NCBI GenBank assembly: GCA_053919585.1
Contig: CM132787.1
Source of the DNA: Euprymna scolopes
Lineage: Eukaryota
Length of the DNA: 64,000 nt
Strand: one strand, 5' to 3'
In this document: positions 1-64,000 of the stretch, piece after piece
How positions within the stretch are numbered: position 1 is the first letter of the stretch
Layout of the letters: the number at the start of each line of letters is the position of its first letter
The notes under the pieces: generated by a model
Told to the model about the DNA's origin: nothing
What the model saw: the letters and a program-made list of their open reading frames with translations, nothing else
Database searches by the model: none
Translations under genes and position numbers: made by a program

Positions 1-59
1 TCTACTTCACCCATCCTCCTCTTTCCCTCATCTAAAAGGCTTCCCTCACCCACTATCAA

Positions 60-460
60 CAGGAAAACTGACCAGCACTTTACCGGGATTCACACCAGAA
101 GCTAGTCGTCCAACGCATACCATTGATTTCGAGGTCCATTGCATACATAATTCAATGCTCAAATTCTATTACCCACGACAATGGAATGGTATATCCATCC
201 AAAAAAGATTTTGGATTACATCTACCAAAACGCACTCAACGCACCAACGAATACGGCTGCCCCGTATATCTTTCGGAAAATCAATAAGGAGCAACCACGC
301 TTTTTGTTATATGGGATTACTGCCTTCTCCCCTGGACCTATATTTTGCGTACTCCTTCCGATAATTGACTGCCCAAATTGCATCAAATTCCATTTTCCTA
401 TAAGTATCTCCATATAATTATCATTCACCACTCAAAAAACTATTTTCAATATTTATGATG
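60..460 (-). mobile_element. Degenerate R4/Dong-like (RLE-type) non-LTR retrotransposon 3' fragment
   Basis: Minus-strand translations across frameshifts give VVNDNY.IL, LLIDF and AVFVGALSA. These follow the order of the RLE-domain motifs ENENxKILWD...CxLIDxAVP...PVVVGALG. Highly decayed. Confidence 0.4.
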
Positions 461-1388
461 AAAAGTAAAATAAGTGTCTGAATATTTTGCTAACCGCATT
501 TCATTTCCTCTGATGATATGAGCCATTATTGAAAATCCACGTATTAAGGAAATCAACATAACCCCTTCTATATATTCCTTTTGTCAAACAATAAATTCTT
601 AATTCGAATATATGTGTCTATATGTTGTTTTTTCAGAATTTAAATATAACCACTAAGCTTATATATTGCTCTATTCTTAAATATTGAGCGTCTCCTTTTT
701 GGCTAGGATCACCCTGAAAGTATTACTTCAAGTAATATCCATCAGGATTTGTCATCTGATTTCTAATCAGTGTCTTAACTCGATTATATATATATATAAC
801 ATGGCGAGCTGGATCCCACTACTTGGTACCGTAAACAATGGAATGAAAGTCTGTTCAGATACGTATTAACTTTTATATTTCTTTCAATGCGTCTGATGAA
901 ATGCCAATCTGGAAGATTTTTGAACAACATAAAGTTTAAAATTCTCCGAATGGTGTCGGAACAATTGTAACACTATTGAAAAATACAGAAAATGACGCAA
1001 ACGTTTTTTGTTTTGTTAATTTGATTTTTAAAATAAATATAAATGCTCGATTACAGAAATGATAATATTTGAGTCAATTTACTTGGCTTAATTTTTATTA
1101 GTAGATATACAGTGTATTTGGCTGATATATATTAATAATTGGAACAAAACTATTTAATAAATAAATAAATATATATATATATATATATAATGAAAAAAGG
1201 AAAAACAGAATTATTTATATATCCAACGTTTCGTCTTTTTTCACAATATTCCTGGGATCACTAATTTGATGAAATCCCAACCATGACGATATATATAATA
1301 TTTTTGAATTAATGTATTTGTACCTGCTGACACACGTTTCATATTTAAACAATCTACAGCATAGGAGATGATAATTAATAGTGATAAA

Positions 1389-1453
1389 GGATTCGAATAC
1401 AGTCGCAAAGACATGATTCATTCTGCAGTTCGGTATTACACCACTGGCCTACC
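1389..1453 (-). pseudogene. Possible tRNA-derived SINE head or tRNA pseudogene
   Basis: Minus strand reads GGTAGGCCAGTGGTG (A-box-like) ... AACTGCAGA (Cys-like anticodon loop) ... TATTCGAATCC (B-box/T-loop-like). No intact cloverleaf. Confidence 0.3.
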
Positions 1454-1819
1454 TTTAATTTACCTTCAGAAATGAGAGAATAAGATTCTATGTAAGGTCG
1501 AGTCGATGGCTATACAAACTAAGCTAGTCATAAGTGTCGTACAGACGAAGTCGAAATCTTAGAGATGTACGTAGTTGATCAGCATAGTTTCTAAATTGTT
1601 TTCCATTTGATGGATGATGATGTCCGCTCGTAACTTCAAATGCCATATTCGGTTGCTAGTGCCGTATTTACTTTTTCTCTTTGATTCAGGGTAAACGTAT
1701 GTGCATAAAATATCTGTTCAAATGTTTCGTGCGTCAAACGAATGTATTTTTCGCTTCAATCATGAGTCCACCCAATGATATGAGTTTATATCCTAATAAT
1801 CAACAGTCTATATGGAATA

Positions 1820-1902
1820 TTTATATGCATATATATGCATATATATATACATATACGCATATATATGCATATATACATATATGCATATATATATATATAT
1901 AC
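1820..1902. repeat. Compound (TA)n/(ATATGC)/(ATAC) microsatellite
   Basis: Visible directly in the sequence. Confidence 0.9.
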
Positions 1903-2476
1903 ACGTTTATTCATATTCAAATAAACATTTTACATGATTGCCATGTTCAGTGTTGCGATCATGTATAATATTTATATCAATATAAATAAATTTATACTTT
2001 GCTTTTTTCTTGTGCATTGTTTGTAATATAGTTAAATTCACTCCTCAANNNNNNNNNNNNNNNNNNNNNNNNNNNNNNNNNNNNNNNNNNNNNNNNNNNN
2101 NNNNNNNNNNNNNNNNNNNNNNNNNNNNNNNNNNNNNNNNNNNNNNNNNNNNNNNNNNNNNNNNNNNNNNNNNNNNNNNNNNNNNNNNNNNNNNNNNNNN
2201 NNNNNNNNNNNNNNNNNNNNCTGACCCAACCGTGTTACATTACTTTCATTACTGACCATCAAAATAACATATAATGCATCTAAACTTAATGTCTTGAATT
2301 GATTTTCAAATTTTAGAATAAAATTTCATGTATGATTTGAATTCTTAAAAAAATTTCTTAAATTTAACGCTTAACCTGAAGTCTGAAATCGTACTTGGAA
2401 TAAAAGTAAGCTTTCTATTTGATATCTAATAAAGGTGGTAATTGTCTGTATTTTTGAGATGAGGTGTTTTCATTGA

Positions 2477-2683
2477 TTGAGATTGTCGGACTGACTTACT
2501 CATCTTGGTTGTTATTGTCACAACGTTTCGGCCGTTTTCCCCTTCGGCCTTCGTCAGGTGTTTTGTATCGAACAAACGGTTCCCCAGTTCGATACAAAAC
2601 ACCTGACGAAAGCCGGAGGGCAAAACGGCCGAAACGTTGTGACAATAACAACCAAGATGAGGAAGTCAGTCCGACAATCTCAA
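2477..2683. mobile_element. Palindromic Penelope-like pseudo-LTR fragment (97-bp inverted arms) with a minimal hammerhead motif in each arm
   Basis: 2477-2573 is the near-perfect reverse complement of 2587-2683, with a 13-nt spacer. Each arm reads CAC-CTGACGA-A-(G/A)GCCG-loop-CGGCC-GAAA-CGTT-GTG. Confidence 0.7.
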
Positions 2684-2940
2684 CTAATAAAGGTAGTTAA
2701 AATTTAATGCAAATCATATTTTGGTTTTCTAGTCGGAGTTTATGCTATTCTTCTACTTCCTAAGAATCATTTTAAATAATCCAACGAGCTGTATTTTATT
2801 GAATAATTACTGATGTGTAATAATTATTGTAAGCATTTTCAAAAACATTTGAAAATTAGAATTATATCGGAGGAATTCTGATTTATGAAAACTAAATTAA
2901 ACTAAATGTAACTCGCATTGCTGACCATTTCCCATAGTAT

Positions 2941-3169
2941 CAGGTATTTAGAGAATTATTAACAGGTATTTAGATTTGTAGAGAATTATTAACAGGTATT
3001 TAGATTTGTAGAGAATTATTAACAGGTATTTAGATTTGTAGAGAATTATTAACAGGTATTTAGATTTGTAGAGAATTATTAACAGGTATTTAGATTTGTA
3101 GTGAATTATTAACAGGTATTTAGATTTGTAGAGAATTATTAACAGGTACTATAGATTTGCAGTGAATTA
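2941..3169. repeat. 30-bp minisatellite (CAGGTATTTAGATTTGTAGAGAATTATTAA), ~7 copies
   Basis: Exact 30-bp periodicity. The first unit has an internal deletion and the last is diverged. Confidence 0.95.
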
Positions 3170-4479
3170 GCTTATTATGCTATAGTATTCAGTAATTTAG
3201 ATTATATAAAATTAACTATATAAAACATACATAAACATTTACACAGAAATATCTTAATCCAATAAGAAATATAGTAATAAATGGCAATTAGTTTTTATTA
3301 TATAATGGATATGATTAAAAAGTATGTATAATGTTATTATATTTAGCATCCAAAGTATGTTTTATACAAAATTGGAAATAATTCCATGTAATAGTTTAGG
3401 AGGCTATAAGTATTTATGCTAATCATTATACGTGTTATGATTTAATGCCGTAGTGTGTTAACATAAGACTAAATATATTTATCATCTCTATATTAAATTT
3501 ATTGCAAGTCTGACTAATTTTTTCATGTTATAAAGGTTTACTAGTAATAATATTATTAGAGGTTGTTGCCATAGAATAATCATTAGCTGTAGTGGACAAT
3601 TTGTACTAGTCATATCATAAATCCGCTACGTATATGAAATGAAAGCTGTCTTGTGTATGAAAGCTGCTTTATGCAATTTAAAGGTGTTTTAATACTATCA
3701 ACAGCAGTATCAGTTTTAATGTTTTCTTCATATCTTAAACATACTTTATTCCAAACTTGATGTACTTTCGTGGAGACGTCGTCGTGGTACTTACAATTTG
3801 TCGATGAACAAACAAGTGATGTCTGTATACTCTTTATTTTGCTTGTTCTGTTACGTAATTCAGTACCATGCAAGTATGTTTTATGTACTAAAATTTAAAG
3901 TAACCGAAGTATGAAAACATTTGTCGCAATTCATTAAAAATTCCCAAAGTCATTGAAAGATAAAACATCGTTAAAATGCCACTGTATATGCATAAATATA
4001 AATTGTTGAAAAATGTTTAGTTTTGTGGATTTTAGTCATTCATGATTGAATACGAAATGTGATTAAAAGATTGAGACGTTGGTTAAACCTTACCAAACGT
4101 TTTGAAAAATAACTTTGCTACAGTATTTTTTTAATAATTAAAGAAAGGGTTAGAAATTCATTTTTCCTACTAAATGCATTTTATATACGTTCTTTATTAT
4201 TACTTAATAAGTTAACATCACTTTTTAAAAACATTGTTACTTTTTCATAGAGGACGGGTTAAAAATTATTTCTTTTAAGAAAAAGATCGTTCCATTCGTT
4301 TATCGGTTATGAGATAAAATGTGTACGTGTTTTACTTTATACCATTAGATCGATTAAACTGGCTGTTTTATAAATATCATATTATATTACAAAAGATTGC
4401 ATTTTTGGCAATCGCTCGAAACAAGGCATAAAGCCACTTGAAGTAAAGAGTATAAAAGAACGAAAGCTGATTATTGTGA

Positions 4480-7160
4480 TGACGGGAAATGCCTATTGCC
4501 TTTAGGCTTGTAAAGACGAAGTTGTAAATAAAAGGAAAGTAGTCGGCAGAAAGAGAGTTCCCCAACCTTGCAATTCTTGGAAAGAAGTTACTAAAATAGA
4601 AAGCTGTATTACAATGAGGTATTACAACAATAAATTACCAACAAGTAAAACGAGCTGGAACAAAGGTAGCAAGAAAATAAATCAGATATCTCTGAGGAAA
4701 GCATGCTATAGTAGTATTTGTAGAAAAGACTAGCAACATCACGTCTGTGAGAGGGGTTGTAAGCGAGAAGGAAAGGTGGGATCAATATAATTATAGATAC
4801 GGTTCTGCAATTTATCAAAAAACTTTAAAATGGGACACTTAATCAGTAGCCCAAATGTAACGACTGTACTGCATACGTGGTCTGATAATAGGTTTGTAAA
4901 GATAAGACAATAGCCTTCAGTGTGAGGTGTTAAGAGCGATATGGAACTGATTTTACGAGAATCAGAAATAGTAAGGGATTTAGTATATAGACTCCAAAAA
5001 AGATTTGATGAGAAAGAAAAACCAAGAAGACTCTGTTGTAGATTTCTAATCAAGAGTAACGCTATCCATAAGACTCTCGGGAAGAAAATGGACATGTCCA
5101 CGATTGAAGGACAATCGCTCTCTTAGCAGAATTTAACGAAACAGTTTTTTACCCCAATCGATACTTTTACCCTAATCAATATTTCTTTACCTCAATCAGT
5201 ATTTTTTACACCACTCAATATTTTTTTTATCGCAATTGATATTTTTTACCTCAAGGTATATTTTTAATCAAATTGATATTTTTTCCTCAATTGACGTTTT
5301 TACCTTAATCGATATTTCTTACCCTAATCGATATTTTTTACCTCAATCGATAGTTTTACCCCAGTCAATATTTTACCTCAATTGATATTTTTACCTCAAT
5401 CGATAGTTTTTACCCCAGTTGATATTATTCCCCAATCGATATTATTCCCAATCGATATTTTTATCCCAATTGATATTTTTACATCAATCGATATTTTTGG
5501 CCAAATCGACATTTTTTACGTAATTGATATTTTTTACCCCAGTCAATATTCTTTACCCCAATCGATATTTTTACCTCAATCGATATTTTTACCCCAGTCG
5601 ATATGTTTTACATCAATCGATATTTTACCCCAATCGATATTTTTTATCCTAATCGATATTTTTTATCCCAATCTTTATTTTACATCAATCGATATTTTTA
5701 CCCAATCAACATTTTTACATAATCGATATTTTTTACCCCAGTCAATATTCTTTACCCCAGTCGATATTTTTTACCCCAATCGATATTTTTACCCCAATCG
5801 ATATTTTTTACCTCAATCGATATTTTCCCTAATTGATATTTTTCCTCAAGTGATATTTTTACCTCAATCGATATTTTTACCCCAATCAATATTTTTTATC
5901 TTAATCGATATTTTTTATCCCAATTGATATTTTACCCCAATCGATATTTTTTACCTCAATCGATAACAGAACGCAAATCAACTTTTAGTGCAACTGTATA
6001 TTTTTACTGACATGAGAAAGATGTACAAGAAACTATACTACAATATAATGTGGGGTCATCAGCATTAATGATTTCCGAATTATATTTTCTGGAAAGTCAT
6101 TTATAAAGAGAACAAAGTTTTGGACCCAAAACAGAGGAACACCGACATTTATCGGAAAAGAAAGTTAAGATACTCCATAAAGAGTTTTTCGCAAACTCCG
6201 AAGGACTAACAGGAGAATATTTAGTTGGCTCAGATTAATCACCATCATTTTTAAGATATGGACGACAAAAACTCCTTCCAACAAGAGGCGACAAAGGAAT
6301 AAGATAAACAGAGATTGAATAATTTCGAAAGATTAGAACGAAGTTCAGACACGTAACGTTTGAGAAAAACAATAGAAATAAAATCAGGACTAAAAGACTT
6401 AGATTGGTCATGACCAGCAATACGTCTAGCGGCCATATTTGGAGTGATAATTCCATAATCAAAAGTCCGATCAGTTTTCAAAGTAAAATGCAGAAAAACG
6501 GCACCAAAATCATAAATGTAGTTTCAGCAAAAAGTCTGGCTTATCCTTAGAAGATGAATGACTTGGGGACCATTAAAAAGAGAAGCTAGTCTGTAACATT
6601 ATTAGCAGCACCGTTCGGAAACATACTAAATGTAGGACCTCATGGAACGTCATATAGGAAAATGCGAACCCCATCCAAATCCGCCCTCTTGTAGTTAAAA
6701 GTCTTCCTATAAAATTGACGATCAATTGAAGACTTAACAGAAAAATCAATCTAAGCATCAATAACAGCATGATTAGAAGGACTCAATGAAAGAGAAGCGG
6801 ATATAGAACATGTCACGATCAAAAGTTAGAAAGAGACCAAGTAAAGATGGTTGATAAAGGTCATTATCAGGAAACGTATGGAGAAGGTGAATATTTCAGA
6901 CAACTCATGACAGAAAAGTTAAGACAGATATCACCAGCAAGCTATGTGCGATTAGTGTGGGAAATTCAGTCAGAATGGTAAGCATTCAAGTCATCGGAGG
7001 AAAGATAGTGTTTGAAAGAATGAAGTTGTAATGCATAAATACAGGAACATACATGACTGTGTTGAGATGCAGTAGACTGAGAACTTTGCAAACGAGTGTA
7101 TTTCTAACATGCAGATAAATGGTACAGAGATAAGTCAGGGGCAATACTGGAAGACGATAC
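4480..7160 (-). mobile_element. Degenerate CR1/L2-group LINE ORF2 (APE endonuclease + reverse transcriptase), interrupted by a tandem array
   Basis: Motifs occur in the expected order on the minus strand. APE: LAGD (~6930), RFPDN..QPSLLGLFLT (~6850), PSNHA (SDH-like, ~6770). RT: KSFSPDFI..LKRYVSEL..LSKLFNLCL...CWK (6251-6410), GVP..VLGP (~6130), NADD (YADD position, ~6055), VSLNSAK (~5130), LQPLSHRRDVASLFYKYY (~4730), FFPR..NSL (~4570). Many stops, frameshifts and deletions. Confidence 0.85.
5145..5964. repeat. ~20-bp degenerate tandem array (TTTTACCCCAATCGATATTT), ~40 units, lying inside the LINE RT
   Basis: Recurring AATCGATA core with variable T-tracts. Flanked by AACAG at 5140-5144 and 5965-5969. 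Confidence 0.93.
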
Positions 7161-7162
7161 TT

Positions 7163-7165
<3 letters not shown>

Positions 7166-7216
<51 letters not shown>
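7166..7216. repeat. (TA)n microsatellite
   Basis: Pure TA tract of ~50 bp. Confidence 0.98.
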
Positions 7217-7217
<1 letters not shown>

Positions 7218-7363
7218 CTACTTAATTTACTCACATAAACGTAATATACGAAACTATAGATTTATGCGTAAACTTTAAGTATTTACTTCAAAAGTGCTCA
7301 ATACGTAGGTAGAGCTAGTTAGTAAGTTATAAAATGTATATGGCGATAAATGTATATGGCGCA

Positions 7364-7416
7364 TAAGCCTGAAGAATCCTAGAGTGGATGAAACGCGGAA
7401 TATTCAGTGTAGCTTA
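7364..7416 (+). ncRNA. Type I hammerhead ribozyme (complete catalytic core) within a 123-bp hairpin (7321-7443)
   Basis: Stem I TAAGC (7364-68)/GCTTA (7412-16). Core CTGAAGA (7369-75). Stem II ATCC/GGAT with loop TAGAGT. GAAA (7390-93). Stem III ACGC.GA/TC.GTGT around the palindrome GAATATTC. Cleavage triplet GUA (7409-11). Stem I is extended by a long inverted repeat. Confidence 0.8.
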
Positions 7417-7444
7417 ATCGCCATATACATTTTATAACTTACTC

Positions 7445-7445
<1 letters not shown>

Positions 7446-7515
<70 letters not shown>
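7446..7515. repeat. (TA)n microsatellite
   Basis: Pure TA tract of ~70 bp. Confidence 0.98.
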
Positions 7516-7519
<4 letters not shown>

Positions 7520-7529
7520 GAGATCTCGT

Positions 7530-8100
7530 GCAGTTACGGTTCCCATTTTAATTCTGTTGCAGTTTTCTTGTAGCTGTTCTCATAGTGTATGTATTACGTT
7601 AGTGTCTCCATTCAACAAGTTTCATTGACATATTAACATTTATTCAGCTGTTTTTATCGGGGTTTTTTTCAAGTTTTATATTCTTGACTGTTTTTAGTAC
7701 TTCTACAATTACTGGTATTATACTGACTTCCTTTATGTCCTACGTTCCCTTCAGTTCTCTGTCAACCTCCGTGCATTTACCTCGCTTTTCTGTCTGTTAC
7801 GGTGTGCTGGGGCGGCGAAATCTACAATTTATGATGGCAGCTGGTCTTTCAGCTTGGAGTGGTTAATCTATTTTACTTACATGTGTCATAAAATGCTGTG
7901 GTTTTCGTTTTCAAGTTTATGTCTGTTATTTGTCTGCATATTAGAAGTACAGTTGTTTGCATAGTTCTTAGTCTACTGTATCTCCACAAAGTCATGTATG
8001 TTCTTGCATTTGTTTGCTACATTCACTTATTATATCGTTTCACCTCCTTCGTCACATAATCTACATTTACTGTTTTCTCGGGTTTTATCTATTTCCGCTT
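7530..8100 (-). mobile_element. 5'-truncated R4/Dong-like non-LTR retrotransposon (CCHC knuckle + restriction-like endonuclease), degenerate
   Basis: Minus strand: NSKCRLCDEGGET..IISECSK, LENENHSIL, IVDFAAPAHR, RELK, IIPVIVEVLKTV, in the canonical RLE-domain order. The 5' end abuts a (TAA/TAC)n tract. Confidence 0.75.
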
Positions 8101-8101
8101 T

Positions 8102-8160
8102 TAGTATTAGTGGTATTAGTATTATTAGTAGTAGTAGTAGTAGTTGTAGTATTAGTATTG
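8102..8160. repeat. (TAG/TAT)n trinucleotide microsatellite
   Basis: Visible directly. Adjoins the R4/Dong-like fragment. Confidence 0.85.
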
Positions 8161-8859
8161 ATGTCTATGTAATATTACATTAATATTTTATTCATTTTTG
8201 TTATGTTCTAGCGTATTGCTATTTTTAAGTAAAGACGCCAGCCATCCTTTCTTAGAATTTAATAATTCAATTTCCACTTATTATTCGTTAATAACATTAT
8301 TCTATTTTCCTCATCTCTTTTTTATTTTATTTACTTTTGAAATCTGAAATATTTTACATTCATTCATTCATCTGTAGAGAAAATAATGAGGCAAAAACGG
8401 GTCGTTCGTTTCAATACAATACTTTCGTACACAAAAGACGTTCTTTGTTTCTCTTTGTTCTCTTCTGTATATATCTACGCGTATTTTTTATGTTTTGTTT
8501 ACTTTCTCAAAAAACAATGCAACCTTTCTCTTTCTCCTTGAACGGGGGTCTGTGGGAACGTTTCGGATAAACAAAGACGGATCAAATTGACCTAGCTGTT
8601 TTCTATTTCTCGACTCTAGATAGAAAAAAACACGTATCTCTTCGTAAGGTTCCTAATTATTAACACGGAATACAATGAATTACCATCTTAAAAACGTGCC
8701 CATCTTGTGGTATACGGAGATGTATACGTAAGACGATAATTATTCATGAGTTTAGCTAAACTTTTTATCCAACGCATAAAGCAAATTGTTTTGGACAAAG
8801 CTGTCACATCCATATTAGTATTCTATATAAATAGAATTGTGGAAGATAAAGATGTGTTA

Positions 8860-9121
8860 ATCTGATATATAAATCTCAACATGTTTGTCTGTGTGTGTCT
8901 CTCCGTTTTTCAAATTGTATCTCCTCCCAGACGGAAAGTCGCTGGTGTGCGTGCAGTAGCTCAAAAGATTGCATTTTTGGTGCAGAATTTTATTAGAGGT
9001 ATTTACTCTGTTAAAATAATTTCGAAGGGGGTTCAAAAAGGGGGTAAAATTCAAAAGAAATCATAACTTGACAAGCGTAGCGTTCTATGCATGCGCACGC
9101 CCTGTAAAACAGGCATCTATT
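8860..9121 (+). mobile_element. Possible short non-autonomous Helitron-like element
   Basis: The 5' end A|TCTGATATATAAA is followed by a GTTTGTCTGTGTGTGTCT tract. At the 3' end the hairpin GCC(C)TGT-AAA-ACAGGC is followed by ATCTA (degenerate CTAG). Confidence 0.35.
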
Positions 9122-10058
9122 TTTTTAGTTATTATGCAATAAGCCAAATACTTGATTTATCCATATACGGATTCATTTTGCTTATCTGTGGGTTGGTTCT
9201 GACTAGATAATTCGCGCAAGCGTTCGAACGACTTTATTTTGCACTGATTTTCAATTCATGTTTTTCTTTGCTTGTGCTGATTTGCAACTGTTAATATCCT
9301 TCAAATACCTACTATATACGTCACGTGATTAAGTCCAATTTATCTTGTCATTAAACCCAATCTACTCTCACATCTGTAAGAACCACATACAAGAAGTAGG
9401 TATAAATGATTGGCTTGATCGTATGGCGCAGGAAAGACAAAGTTTGTTCATTTCCTGCCGTGCGTAATATAAAACCGTGATACATATAAGTATTAAAGCA
9501 ATGCTACTAAAAAGCAAAATAGATGCATTCATGTTATTCTTTGCTTATTTTTTTATTTCAAATTTCATGGATGAAATTTCTAAAACTGAAGATTGGATTG
9601 CTGATTTCTATTGTTTTCAGTGAGTTTTGTGTGGGGATTTTTACTCTGCTCATGCTATGATTGTATAACTAGTTAATGGAATGCATACAAAGCAAACTTT
9701 TAATTATTAAACTCTTACTTTTTCGTGTTCATTAGTTTTTATATGCAAATAGGTTTTGACCTTAACAAATTCAATTTCCTTAGTAAAATACCATTTTTGT
9801 TTAATTAGTTTATGCATTTCCAATGCGGCTTGGAAAGCTGGTAGTAAATTTGAGTGTCTATTTTGAATCCTAAATAAAACTCAATTCTATAAGCTGCAAT
9901 TTTATTGAAATAATTATATATCTACACGTATATGTGTTTCTTATTGGGTTAGCTCTTCTTATCTCTCTGCGGGGCGATTTCAAATTTTCCTTCGCCCAGA
10001 ATATTATTTTAAATAGCTCTTGTCTAGCGTCAAACTGAATGCATGATCGGCATAAAAA

Positions 10059-10061
<3 letters not shown>

Positions 10062-10106
<45 letters not shown>
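10062..10106. repeat. (TA)n microsatellite
   Basis: Pure TA tract. Confidence 0.97.
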
Positions 10107-10109
<3 letters not shown>

Positions 10110-10985
10110 CAATGACAGATTATATCGCTGTATTACGGCTCATCAGTGCGGATAGACTATATTACATGTTTGTTATTCATTATGTAATATTCCACATTAC
10201 ATGGCTGACGAATATTCTAATCCATAATTGCAATGATTTATTTATTCAGGAACTCGAAAACTATTCGATAAATACCTAACATTATAACACGTAAATAAAT
10301 CATTAAGTTCTCAAAAAACAATATACTGATGGAAAATGTTTACATAATGAACAAAATCATAGACTTCTAAAAGACGCCGAGTTAAACAGATAACACTGAC
10401 AGGTAAGCTTTAATATAAGTAAAACAAACTATAGAAAGATTATATGAATATTAGAGGTAGACACTGATATCTTAATATTATTATAGATAAACCCTTGTCA
10501 ATAGAAAAGTAATAAAACCCGCATTCGTTTTCATCACAATTCACTTGAAATGAGATAAAATAGGATTATACATCTTTTTGGTTATTCATATAAGCTCTCT
10601 AGTCTGCGTGTCTGTGTCTCATCTGCTCATAATGGCCACTTTGTTCGCATTTTATTGTTTAAAGATGCATTTCTTGTAGTAAAATGAAATTCAGCGATTC
10701 TTTAGATAATAAAACGAAAGGCATAATTTACCAGTATTTCAAAATGAATCAAACGAAAAGTTGTGTCACAATGAAATTTGCTCCAGAAAAACTGAGTTTT
10801 CACCAATAATTGCTACATTCAATGAATAAGCAGCATGGCTTTTACGCTGACAGACAAATTGAATGTGCAAATAAATATGTTAAACGCGTTTGACTTGGTG
10901 TTGTGTAATCTTATTAGCATAAAAAATGGTGGCACATCACAGACGTTTTTGTTCAAGCTTACATGTGTAATAACACATTAATTTT
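10107..10985 (-). mobile_element. Penelope-like element 3' remnant (decayed GIY-YIG region + terminal hammerhead-like motif)
   Basis: Minus-strand fragments KITQH, HNFSFDSF/EIL, LLSKESL and ASLNN resemble the PLE GIY-YIG C-terminus. CTGATGA-GCCG-TAATA-CAGC-GATA...GTC at 10146-10114 runs into (TA)n. Confidence 0.45.
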
Positions 10986-11154
10986 AAAATTGTAATAATA
11001 TATTTAAAAAAAATATTACCTTAAACCCATATACTTATTTTTCTGGCAATCTGCTTTGGTCGCAACCTTTAAGGTTTGTTTAGTTTTATTAAAGTATTTT
11101 GAAACATTACTTCCAGAAAACATTTATTAACTTTGATTTAATATTATATATATA

Positions 11155-11570
11155 CTAGCATTTCAGCCCGGCGTTGCCCGGGTGTTCGGATGTGTATGGT
11201 GAGCAAAAAAAAAAGTGGTAGTAGGAAGGCAAGCTCGAACCCATACTGCAAAGGAGGAAAAGAACGGAGTAAAACCTAACGTTAACAACCACCGCCAAAC
11301 CGGAAGCGACATTTTTTTTTAATTAAGGCTGGACAATCTAAAGAGAGGATAACTTTCAAAAATATCGGCGAAAAAAGTGACCCCCCTGTAGAAAAGTGCC
11401 TAGTTGAAGGGGAAGATATTAATGTTTTTAGCCTATTTTTCGATATTTGTCCTATGAAAGGTCGAACTTTAAAACGATACTGATCTTGGTAAAATCCGTC
11501 GCCTCTATTGAAAGTTTAAGGCAGACATGCAAAATACATACATACATACATACATTTATATATTATTAAC
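11155..11570 (-). mobile_element. Non-autonomous Helitron-like element
   Basis: The minus-strand 3' end reads CCCGGGCAACGCCGGGC (hairpin), then TGAAATG-CTAG|T. The opposite end has TAATATATAAA followed by (TGTA)n. Confidence 0.7.
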
Positions 11571-11630
11571 TAAAAATTTTCGAACAAAACTGATGAAAAA
11601 GCTTGCCCTATCTCTGAATACCCTTTATGT

Positions 11631-11982
11631 AAAATTTCAAATGTTTAGACCAAAAATTGTCTGAGTAATTTGGTATAGACCGCAGACGTCAATTTTTTTT
11701 TAAATTTGACCCCTATTATGACCCCTTAAAATTTATAGTTTCGGGCTCAAATCACTTTATTAAGTTAGATCCAGGTTCAAGGAACCTATATCTAAAATTT
11801 GAAGTGTCTAGACCCAAAATTGTCGGAGGAGTTTGGTAGAGTTCTTAAAGGTCAAATCGTTGAAATTTTACCCCTTCACAGCCAAATTTCTGGCTGACAC
11901 CCGTCACACCGATTTTCCCAAATCTCAGTACCCGGTATTTCAAATTTCGAGTCTATAGACTAAAAATTGACAGAGTTATTGC
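11631..11982 (+). repeat. Three diverged ~150-165 bp satellite-like units (Helentron/HINE-like internal repeats)
   Basis: The motif AAATTT(C/G)(A/G)A..(G/C)T.TAGAC.AAAATTG.C.GAG recurs at ~11631, ~11794 and ~11942. The third copy runs into an N block. Confidence 0.55.
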
Positions 11983-12534
11983 NNNNNNNNNNNNNNNNNN
12001 NNNNNNNNNNNNNNNNNNNNNNNNNNNNNNNNNNNNNNNNNNNNNNNNNNNNNNNNNNNNNNNNNNNNNNNNNNNNNNNNNNNNNNNNNNNNNNNNNNNN
12101 NNNNNNNNNNNNNNNNNNNNNNNNNNNNNNNNNNNNNNNNNNNNNNNNNNNNNNNNNNNNNNNNNNNNNNNNNNNNNNNNNNNNNNNNNNNNNNNNNNNN
12201 NNNNNNNNNNNNNNNNNNNNNNNNNNNNNNNNNNNNNNNNNNNNNNNNNNNNNNNNNNNNNNNNNNNNNNNNNNNNNNNNNNNNNNNNNNNNNNNNNNNN
12301 NNNNNNNNNNNNNNNNNNNNNNNNNNNNNNNNNNNNNNNNNNNNNNNNNNNNNNNNNTCTTTAACAGACTATGGATACCCGCCGTAGTGGTGTCTGCGCG
12401 TGAGATTTTTTTGTGGAAGAAGATGCGCAATCTCCAACCACACCTCTCCTGAGTCGACATTGTTTAAATACCAGTGGCAAGTGAAGTGTATGTACAGGAC
12501 GACTGGAAACAAATGCTGAGATAAGCGGAGAGCA

Positions 12535-12622
12535 CATACAGCGCCTAGAATTCCCAAATGGTCACCCATCTGGTACTAACAAGGCTCAACGGTGCTTAAC
12601 TTTGGTGATCTGACGAGAACCG
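12535..12622 (-). pseudogene. 5S rRNA-derived sequence (pseudogene or SINE3-type head); 5' part hidden by Ns
   Basis: Minus strand CGGTTCTCGTCAGATCACCAAAGTTAAGCACCGTTGAGCCTTGTTAGTACCAGATGGGTGACCATTTGGGAATTCTAGGCGCTGTA matches roughly nt 28-118 of animal 5S rRNA, including the A box (AGTTAAGC) and C box (GATGGGTGACC). It has several substitutions and no T-run terminator directly after. Confidence 0.85.
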
Positions 12623-14476
12623 NNNNNNNNNNNNNNNNNNNNNNNNNNNNNNNNNNNNNNNNNNNNNNNNNNNNNNNNNNNNNNNNNNNNNNNNNNNNNN
12701 NNNNNNNNNNNNNNNNNNNNNNNNNNNNNNNNNNNNNNNNNNNNNNNNNNNNNNNNNNNNNNNNNNNNNNNNNNNNNNNCGTTCAACGTCGCGAAAAGCA
12801 TATTTCTACATTATCAATTTAATTTAAATTTTCAGAAAATCTATCTGTAAAGTCAATGAATGTTTGAATGTTATTAAAATAATTTAACATTGCGAATTAT
12901 AAAAATATCAATTAAAATATAAATATTTTTCGTAAGTCGTTTCTGCGAGAATGCCCGGTTTTATTTCCGGTAACTTCCGTTTCAACTACTCTCGAATTAC
13001 AAGATAAGTAAAAAAAAGGTACATGCAGAGAGTTATCCGTGCTGAAATAATAACGTTATTATTTAAAAAGCCATTCTTAACATGGGGAGGGAAGGGTGTT
13101 TTGTACCTATTCTGTACTTTAACCTTACAACTGAATAAAAAAACATCATAAAACTTTAATTAAACGTGGAAATACGATTTAAAAAATAGCGCGGATCACT
13201 CTCTGCATTAGCACAAAAAAATCCTCTATTTTTTAAATTTATGTATCTTACCAAATTTTTTCCTTTGTTTATCTTAAGGCTTTCACTCATCAAACATTAC
13301 GGTTTAATTGTTTAGTTTCTTTCGTGGCATTGTTTACATAAAAACGTTTGTTTTAACTTTTTCTAAACTGTTTCATTTTTACGTCATGCCTCAGCGTATT
13401 ATGAACACCCTAACCTCCCCATGTTAAAAACGGCTTTCAAATTAAACACGCTCTTCCACAAACCTCGAAAGCCGTTCTAAACATGGGGAGGTTTGGGGTA
13501 TCATTCCGAAAGTCGTTTTAACATGGAGAGATTAGGTGTTTATAATATGCTGGGGAGAGTCGTAAAATTAACGAAGTTGCTATTTATTATTTATAACAAT
13601 GTTTAAAATTATTTATTTGTTTGAAAAAAAAAACTATTTTATAAAAGTCCAATGTTGCTTTCATTTCAAAATTGTTTTCTTAAATTATATTTTTCACGCA
13701 AACTTTTCAATCAATGTTTTTACAATTATATTTCGATTCCCAGTAAAAAAAATAAAAAACAACCCACTTCTCCGTTAAAAAAAACAATCATTTAAATTAA
13801 TTTGCTGTTGGCCTTTCAAAGTTGCTTTAATTTTTAAAAAAATATATAAAATTATTTATTTGTTTGAAAAAAAAACACACACACAAACGAAAAATAAACA
13901 AACAAAAAAAACTAATAAATGTTTTTGTTTCCAAATGGCGCTCGCCCAGTTTAAACAATTATGAATATGTCATTTCAATTTTCTGTTTTTAATAAAAAAA
14001 AAATGTTCCATGAAAAACTTTCCCGTTCTCATTAATTAAATCGAGACATTTCTAATTAAACAATTATGGATATATGTTTTTTTTTTCACTTTATTCATTT
14101 ACTTGTTTTCACAGACTCTTTTCGGAAGTTTAATTTTTTTTTCGAACAAATAAATAATTTTAAACATTCTTTTGTCAAGATTCATTTTCTCCAGTAATAT
14201 CGGTTTACCGAATTTCTGGAAATAATAAATGATAATTTTAGTTTAATTTAACGTTTCCGGAAGTAATAAATGTTAATTTTGGTAAATTTATTCTCTCCCT
14301 TTCCGGAAGCAATCGTTCGGCCATATAATGATGTCTCCCCTAGATTTGGATAGCAAGTGCGTGAAAAAAATGGCGTCTCCAATTTCGTCAATAAAGGGTA
14401 GAAGCACCATTTTATTCATTGTTGGTTCATTCAAAAAGTCATTTGGAAAATAAATATTTAAAATAAAGTGGTCCTG

Positions 14477-15590
14477 GGGCGTTGAGTTCCATGGCGACCA
14501 ACAGAATTATTTAATGGTCACTCCCTTAGCCCCCCCTTAGTCAAGGCTAACGCATGCGCACGCAACATTTATCATGTATTTACTTACGTTGCCTTTCGCA
14601 CTTTTACAAACATTATTTATTTACGTTGGCTTAACTCTTTTCATGAATAAAAAAGTAACTAAACCTGAATTTGTCACTTTTACAAAAATTTATTTATTTA
14701 CGTTGGCTTAACTCTTTACATGAATATTGGAAAAAAAGTTTTACTCTTTATGAATGTTAAAAGAAAAAAGTTATTTGCATTTATTAATAATTTCTCACTT
14801 TTACAAACATACATTGCTTAACTCTTTTCATGAATATTAAAAAAAAAAACTAAACCATGTATTGATAATTTCTCACTTTTAAAGACATTTTTAATTTACA
14901 TGGGTGGATAATTTTGGGGGTAAATATTTACATTTAGGTCCACCTCCACAATTTTCTTTTTTAAATGACGACTTTTATTGATAAATAAATCTACTTCTCT
15001 GCAACTTTTATCGATAAATAAATCTACTTATCTGCAACGGGCACTGAACCCCTCCTTTTTTTTAAATAGTATTTTCGGGTAGGTATGCTGACAACAAATA
15101 TCAGTTAAATTTTTCAAATATTTTTTCATCCCCCTCCCTCCAAAAATGGTGTTTATTCCGGAAGCTGTTCTTAAGATGAGGAGGTTGGGGTGATTATAAG
15201 GTGGACCTAATCTTAAAAAAATACCAAGTTTTTAAATGATTGAAATAATTTCTCACTTTTACAAACATTTTTACATGCGCACATAAGCAACTATTTTTTA
15301 TTAACTTTTTTATTTAAAAATAAGTAAATTGTAATGAATAGAATAATAAATCATTTATCATTAATATGTGTTTTTGGTTTTGTGAATTTTTTTTTATTAC
15401 AACAATAATGAACCAATTTAAATCGTCCAACATGCGTTTAAGTGTTACGAAGTTATCAATAAATCGTTTAGTTACTAAGCCAACGTCAGTAAATAAAAAA
15501 TGTTACGTTCGCATGCATTAGCCTTGACTAGGGGGGACTAAGGGAGCGACCATTAAATAATTATGCTAGTCGCCATGGAACTCAACGCCC
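14477..15590. mobile_element. Non-coding foldback/long-TIR element (~95-120 bp imperfect TIRs) with internal subrepeats
   Basis: GGGCGTTGAGTTCCATGGCGAC...AGTCAAGGCTAACGCATGCG (from 14477) is the reverse complement of ~15500-15590. Internal repeats CACTTTTACAAA and ACGTTGGCTTAACTCTTT. Nested IR TTAGGTCCACCT (14934-45)/AGGTGGACCTAA (15199-210). Confidence 0.75.
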
Positions 15591-15862
15591 AATGAGTACC
15601 TAAAGTGGCACTTATGCACTTATGTTATCGTGCTATATTTTAAAATAGTATTTTCACACTAAATTCAAATTTACAATATATTTTTCTTTTATCAATGTGT
15701 TAGGTGAAAGTACAGATAACCCGGTCGGTTTCTAATGGGTGGAAAATCTAGCTCCCCAAAAAAAAGGGTACTCTGGATGGTAACAAAAAATTAAAATTGC
15801 CTCGGTCTCGAAAGATTTCTCCTCTACTGAACGAGGAAAAAAACGGTGAAGTGTAGTTCACC

Positions 15863-16140
15863 TTCTGTTTCTCTCTCTTCCTCTCTCTATCCATCTCTCC
15901 CTTTCCCTCCCTCAATCCATCTTTCTCTTTATATCACCCTCTCCATCTCTCTTTGAGCCCCTTTCTCTCTCTAACTCCCTCTATCTCTCTCCTTCCCTCT
16001 GTCTCACCCTCTCTGTTTCTAACTCTCCCCCTCTCTCTGTCTATCTATCAATCCCTTTATCTCTCTCTATCTCCTTCTCTATTTTCCTCTCACTTTCTCT
16101 TTTCTATCTATATATCTTCCTCTCTATCTGTCCATCTCTA
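15863..16140. repeat. Degenerate (CT)n polypyrimidine low-complexity tract
   Basis: About 280 bp, mostly C/T on the + strand. Confidence 0.92.
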
Positions 16141-16269
16141 ATCCCTCATCCTATTTTAGTCTCCTAAATTAATTACAGTGAATAAGGCATTGCCAAAACT
16201 TGGATAAACCCTATTTTAGTCACCTAATTTACTGACTGTGTGAATAGAAGTTATTTGGAAATTACTGCT

Positions 16270-17515
16270 ACCTTGAACAGCACAAGAAGTAACTGGTAAA
16301 AACTTTCTAATTAAATTAGCCTTATCCCTTGATGCATGAGGAATACCTGCGACCTTGCTTGCAAAGTAGACGAATTATTTATTCTACTTTGAAAAATTCA
16401 AAAATCTCATGTTCGACATCTCCAAAACATCCAATATGGGGAAGAATATTGCAGAAATGCAAACTTATTGTTTAGGATGAATGCACAATGGTACGCAAAA
16501 AATCTCTTGAGGCTCTTGGTCGATCCTTACAAGATTTGCGTGGCAATGTCAGACTATTTAGGAATGCAGTAATATTGCTTGCAGGAGATTTCAGACAAAT
16601 GTTACCTGTTATTCTTCAATCAACACCAGCAGATGAAATAAGTGTTTGTCTCAAATACTCTACTTTTTTGTGCCATGTGAAGATATTAAACTTAACTCAA
16701 AATATGCATATCCAGTTGCAGACTGTTCGATCCGGACATAAATTTTTGCATCACTTGTGGGAAATTGGGTACGGAAAAGTGCCAGCTGATCAGAGATAAG
16801 GGCAAAATTCTTTGACTTTTAACTTCCGTAATTTTATTACATCAAAAGAAGAGTTTGTTTAAAAGGTTTTTGCAGATATTCAAATTATAAGAATTCCACT
16901 TGAGCGAGTGAACATGCTATTCTTGCAGAGACGTCCACGCTATTATACAATGTAAAATTCTAAATGAGGTAGTCAAATACAAATCCATCAAAACTGTTGT
17001 TAAAGCAGATAAAGTGGTTAATTATCCAACAGCTATATTTGCCAGGGATGCCACCGCATGAATTGCAACTGAAATTTGGTGTACTAATTATCATGTTGTG
17101 AAATATAAACCAAGCCAAGCTTTCCAAAGGCACATGGCTTGCAGTAAAAAAAATATCATAGAAACAACAATCATAACAACTTTTTTACAGATGAATATAT
17201 CTTCATTCCATGCATTCCTATGATTCCACCGGATACATCATTACACTTTAGGAAATTGCACTTTCCAATTTTATTGTCGTTTGCAATAACAATCAACAAA
17301 GCACAGGGAACAATATTTATAATTATGTGGCTTACAGTTACACACTGACTGTTTTTTCACATGGACAATTTATGTTACGTATTCAAGAGTCACAAAACTT
17401 GAAAATGGAACAACAAAAAATGTGTATACATACGAAATGGAAAATTAAACCTATTACAAACTTGCTTTTTCTCATTTCGGAACTTTTTCTATTGCGCCAG
17501 TTTGAGCCATAGCAA
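16270..17515 (+). mobile_element. Helitron relic: Pif1-family helicase C-terminal domain (pseudogene) and start of the 3' terminal hairpin
   Basis: Walker A remnant (..TGK/TFLIKL, ~16290), then CKLIV*DECTM, LLAGDFRQMLPVI, LTQNM, LPGMPPHELQLK, FPI..FAITINKAQG and VFSHGQ, with stops and frameshifts. It ends GCCATAGCAA, resembling the first arm of a Helitron 3' hairpin, and is cut by Ns. Confidence 0.92.
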
Positions 17516-19381
17516 NNNNNNNNNNNNNNNNNNNNNNNNNNNNNNNNNNNNNNNNNNNNNNNNNNNNNNNNNNNNNNNNNNNNNNNNNNNNNNNNNNNNN
17601 NNNNNNNNNNNNNNNNNNNNNNNNNNNNNNNNNNNNNNNNNNNATTAAAACATTTCCTATTTAAAAAGAAAATACAACTTTGTCATATATGGATCATGGA
17701 ATTGCATTAATCTGCAAAAGATCAAGCTAATTTTCCTATTCTTTTAAACATTGATTTTAATTAATTCCCTATTAGTTCTTTTCGGTTTTCTGATGGGATA
17801 ATCATCTTTAGTTAACTATTACGTGTAATTATATTCATGCAGATATTCAACATAGTTTATGCTTGCGTAATATTTGCGTAAAAAGGTTATAGTAAACAAA
17901 AACGTATTTTTTCATATATATTTATGTGTGCGTATATATATTTCTTTTAAAATTTTACCTACCAAACTTTCCTGTCAATTTTTTGGTCTAAGTGCGTGAA
18001 ACTTTATATACAGGGTATTCTAATTGATGCGAAACTTTATATTCGTGTTTTAGCCGGGAAAAATCGTTGTAAATGTGTGAAAATAAAAGAAATAGAATTT
18101 GCCAGGTGAAGGTCAAACGATGGCATTACCAATATGCATGCGTAACGTAATAGCTATTGGCTCATGTTTTAATTTTTAGCATTGCAGCTAAACATGCCTA
18201 CATAGCTCAGACATAAATGTCAAAGGAAAAAGTAAATTGTAAGTTAAACGTGTTGGTTTCNNNNNNNNNNNNNNNNNNNNNNNNNNNNNNNNNNNNNNNN
18301 NNNNNNNNNNNNNNNNNNNNNNNNNNNNNNNNNNNNNNNNNNNNNNNNNNNNNNNNNNNNNNNNNNNNNNNNNNNNNNNNNNNNNNNNNNNNNNNNNNNN
18401 NNNNNTATATATATTGTGTGTTCATAATTTAAAGTTATTGTATGGACATTTGAATAGTTGCAGATCCGATTGCTCATCTTTAAACGTCTTTGCGCACCTG
18501 CTGCCATTTTATAACACTAAGGCATAATAGCGTAGAGTGAGTCGGGAAAAACGCGAATAATGTGCTCGTAGTTTCAAATGCTAAAAATCCTCGCCTCCCA
18601 AAGAAAAAAAAAGCAAATAAAAAGGAAAAAGCTTCAGTATTTATTTGTCCAAAGCTCTATGACAAAAAAGAAAAGAAAATGATATTCGTGAGGCGTCACT
18701 CGTATGCAGCGCACTTGTTGAGACTTGACGCCCGCAACAGAATAATGCAGCTGCCATTTCGGTCACGTGTGCTGCGGTGGGTTTTAAAATGATAAAAGCA
18801 ATATAAAAAATATTTGGAGTGAGATTGGTGACATTTTTCTATACAAATACATGCTTAGTTTTTTATAAAGATATGTTATCACATAAACTTTATATAATTT
18901 TTATTTTAGTTCGAAAAATCTTAAATATAATCGTCAATTTACTATGAAGAAAAGATCAAAATGATTTTTCGATATGTGGAGACTAAATAAGAAAAGGATA
19001 CGTTACGGCAGATAGAAATTAATCGTCTTTATTTGTGAAAGAAAATCGTTTTAGAAATAACTGAATTATATCGAAACATGGAGGATATGCTTACTATTTT
19101 TAATGCTATTGTGAAATCTAGAATCGGCAATGTCGAGTTCGAATACATTCTTACCCTTTACATTATGATATGATGTAATACCATTGAGAAATACGTTATC
19201 CAATAACTGCCCTTATTTTTAAAATAACAACTTGTGTTTAACTAATTGTATAATATTACGGCGTCAAGTGAAAGTAATTTTTTTTGTTACAAAATGAATA
19301 ACATTTATTGGAAAAAATCAAATATCAGAGAATTATCCGAGTTTCATTTAATTATCAGCATTTACTAATTAAATATTGGTG

Positions 19382-19383
<2 letters not shown>

Positions 19384-19417
<34 letters not shown>

Positions 19418-19438
19418 ATTATTATTATTATTATTATT
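19384..19438. repeat. Compound (TA)n(TAT)n microsatellite
   Basis: Visible directly. Confidence 0.95.
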
Positions 19439-19765
19439 AGAACAAAGAATAACGATCTTTTATCGCATAAAAGAGTCGACAACACTACCTCTATAATTAC
19501 AGTATTTAACACTAATACGCCGTTGGAAAATGTATAAATAACATTGCGTTTCATGAACATATCACTTGCAAAACTGTTGTGATTAAGCGTTAAATACATT
19601 AAAAAGATATATTACAGGAAAGAGTGTATAAACACAATAGAAAAGTTAGCTAATCCATACACATCTCTCCCTGCACTACGATTTTTAAGAAGTAAAAGAT
19701 GATATTATTATTACTAAAAAGTATGGTGTAAAGGACACTTAGATATGTCTTTAAAATTTTGTTCA

Positions 19766-19861
19766 TATACGAACCGTGCTTATACGAATCGTGCTTATAC
19801 GAACCGTGCTTATACGAATCGTGCTTATACGAACCGTGCTTATACGAACTGTGCTTATACG
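19766..19861. repeat. 15-bp minisatellite TATACGAAYCGTGCT, ~6 copies
   Basis: Units alternate GAACCG/GAATCG, giving a 30-bp dimer periodicity. Confidence 0.95.
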
Positions 19862-19939
19862 TAAGGAAAACAATTTCCAATTTGCAAATGTCTTGTAAAA
19901 TTGTCCTCAACTATCGACACAGTATCTGAAACAGCAAAT

Positions 19940-20690
19940 ATAATTTTCTTGGTTGATGGTGTCACTGCTTATTAAAGCCGGAGGTCACTCTAGGATAAGG
20001 ATTAATAAGTGTTAGATACGAGGTAAGACAACACCCGATGATCAGTTATGGTGGAACTTGGAAACGGTATAATTATTTATGGGCGGCTCAACAAGAACTT
20101 ATATACATTTGACTTGAATACGACGATGTTATAGCCAACTGGGAAGCAGCTCCACTGTGTTCTGTTCCGCAGATGGACAGTAAAAGCAATGGAACTCTGT
20201 CTGTAAAATTGTTATTTAGTTTAAGAAACAGATAGTCAGTAAGGGACATTGTTGACGGTTGTTGTAGATAAACGAGGATTTGTTGCGAAATGTTGTGAGT
20301 CAGAACTATAGACTGGAGCTCAGTCGAACACTTACCATGAAAGTAACGATACTGTAGAAATATATCTGTAACATTTATTCTGTGAGAAAGATGAGGTAGG
20401 GAGGCGAAAAGCTCCCTGCCCACTAGATTTCGAAGACGGCTTTGTACACTGTCAAGACACGAAAGAGTATTGCGGCAACAGTATTCTATCTTGTGTATTT
20501 GAACCTTGTACATGTCGTAGATTGTGTTGGAAGTGAGATGTTTTCAGAAGCGATAGAATGGCCCTACAATATTTCTAGTCATTTTGACAATGGACCTTAT
20601 GAAAATCTCCCCTTTTTAGGCCAGAGGTTTCTGAAAACAGAATACTTTCTCACAATAAGAGTGGTTCTTTCAACTGGGAACAACTAGGGG
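19940..20690 (-). mobile_element. 5'-truncated CR1/L2-group LINE (RT C-terminal region + 3' UTR), degenerate
   Basis: ORF 20088-20513 reads MYKVQIHKIEYCC..LDSVQSRL.NLVG..LPHLSHR.NV..FLQYRYFHGKCSTEL. These are the same family motifs as at 4700-4900. The 3' boundary is approximate. Confidence 0.85.
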
Positions 20691-21227
20691 TTTGGGGGTT
20701 AATGGTAAAAAAAAAGAAGATGGTTTAAGTGCATTAAAGGTAACATGCCATTTATTACCTCATGTCGGAGGAATGAGAATCAGAAAGATCTTGGTCATTG
20801 TCAATACCAGTGGAAAATATACGAATATCAACTATCAAATTTACTAACATGTGTCCATAAACTATTTCGAATTAATTGTTTTCAGCATTAATTAGTTATT
20901 TTATTAACTTCAAGTGCGTTAACCGTAAGTGATGATCGTATTCAAAAAAAAAATACTTTATTTACATATCTTTAAATACATTTTCAATTTTCCAATGAGT
21001 AAATACGTTTGAGCAACCTTTGAAAGGCTTGCATAAGAATACTAACACAGTTTATCTCAACGTTTATACGGCAATCTGTCCATAGTAAATGCACCAGAAA
21101 CATTTCTAATAAACAAATGTTAAGCAATTTTTGTAATTATTTACTGCATCGTAAATCTGTAACAAGATGTATACTACTAACGAATATAGCAGACGTGCAC
21201 AAGCAACAAACCAAGCTAACTGACAAA

Positions 21228-21418
21228 GTAGATGAAACCTTTTTTCATTACGAAATAAGGTAAAAATAAAAATAAATGTATTTTGTAAAAGTGAGATTTA
21301 TGACATAAATTACTTAATGATTAAATCATTAAATGATTTATGCCATAAATCTCACTTTCACAAAATACATTTATTTTTATTTTTACCTTATTTCGTAATG
21401 AAAAAATGTTTCATCTAC
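21228..21418. repeat. 191-bp near-perfect AT-rich palindrome (possible MITE/foldback)
   Basis: GTAGATGAAAC...ATGATT-A-AATCAT...GTTTCATCTAC, with 95-bp arms, a 1-nt centre at 21323 and few mismatches. Confidence 0.92.
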
Positions 21419-21977
21419 ATGTAAATAAAGTGTTTTTAACAAAGAAAAACTAAATTAAATAATTTATGAGAAACTAAGAGCAAGTGACATGAAGGAGTAC
21501 ATTAAATTAAGGGAATATTTTCCACATTTTCGCTAATAATAGCCCATGATTTACATAAGTTATTCTTGTCGGAATTAGCATACCGACGAGTAGAGGGGAG
21601 GGGAAGAAAAGACGGTTTAAATCTTGCAGCGAAATGTCGACGTTGCTTACAAGCAGTCTTTCCTTGTAAAAAGTAACAAATGGGTAACGACGGTCGAAGT
21701 GTAATTTGTCTAAAAGACTACAACAACTACAACAATAGTAGACCGGCCACCCCTTTTTATCTACTCCAACTCTCAGTCAACGAGTTACTGAAATGTCTAT
21801 TTAACTTGTAAGGAATATGCACTCAGGTTCTTTGATTAACGGACCACCGACCGTGTTGGTCACAGCTACCAACACTCCTTTCTTCTCCACCGATCTACCC
21901 TCGGCAAGTCAACCAATTCAAAATTCTCACATTCTAATTATTAAATATTAAGCAATAACAGCACACAACCTTTCGAA

Positions 21978-22718
21978 CATACACACATACGCTGATATGT
22001 AATAATATCATGATTTTATGATCTAATAATAATAATATCATAATATCATACACACATATGCTGATATGTAATAATATCATGATTATATGATCTAATAATA
22101 ATAATATCATAATATCATACACACATACGCTGATATGTAATAATATCATGATTATATGATCTAATAATAATAATATCATAATATCATACACACATACGCT
22201 GATATGTAATAATATCATGATTATATGATCTAATAATAATAATATCATAATATCATACACACATACGCTGATATGTAATAATATCATGATTATATGATCT
22301 AATAATAATAATATCATAATATCATACACACATACGCTGATATGTAATAATATCATGATTATATGATCTAATAATAATAATATCATAATATCATACACAC
22401 ATACGCTGATATGTAATAATATCATGATTATATGATCTAATAATAATAATATCATAATATCATACACACATACGCTGATATGTAATAATATCATGATTAT
22501 ATGATCTAATAATAATAATATCATAATATCATACACACATACGCTGATATGTAATAATATCATGATTATATGATCTAATAATAATAATATCATAATATCA
22601 TACACACATACGCTGATATGTAATAATATCATGATTATATGATCTAATAATAATGATATCATAATATCATACACACATACGCTGATATGTAATAATATCA
22701 TGATTATATGATCTAATA
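21978..22718. repeat. 69-bp minisatellite, ~10.7 nearly identical copies
   Basis: CATACACACATACGCTGATATGTAATAATATCATGATTATATGATCTAATAATAATAATATCATAATAT repeats with a 69-bp period. Confidence 0.97.
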
Positions 22719-24422
22719 AAAGTTATATAAGGTGATGATGTTTGAATATATATTAAGAATAGTTGTGATTGGGTTGTCAAATGAGAGGAAGAAGATGCGC
22801 CCCCTTCCTATTCGTTCGCTTCAACGAATGTAGACGGGAGACAACATAAGTGTGTATCAAATGTCCAGGTATTTTATTTACGTTTAGTCCAGGCGTTTAT
22901 GACCTCGGCTGAATAAGTTATCTAAAATAATTTCTCCTTCTCCTTTTATTGTGTACATCAAGTCTAAGAGGAATTGCCTCGAAAAGAAGCGACTACGTGC
23001 GATCAAATAAAACAGATAAAATGGACGTGAATAGGTCAGAAGGTCCACAACACAACAATTAAAGCGAATATAAACCGTCTCCTTATATAGTCTTTGCTCA
23101 GCAAATCACATTAAAATACATAGAAGAGAAAATAATTGCATGAAAAATACAATAATAACAAAAACAATGCTGAAAACAAAACAGTAATAAGAAAAATACT
23201 ACAACTTAAAAATATAACATAAAACCAAAATAAAATCAGGAAACAAATGAAAACAACGATAAAATAAATGATGGGATCATTTGATAGAAAGAAATCGGTT
23301 AAGCGTAAAACGAACGGCCATTACACGTTTTCGCTTTTTGTGTATGGATAACTTTAGTTAGAAAAATTTCCAAGAAGTTTCAAAAGTTTTACATTTGATA
23401 GATTACTCTGTTCTCGTTCTTTTGAATCTATAGAGTGATCTAGCTGATTGTAATACGAAAAGGATCCATATCTACAAATTCTGAAAGGTCATAGCGATCA
23501 GGTATGAAACTTGATTAATTTGTCTTGTAAATGACACATTAACCACCTTTAAATTGTTTAATACATGCAAAGAATTTATATTGCCAACTAGTTACTAGCG
23601 TAGCGAAATCTTAATAGAAATATAGCATGTCATAGGAGATAAATAATAAAACACCAACTGAGTAAAACTTGGTATATGTCTTTCTAAATGTGAAACTCTT
23701 TCTGTTGTGTGCACTTACCTATGCACTCTTCCGAACTGGAGAAATATACTGAGAGACACGACTCTCGGGGTTGTCAGTGTACTTTCATAGTACACATGAG
23801 TCGAGAGTCCAACGTCAACAATCAGTTTGACATAAATTGGGCCATTTAGATGGCCTTTTTACTGTTGGAGGTCCACTCTCACGAGTCTTTCCTCCCGACT
23901 TTCGGGAGGAGCAAGTTTATCATTTGTTCTTTGAGGCGCCCCCACCGGGGAATGCCGACAGCGCTACTCATACTTATTTTTGCAGAACCATAGTGCTCTT
24001 TCTACTGGTGTGTTGGCTCATTTCCCCACCTTCCGACATTATGATACGTCCTCTCGCGGTGGTCAGTGTACTTTCGTAATCCGCCATCTTGGTGGTACTT
24101 ACTACGACGGTTGCTCTTGTATGTGCTCTTTTTAGTTTCAATATATTTGACCTTTTTTTTTTATTCATTTTCGTATGCGTGTTTTCCTTCGTGATCCTTT
24201 CAGAACAACAACAACTTGGTGACAAAGCATTCGAATTTAAAAAGTGTATCTCAACAACAATTTCGTGAGTCTACGAGTAATCGGAATTCTAAATACCTAA
24301 GTGTCTACGACATTTTTGGGGTGTCACATATTCAAATTCACGAAACTAAAAATTCACAATAACTGAAATTGGAAAAAAGAAAACCAATAAATAAATAATA
24401 AAAGAAAATATATTCACACATT

Positions 24423-24782
24423 TCACAAAAATGTAACTGTTCTCATATGCTTCAATAAATTTGATTTTTCCGAAGTAGAATATGCACACACTTCACAAAA
24501 ATATGGCCTTTCCCCAGTATGAGTTCTCATATGTTGTACTAAATGTGATTTTTGAGAACAAAAATACCCACACACTTTACAAGAATGTGGCTTTTCACCA
24601 GAGTGAGTTCTCATATGTTTCACTAAATCTGTTTTCTGAGAACAAGAATATCCACAAACTTTACAAGAATGTGGCTTTTCCCCAGTATGAGTTCTTACAT
24701 GTCTGGCTAAATTTGGTTTTGCAGAAGAAGAATATCCACACACTTCACAAGAATATATCTTTTCCTTGTTGTTTACCTCCAT
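24423..24782 (-). CDS. C2H2 (Kruppel-type) zinc-finger protein with 3 intact fingers and 1 truncated finger; possibly a pseudogene
   Basis: CxxC-x12-HxxxH repeats with TGEKP/SGEKP/TGERP linkers. Finger 4 lacks its second His. An out-of-frame fifth finger start (HFCEMCEY) overlaps the stop codon. An in-frame stop lies just upstream of the ATG. Confidence 0.85.
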   Translation of the reverse strand: MEVNNKEKIYSCEVCGYSSSAKPNLARHVRTHTGEKPHSCKVCGYSCSQKTDLVKHMRTHSGEKPHSCKVCGYFCSQKSHLVQHMRTHTGERPYFCEVCAYSTSEKSNLLKHMRTVTFL

Positions 24783-25063
24783 ATTTTATAAAATTTACCC
24801 TGGAATATGCTTACCAACGTTGTTACTAATAATATGGTATTTTATCCTTGTAGTTTTAGTCTTTATAAACACATATTTAACAAATGGAAATATAATCTTT
24901 GAGATGTGTTATTTTTTAGAGAATTTGTAATCTAGTAGCATCATGAGAAATAAATATCTTCATAGACACCGGTGTTGTCTCCCACATAAGGCAATAATTT
25001 CGAATAGAATGGTGGTTAAAGAAAATGATAGTCCAGTCAATAAAGGCGTTCAAGCTGGTACAT

Positions 25064-25080
25064 CTGTAAATAAAAAAAAA
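25064..25080 (-). promoter_or_regulatory. Candidate splice acceptor for the exon containing the zinc-finger ORF
   Basis: Minus strand TTTTTTTTTATTTACAG|ATG at 25064, about 280 nt upstream of the ZF start codon. Confidence 0.5.
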
Positions 25081-25497
25081 TGAATTAAATTCAATATTTT
25101 AGTATCACAATTCATAGGTTAGTATTCTCTTTGTTTATTATCAGGGATGTTATTGGATGTAGCCTACAACTTATATATGGATTTTAACTAAAGCCCATAT
25201 GGAACATTAAAAATCACAAAATATTTCTTAGAGATAATTGCCTTAAATTACTGGTGATTAAAGAGCCCTCCAGTAGTCATGAATTGAAATGTAACAACTG
25301 AAGAAGATTAACCGAATGTATGATTGAGTATCACTGAAAATGAAAAACAAAATGCAAATAAAATCGGGATAACCACATATCCTCTGGTTGCTGATATAAA
25401 AATTTAAAGATCTCGACTGGAATAGAGTATTTTCTGTCTTTGTTTCTGGTGGTCAGTCTACCCAGAGTTGACATCTCTCTCTCTCTCTGCGGGAAAA

Positions 25498-28400
25498 GGA
25501 AAATAAAAAATGTACCAATCATTGCATATCATATGGAAAATACAAAGTGTACCAATCATTGCATATCATATGGAAAATAAAAATTGTACCAATCATTGCA
25601 TATCATATAGAAAAAAAAAGTGTACCAATCATTGAATATCATATGGAAAATAAAAAGTGTACAAATAATTGCATATCATATAGAAAATAAAAAGTGTACC
25701 AATCATTGCATATCATATGGACAATAAAAAGTGGACCAATCATTGCATATCATATGGAAAATAAAAAATGTACTAATCATTGCATATCATATGGAAAATA
25801 AAAAGTGTACCAATCATCGCATATCATATGGAAAATAAAAAGTGGACCAATCATTGCATATCATATGGAAAATAAAAAATGTACCTATCATTGCATATCA
25901 TATGGAAAATTAAAAGTGGACCAATCATTCCATATCATATGGAAAATAAAAAGTGTACCAATCATTGAATATCATATGGAAAATAAAAAGTGTACCAATC
26001 ACTGCATATCATATGGAAAATAACAAGTGTACCAATTATTGCATATCATATGAAAAATAAAAAGTGTACCAATCATTGCATATCATAATGAAAATAAAAA
26101 GTGCACCAATCATTGCATATCATATGGAAAATAAAAAGTGTACCAATTATTGCATATCATATGGAAAATAAAAAGTGGACCAATCATTGCATATCATATG
26201 GAACATAAAAAGTGGACCAATCATTGAATATCATATGGCAAATAAAAAGTGTACCAATCATTGCATATCATATGGAAAATAAAAAGTGTACAAATCATTG
26301 CATATCATATGGAAAATTAAAAGTGGACCAATCATTGCATATCATATGGAAAATAAAAAGTGTACAAATCATTGCATATCATATGGAAAATAAAATGTGT
26401 ACAAAACATAGAATATCATATGGAAAATAAAAAGTGTACAAATCATTGCATATCATATGGAAAATAAAAAGTGTACAAATCATTGCATATCATATGGAAA
26501 ATAAAAAGTGGACCAATCATTGCATATCATATGGAAAATAAAAAGTGTACTAATCATTGCATATCATATGGAAAATAAAAAGTGTACCAATCATTGCATA
26601 TCATATGGAAAATACAAAGTGTACCAATCACTGCATATCATATGGAAAATAAAAAGTGTACCAATCATTGCATATCATATGGAAAATAAAATGTGTACAA
26701 ATCATTGCATATCATATGGAAAATAAAAAGTGGACCAATCATTGCATATCATATGGAAAATAAAAAGTGGACCAATCATTGCATATCATATGGAAAATAA
26801 AAAGTGGACCAATCATTGCATATCATATGGAAAATAAAATGTGTACCAATCATTGCATATCATATGGAAAATACAAAGTGTACCAATCATTGCATATCAT
26901 ATGGAAAATACAAAGTGTACCAATCATTGCATATACTATGGAAAATAAAAAGTGTACAAATCATTGCATATCATATGGAAAATAAAATGTGTACAAAACA
27001 TTGAATATCATATGGAAAATAAAAAGTGTACAAATAATTGCATATCATATGGAAAATAAAAAGTGTACAAATCATTGCATATCATATGGAAAATAAAAAG
27101 TGGACCAATCATTGCATATCATATGGAAAATAAAAAGTGTACTAATCATTGCATATCATATGGAAAAAAAAGTGTACAAATCATTGCATATCATATGGAA
27201 AATAATAAGTGTACCAATCATTGCATATCATATGGAAAATAAAATGTGTACCAATCATTGCATATCATATGGAAAATAAAAAGTTGACCAATCATTGCAT
27301 ATCATATGGAAAATAAAAAGTGGACCAATCATTGCATATCTTATGGAAAATAAAATGTGTACCAATCACTGCATATCATATGGAAAATAAAAAGTGTACC
27401 TATCATTGCATATCATATGGAAAATACAAAGTGAACCAATCATTGCATATCATATGGAAAATAAAAAGTGTACAAATCATTGCATATCATATGGAAAATA
27501 AAATGTGTACAAAACATTGAATATCATATGGAAAATAAAAAGTGTACAAACCATTGCATATCATATCGAAAATCAAAAGTGGACCAATCATTGCATATCA
27601 TATGGAAAATAAAAAGTGTACTAATCATTGCATATCATATGGAAAATAAAAAGTTGACCAATCATTGCATATCATATGGAAAATCAAAAGTGTACCAATC
27701 ATTGAATATCATATGGAAAATCAAAAGTGGACCAATCATTGCATATCATATTGAAAATCAAAAGTGGACCAATCATTGCATATCATATCGAAAATAAAAA
27801 GTGGACCAATCATCGCATATCATATCGAAAAAAAAAAGTGTACCAATCATTGCATATCATATGGAAAATAAAATGTGTACAAAACATTGAACATCATATG
27901 GAAAATAAAAAGTGTTCCAATCATTGCATATCATATGGAAAATAAAAAGTGTACCAATCATTGCATATCATATGGAAAATAAAATGTGTACCAATCATTG
28001 CATATCATATGGAAATAAAAAGTGTACCAATCATTGCATATCATATGGAAAATAAAATGTGTACAAAACATTGAATATCATATGGAAAATAAAAAGTGTA
28101 CCAATCATTGCATATCATATGGAAAATCAAAAGTGGACAAATCATTGCATATCATATGGAAAATAAAAAGTGGACAAATCATTGCATATCATATGGAAAA
28201 TACAATGTGTACAAAACATTGAATATCATATGGAAAATAAAAAGTGTACCAATCATTGCATATCATATGGAAAATAAAAAGTGTACTAATCATTGCATAT
28301 CATATGGAAAATAAAATGTGTACCAATCATTGCATATCATATGGAAAATAAAAAGTGTACCAATCATTGCATATCATATGGAAAATTAAATGTGTACCAA

Positions 28401-31400
28401 TCATTGCATATCATATGGAAAATACAAAGTGTACCAATCATTGCATATCATATGGAAAATAAAAAGTGTACCAATCATTGCATATCATATGGAAAATTAA
28501 ATGTGTACCAATCATTGCATATCATATGGAAAATAAAAAGTGTACCAATCATTGCATATCATATGGAAAATAAAATGTGTACCCATCATTGCATATCATA
28601 TCCAAAATAAAAAGTGTACCAATCATTGCATATCATATGGAAAATAAAAAGTGTACAAATCATTGCATATCATATGGAAAATTAAAAAGTGTACCAATAA
28701 TTGCATATCATATGGAAAATAAAAAGTGTACCAATCATTTCATATCATATGGAAAATACAAAGTGTACCAATCATTGCATATCATATGGAAAATAAAAAG
28801 TGTACCAATCAATGCATATCATATGGAAAACACCAAGTGTACAACTCATAGCATATCATATGGAAAATAAAAAGTGTACCAATCATAGCATATCATATGG
28901 AAAATAAAAAGTGTACCAATCATTGCATATCATATCGAAAATAAAAAGTGGACCAATCATTGCATATCATATGGCAAAACAAAAGGTGACCAATCATTTC
29001 ATATCATATGGAAAATAAACAGTTGACCAATCATTGCATATCATATGGAAAATAAAAAGTGTACAAATCGTTGCATATCATATGGAAAAAAAGTGTACCA
29101 AACATTGCATATCATATGGAAAATAAAAAGTGTACAAATCATTGCATATCATATGGAAAATCAAAAGTGGACCAATCATTGCATATCATATGGAAAATAA
29201 AAAGTGTACAAATCATTGCATATCATATGGATAATAAAAAGTGTACAAATCATTGCATATCATATGGAAAATCAAAAGTGGACCAATCATTGCGTATCAT
29301 ATGGAAAATAAAAAGTGTACAAATCATTGCATATCATATAGAAAATAAAATGTGTACAAATCATTGCATATCATATGGAAAATAAAATGTGTACAAATCA
29401 TTGCATATCATATGGACAATCAAAAGTGGACCAATCATTGCATATCATATGGAAAATAAAAAGTGTACTAATCATTGCATATCATATGGAAAATAAAAAG
29501 TGTACCAATCATTGCATATCATATGGAAAATAAAAAGTGTACCAATCATTGCATATCATATGGAAAATAAAAAGTGTACCAATCATTGCATATCATATGG
29601 AAAATAAGATGTGTACCAATCATTGCATATCATATGGAAATCAAAAAGTGGACCAATCATTGCATATCATATTGAAAATAAAAAGTGTACCAATCATTGC
29701 ATATCATATGGAAAAAAAAAGTGGACCAATCATTGCATATCATATGGAAAATAAAAAGTGTACCAATCATTGATTATCATATGGAAAAAAGAAAGTGTAC
29801 CAATCATTGCATATCATATGGAAAATAAAATGTGTACCAATCATTGCATATCATATGGAAAAAAAAGTGTACCCATCATTGCATATCATATGGAAAATAA
29901 AAAGTGTACCAATCATTGCATATCATATGGAAAATAAAAAGTCGACAAATCATTGCATATCATATGGAAAAAAAAGTGTACCAATCATTGCATATCATAT
30001 GGAAAATAAAATGTGTACCAATCATTGCATATCATATGGAAAATAAAAAGTGTACCAATCATTGCATATCATATGGAAAATAAAATGTGTACCAATCATT
30101 GCATATCATATGGAAAAAAAGTGTACCAATCATTGCATATCATATAGAAAATAAAAAGTGTACCAATCATTGCATATCATATGGAAAATAAAATGTGTAC
30201 CAATCATTGCATATCGAATGGAAAATAAAAAGTGTACTAATCATTGCATATCATATGGAAAATAAAATGTGTACCAATCATTGCATATTATATGGAAAAT
30301 AAAAAGTGTACCAATCATTGCATATCATATAGAAAATAAAAAGTGTACCAATCATTGCATATCATATGGAAAAAGAAGTGTACCAATCATTGCATATCAA
30401 ATGGAAAATAAAATGTGTACCAATCATTGCATATCATATGGAAAATAAAAAGTGTACCAATCATGTCATATTATATGGAAAATACAAAGTGTACCAATCA
30501 TTGCATATCATATGGAAAATAAAAATTGTACAAATCATTGCATATCATATGGAAAATAAAATGTGTACAAAACATTGAATATCATATGGAAAATCAAAAG
30601 TGGACCAATCATTGCATATTATATGAAAAATAAAAGTGTACAAATCATTGCATATCATATGGAAAATCAAAAGTGGACCAATCATTGCATATCATATGGA
30701 AAATAAAATGTGTACCAATCATTGCATATCATATGGATAATAAAAAGTGTACAAATCATTGCAAATTATATGGAAAATCAAAAGTGGACCAATCATTTCG
30801 TATCATATGGAAAATAAAAAGTGTACAAATCATTGCATATCATATAGAAAATAAAATGTGTACAAATCATTGCATATCATATGGAAAATAAAATGTGTAC
30901 CAATCATTGCATATCATATGGAAAATCAAAAGTGGACCAATCATTGCATATCATATGGAAAATAAAAAGTGTACAAATCATTGCATATCATATGGAAAAT
31001 CAAAAGTGGACCAATCATTGCATATCATATGGAAAATAAAAAGTGTACAAATCATTGCATTTCATATGGATAATAAAAAGTGTACAAATCATTGCATATT
31101 ATATGGAAAATCAAAAGTGGACCAATCATTGCGTATCATATGGAAAATAAAAAGTGTACAAATGATTGCATATTATATAGAACATTAAATGTGTACAAAT
31201 CATTGCATATCATATGGAAAATAAAATGTGTACAAATCATTGCATATCATATGGAAAATAAAATGTGTACAAATCATTGCATATCATATGGAAAATCAAA
31301 AGTGGACCAATCATTGCATATCATATTGACAATAAAAAGTGTACCAATCATTGCATATCATATGGAAAATAAAAAGTGTACCAATCATTGCATATCAAAT

Positions 31401-34400
31401 GGAAAATAAAAAGTGGGCCATTCATTGCATATTATATGGAAAATAAAATGTGTACCAATCATTGCATATCATATGGAAAATAAAAAGTGTTCCAATCATT
31501 GCATATCATATGGAAAAAAAAATGTGTACCACTCATTGCATATCATATGGAAAATAAAAAGTGGACCAATCATTGCATATTATATGGAAAATAAAAAGTG
31601 TACCAATCATTGCATATCATATGGAAAATAAAAAGTGTACCAATCATTGCATATCATATGGAAAATAAAAAGTGTACCAATCATTGCATATCATATGGAA
31701 AATAAAAAGTGTACCAATAATTGCATATCATATTGAAAATAAAATGTGTACCAATAATTGCATATCATATGGAAAATAAAAAGTGGACCAATCATTGCAT
31801 ATCATATGGAAAATAAAAAGTGTACCAATCATTGCATATTATATGGAAAATAAAAAGTGTACCAATCATTGCATATCATATGGAAAATAAAAAGTGTACA
31901 AATCATTGCATATCATATGGAAAATAAACAGTGTACCAATCATTGCATATGATATGGCAAATAAAAAGTGTACCAATCATTGCATATCATATGGAAAATA
32001 AAATGTGTGCAAAACATTGAATATCATATGGAACATTAAAAGTGGACCAATCATTGCATATCATATGGAAAATAAAAAGTGTACAAATCATTGCATATCA
32101 TATGGAAAATCAAAAGTGGACCAATCATTGCATATCATATGGAAAATAAACAGTGTACAAATCATTGCATATCATATGGATAATAAAAAGTGTACAAATC
32201 ATTGCATATCATATGGAAAAAAAAAGTGTACAAATCATTGCATATCATATAGAACATAAAATGTGTACAAATCATTGCATATCATATGGAAAAAAAATAT
32301 GTACCAATCATTGCATATCATATGGAAAATAAAAAGTGGACCAATCATTGCATATCATATGGAAAAAAAAAGTGTACTAATCATTGCATATCATATGGAA
32401 AATAAAAAGTGTACCAATCATTGCATATCATATGGAAAATAAGATGTGTACCAATCATTGCATATCATATGGAAAATAAAAAGTGGACCAATCCTTGCAT
32501 ATCATATTGAAAATAAAAAGTGTACCAATCATTGCATATCATATGGAAAATAAAAAGTGGACAAATCATTGCATATCATATGGAAAATAAAATGTTTACA
32601 AATCATTGCATATCATATGGAAAATAAAAAGTGGACCAATCATTGCATATCATATGGAAAATAAAAAGTGTACCAATCATTGATTATCATATGGAAAAAA
32701 AAGTGTACCAATCATTGCATATCATATGGAAAATAAAATGTGTACCAATCATTGCATATCATATGGAAAAAAAGTGGACCAATCATTGCATATCATATGG
32801 AAAATAAAAAAGTTCACCAATCATTGCATATCATATGGAAAATAAAATGTGTACCAATCATTGCATATCATATGGAAAATAAAAAGTGGACCAATCATTG
32901 CATATCATATGGAAAATAAAATGTGTACCAACGATTGCATATCATATGGAAAACAAAAAGTGTACCAATCATTGCATATCATATGGAAAATAAAATGTGT
33001 ACCAATCATTGCATATCATATGGAAAATAAACAGTGGACCAATAATTGCATATCATATGGAAAATAACAAGATGACCAATCATTGCATATCATATGGAAA
33101 ATAAAAAGTGTACCAATCATTGCATATCATATGGAAAATAAAAAGTGTACCAATAATTGCATATTATATGGAAAATAAAAAGTGTACAAATCATTTCATA
33201 TCATATGGAAAATAAAAAATGTACCAATCATTGCATATCATATGGAAAATAAAATGTGTACCAATCATTGCATATCATATTGAACATAAAAAATGTACCA
33301 ATCAGTGCATATCATATGGAAAATAAAATGTGTACCAATCATTGCATATCATATGGAAAATAAAAAAGGTACCAATCATTGCATATCATATTGAAAATAA
33401 AAAGTGTACCAATCATTGCATATCATATGGAAAATCAAAAGTGTACCAATCATTGCATATCATATGGAAAATAAAAAATGTACCAATCATTGCATATCAT
33501 ATGGAAAATAAAATGTGTACCAATCATTGCATATCATATGGAAAATAAAAAATGTACCAATCATTGCATATCATATGGAAAATAAAATGTGTACCAATCA
33601 TTGCATATCATATAGAAAATAAAAAGTGGACATATCATTGCATATCATATGGAAAATTAAAAGTGGACCAATCATTGCATATCATATGGAAAATAAAAAG
33701 TGTACCAATCATGTCATATAATATGGAAAATAACAAGTGGACCAATCATTGCATATAATACGGAAAATAAAAAGTGTACCAATCATGTCATATAATATGG
33801 AAAATAAAAAGTGTACCAATCATTGCATATCATATGGAAAATCAAAAGTGTACCAATCATAGCATATCATATGGAAAATAAAAAGTGTACCAATCATTGC
33901 ATATCATATGGAAAATAAAAAGTGTACCAATTATTGCATATCATATGGAAAATCAAAAGTGTACCAATCATTGCATATCATATGGAAAATCAAAAGTGTA
34001 CCAATCATTGCATATCATATGGAAAATAAAAAGTGTACCAATCATTGCATATCATATGGAAAATAAAAAGTGTACCAATCATTGCATATCATATGGAAAA
34101 TAAAAAGTGTACCAATCATTGCATATCATATGGAAAAGAAAAAGTGTACCAATCATTGCATATCATATGGAAAATAAAAAGTGTACCAATCATTGCATAT
34201 CATATGGAAAATAAAAAGTGTACCAATCATTGCATATCATATGGAAAATAAAATGTGTACGAATCATTGCATATCATGTGGAAAATAACAAGTGTACCAA
34301 TCATTGCATATCATATGGAAAATAAAATGTGTACCAATCATTGCATATCATATGGAAAATAACAAGTGTACCAATTATGGCATATCATATGGAAAATAAA

Positions 34401-37400
34401 AAGTGTACCAATCATTGCATATCATATGGAAAACAAAATGTGTACCAATCATTGCATATCATGTGGAAAATAAAATGTGTACCAATCATTGCATATCATG
34501 TGGAAAATAACAAGTGTACCAATCATTGCATATCATATGGAAAATAAAAAGTGAACCAATCATTGCATATCATATGGAAAACAAAATGTGTACCAATCAT
34601 TGCATATCATGTGGAAAATAACAAGTGTACCAATCATTGCATATCATATGGAAAATAAAAAGTTTACCAATCATTGCATATCATATGGAAAATAAAATGT
34701 GTACCAATCATTGCATATCATATGGAAAATTAAAAGTGGACCAATCATTGCATATCATATGGAAAATAAAAAGTGTACCAATCATTGCATATCATATGGA
34801 AAATAAAAAGTGTACCAATCATTGCATATCATATGGAAAATAAAATATTACCAATCATTGCATATCATATGGAAAATAAAAAGTGGACCAATCATTGCAT
34901 ATCATATGGAAAATAAAATTTGTACCAATCATTGCATATCATATGGAAAATAAAACGTGTACCAATCATTGCATATCATATGGAAAATAAAAAGTGGACA
35001 AATCATTGCATATCATATTGAAAAAAAAAGTGGACCAATCATTGCATATCGTACGGAAAATAAAATGTGTACCAATTATTGCATATCATATGGAAAATAA
35101 AAAGTGTACCAACAATTGCATATCATATGGAAAATAAAAAGTGTACCAATCATTGCATATCATATGGAAAATAAAATGTGTACCAATCATTGATTATCAT
35201 ATGGAAAATAAAATGTGTACCAATCCTTGCATATCATATGGAAAATAAAAAGTGGACCAATCATTGCATATCATATGGAAAATAAAATGTGTACCAATCA
35301 TTGCATATCATATAGAAAATAAAAAGTGGACAAATCATTGCATATCATATAGAAAATAAAATGTGTACCAATCATTGCATATCACATGGAAAATAAAAAG
35401 TGTACCAATCATTGCATATCATATGGAAAATAAAATGTGTACCAATCATTGCATATCATATGGAAAATAAAAAGTGTACCAATCATTGCATATCATATGG
35501 AAAATAAAAAGTGGACCATTCATTGCATATCATATGGAAAATAAAATGTGTACCAATCATTGCATATCATATGGAAAATAAAAAGTGTTCCAATCATTGC
35601 ATATCATATGGAAAATAAAATGTGTACCAATCATTGCATATCATATGGAAAATAAAAAGTGGACCAATCATTGCATATCATATGGAAAATAAAAAGTAGA
35701 CCAATCATTGCATATCATATGGAAAATAAAAAGTGTACCATTCATTGCATATCATATGGAAAATAAAAAGTGTACCAATCATTGCATATCATATGGAAAA
35801 TAAAATGTGTACCAATCATTGCATATCATATGGAAAATAAAAAGTGAACCAATCATTGCATATCATATGGAAAATAAAAAGTGTACCAATCATTGCATAT
35901 TATATGGAAAATAAAAAGTGTACCAATCATTGCATATCATATGGAAAATTAAAAGTGTACAAATCATTGCATATCATATGGAAAATAAACAGTGTACCAA
36001 TCATTGCATATCATATGGAAAATAAAAAGTGTACCAATCATTGCATATCATATGGAAAATAAAAAGTGTACCAATCATAACATATCGTATGGAAAATAAA
36101 AAGTGCACCAATCATTGCATATCATATGAAAAATGAAATGTGTACCAATCATTGCATATCATATGGAAAATGAAATGTGTACCAATCATGGCATATCATA
36201 TGGAAAATAAAAAGTGTACCAATCATTGCATATCATATGGAAAATAAACAGTGTACCAATCATTGCATATCATATGGAAAATAAAAAGTGTACCAATCAT
36301 TGCATATCATATGGAAAATTAAAAAGTGTACCAATCATTGCATATCATATAGCAAAATAAAAAATGTACCAATCATTGCATATCATATGGAAAATAAAAA
36401 GTGTACCTATAATTGAATATCCTATGGAAAATAACAAGTGCACCAATCATTGCATATCATATGGAAAAAAAAGTGGACCAATCATTGCATATCATATGGA
36501 AAATAAAATGTGTACCAATCATTGCATATCATATGGAAAATAAACAGTGTACAAATCATTGCATATCATATGGATAATAAAAAGTGTACAAATCATTGCA
36601 TATCATATGGAAAATAAAAAGTGTACAAATCATTGCATATCATATAGAACATAAAATGTGTACAAATCATTGCATATCATATGGAAAATAAAATGTGTAC
36701 CAATCATTGCATATCATATGGAAAATAAAAAGTGGACCAATCATTGCATATCATATGGAAAATAAAAAGTGTACTAATCATTGCATATCATATGGAAAAT
36801 AAAAAGTGTACCAATCATTGCATATCATATGGAAAATAAGATGTGTACCAATCATTGCATATCATATGGAAAATAAAAAGTGGACCAATCCTTGCATATC
36901 ATATTGAAAATAAAAAGTGTACCAATCATTGCATATCATATGGAAAATAAAAAGTGGACCAATCATTGCATATCATATGGAAAATAAAATGTTTACAAAT
37001 CATTGCATATCATATGGAAAATAAAAAAGTGGACCAATCATTGCATATCATATGGAAAATAAAAAGTGTACCAATCATTGATTATCATATGGAAAAAAAA
37101 GTGTACCAATTATTGCATATAATATGGAAAATACAATGTGTACCAATCATTGCATATCATATGGAAAAAAAGTGGACCAATCATTGCATATCATATGGAA
37201 AATAAAAAAGTTCACCAATCATTGCATATCATATGGAAAATAAAATGTGTACCAATCATTGCATATCATATGGAAAATAAAAAGCGTACAAATCATTGCA
37301 TATCATATGGAACATAAAATGTCTACCAATCATTGCATATCATATGGAAAATAAAAAGTGGACCAATCATTGCATATCATATGGAAAATAAAATGTGTAC

Positions 37401-40400
37401 CAACGATTGCATATCATATGGAAAACAAAAAGTGTACCAATCATTGCATATCATATGGAAAATAAAATGTGTACCAATCATTGCATATCATATGGAAAAT
37501 AAACAGTGGACCAATAATTGCATATCATATGGAAAATAACAAGAAGACCAATCATTGCATATCATATGCAAAATAAAAAGTGTACCAATCATTGCATATC
37601 ATATGGAAAATAAAAAGTGTACCAATAATTGCATATTATATGGATAATAAAAAGTGTACAAATCATTTCATATCATATGGAAAATAAAAAGTGTACCAAT
37701 CATTGCATATCATATGGAAAATAAAAATGGACCAATCATTGCATATCATATGGAAAATAAAAAGTGGACCAATCATTGCATATCATATGGAAAATCAAAA
37801 GTGTACCAATCATTGCATATCATATGGAAAAAAAAATGTGTACCAATCATTGCATATCATATGGAAAATTAAAAGTAGACCAATCATTGCATATCATATT
37901 GAGAATAAAAAGTGGACGAATAATTGCATATCATATGGAAAATAAAAAGTGGACCAATCATTGCATATCATATGGAAAATAAACTATGTACCAATCATTG
38001 CATATCATATGGAAAATAAAAAGTGGACCAATCATTGCATATCATATGGAAAATAAAAAGTGTACCAATCATTGCATATCGTACGGAAAATAAAATGTGT
38101 ACCAATTATTGCATATCATATGGAAAATAAAAAGTGTACCAACCATTGCATATCATATGGAAAATAAAAAGTGGACCAATCATTGCATATCATATGGAAA
38201 ATAAAATGTGTACCAATCATTGCATATCATATGGAAAATAAAATGTGTACCAATCCTTGCATATCATATGGAAAATAAAAAGTGGACCAATCATTGCATA
38301 TCATATGGAAAATAAAATGTGTACCAATCATTGCATATCATATAGAAAATAAAAAGTGGACAAATCATTGCATATCATATAGAAAATAAAATGTGTACCA
38401 ATCATTGCATATCACATGGAAAATAAAAAGTGTACCAATCATTGCATATCATATGGAAAATAAAATGTGTACCAATCATTGCATATCATATGGAAAATAA
38501 AAAGTGTACCAATCATTGCATATCATATGGAAAATAAAAAGTGGACCATTCATTGCATATCATATGGAAAATAAAATGTGTACCAATCATTGCATATCAT
38601 ATGGAAAATAAAAAGTGTTCCAATCATTGCATATCATATGGAAAATAAAATGTGTACCAATCATTGCATATCATATGGAAAATAAAAAGTGGACCAATCA
38701 TTGCATATCATATGGAAAATAAAAAGTAGACCAATCATTGCATATCATATGGAAAATAAAAAGTGTACCATTCATTGCATATCATATGGAAAATAAAAAG
38801 TGTACCAATCATTGCATATCATATGGAAAATAAAATGTGTACCAATCATTGCATATCATATGGAAAATAAAAAGTGAACCAATCATTGCATATCATATGG
38901 AAAATAAAAAGTGTACCAATCATTGCATATTATATGGAAAATAAAAAGTGTACCAATCATTGCATATCATATGGAAAATTAAAAGTGTACAAATCATTGC
39001 ATATCATATGGAAAATAAACAGTGTACCAATCATTGCATATCATATGGAAAATAAAAAGTGTACCAATCATTGCATATCATATGGAAAATAAAAAGTGTA
39101 CCAATCATAACATATCGTATGGAAAATAAAAAGTGCACCAATCATTGCATATCATATGAAAAATGAAATGTGTACCAATCATTGCATATCATATGGAAAA
39201 TGAAATGTGTACCAATCATGGCATATCATATGGAAAATAAAAAGTGTACCAATCATTGCATATCATATGGAAAATAAACAGTGTACCAATCATTGCATAT
39301 CATATGGAAAATAAAAAGTGTACCAATCATTGCATATCATATGGAAAATTAAAAAGTGTACCAATCATTGCATATCATATAGCAAAATAAAAAATGTACC
39401 AATCATTGCATATCATATGGAAAATAAAAAGTGTACCTATAATTGAATATCCTATGGAAAATAACAAGTGCACCAATCATTGCATATCATATGGAAAAAA
39501 AAGTGGACCAATCATTGCATATCATATGGAAAATAAAATGTGTACCAATCATTGCATATCATATGGAAAATAAACAGTGTACAAATCATTGCATATCATA
39601 TGGATAATAAAAAGTGTACAAATCATTGCATATCATATGGAAAATAAAAAGTGTACAAATCATTGCATATCATATAGAACATAAAATGTGTACAAATCAT
39701 TGCATATCATATGGAAAATAAAATGTGTACCAATCATTGCATATCATATGGAAAATAAAAAGTGGACCAATCATTGCATATCATATGGAAAATAAAAAGT
39801 GTACTAATCATTGCATATCATATGGAAAATAAAAAGTGTACCAATCATTGCATATCATATGGAAAATAAGATGTGTACCAATCATTGCATATCATATGGA
39901 AAATAAAAAGTGGACCAATCCTTGCATATCATATTGAAAATAAAAAGTGTACCAATCATTGCATATCATATGGAAAATAAAAAGTGGACCAATCATTGCA
40001 TATCATATGGAAAATAAAATGTTTACAAATCATTGCATATCATATGGAAAATAAAAAAGTGGACCAATCATTGCATATCATATGGAAAATAAAAAGTGTA
40101 CCAATCATTGATTATCATATGGAAAAAAAAGTGTACCAATTATTGCATATAATATGGAAAATACAATGTGTACCAATCATTGCATATCATATGGAAAAAA
40201 AGTGGACCAATCATTGCATATCATATGGAAAATAAAAAAGTTCACCAATCATTGCATATCATATGGAAAATAAAATGTGTACCAATCATTGCATATCATA
40301 TGGAAAATAAAAAGCGTACAAATCATTGCATATCATATGGAACATAAAATGTGTACCAATCATTGCATATCATATGGAAAATAAAAAGTGGACCAATCAT

Positions 40401-43400
40401 TGCATATCATATGGAAAATAAAATGTGTACCAACGATTGCATATCATATGGAAAACAAAAAGTGTACCAATCATTGCATATCATATGGAAAATAAAATGT
40501 GTACCAATCATTGCATATCATATGGAAAATAAACAGTGGACCAATAATTGCATATCATATGGAAAATAACAAGAAGACCAATCATTGCATATCATATGCA
40601 AAATAAAAAGTGTACCAATCATTGCATATCATATGGAAAATTAAAAGTGTACCAATAATTGCATATTATATGGATAATAAAAAGTGTACAAATCATTTCA
40701 TATCATATGGAAAATAAAAAGTGTACCAATCATTGCATATCATATGGAAAATAAAAATGGACCAATCATTGCATATCATATGGAAAATAAAAAGTGTACC
40801 AATCATTGCATATCATATGGAAAATTAAAAAGTGTACCAATCATTGCATATCATATGGAAAAAAAAATGTGTACCAATCATTGCATATCATATGGAAAAT
40901 TAAAAGTAGACCAATCATTGCATATCATATTGAGAATAAAAAGTGGACGAATAATTGCATATCATATGGAAAATAAAAAGTGGACCAATCATTGCATATC
41001 ATATGGAAAATAAACTATGTACCAATCATTGCATATCATATGGAAAATAAAAAGTGGACCAATCATTGCATATCATATGGAAAATAAAAAGTGTACCAAT
41101 CATTGCATATCGTACGGAAAATAAAATGTGTACCAATTATTGCATATCATATGGAAAATAAAAAGTGTACCAACCATTGCATATCATATGGAAAATAAAA
41201 AGTGGACCAATCATTGCATATCATATGGAAAATAAAATGTGTACCAATCATTGCATATCATATGGAAAATAAAATGTGTACCAATCATTGCATATATTAT
41301 GGAAAATAAAAAGTGGACCAATCATTGCATATCATATGGAAAATAAAATGTGTCCCAATCATTGCATATCATATGGAAAATAAAAAGTGTACCTATCATT
41401 ACATATCATATGGAAAAACAAATGTGTAACAATCATTGCATATCATATGGAAAAAAAAGTGTACCAATCATTGCATATCATATGGAAAATAAAATGTGTA
41501 CCAATAATTGCATATCATATGAAAAATAAAAAGTGGACCAATCATTGCATATCATATGGAAAATAAAAAGTGGACCAATCATTGCATATCATATGGAAAA
41601 TAAAAAGTTGACCAATCATTGCATATCATATGGCTAATAAAAAGTGTACCAATCATTGCATATCATATGGAAAATAAAAAGTGTACCAATCATTGCATAT
41701 CATATGGAAAACAAAAACTGTACCAATCATTGCATATCATATGGAAAATAAACAGTGTACCAATCATTGCATATCATATGGAAAATAAAAAGTGTACCAA
41801 TCATTGCATATCATATGGAAAATAAAAAGTGTACCAATCATTGCAAATCATATGGAAAATTAAAGGTGTACCAATCATTGCATATCATATGGAAAATAAA
41901 AAGTGTACCAATCATTGCATATCGTATGGAACATAAAAAGTGCACCAGTTATTGCATATCATATGGAAAAAAAATGTGTACCAATCATTGCATATCATAT
42001 GGAAAATAAAAAGTGGACAAATCATTGCATATCATATGGAAAATAAAATGTGTACGAATCATTGCATATCATATGGAAAAAAAAAGTGGACCAATCATTG
42101 CATATCATATAGAAAATAAAAAGTGTACCAATCATTGCATATTATATGGAAAATCAAAAGTGGACCAATCATTGCTATCGTATTGAAAATAAAAATTGTA
42201 CCAATCATTGCATATCATATGGAAAATAAAATGTGTACCAATCATTGCATATCATATGGAAAATAAACAGTGTACCAATCATTGCATATCATATGGAAAA
42301 TAAAATGTGTACCTATCATTGCATATCATATGGAAAATAAAAAGTGTACCAACCATTGCATATCATATGGAAAATAAAAAGTGTACCAACCATTGCATAT
42401 CATATGGAAAATAAAAATTGTACCAATCATTGCATATCATATGGAAAATAAAATGTGTACCAATTATTGCATATCATATGGAAAATAAAAAGTGTACCAA
42501 CCATTGCATATCATATGGAAAATAAAAAGTGTACCAATCATTGCATATCGTACGGAAAATAAAATGTGTACCAATTATTGCATATCATATGGAAAATAAA
42601 AAGTGTACGAACCATTGCATTACATATGGAAAATAAAATGTGTACCAATCATTGCATATCATATGGAAAATAAAAAGTGGACCAATAATTGCATATCATA
42701 TGGAAAATTACAAGTGGACCAATCATTGCATATCACATTGACAATAAAAATTGTACCAATCATTGCATATCATATGGAAAATAAAAAGTGTACCAATCAT
42801 TGCATATCATATGGACTATAAAAAGTGTACCAATAATTGCATATCATATGGAAAATAAAAAGTGTACAAATCATTGCATATCATATGGAAAATAAAAAGT
42901 GTACCAATCATTGCATATCATATGGAAAATAAAAAGTGTTCCAATCATTGCATATCATATGGAAAATAAAATGTGTACCAATCATTGCATATCATATGGA
43001 AAAAAAAAAGTGGGCCAATCATTGCATATAATATGGAAAATATAAAGTGGACCAATCATTGCATATCATATGGAAAATAAAAAGTCTACAAATCATTGCA
43101 TATCATATTGAAAATAAAAAGTGTACCAATCATTGCATATCATATTGGAAAACAAAAAGTGTACCAATCATTGCATATCATATGGAAAATAAAATGTGTA
43201 CCAATCATTGCATATCATATGGAAAATAAAAAGTGTACAAATCATTGCATATCATATGGAAAATAAAAAGTGTACCAATAATTGAATATCATATGGAAAA
43301 TAAAAAGTGGACCAATCATTGCATATCATATGGAAAATAAAAAGTGTACCAATCATTGCATATCATATGGAAAATAAACAGTGTACCAATCATTGCATAT

Positions 43401-46400
43401 CATACGGAAAATAAAATTTGTACCAATCATTGCATATCATATGGAAAACAAAAAGTGTACCAATCATTGCATATCATATGGAAAATAAAAAGTGTACCAA
43501 TCATTGCATATCATATGGAAAATAAAAAGTGTAACAATCATTGCATATCGTATGGAAAATAAAAAGTGCACCAATCATTGCATATCATATGGAAAATAAA
43601 AAGTGTACCAATCATTGCATATCATATGGAAAATGAAATGTGTACCAATCATTGCATATCATATGGAAACTAAAATGTGTACCAATCATTGCATATCATA
43701 TGGAAAATCAAAAGTGGACCAATCATTGCATATCATATGGAAAATAAAACGTGGACCAATCATTGCATATCATATGGAAAATAAAAAGTGGACCAATCAT
43801 TGCACATCATATGGAAAATAAAAAATGTACCAATCATTGCATATCATATGGAAAATAAAAAGTGGACCAATCATTGCATATCATATGGAAAACAAACTGT
43901 GTAGCAATCATTGCATATCATATGGAAAACAAAAAGTGTACCAATCATAGCATATCATATGGAAAATGAAATGTGGACCAATCATTGCATATAATATGGA
44001 AAATAAAAAGTGTACCAATCATTGCATATCATATGGAAAATAAAAAGTGTACCAATCATTGCATATCATATGGAAAATAAAATGTGTACCAATCATTGCA
44101 TATCGTATTGAAAATAAAAAGTGTAAAAATCATTGCATATCATATGGAAAATAAGATGTGTACCAATCATTGCATATCATATGGAAAATAAAAATGGACC
44201 AATCATTGCATATCATATGGAAAATAAAAAGTGGACCAATCATTGCATATCATATGGAAAACAAAATGTGTACCAATCATTGCATATCATATGGAAAAAA
44301 AAATGTGTACCAATCATTGCATATCATATGGAAAATTAAAAGTAGACCAATCATTGCATATCATATTGAGAATAAAAAGTGGACGAATAATTGCATATCA
44401 TATGGAAAATAAAAAGTGGACCAATCATTGCATATCATATGGAAAATAAACTATGTACCAATCATTGCATATCATATGGAAAATAAAAAGTGGACCAATC
44501 ATTGCATATCATATGGAAAATAAAAAGTGTACCAATCATTGCATATCGTACGGAAAATAAAATGTGTACCAATTATTGCATATCATATGGAAAATAAAAA
44601 GTGTACCAACCATTGCATATCATATGGAAAATAAAAAGTGGACCAATCATTGCATATCATATGGAAAATAAAATGTGTACCAATCATTGCATATCATATG
44701 GAAAATAAAATGTGTACCAATCATTGCATATAATATGGAAAATAAAAAGTGGACCAATCATTGCATATCATATGGAAAATAAAATGTGTCCCAATCATTG
44801 CATATCATATGGAAAATAAAAAGTGTACCTATCATTACATATCATATGGAAAAACAAATGTGTAACAATCATTGCATATCATATGGAAAAAAAAGTGTAC
44901 CAATCATTGCATATCATATGGAAAATAAAATGTGTACCAATAATTGCATATCATATGAAAAATAAAAAGTGGACCAATCATTGCATATCATATGGAAAAT
45001 AAAAAGTGGACCAATCATTGCATATCATATGGAAAATAAAAAGTGGACCAATCATTGCATATCATATGGCTAATAAAAAGTGTACCAATCATTGCATATC
45101 ATATGGAAAATAAAAAGTGTACCAATCATTGCATATCATATGGAAAACAAAAACTGTACCAATCATTGCATATCATATGGAAAATAAACAGTGTACCAAT
45201 CATTGCATATCATATGGAAAATAAAAAGTGTACCAATCATTGCATATCATATGGAAAATAAAAAGTGTACCAATCATTGCAAATCATATGGAAAATTAAA
45301 GGTGTACCAATCATTGCATATCATATGGAAAATAAAAAGTGTACCAATCATTGCATATCGTATGGAACATAAAAAGTGCACCAGTTATTGCATATCATAT
45401 GGAAAAAAATGTGTACCAATCATTGCATATCATATGGAAAATAAAAAGTGGACAAATCATTGCATATCATATGGAAAATAAAATGTGTACGAATCATTGC
45501 ATATCATATGGAAAAAAAAATGTGTACCAATCATTGCATATCATATAGAAAATAAAAAGTGTACCAATCATTGCATATTATATGGAAAATCAAAAGTGGA
45601 CCAATCATTGCTATCGTATTGAAAATAAAAATTGTACCAATCATTGCATATCATATGGAAAATAAAATGTGTACCAATCATTGCATATCATATGGAAAAT
45701 AAACAGTGTACCAATCATTGCATATCATATGGAAAATAAAATGTGTACCTATCATTGCATATCATATGGAAAATAAAAAGTGTACCAACCATTGCATATC
45801 ATATGGAAAATAAAAAGTGTACCAACCATTGCATATCATATGGAAAATAAAAATTGTACCAATCATTGCATATCATATGGAAAATAAAATGTGTACCAAT
45901 TATTGCATATCATATGGAAAATAAAAAGTGTACCAACCATTGCATATCATATGGAAAATAAAAAGAGTACCAATCATTGCATATCGTACGGAAAATAAAA
46001 TGTGTACCAATTATTGCATATCATATGGAAAATAAAAAGTGTACGAACCATTGCATTACATATGGAAAATAAAATGTGTACCAATCATTGCATATCATAT
46101 GGAAAATAAAAAGTGGACCAATAATTGCATATCATATGGAAAATAACAAGTGGACCAATCATTGCATATCACATTGACAATAAAAATGGTACCAATCATT
46201 GCATATCATATGGAAAATAAAAAGTGTACCAATCATTGCATATCATATGGACTATAAAAAGTGTACCAATAATTGCATATTATATGGAAAATAAAAAGTG
46301 TACCAATCATTGCATATCATATGGAAAATAAAAAGTGTACAAATCATTGCATATCATATGGAAAATAAAAAGTGTACCAATCATTGCATATCATATTGAA

Positions 46401-49400
46401 AATAAAATGTGTACCAATCATTGCATATCATATGGAAAATAAAATGTGTACCAATAATTGCATATCATATTGAAAATAAAATGTGTACTAATCATTGCAT
46501 ATCATATGGAACATAAAATGTGTACCAATCATTGCATATCATATGGAACATAAAATGTGTACCAATCATTGCATATCATACGGAAAATAAAAAGTGTACC
46601 AATCATGTCATATAATATGGAAAATGAAATGTGTACCAATAATTGCATATCATATGGAAAATAAAAAGTGAACCAATCATTGCATATCATATGGAAAATA
46701 AAAAGTGTACCAATCATTGCATATCATATGGAAAATAAAAAGTGTACCAATCATTGCATATCATATGGAAAATAAAATGTGTACCAATCATTGCATATCA
46801 TATGGAAAATAAAATATGTACCAATCATTGCATATCATATGGAAAATAAAAAGTGGACCAATCATTGCATATCATATGGAAAATAAAAAGTGGACCAATC
46901 ATTGCATATCGTACGGAAAATAAAATGTGTACCAATTATTGCATATCATATGGAAAATAAAAAGTGTACGAACCATTGCATTACATATGGAAAATAAAAA
47001 GTGTACCAATCATTGCATATCATATGGAAAATAAAATGTGTACCAATCATTGCATATCATATGGAAAATAAAAAGTGTACCAACCATTGCATATCATATG
47101 GAAAATAAAAAGTGTACCAATCATTGCATATCATATGGAAAATCAAAAGTGTACCAATCATTGAATATCATATGGAAAATAAAAAGCGTACAAATCATTG
47201 CATATCATATGGAACATAAAATGTGTACCAATCATTGCATATCATATGGAAAAAAAAAGTGGACCAATCATTGCATATCATATGGAAAATAAAATGTGTA
47301 CCAATCATTGCATATCATATGGAAAATAAAAAGTGGACCAATCATTGCATATAATATGGAAAATAAAATGTGTACCAATCATTGCATATCATATGGAAAA
47401 TAAAAAGTGGACCAATAATTGCATATCATATGGAAAATAACAAGTGGACCAATCATTGCATATCACATTGACAATAAAAAGTGTACCAATCATTGCATAC
47501 AATATGGAAAATAAAAAGTGTACCAATCATTGCATATCATATGGACAATAAAAAGTGTACCAATAATTGCATATTATATGGAAAATAAAAAGTGTACCAA
47601 TCATTGCATATCATATGGAAAATAAAAAGTGTACAAATCATTGCATATCATATGGAAAATAAAAAGTGTACCAATCATTGCATATCATATTGAAAATAAA
47701 ATGTGTACCAATCATTGCATATCATATGGAAAATAAAATGTGTACCAATCATTGCATATCATATTGAAAATAAAATGTTTACCAATCATTGAATATCATA
47801 TGGAAAATAAAAAGTGTACCAATCATTGCATATCATATGGAAAATAAAATGTGTACCAATCATTGCATATCATATGGAAAATAAAATGTGTACCAATCAT
47901 TGCATATCATATGGAAAATAAAATGTGTACCAATCATTGCATATCATATGGAAAATAAAATGTGTACCAATCATTGCATATCATATGGAAAATAAAAAGT
48001 GTACCAATCATTGCATATCATATGGAAAATAAAAAGTGTACCAATCATTGCATATCATATGGAAAATAAAAAGTGTACCAATCATTGCATATCATATGGA
48101 AAATAAAAAGTGTACCAATCATTGCATATCATATGGAAAATAAAATGTGTACCAATAATTGCATATCATATGGAACTTAAAAAGTGTACCAATCATTGCA
48201 TATCATATTGAAAATAAAATGTGTACCAATCATTGCATATCATATGGAAAATAAAATGTGTACCAATCATTGCATATCATATGGAAAATAAAATGTGTAC
48301 CAATCATTGCATATCATATGGAAAATAAAAAGTGTACCAATCATTGCATATCATATTGAAAATAAAATGTGTACCAATCATTGCATATCATATGGAAAAT
48401 AAAATGTGTACCAATCATTGCATATCATATGGAAAATAAAATGTGTACCAATCATTGCATATCATATGGAAAATAAAAAGCGTACAAATCATTGCATATC
48501 ATATGGAACATAAAATGTGTACCAATCATTGCATATCATATGGAACATAAAATGTGTACCAATCATTGCATATCATACGGAAAATAAAAAGTGTACCAAT
48601 CATGTCATATAATATGGAAAATGAAATGTGTACCAATCATTGCATATCATATGGAAAATAAAAAGTGAACCAATCATTGCATATCATATGGAAAATAAAA
48701 AGTGTACCAATCATTGCATATCATATGGAAAATAAAAAGTGTACCAATCATTGCATATCATATGGAAAATAAAATGTGTACCAATCATTGCATATCATAT
48801 GGAAAATTAAAAGTGGACCAATCATTGCATATCATATGGAAAATAAATAGTGGATCAATCATTGCATATAATATGGAAAATAAAAAGTGGACCAATCATT
48901 GCATATCATGTGGAAAATAAAATATGTACCAATCATTGCATATCATATGGAAAATAAAAAGTGGACCAATCATTGCATATCATATGGAAAATAAAAAGTG
49001 TACAAATCATTGCATATCGTACGGAAAATAAAATGTGTACCAATTATTGCATATCATATGGAAAATAAAAAGTGTACGAACCATTGCATATCATATGGAA
49101 AATAAAAAGTGTACCAATCATTGCATATCATATGGAAAATAAAAAGTGTACCAATCATTGCATATCATATGGAAAATAAAATGTGTACCAATCATTGCAT
49201 ATCATATGGAAAATAAAAAGTGGACCAATCATTGCATATCATATTGAAAATAAAATGTGTACCAATCATTGCATATTATATGGAAAATAAAAAGTGGACA
49301 AATCATTGCATATCATATTGAAAATAAAATGTGTACAAATCATTGCATATCATATGGAAAATAAAAAGTGTACCAATCATTCCATATCATATGGAAAATA

Positions 49401-52400
49401 AAATGTGTACCAATAATTGCATATCATATGGAAAATAAAAAGTGGACCAATCATTGCATATCATATGGAAAATAAAAAGTGGACCAATCATTGCATATCA
49501 TATGGAAAAATAATTGTGTACCAATCATTGCATATCATATGGAAAATAAAAAGTGTACCAATCATTTCATATCATATGGAAAATAAAAAGTGTACCAATC
49601 ATTGCATATCATATGGAAAATAAAAAGTGTACAAATCATTGCATATCATATGGAAAATAAAAAGTGTACCAATCATTGCATATCATATGGAAAATAAAAT
49701 GTGTACCAATCATTGCATATCATATGGAAAATAAAAAGTGGACCAATCATTGCATATCATATGGAAAATAAAAAGTGTACCAATAATTGCATATTATATC
49801 GAAAATTAAAAGTGTACCAATCATTGCATATCATATGGAAAATAAAAAGTGTACCAATCATTGCATATCATATGGAAAACAAACAGTGTACCAATCATTG
49901 CATATCATATGGAAAATAAAAAGTGTACCAATCATTGCATATCATATGGAAAATAAAAAGTGTACCAATCATTGCATATCATATTGAAAATAAAAAGTGT
50001 ACCAATCATGGCATATCATATGGAAAAGAAAAAGTGTACCAATCATTGCATATCGTATGGAACATAACAAGTGCACCAATCATTGCATATCATATGGAAA
50101 ATAAAAAGTGTACCAATCATTGCATATCATATGGAAAATGAAATGTGTACCAATCATTGCATATCATATGGAAAATAAAAAGTGTACCAATCATTGCATA
50201 TCATATGGAAAATAAAATGTGTACCAATCATTGCATATCATATGGAAAATAAAAAGTGTACCAATCATTGCATATCATATGGAAAACAAAAAGTGGACCA
50301 ATCATTGCATATCATATGGAAAATAAAAAGTGTACCAATCATTGCATATCATATGGAAAATAAAAAGTGTACCAATCATTGCATATCATATTGAACATAA
50401 AAAGTGTACCAATCATTGCATATCGTATGGAAAATAAAAAGTGCACATATCATTGCATATCATATGGAAAATAAAAAGTGTACCAATCATTGCATATTCT
50501 ATGGAAAATGAAATGTGTACCAATCATTGCATATCATATGGAAAATAAAAAGTGTACCAATCATTGCATATCATATGGAAAATAAAATGTGTACCAATCA
50601 TTGCATATCATATGGAAAATAAAATGTGTACCAATCATTGCATATCATATGGAAAATAAAATGTGTACAAATCATTGCATATCATATGGAAAATAAAAAG
50701 TGGACCAATAATTACATATCATATGGAAAATAAAAAGTGTACCAATCATTGCATATCATATGGAAAATAAAATGTGTACCAATCATTGCATATCATATGG
50801 AAAATAAAAAGTGTACCAATCATTGCATATCATATTGAAAATAAAATGTGTACCAATCATTGCATATCATATGGAAAATAAAATGTGTACCAATCATTGC
50901 ATATCATATGGAAAATAAAATGTGTACCAATCATTGCATATCATATGGAAAATAAAAAGTGTACCAATCATTGCATATCATATTGAAAATAAAATGTGTA
51001 CCAATCATTGCATATCATATGGAAAATAAAATGTGTACCAATCATTGCATATCATATGGAAAATAAAATGTGTACCAATCATTGCATATCATATGGACAA
51101 ATAAAAAGCGTACAAATCATTGCATATCATATGGAACATAAAATGTGTACCAATCATTGCATATCATATTGAACATAAAATGTGTACCAATCATTGCATA
51201 TCATACGGAAAATAAAAAGTGTACCAATCATGTACTATAATATGGAAAATGAAATGTGTACCAATCATTGCATATCATATGGAAAATAAAAAGTGAACCA
51301 ATAATTGCATATCATATGGAAAATAAAAAGTGTACCAATCATTGCATATCATATGGAAAATAAAAAGTGTACCAATCATTGCATATCATATGGAAAATAA
51401 AATGTGTACCAATCATTGCATATCATATAAAAAATTAAAAGTGGACCAATCATTGCATATCATATGGAAAATAAATAGTGGATCAATCATTGCATATAAT
51501 ATGGAAAATAAAAAGTGGGCCAATCATTGCATATCATATGGAAAATAAAATATGTACCAATCATTGCATATTATATTGAAAATAAAAAGTGGACCAATCA
51601 TTGCATATCATATGGAAAATAAAAAGTGTACAAATCATTGCATATCGTACGGAAAATAAAATGTGTACCAATTATTGCATATCATATGGAAAATAAAAAG
51701 TGTACGAACCATTGCATATCATATGGAAAATAAAAAGTGTACCAATCATTGCATATCATATAGAAAATAAAATGTGTACCAATCATTGCATATCATATGG
51801 AAAATAAAATGTGTACCAATCATTGCATATCATATGGAAAATAAAAAGTGGACCAATCATTGCATATCATATTGAGAATAAAATGTGTACCAATCATTGC
51901 ATATCATATGGAAAATAAAAAGTGGACAAATCATTGCATATCATATGGAAAATAAAATGTGTACCAATCATTGCATATCATATGGAAAATAAAAAGTGGA
52001 CCAATCATTGCATATCATATGGAAAATAAAAAGTGTACCAATCATTGCATATCATATGGAAAATAAAAAGTGTACCAATCATTGCATATCATATGGAAAA
52101 TAAAAAGTGTACCAATCATTGAATATCATATGGAAAATAAAAAGTGGACCAATCATTGCATATCATATGGAAAATAAAAAGTGTACCAATAATTGCATAT
52201 TATATCGAAAATAGAAAGTGTACCAATCATTGCATATCATATGGAAAATAAAAAGTGTACCAATCATTGCATATCATATGGAAAACAAACAGTGTACCAA
52301 TCATTGCATATCATATGGAAAATAAAAAGTGTACCAATCATTGCATATCATATGGAAAATAAAAAGTGTACCAATCATTGCATATCATATTGAAAATAAA

Positions 52401-55400
52401 AAGTGTACCAATCATGGCATATCATATGGAAAATAAACAGTGTACCAATCATTGCATATCGTATGGAACATAACAAGTGCACCAATCATTGCATATCATA
52501 TGGAAAATAAAAAGTGTACCAATCATTGCATATCATATGGAAAATGAAATGTGTACCAATCATTGCATATCATATGGAAAATAAAAAGTGTACCAATCAT
52601 TGCATATCATATGGAAAATAAAATGTGTACCAATCATTGCATATCATATGGAAAATAAAAAGTGTACCAATCATTGCATATTATATGGAAAATAAAAAGT
52701 GGACCAATCATTGCATATCATATGGAAAATAAAAAGTGTACCAATCATTGCATATCGTATGGAAAAAAAAAAATTTTACCATTCATTGCTTATCATATTG
52801 AAAATAAAAAGTGTACCAATCATTGCATATCGTATGGAAAATAAAAAGTGCACATATCATTGCATATCATATGGAAAGTAAAAAGTGTACCAATCATTGC
52901 ATATTCTATGGAAAATGAAATGTGTACCAATCATAGCATATCATATGGAAAATAAAAAGTGTACCAATCATTGCATATCATATGGAAAATAACATGTGTA
53001 CCAATCATTGCATATCATAGCGAAAATAAAAAGTGTACCAATCATTGCATATCATATGGAAAATAAAAAGTGTACAAATCATTGCATATCATATGGAAAA
53101 TTAAAAAGTGTTCCAATCATTGCATATCATATGGAAAATAAAAAGTGTACCAATCATTGCATATCATATGGAAAATAAAAAGTGTACAAATCATTGCATA
53201 TCATATGGAAAATAAAAAATGTACCAATCATTGCATATCATATGGAAAACACCAAGTGTACCACTCAAAGCATATCATATGGAAAATAAAAAGTGTACCA
53301 ATCATTGCATATCATATCGAAAATAAAAAGTGTACCAATCATTGCGTATCATATGGAAAATAAAAAGTGTACCAATCATTGCATATAATATGGAAAATAA
53401 AAAGTGTACCAATCATTGCATATAATAGGGAAAATAAAAAGTTGACCAATCATTGCATATCATATGGAAAATAAAAAGTGGACCAATCATTGCATATCAT
53501 ATGGAAAATAAAATATGTACCTATAATTGCATATCATATGGAAAATAAAAAGTGGACCAATCATTGCATATCATATGGAAAATAAAAATTGGACCAATCA
53601 TTGCATATCGTACGGAAAATAAAATGTGTACCAATTATTGCATATCATATGGAAAACAACAAAATTGTACGAACCATTGCATATCATATGGAAAATAAAA
53701 AGTGTACCAATCATTGCATATCATATGGAAAATCAAAAGTGGACCAATCATTGAATATTATATGGAAAATAAAATGTGTACCAATCATTGCATATCATAT
53801 GGAAAATAACAAGTGGACCACTCATTGCATATCATATGGAAAATAAAATGTGTACCAATCATTGCATATCATATGGAAAAAAAAAAGTGGACAAATCATT
53901 GCATATCATATTGAAAATAAAATGTGTACCAATCATTGCATATCATATGGAAAATAAATAGTGTACCAATCATTGCATATCATATGGAAAATAAAATGTG
54001 TACCAATAATTGCATATTATATGGAAAATAAAAAGTGGACCAATCACTGCATATCATATGGAAAATAAAAAGTGGACTAATCATTGCATATCATATGGAA
54101 AACAAAATGTGTACCAATCATTGCATATCATATGGAAAATAAAAAGTGTTCCAATCATTGCATATCATATGGAAAATAAAATGTGTACCAATCATTGCAT
54201 ATCATATGGAAAATAAAAAGTGTACCAATCATTGCATATCATATGGAAAATAAAAAGTGGACCAATCATTGCATATCATATGGAAAATAAAAAGTGTACC
54301 AAAAATTGCATATCATATGGAAAATAAAAAGTGTACCAATCATTGCATATCATATGGAAAATAAAAAGTGTACCAATCATTGCATATCATATGGAAAATA
54401 AAATGTGTACCAATCATTGCATATCATATGGAAAATAAAAAGTGGACCAATCATTGCATATCATATGGAAAATAAAAAGTGTACCAATAATTGCATATTA
54501 TATGGAAAATAAAAAGTGTACCAATCATTGCATATCATATGGAAAATAAAAACTGTACCAATCATTGCATATCATATGGAAAATAAACAGTGTACCAATC
54601 ATTGCATATCATATGGAAAATAAAAAGTGTACCAATCATTGCATATCATATGGAAAATAAAAAGTGTACCAATCATTGCATATCATATTGAAAATAAAAA
54701 GTGTACCAATCATTGCATATCATATGGAAAATAAAAAGTGTACCAATCATTGCATATCGTATGGAACATAAAAAGTGCACCAATCATTGCATATCATATG
54801 GAAAATAAAATGTGTACCAATCATTGCATATCATATGGAAAATGAAATGTGTACCAATCATTGCATATCATATGGAAAATAAAAAGTGTACCAATCATTG
54901 CATATCATATGGAAAATAAAATGTGTACCAATCATTGCATATCATATGGAAAATAAAAAGTGTACCAATCATTGCATATCATATGGAAAATAAAAAGTGG
55001 ACCAATCATTGCATATCATATGGAAAATAAAAAGTGTACCAATCATTGCATATCATATGGAAAATAAAAAGTGTACCAATCATTGCATATCATATTGAAA
55101 ATAAAAAGTGTACTAATCATTGCATATCGTATGGAAAATAAAAAGTGCACCAATCATTGCATATCATATGGAAAATAAAAAGTGTACCAATCATTGCATA
55201 TCATATGGAAAATGAAATGTGTACCAATCATTGCATATCATATGGAAAATAAAAAGTGTACCAATCATTGCATATCATATGGAAAATAAAATGTGTACCA
55301 ATCATTGCATATCATATGGAAAATAAAAAGTGTACCAATCATTGCATATCATATGGATAATAAAAAGTGGACCAATCATTGCATATCATATGGAAAATAA

Positions 55401-58400
55401 AAAGTGTACAAATCATTGCATATCGTACGGAAAATAAAATGTGTACCAATTATTGCATATCATATGGAAAATAAAAAGTGTACGAACCATTGCATATCAT
55501 ATGGAAAATAAAAAGTGTACCAATCATTGCATATCATATAGAAAATAAAATGTGTACCAATCATTGCATATCATATGGAAAATAAAATGTGTACCAATCA
55601 TTGCATATCATATGGAAAATAAAAAGTGGACCAATCATTGCATATCATATTGAGAATAAAATGTGTACCAATCATTGCATATCATATGGAAAATAAAAAG
55701 TGGACAAATCATTTCATATCATATTGAAAATAAAATGTGTACCAATCATTGCATATCATATGGAAAATAAAAAGTGTACTAATCATTCCATATCATATGG
55801 AAAATAAAATGTGTACCAATAATTGCATATCATATGGAAAATAAAAAGTGGACCAATCATTGCATATCATATGGAAAATAAAAAGTGGACCAATCATTGC
55901 ATATCATATGGAAAAATAATTGTGTACCAATCATTGCATATCATATGGAAAATAAAAAGTGTTCCAATCATTGCATATCATATGGAAAATAAAATGTGTA
56001 CCAATCATTGCATATCATATGGAAAATAAAAAGTGGACCAATCATTGCATATCATATGGAAAATAAAAAGTGTACCAATCATTGCATATCATATGGAAAA
56101 TAAAAAGTGTACCAATCATTGCATATCATATGGAAAATAAAAAGTGTACAAATAATTGCATATCATATGGAAAATACAAAGTGTACCAATCATGGCATAT
56201 CATATGGAAAATAAACAGTGTACCAATCATTGCATATCGTATGGAACATAACAAGTGCACCAATCATTGCATATCATATGGAAAATAAAAAGTGTACCAA
56301 TCATTGCATATCATATGGAAAATGAAATGTGTACCAATCATTGCATATCATATGGAAAATAAAAAGTGTACCAATCATTGCATATCATATGGAAAATTAA
56401 ATGTGTACCAATCATTGCATATCATATGGAAAATAAAAAGTGTACCAATCATTGCATATCATATGGAAAATAAAAAGTGGACCAATCATTGCATATCATA
56501 TGGAAAATAAAAAGTGTACCAATCATTGCATATCGTATGGAAAATAAAAAGTGTACCAATCATTGCTTATCATATTGAAAATAAAAAGTGTACCAATCAT
56601 TGCATATCGTATGGAAAATAAAAAGTGCACATATCATTGCATATCATATGGAAAGTAAAAAGTGTACCAATCATTGCATATTCTATGGAAAATGAAATGT
56701 GTACCAATCATAGCATATCATATGGAAAATAAAAAGTGTACCAATCATTGCATATCATATGGAAAATAACATGTGTACCAATCATTGCATATCATAGCGA
56801 AAATAAAAAGTGTACCAATCATTGCATATCATATGGAAAATAAAAAGTGTACAAATCATTGCATATCATATGGAAAATTAAAAAGTGTTCCAATCATTGC
56901 ATATCATATGGAAAATAAAAAGTGTACCAATCATTGCATATCATATGGAAAATAAAAAGTGTACAAATCATTGCATATCATATGGAAAATAAAAAATGTA
57001 CCAATCATTGCATATCATATGGAAAACACCAAGTGTACCACTCAAAGCATATCATATGGAAAATAAAAAGTGTACCAATCATTGCATATCATATCGAAAA
57101 TAAAAAGTGTACCAATCATTGCGTATCATATGGAAAATAAAAAGTGTACCAATCATTGCATATAATATGGAAAATAAAAAGTGTACCAATCATTGCATAT
57201 CATATGGAAAACAAACAGTGTACCAATCATTGCATATCATATGGAAAATAAAAAGTGTACCAATCATTGCATATCATATGGAAAATAAAAAGTGTACCAA
57301 TCATTGCATATCATATTGAAAATAAAAAGTGTACCAATCATGGCATATCATATGGAAAATAAACAGTGTACCAATCATTGCATATCGTATGGAACATAAC
57401 AAGTGCACCAATCATGTCATATCATATGGAAAATAAAAAGTGTACCAATCATTGCATATCATATGGAAAATGAAATGTGTACCAATCATTGCATATCATA
57501 TGGAAAATAAAAAGTGTACCAATCATTGCATATCATATGGAAAATAAAATGTGTACCAATCATTGCATATCATATGGAAAATAAAAAGTGTACCAATCAT
57601 TGCATATCATATGGAAAATAAAAAGTGGACCAATCATTGCATATCATATGGAAAATAAAAAGTGTACCAATCATTGCATATCGTATGGAAAATAAAAAGT
57701 GTACCAATCATTGCTTATCATATTGAAAATAAAAAGTGTACCAATCATTGCATATCGTATGGAAAATAAAAAGTGCACATATCATTGCATATCATATGGA
57801 AAGTAAAAAGTGTACCAATCATTGCATATTCTATGGAAAATGAAATGTGTACCAATCATAGCATATCATATGGAAAATAAAAAGTGTACCAATCATTGCA
57901 TATCATATGGAAAATAACATGTGTACCAATCATTGCATATCATAGCGAAAATAAAAAGTGTACCAATCATTGCATATCATATGGAAAATAAAAAGTGTAC
58001 AAATCATTGCATATCATATGGAAAATTAAAAAGTGTTCCAATCATTGCATATCATATGGAAAATAAAAAGTGTACCAATCATTGCATATCATATGGAAAA
58101 TAAAAAGTGTACAAATCATTGCATATCATATGGAAAATAAAAAATGTACCAATCATTGCATATCATATGGAAAACACCAAGTGTACCACTCAAAGCATAT
58201 CATATGGAAAATAAAAAGTGTACCAATCATTGCATATCATATCGAAAATAAAAAGTGTACCAATCATTGCGTATCATATGGAAAATAAAAAGTGTACCAA
58301 TCATTGCATATAATATGGAAAATAAAAAGTGTACCAATCATTGCATATAATAGGGAAAATAAAAAGTTGACAAATCATTGCATATCATATGGAAAATAAA

Positions 58401-61400
58401 AAGTGGACCAATCATTGCATATCATATGGAAAATAAAATATGTACCTATCATTGCATATCATATGGAAAATAAAAAGTGGACCAATCATTGCATATCATA
58501 TGGAAAATAAAAATTGGACCAATCATTGCATATCGTACGGAAAATAAAATGTGTACCAATTATTGCATATCATATGGAAAACAACAAAATTGTACGAACC
58601 ATTGCATATCATATGGAAAATAAAAAGTGTACCAATCATTGCATATCATATGGAAAATCAAAAGTGGACCAATCATTGAATATTATATGGAAAATAAAAT
58701 GTGTACCAATCATTGCATATCATATGGAAAATAACAAGTGGACCACTCATTGCATATCATATGGAAAATAAAATGTGTACCAATCATTGCATATCATATG
58801 GAAAAAAAAAGTGGACAAATCATTGCATATCATATTGAAAATAAAATGTGTACCAATCATTGCATATCATATGGAAAATAAATAGTGTACCAATCATTGC
58901 ATATCATATGGAAAATAAAATGTGTACCAATAATTGCATATTATATGGAAAATAAAAAGTGGACCAATCACTGCATATCATATGGAAAATAAAAAGTGGA
59001 CTAATCATTGCATATCATATGGAAAACAAAATGTGTACCAATCATTGCATATCATATGGAAAATAAAAAGTGTTCCAATCATTGCATATCATATGGAAAA
59101 TAAAATGTGTACCAATCATTGCATATCATATGGAAAATAAAAAGTGGACCAATCATTGCATATCATATGGAAAATAAAAAGTGGACCAATCATTGCATAT
59201 CATATGGAAAATAAAAAGTGTACCAATAATTGCATATCATATTGAAAATAAAAAGTGTACCAATCATTGCATATCATATGGAAAATAAAAAGTGTACCAA
59301 TCATTGCATATCATATGGAAAATAAAATGTGTACCAATCATTGCATATCATATGGAAAATAAAAAGTGGACCAATCATTGCATATCATATGGAAAATAAA
59401 AAGTGTACCAATAATTGCATATTATATGGAAAATAAAAAGTGTACCAATCATTGCATATCATATGGAAAATAAAAACTGTACCAATCATTGCATATCATA
59501 TGGAAAATAAACAGTGTACCAATCATTGCATATCATATGGAAAATAAAAAGTGTACCAATCATTGCATATCATATGGAAAATAAAAAGTGTACCAATCAT
59601 TCCATATCATATTGAAAATAAAAAGTGTACCAATCATTGCATATCATATGGAAAATAAAAAGTGTACCAATCATTGCATATCGTATGGAACATAAAAAGT
59701 GCACCAATCATTGCATATCATATGGAAAATAAAATGTGTACCAATCATTGCATATCATATGGAAAATGAAATGTGTACCAATCATTGCATATCATATGGA
59801 AAATAAAAAGTGTACCAATCATTGCATATCATATGGAAAATAAAATGTGTACCAATCATTGCATATCATATGGAAAATAAAAAGTGTACCAATCATTGCA
59901 TATCATATGGAAAATAAAAAGTGGACCAATCATTGCATATCATATGGAAAATAAAAAGTGTACCAATCATTGCATATCATATGGAAAATAAAAAGTGTAC
60001 CAATCATTGCATATCATATTGAAAATAAAAAGTGTACTAATCATTGCATATCGTATGGAAAATAAAAAGTGCACCAATCATTGCATATGATATGGAAAAT
60101 AAAAAGTGTACCAATCATTGCATATCATATGGAAAATGAAATGTGTACCAATCATTGCATATCATATGGAAAATAAAAAGTGTACCAATCATTGCATATC
60201 ATATGGAAAATAAAATGTGTACCAATCATTGCATATCATATGGAAAATAAAAAATGTACCAATCATTGCATATCATATGGATAATAAAAAGTGTACAAAT
60301 CATTGCATATCATATGGAAAATAAAAAGTGTACCAATCATTGCATATCATATGGAAAATAAAAAATGTACCAATCATTGCATATCATATGGAAAATAAAA
60401 AGTGTACCAATCATTGCCTATCATATGGAAAATCAAAAGTGTACCAATCATCGCATATCATATGGAAAACACCAAGTGTACCACTCATAGCATATCATAT
60501 TGAAAATAAAAAGTGTACAAATCATTGCATATCATATGGAAAATAAAAAGTGGACCAATCATTGCATATCATATGGAAAATAAACAGTTGACCAATCATT
60601 GCATATCATATGGAAAATAAAAAGTGTACAAATCGTTGCATATCATATGGAAATAAAGTGTACCAAACATTGCATATCATATGGAAAATAAAAAGTGTAC
60701 AAATCATTGCATATCATATGGAAAATAAAATGTGTACCAATCATTGCATATCATATGGAAAATAAAAAGTGTACAAATCATTGCATATCATATGGAAAAT
60801 CAAAAGTGGACCAATCATTGCATATCATATGGAAAATAAAAAGTGTACAAATCATTGCATATCATATGGATAATAAAAAGTGGACCAATCATTGCATATC
60901 GTATTGAAAATAAAAATTGGACCAATCATTGCATATCATATGGAAAATAAAATGTGTACCAATCATTGCATATCATATGGAAAATAAAAAGTGTACCAAT
61001 CATTGCATATCATATGGAAAATAAAATGTGTACCAATCATTGCATATCATATGGAAAATAAAAAGTGGACCAATCATTGCATATCATATGGAAAATCAAA
61101 AGTGTACCAATCATTGAATATCATATGGAAAATAAAAAGCGTACAAATCATTGCATATCATATGGAAAATAAAAAGTGTACCAATCATTGCATATCATAT
61201 GGAAAAAAAAGTAGACCAATCATTGCATATCATATGGAAAATAAAATGTGTACCAATCATTGCATATCATATGGAAAATAAAAAGTGTACCAATCATTGC
61301 ATATCATATGGAAAATAAAATGTGTACCAATCATTGCATATCATATGGAAAATAAAAAGTGGACCAATAATTGCATATCATATGGAAAATAACAAGTGGA

Positions 61401-64000
61401 CCAATCATTGCATATCATATGGAAAATAAAAAGTGTACCAATCATTGCATATCATATGGAAAATAAAAAGTGTACCAATCATTGCATATCATATGGACAA
61501 TAAAAAGTGTACCAATAATTGCATATTATATGGAAAATAAAAAGTGTACCAATCATTGCATATCATATGGAAAAAAAAGTGTACAAATCATTGCATATCA
61601 TATAGAAAATAAAATGTGTACAAATCATTGCATATCATATGGAAAATAAAATGTGTACCAATCATTGCATATCATACGGAAAATAAAAAGTGTACCAATC
61701 ATGTCATATAATATGGAAAATGAAATGTGTACCAATCATTGCATATCATATGGAAAATAAAAAGTGAACCAATCATTGCATATCATATGGAAAATAAAAA
61801 GTGTACCAATCATTGCATATCATATGGAAAATAAAAAGTGTACCAATCATTGCATATCATATGGAAAATAAAATGTGTACCAATCATTGCATATCATATG
61901 GAAAATTAAAAGTGGACCAATCATTGCATATCATATGGAAAATAAAAAGTGGACCAATCATTGCATATAATATGGAAAATAACAAGTGGACGAATCATTG
62001 CATATCATATGGAAAATAAAATATGTACCAATCATTGCATATCATATGGAAAATAAAAAGTGGACCAATCATTGCATATCATATGGAAAATAAAAAGTGG
62101 ACCAATCATTGCATATCGTACGGAAAATAAAATGTGTACAAATTATTGCATATCATATGGAAAATAAAAAGTGTACCAATCATTGCATATCATATGGAAA
62201 ATCAAAAGTTGACCAATCATTGAATATCATATGGAAAATAAAATGTGTACCAATCATTGCATATCCTATGGAAAATAAAAAGTGGACCAATCATTGCATA
62301 TCATATGGAAAATAAAATGTGTACCAATCATTGCATATCATATGGAAAAAAAAGTGGACAAATCATTGCATATCATATTGAAAATAAAATGTGTACCAAT
62401 CATTGCATATCATATGGAAAATAAATAGTGTACCAATCATTGCATATCATATGGAAAAAAAAATGTGTACCAATCATTGCATATCATATGGAAAATAAAA
62501 AGTGGACCAATCACTGCATATCATATGGAAAATAAAAAGTGTACCAATCATTGCATATCATATGGAAAACAAAATGTGTACCAATCATTGCATATCATAT
62601 GGAAAATAAAAAGTGTTCCACTCATTGCATATCATATGGAAAATAAAAAGTGTACCAATCATTGCATATCATATGGAAAATAAAAAGTGGACCAATCATT
62701 GCATATCATATGGAAAATAAAAAGTGTACATATCATTGCATATCATATGGAAAATAAAAAGTGTACCAATCATTGCATATCATATGGAAAATAAAAAGTG
62801 TACCAATCATTGCATATCATATGGAAAATAAAAAGTGTACCAATCATTGCATATCATATGGAAAATAAAATGTGTACCAATCATTGCATATCATATGGAA
62901 AATAAAAAGTGGACCAATCATTGCATATCATATGGAAAATAAAAAGTGTACCAATAATTGCATATTATATGGAAAATAAAAACTGTACCAATCATTGCAT
63001 ATCATATGGAAAATAAAAACTGTACCAATCATTGCATATCATATGGAAAATAAACAGTGTACCAATCATTGCATATCATATGGAAAATAAAAAGTGTACC
63101 AATCATTGCATATCATATGGAAAATAAAAAGTGTACCAATCATTGCATATCATATTGAAAATAAAAAGTGTACCAATCATTGCATATCATATTGAAAATA
63201 AAAAGTGTACCAATCATTGCATATCGTATGGAACATAAAAAGTGCACCAATCATTGCATATAATATGGAAAATAAAAAGTGTACCAATCATTGCATATCA
63301 TATGGAAAATGATATGTGTACCAATCATTGCATATCATATGGAAAATAAAAAGTGTACCAATCATTGCATATCACATGGAAAATAAAATGTGTACCAATC
63401 ATTGCATATCATATGGAAAATAAAATGTGTACCAATCATTGCATATCATATGGAAAATAAAAAGTGGACGAATCATTGCATATCATATGGAAAATAAAAA
63501 GTGTACCAATAATTGCATATCATATAGAAAATAAAAAGTGTACCAATCATTGCATATCATATTGAAAATAAAAAGTGTACCAATCATTGCATATCGTATG
63601 TATAATAAAAAGTGCACCAATCATTGCATATCATATGGAAAGTAAAAAGTGTACCAATCATTGCATATCATATGGAAAATCAAAAGTGTACCAATCATCG
63701 CATATCATATGGAAAACACCAAGTGTACCACTCATAGCATATCATATTGAAAATAAAAAGTTTACCAATCATTGCATATCATATGGAAAATAAAAAGTTG
63801 ACCAATCATTGCATATCATATGGAAAATAAACAGTTGACCAATCATTGCATATCATATGGAAAATAAAAAGTGTACAAATCGTTGCATATCATATGGAAA
63901 TAAAGTGTACCCAACATTGCATATCATATGGAAAATAAAAAGTGTACAAATCATTGCATATCATATGGAAAATAAAATGTGTACCAATCATTGCATATCA
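25498..64000. repeat. 37-bp satellite DNA array, ~1,040 monomers, consensus GGAAAATAAAAAGTGTACCAATCATTGCATATCATAT; continues past the window end
   Basis: Continuous head-to-tail 37-bp periodicity in one orientation, typically 0-3 variants per unit, with kb-scale duplicated blocks. Confidence 0.99.

What the first reader, a model, noticed from the sequence alone, without database searches (positions are those of the whole stretch)
7321..7443. Complete type I hammerhead ribozyme in a small hairpin element between two (TA)n tracts
Seen: every conserved core element is present and correctly spaced. These are stem I (TAAGC/GCTTA), CUGAAGA, a 4-bp stem II (AUCC/GGAU, loop UAGAGU), GAAA, stem III (ACGC.GA/UC.GUGU) and a GUA cleavage triplet, with the predicted cut after 7411. 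Stem I continues after a small internal loop 5 bp from the core. The ~230-bp unit 7217-7445 has no ORF and is bounded by (TA)n on both sides. Established: Penelope-like elements and non-autonomous retrozymes carry hammerheads, usually minimal ones with a very short stem III, and natural fast hammerheads use a stem I loop/loop II contact at about this position. Inference: this may be a monomer-competent ribozyme from an undescribed (TA)n-targeting non-autonomous retroelement family.
Basis: partly seen in the sequence, partly recalled or inferred. Interest (0 to 1): 0.8.

Follow-up and report, generated by a model that had tools for sequence, protein, structure and literature searches.

The report
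Penelope-like retroelement fragment with hammerhead
The hammerhead motif is real, but it sits in a dead, doubly truncated stub of a 2.9-kb Penelope-like jumping gene that targets (TA)n repeats, which is a known kind of element rather than a new one.

Summary
Window 7364-7416 carries every hammerhead (HHR) core position with helices I, II and III, and the predicted cut is at 7411|7412. A strict descriptor finds it once in the window and in none of 100 dinucleotide shuffles.

The 229-bp unit is not an undescribed non-autonomous family. It is two 5'-truncated 3' ends of a ~2.9-kb Penelope-like element (PLE) joined head to head. The minus-strand arm (7217-7347) keeps a 104-nt "tail". The plus-strand arm (7362-7443) holds the ribozyme.

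Full-length copies elsewhere in this genome have the same termini and (TA)n flanks. Their ~700-aa RT plus C-terminal GIY-YIG ORF carries the RWK, DKT and CxCX5C marks of the Hydra clade (Craig et al. 2021). That clade is already known for (TA)n insertion and HHRs.

Across 84 copies, shared changes in the HHR fall only at N7, 10.1 (still paired), loop II and the helix III mismatch. PLE relatives at 40-47% protein identity carry HHRs with different but complementary helices.

Rfam misses this HHR and the relatives' HHRs too. One polyA RNA-seq run showed no ends at the cut site, so cleavage is untested.

The unusual trait is a 6-7-bp helix III, rare in animal PLEs. The scan had already noted PLE/HHR mini-elements elsewhere in this genome.

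The parts
7165..7216 (.). (TA)n microsatellite, left half of the insertion target
   Evidence: The same flank occurs at nearly all of the 30 genomic copies.
7217..7320 (-). Antisense copy of the 104-nt PLE 'tail', the extension found at only one end of an insertion
   Evidence: It is the reverse complement of L043:6763-6866, which directly follows the element body in a tandem full-length copy. It also forms the left end of the full-length composite insertion.
7321..7347 (-). Antisense copy of the last 27 nt of the PLE body. This is the 5' arm of the 27-bp hairpin and marks the end of the inverted, 5'-truncated copy.
   Evidence: unit 66-203 matches window 7350-7213 on the minus strand at 92%. 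The length of this arm varies between copies from 27 to about 60 nt or more.
7348..7361 (+). Junction filler: a 14-nt direct duplicate of 7332-7345
   Evidence: Read directly. The junction region is the only poorly alignable part among the copies.
7362..7443 (+). Direct 5'-truncated copy of the PLE 3' end, without tail
   Evidence: unit 10-95 matches 7359-7443 at 93%. The right end ...ACTTACT is the same as in the full-length insertion.
7364..7416 (+). Type I hammerhead motif. Helix I is 7364-7368/7412-7416, core 7369-7375, helix II 7376-7389, GAA 7390-7392, helix III 7393-7410 and A17 7411. The predicted cut is at 7411|7412.
   Evidence: Conservation pattern. The same motif is the MFE fold in the parent context.
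7446..7516 (.). (TA)n microsatellite, right half of the insertion target

Best explanation
Window 7217-7443 is a dead-on-arrival or stub insertion of a Hydra-clade Penelope-like retroelement into a (TA)n microsatellite. It consists of two 5'-truncated copies of the element's 3' end joined head to head.

The plus-strand stub preserves the family's pLTR hammerhead ribozyme intact. In the full-length element this type I HHR lies about 380 nt downstream of the RT/GIY-YIG ORF and 32 nt before the body's 3' end, and it is present in both pseudo-LTRs.

Shown here: the architecture, the parentage, the conservation pattern and covariation with relatives.

Inferred: in transcripts of the parent the HHR folds (helix II 4 bp plus a 6-7-nt loop, facing an internal loop 5 bp up helix I, with a stable 6-7-bp helix III) and cuts after GUA. 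This would leave a 5'-OH RNA beginning GCUUAAUCGCC, processing pLTR or tandem read-through transcripts as proposed for other PLEs.

The window copy has no promoter part and no ORF, and is most likely functionless. If it is read through on the plus strand it might still cleave, but the 27-bp hairpin and alternative pairings compete with the active fold.
For: Repeat family: at least 1439 first-look candidates. The 40 that were scored are 84-94% identical (apart from the window's own copy) and nearly all cover the full unit. Of the 30 read, nearly all have (TA)n flanks.

Parent element (L043): the HHR occurs at 6687 and 9599, 2912 bp apart. The body end is followed by the tail, which is the reverse complement of window 7217-7320. 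An inverted truncated copy lies upstream, and the outer termini are the same as in the 229-bp unit.

ORF: RMRW(K), ADKT, FD, YRDD, CxCX5C, Y..YIG..R..H..E..N and a flanking CxxC/CxH are invariant across 26 homologs. These match the Hydra-clade description. Atlas neighbours carry HTH_animal, DUF8422, GIY-YIG and RVT_1. Many genomic copies have open 715-787-aa frames at 96-98% identity.

HHR constraint: in 84 copies, variants shared by 3 or more copies occur only at N7, at 10.1 (A/G, both pair with U11.1), at two loop II columns and at the helix III mismatch. None occur in the 10 core columns, the 10 helix I columns or the 12 paired helix III columns. By my own hand calculation, the hypergeometric chance that at least 4 of 5 such columns fall in the 14 free columns out of 54 is about 0.013.

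Relatives at 40-47% protein identity carry HHRs beside the ORF with unrelated but complementary helices and the same GUA triplet. One of them (L046) has a 6-bp helix III.

In the parent context the MFE and the centroid are both the exact HHR junction.
Against: No Rfam hammerhead hit was found. The same models also miss the relatives' HHRs, yet they find 73 canonical HHRs elsewhere in this genome.

There is no excess of RNA starts or ends at the predicted cut (L043 6730|6731) in one raw polyA RNA-seq run. Coverage of the shared part is equal on both strands, as expected from read-through of dispersed stubs.

The 5' ends of the truncated copies in my (biased) sample show no spike at the cut site.

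The fold energy of the parent HHR is no better than that of shuffles (z -0.38). In the window copy the HHR fold is 4.3 kcal/mol above the MFE.

Pair 10.1-11.1 is A-U or G.U, not G-C.

Pfam and PDB profile searches do not recognise the ORF, so RT and EN identity rests on motifs and on neighbours' annotations.
Confidence: 0.8

Rival explanations
1. The 229-bp unit is a propagating, protein-less mini-element: a non-autonomous offshoot mobilised in trans by the PLE and copied as a unit from its own RNA. On this reading it is not an abortive double-truncated insertion. This is.
For: More than 1000 candidates were found. In the top 30 copies the direct arm starts within a few nt of the same place, and unit positions 6677-6682 are over-represented (15 arms). 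A 2026 preprint argues that animal retrozymes derive from PLE pLTRs.
Against: The sample was chosen by similarity to the query, which favours arms like the query's. Junctions and filler differ in almost every copy. Arm lengths form a continuum up to full length, with the same head-to-head architecture throughout. Short copies carry the HHR variants of several different long-copy subfamilies, which suggests repeated generation rather than one short lineage. The fixed boundary has another possible cause: it lies about 30 nt downstream of a TATA-like box and so may mark an RNA 5' end.
Confidence: 0.3
2. The hammerhead-like fold is kept mainly as a 3'-end recognition structure for the element's reverse transcriptase, and catalysis is weak or irrelevant.
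For: The motif lies in the last ~85 nt, which is the only part retained by even the shortest insertions. No in vivo ends were seen at the cut site. PLE HHRs showed low self-cleavage in vitro in Cervera & de la Pena 2014.
Against: The positions held constant are exactly the catalytic core and the GUA triplet, in this family and in distant relatives whose helices differ completely. A protein-binding hairpin would not need them.
Confidence: 0.1
3. The motif is a chance match inside an AT-rich repeat.
For: There is no covariance-model hit, and the fold energy is not significant in the parent context.
Against: The strict descriptor gives 0 hits in 100 shuffles. The motif is conserved in all subfamilies, with variation confined to free positions. 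Homologous elements in other organisms carry HHRs at the equivalent place.
Confidence: 0.03

Closest known systems
Hydra clade of Penelope-like elements (Craig et al. 2021, PMC8557442)
   Same: [quoted passage not shown] It has the RWK and DKT motifs, the CxCX5C linker and CxxC/CxH around the E and N residues. It inserts into (TA)n, carries HHRs, and shows pLTRs, inverted 5'-truncated copies and a one-sided tail.
   Different: The tail is about 104 nt here, against the 30-40 nt quoted for PLEs in general. Placement in the clade rests on motifs, not on a tree. The host appears to be a mollusc-like animal with a 5.9-Gb genome. The specific family is, as far as I could check, not named.
Minimal and canonical type I hammerheads of metazoan PLEs (Cervera & de la Pena 2014, PMC4209133)
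   Same: Type I topology and location in both flanking repeats. Helix II is 4 bp, and helix I has an unpaired region about 5-6 bp from the core. The centre of helix III is palindromic (GAAUAUUC).
   Different: Metazoan PLE HHRs usually have a 1-2-bp helix III and are thought to act as dimers. Here helix III has 6 pairs plus a mismatch, more like the monomer-active fungal and protist PLE HHRs. Pair 10.1-11.1 is A-U or G.U. Rfam Hammerhead_1 does not score it.
Non-LTR retrozymes of animals (Cervera & de la Pena 2020, PMC7229834; Li et al. 2026 preprint, 10.64898/2026.07.22.740005)
   Same: Short, non-coding, carries a type I HHR and is related to PLE pLTRs.
   Different: Retrozymes are tandem arrays whose unit is excised between two HHRs and circularised. 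These copies are solitary head-to-head stubs with one complete HHR, and no circular joints were seen.
Twin-priming inversions of 5'-truncated L1 insertions
   Same: An abortive retrotransposition product with an inverted 5' part joined to a direct 3' part at a variable junction.
   Different: Here both arms copy the same 3' terminal region, giving a palindrome, and one arm carries an extra tail. That is the PLE pattern, not the L1 pattern.

Membership tests
Hammerhead ribozyme, type I | Core C3 U4 G5 A6 N7 G8 A9, G12 A13 A14, A15.1-U16.1 and H17 in the right order and spacing | tested here: met
   CUGAAGA ... GAA ... A15.1/U16.1, with A17 at 7411.
Hammerhead ribozyme, type I | Three helices around the core, with helices II and III closed by loops and helix I open | tested here: met
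   In the parent context both the MFE and the centroid are this junction. In the window copy it is a suboptimal fold.
Hammerhead ribozyme, type I | Helices supported by covariation, and core conserved among relatives | tested here: met
   Within the family, shared variants occur only at free or pair-preserving positions. Relatives L046, L048, L049, L050 and L083 have different complementary helices and the same core and GUA. Caveat: L046 has C at position 4.
Hammerhead ribozyme, type I | Site-specific self-cleavage | tested here: inconclusive
   One raw polyA RNA-seq run shows no pile-up of ends at the site, and copy 5' ends show no spike there.
Rfam Hammerhead_1 (RF00163) and other Rfam hammerhead models | Score at or above the gathering threshold | tested here: not met
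   No hit even at E<=10. The models also miss the relatives' HHRs but find 73 others in this genome, so this is a limit of the model's reach.
Penelope-like element, Hydra clade | Single ORF with RT followed by a C-terminal GIY-YIG endonuclease | tested here: met
   Met at motif level: FD, YRDD, then Y..YIG..R..H..E..N, invariant in 26 homologs. Neighbours are annotated RVT_1 and GIY-YIG. Local Pfam and PDB profile searches found nothing.
Penelope-like element, Hydra clade | RWK present, DKG changed to DKT, CxCX5C linker, CxxC/CxH instead of CCHH | tested here: met
   compared with the description.
Penelope-like element, Hydra clade | Short element (<3 kb) inserted in (TA)n, with pLTRs, an inverted truncated copy and a one-sided tail | tested here: met
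   The spacing between the two HHRs is 2912 bp. Flanks and architecture. Figure legend quoted.
Penelope-like element, Hydra clade | Phylogenetic placement with reference Hydra RT/EN sequences | not tested
   No reference Hydra sequences were available. The paper's supplements are not held.
Non-LTR retrozyme | Tandem units each carrying an HHR, with a unit-length circular RNA | tested here: not met
   Copies are solitary between microsatellites. The joints seen in reads reflect copy structure, not back-joins at the cut site.

The most novel reading that the evidence does not exclude
This young, probably active Hydra-clade PLE family may use a fast, monomer-active hammerhead (long helix III plus a loop II / helix I contact). 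The ribozyme would sit at the very 5' end of the pLTR transcript, just downstream of GC-, CCAAT- and TATA-like boxes. Self-cleavage would then remove the cap and the first ~50 nt from every transcript. The abundant 229-bp head-to-head units would be copies of pLTR-only RNAs mobilised by the same machinery.
Probability: 0.2. Interest if true: 0.5.

Novelty: new member of a known kind. Interest (0 to 1): 0.3.

Why it matters
The finding shows that a convincing 'stand-alone hairpin ribozyme element' can be no more than the stub of a PLE insertion. It also shows that Rfam's hammerhead models miss the HHRs of this whole PLE lineage, so counts of animal hammerheads based on those models are too low.

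The family offers a useful test case. It is a metazoan PLE with intact ORFs and a hammerhead whose helix III should not need dimerisation. The still-unclear role of HHRs in PLE transposition could be examined there.

Tried and rejected
- **Rfam scans.** cmscan at E<=10 on 1.1 kb and on 77 nt, and at the gathering threshold on the whole window and on 9 related loci, gave no hammerhead.
- **Protein profile searches.** A Pfam scan of the ORF and three homologs found no RT or GIY-YIG. A PDB profile search found nothing.
- **RNA evidence.** One read-laying run gave no starts or ends at the cut site and almost no coverage of the ORF part, so there is no support and the result is not decisive.
- **Cleavage record in copy 5' ends.** No spike appeared at the cut site in 143 arms.
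- **Helitron or MITE readings** for an element with a 3' hairpin in TA repeats. I rejected these because the termini do not fit and an RT-encoding parent was found.
- **The repeat finder on L043** was swamped by microsatellites.
- **Supplements of Craig et al.** with the Hydra HHR list are not held.
- **Four relatives' contigs** (L044/L045, L047, L081, L082, L084) showed no HHR. At least some of these contigs end before the expected place.

Full report
**1. The observation**

- Helix I is 7364-7368 paired with 7412-7416.
- The 5' core CUGAAGA is 7369-7375.
- Helix II is AUCC/GGAU with a 6-nt loop (7376-7389).
- GAA is 7390-7392.
- Helix III is 7393-7410: six pairs, one G.A mismatch and loop AUAU.
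- A17 is 7411, so the cut would fall between 7411 and 7412.
- Perfect 27-bp arms lie at 7321-7347 and 7417-7443, and (TA)n lies on both sides.

A descriptor script of my own finds the motif once in both strands of the window under strict settings, and never in 100 dinucleotide-preserving shuffles. Relaxed settings give a mean of 0.03 hits per shuffle.

Rfam gives no hammerhead match, even at E<=10 on a 77-nt slice.

**2. What the 229-bp unit is**

The unit is a dispersed repeat. There are at least 1439 first-look candidates. The 40 that were scored are 84-94% identical (apart from the window's own copy) and nearly all cover the full unit. Of the 30 copies I read, nearly all sit between (TA)n tracts, and a few have (TC)n or similar on one side.

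Aligning the 30 copies showed three things.
- The 3' ~80 nt holding the motif is well conserved.
- The 5' arm of the hairpin varies in length.
- In many copies that arm continues as an exact reverse complement of the 3' part.

Two loci held longer versions. Following their internal sequence led to a ~2.9-kb element in tandem arrangement, L043. There the same motif occurs at 6687 and again at 9599, 2912 bp apart.

In L043 the body end (...AAATTACT) is followed directly by about 104 nt that are the reverse complement of window 7217-7320. The whole composite insertion has the same outer termini and (TA)n-like flanks as the 229-bp unit, with an inverted truncated copy upstream.

The window unit therefore breaks down as follows.
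- 7217-7347: a minus-strand copy of the last ~27 nt of the body plus the tail.
- 7348-7361: a 14-nt filler that duplicates 7332-7345.
- 7362-7443: a plus-strand copy of the last ~82 nt of the body.

This is the arrangement drawn for PLEs: pLTRs, an inverted 5'-truncated copy, and a tail at only one end (figure legend quoted). Here both arms are cut down to stubs. The hairpin is a by-product of that architecture.

**3. The parent element**

The ORF in L043 (7137-9221, with an upstream ATG at 6933 and one stop) shows several motifs:
- RMRW(K)
- ADKT
- FD and YRDD
- a CxCX5C linker
- a C-terminal Y..YIG..R..H..E..N pattern flanked by CxxC and CxH

These residues are invariant or nearly so in an alignment with 25 homologs of 41-50% identity.

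The motifs match the marks Craig et al. give for the Hydra clade of PLEs. That clade is described as shorter than 3 kb, with RWK present, DKG changed to DKT, a CxCX5C linker, no CCHH, almost all families inserting in (TA)n, and HHRs readily found.

Local Pfam and PDB profile searches did not recognise the protein. Precomputed annotations and Atlas neighbours carry HTH_animal, DUF8422, GIY-YIG and RVT_1.

The genome holds many copies with open frames of 715-787 aa at 96-98% identity. The family is therefore young and probably still active.

I did not make a tree with reference Hydra elements, so clade placement rests on motifs.

**4. Is the hammerhead real?**

Three lines of evidence say yes.

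(a) Conservation pattern. In 84 copies from long and short insertions, variants shared by three or more copies inside the 54-nt motif occur only at the following places:
- N7, where all four bases are seen
- 10.1, which is A or G, and both pair with U11.1
- two loop II columns
- the unpaired position inside helix III

None occur in the ten core columns, the ten helix I columns or the twelve paired helix III columns. Rare private changes are spread over all classes, as expected for neutral decay after insertion. By my own hand calculation (hypergeometric), the chance that at least four of five shared-variant columns fall in the 14 free columns out of 54 is about 0.013.

(b) Relatives. Contigs encoding proteins 40-47% identical carry HHR motifs next to the ORF. 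Some carry them on both sides, as in pLTRs.
- Helices I and II are complementary but entirely different in sequence from ours.
- The cleavage triplet is the same GUA.
- L048, L049, L050 and L083 have the short palindromic helix III typical of PLEs.
- L046 has a 6-bp helix III like ours, but C at position 4.

(c) Folding. In the parent context the minimum-energy and centroid folds are exactly the three-way junction. The energy is no better than that of shuffles.

Rfam also misses the relatives' HHRs, yet it finds 73 canonical HHRs elsewhere in this genome. The missing hit therefore reflects the reach of the model.

**5. What is not shown**

- Cleavage itself. One raw polyA RNA-seq run and three sets of RNA contigs were laid on L043:6515-7300.
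  - The part shared with the stubs is covered equally on both strands.
  - The ORF part is almost uncovered.
  - No position shows an excess of starts or ends; the cut site would be 6730|6731.
  - This gives no support, but it is weak evidence against cleavage. Half the reads are antisense, many copies are mutated, and polyA libraries are poor at catching such ends.
- A cleavage record in copy ends. The 5' ends of 143 truncated arms show no spike at the cut site.
- Folding in the window copy. There the hammerhead fold is 4.3 kcal/mol above the MFE. Other stubs have longer inverted arms that would sequester helices II and III.

**6. Mechanism (inferred)**

In transcripts of the full-length element the HHR would cut after GUA and release RNA beginning GCUUAAUCGCC. 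This would process pLTR or tandem read-through transcripts, as proposed for PLEs.

The geometry resembles the canonical metazoan type I design described: helix II of 4 bp with a 6-7-nt loop, and an internal loop 5 bp up helix I. Helix III differs. It has 6-7 positions rather than 1-2 bp, which should allow action as a monomer. Its centre, GAAUAUUC, is also self-complementary, so dimers are not excluded.

GC-, CCAAT- and TATA-like boxes lie at L043 ~6598-6655. The direct arm of 15 arms (mostly from the short copies) starts at 6677-6682, about 30 nt downstream of the TATA-like box. This fits an RNA 5' end at the edge of the HHR, but my sample is biased toward arms like the query's.

**7. Stub or mini-element?**

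I favour abortive, doubly truncated insertions, for three reasons.
- Junctions differ in almost every copy.
- Arm lengths form a continuum up to full length.
- Short copies carry the HHR variants of several long-copy subfamilies.

A propagating protein-less offshoot is not excluded, at about 0.3.

**8. Verdict**

This is a new member of a known kind: a Hydra-type PLE family and its hammerhead. The modest twist is a long helix III that standard models do not detect. The scan had already noted PLE/HHR mini-elements on other DNA of this genome.

Noticed in passing
window 503-553 (+): A second hammerhead-like motif: CUGAUGA, a 7-bp helix I, a poor helix II and a 3-bp helix III. It lies inside another young dispersed repeat with at least 1378 first-look candidates; the scored copies are 96-98% identical. 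Rfam gives no hit. It may be chance within a repeat or another HHR-bearing family.
   Followed up: partly
G000:C8:10432194-10435515 and G000:C3:89840417-89842627: Arrays of canonical Rfam Hammerhead_1 hits spaced about 410 bp apart, with the layout expected of non-LTR retrozymes. In all, 73 hits in the genome score over the cut-off.
   Followed up: no
L043:6598-6655: GC-box-like (GGGGCGG), CCAAT-like (ATTGGCCAA) and TATA-like (TATATAAAAA) motifs lie just upstream of the hammerhead. The TATA-like box is about 30 nt before the point where the direct arm of 15 arms (mostly from the short copies) begins (6677-6682). The 35-nt stretch 6596-6630 is shared with reads of another expressed repeat (loose ends).
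   Followed up: partly
L043:6515-6649: In the raw RNA-seq run the 3' UTR part of the element shows a 4-6-fold strand bias (first mate on the minus strand). If the library is a standard stranded one, that means sense transcripts. The ORF start is almost uncovered, and the stub-shared part is covered equally on both strands.
   Followed up: no
L046:10-49 and 4281-4320: A related PLE from a marine metagenome has C instead of U at core position 4 (CCGAAGA) in both pLTR hammerheads, together with a 6-bp helix III. Its tail region shares the short word TTGAGCACTTT with this family's tail.
   Followed up: no
L050:25-1536: Five tRNA genes lie upstream of a related PLE copy in another organism's contig. 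Four are on one strand at a 382-bp period and one is on the opposite strand.
   Followed up: no
L043:8600-8700 and L043:6418-6455 / 9320-9370: The PLE ORF contains a run of about 20 Asn codons between RT and EN. The 3' UTR carries its own internal (TA)n microsatellite and an A-run.
   Followed up: no
L004, L005, L020, L027: Some copies have (TA)n on the tail side but (TC)n or (TCTG)n on the other side. Insertion sites therefore include junctions of compound microsatellites.
   Followed up: no
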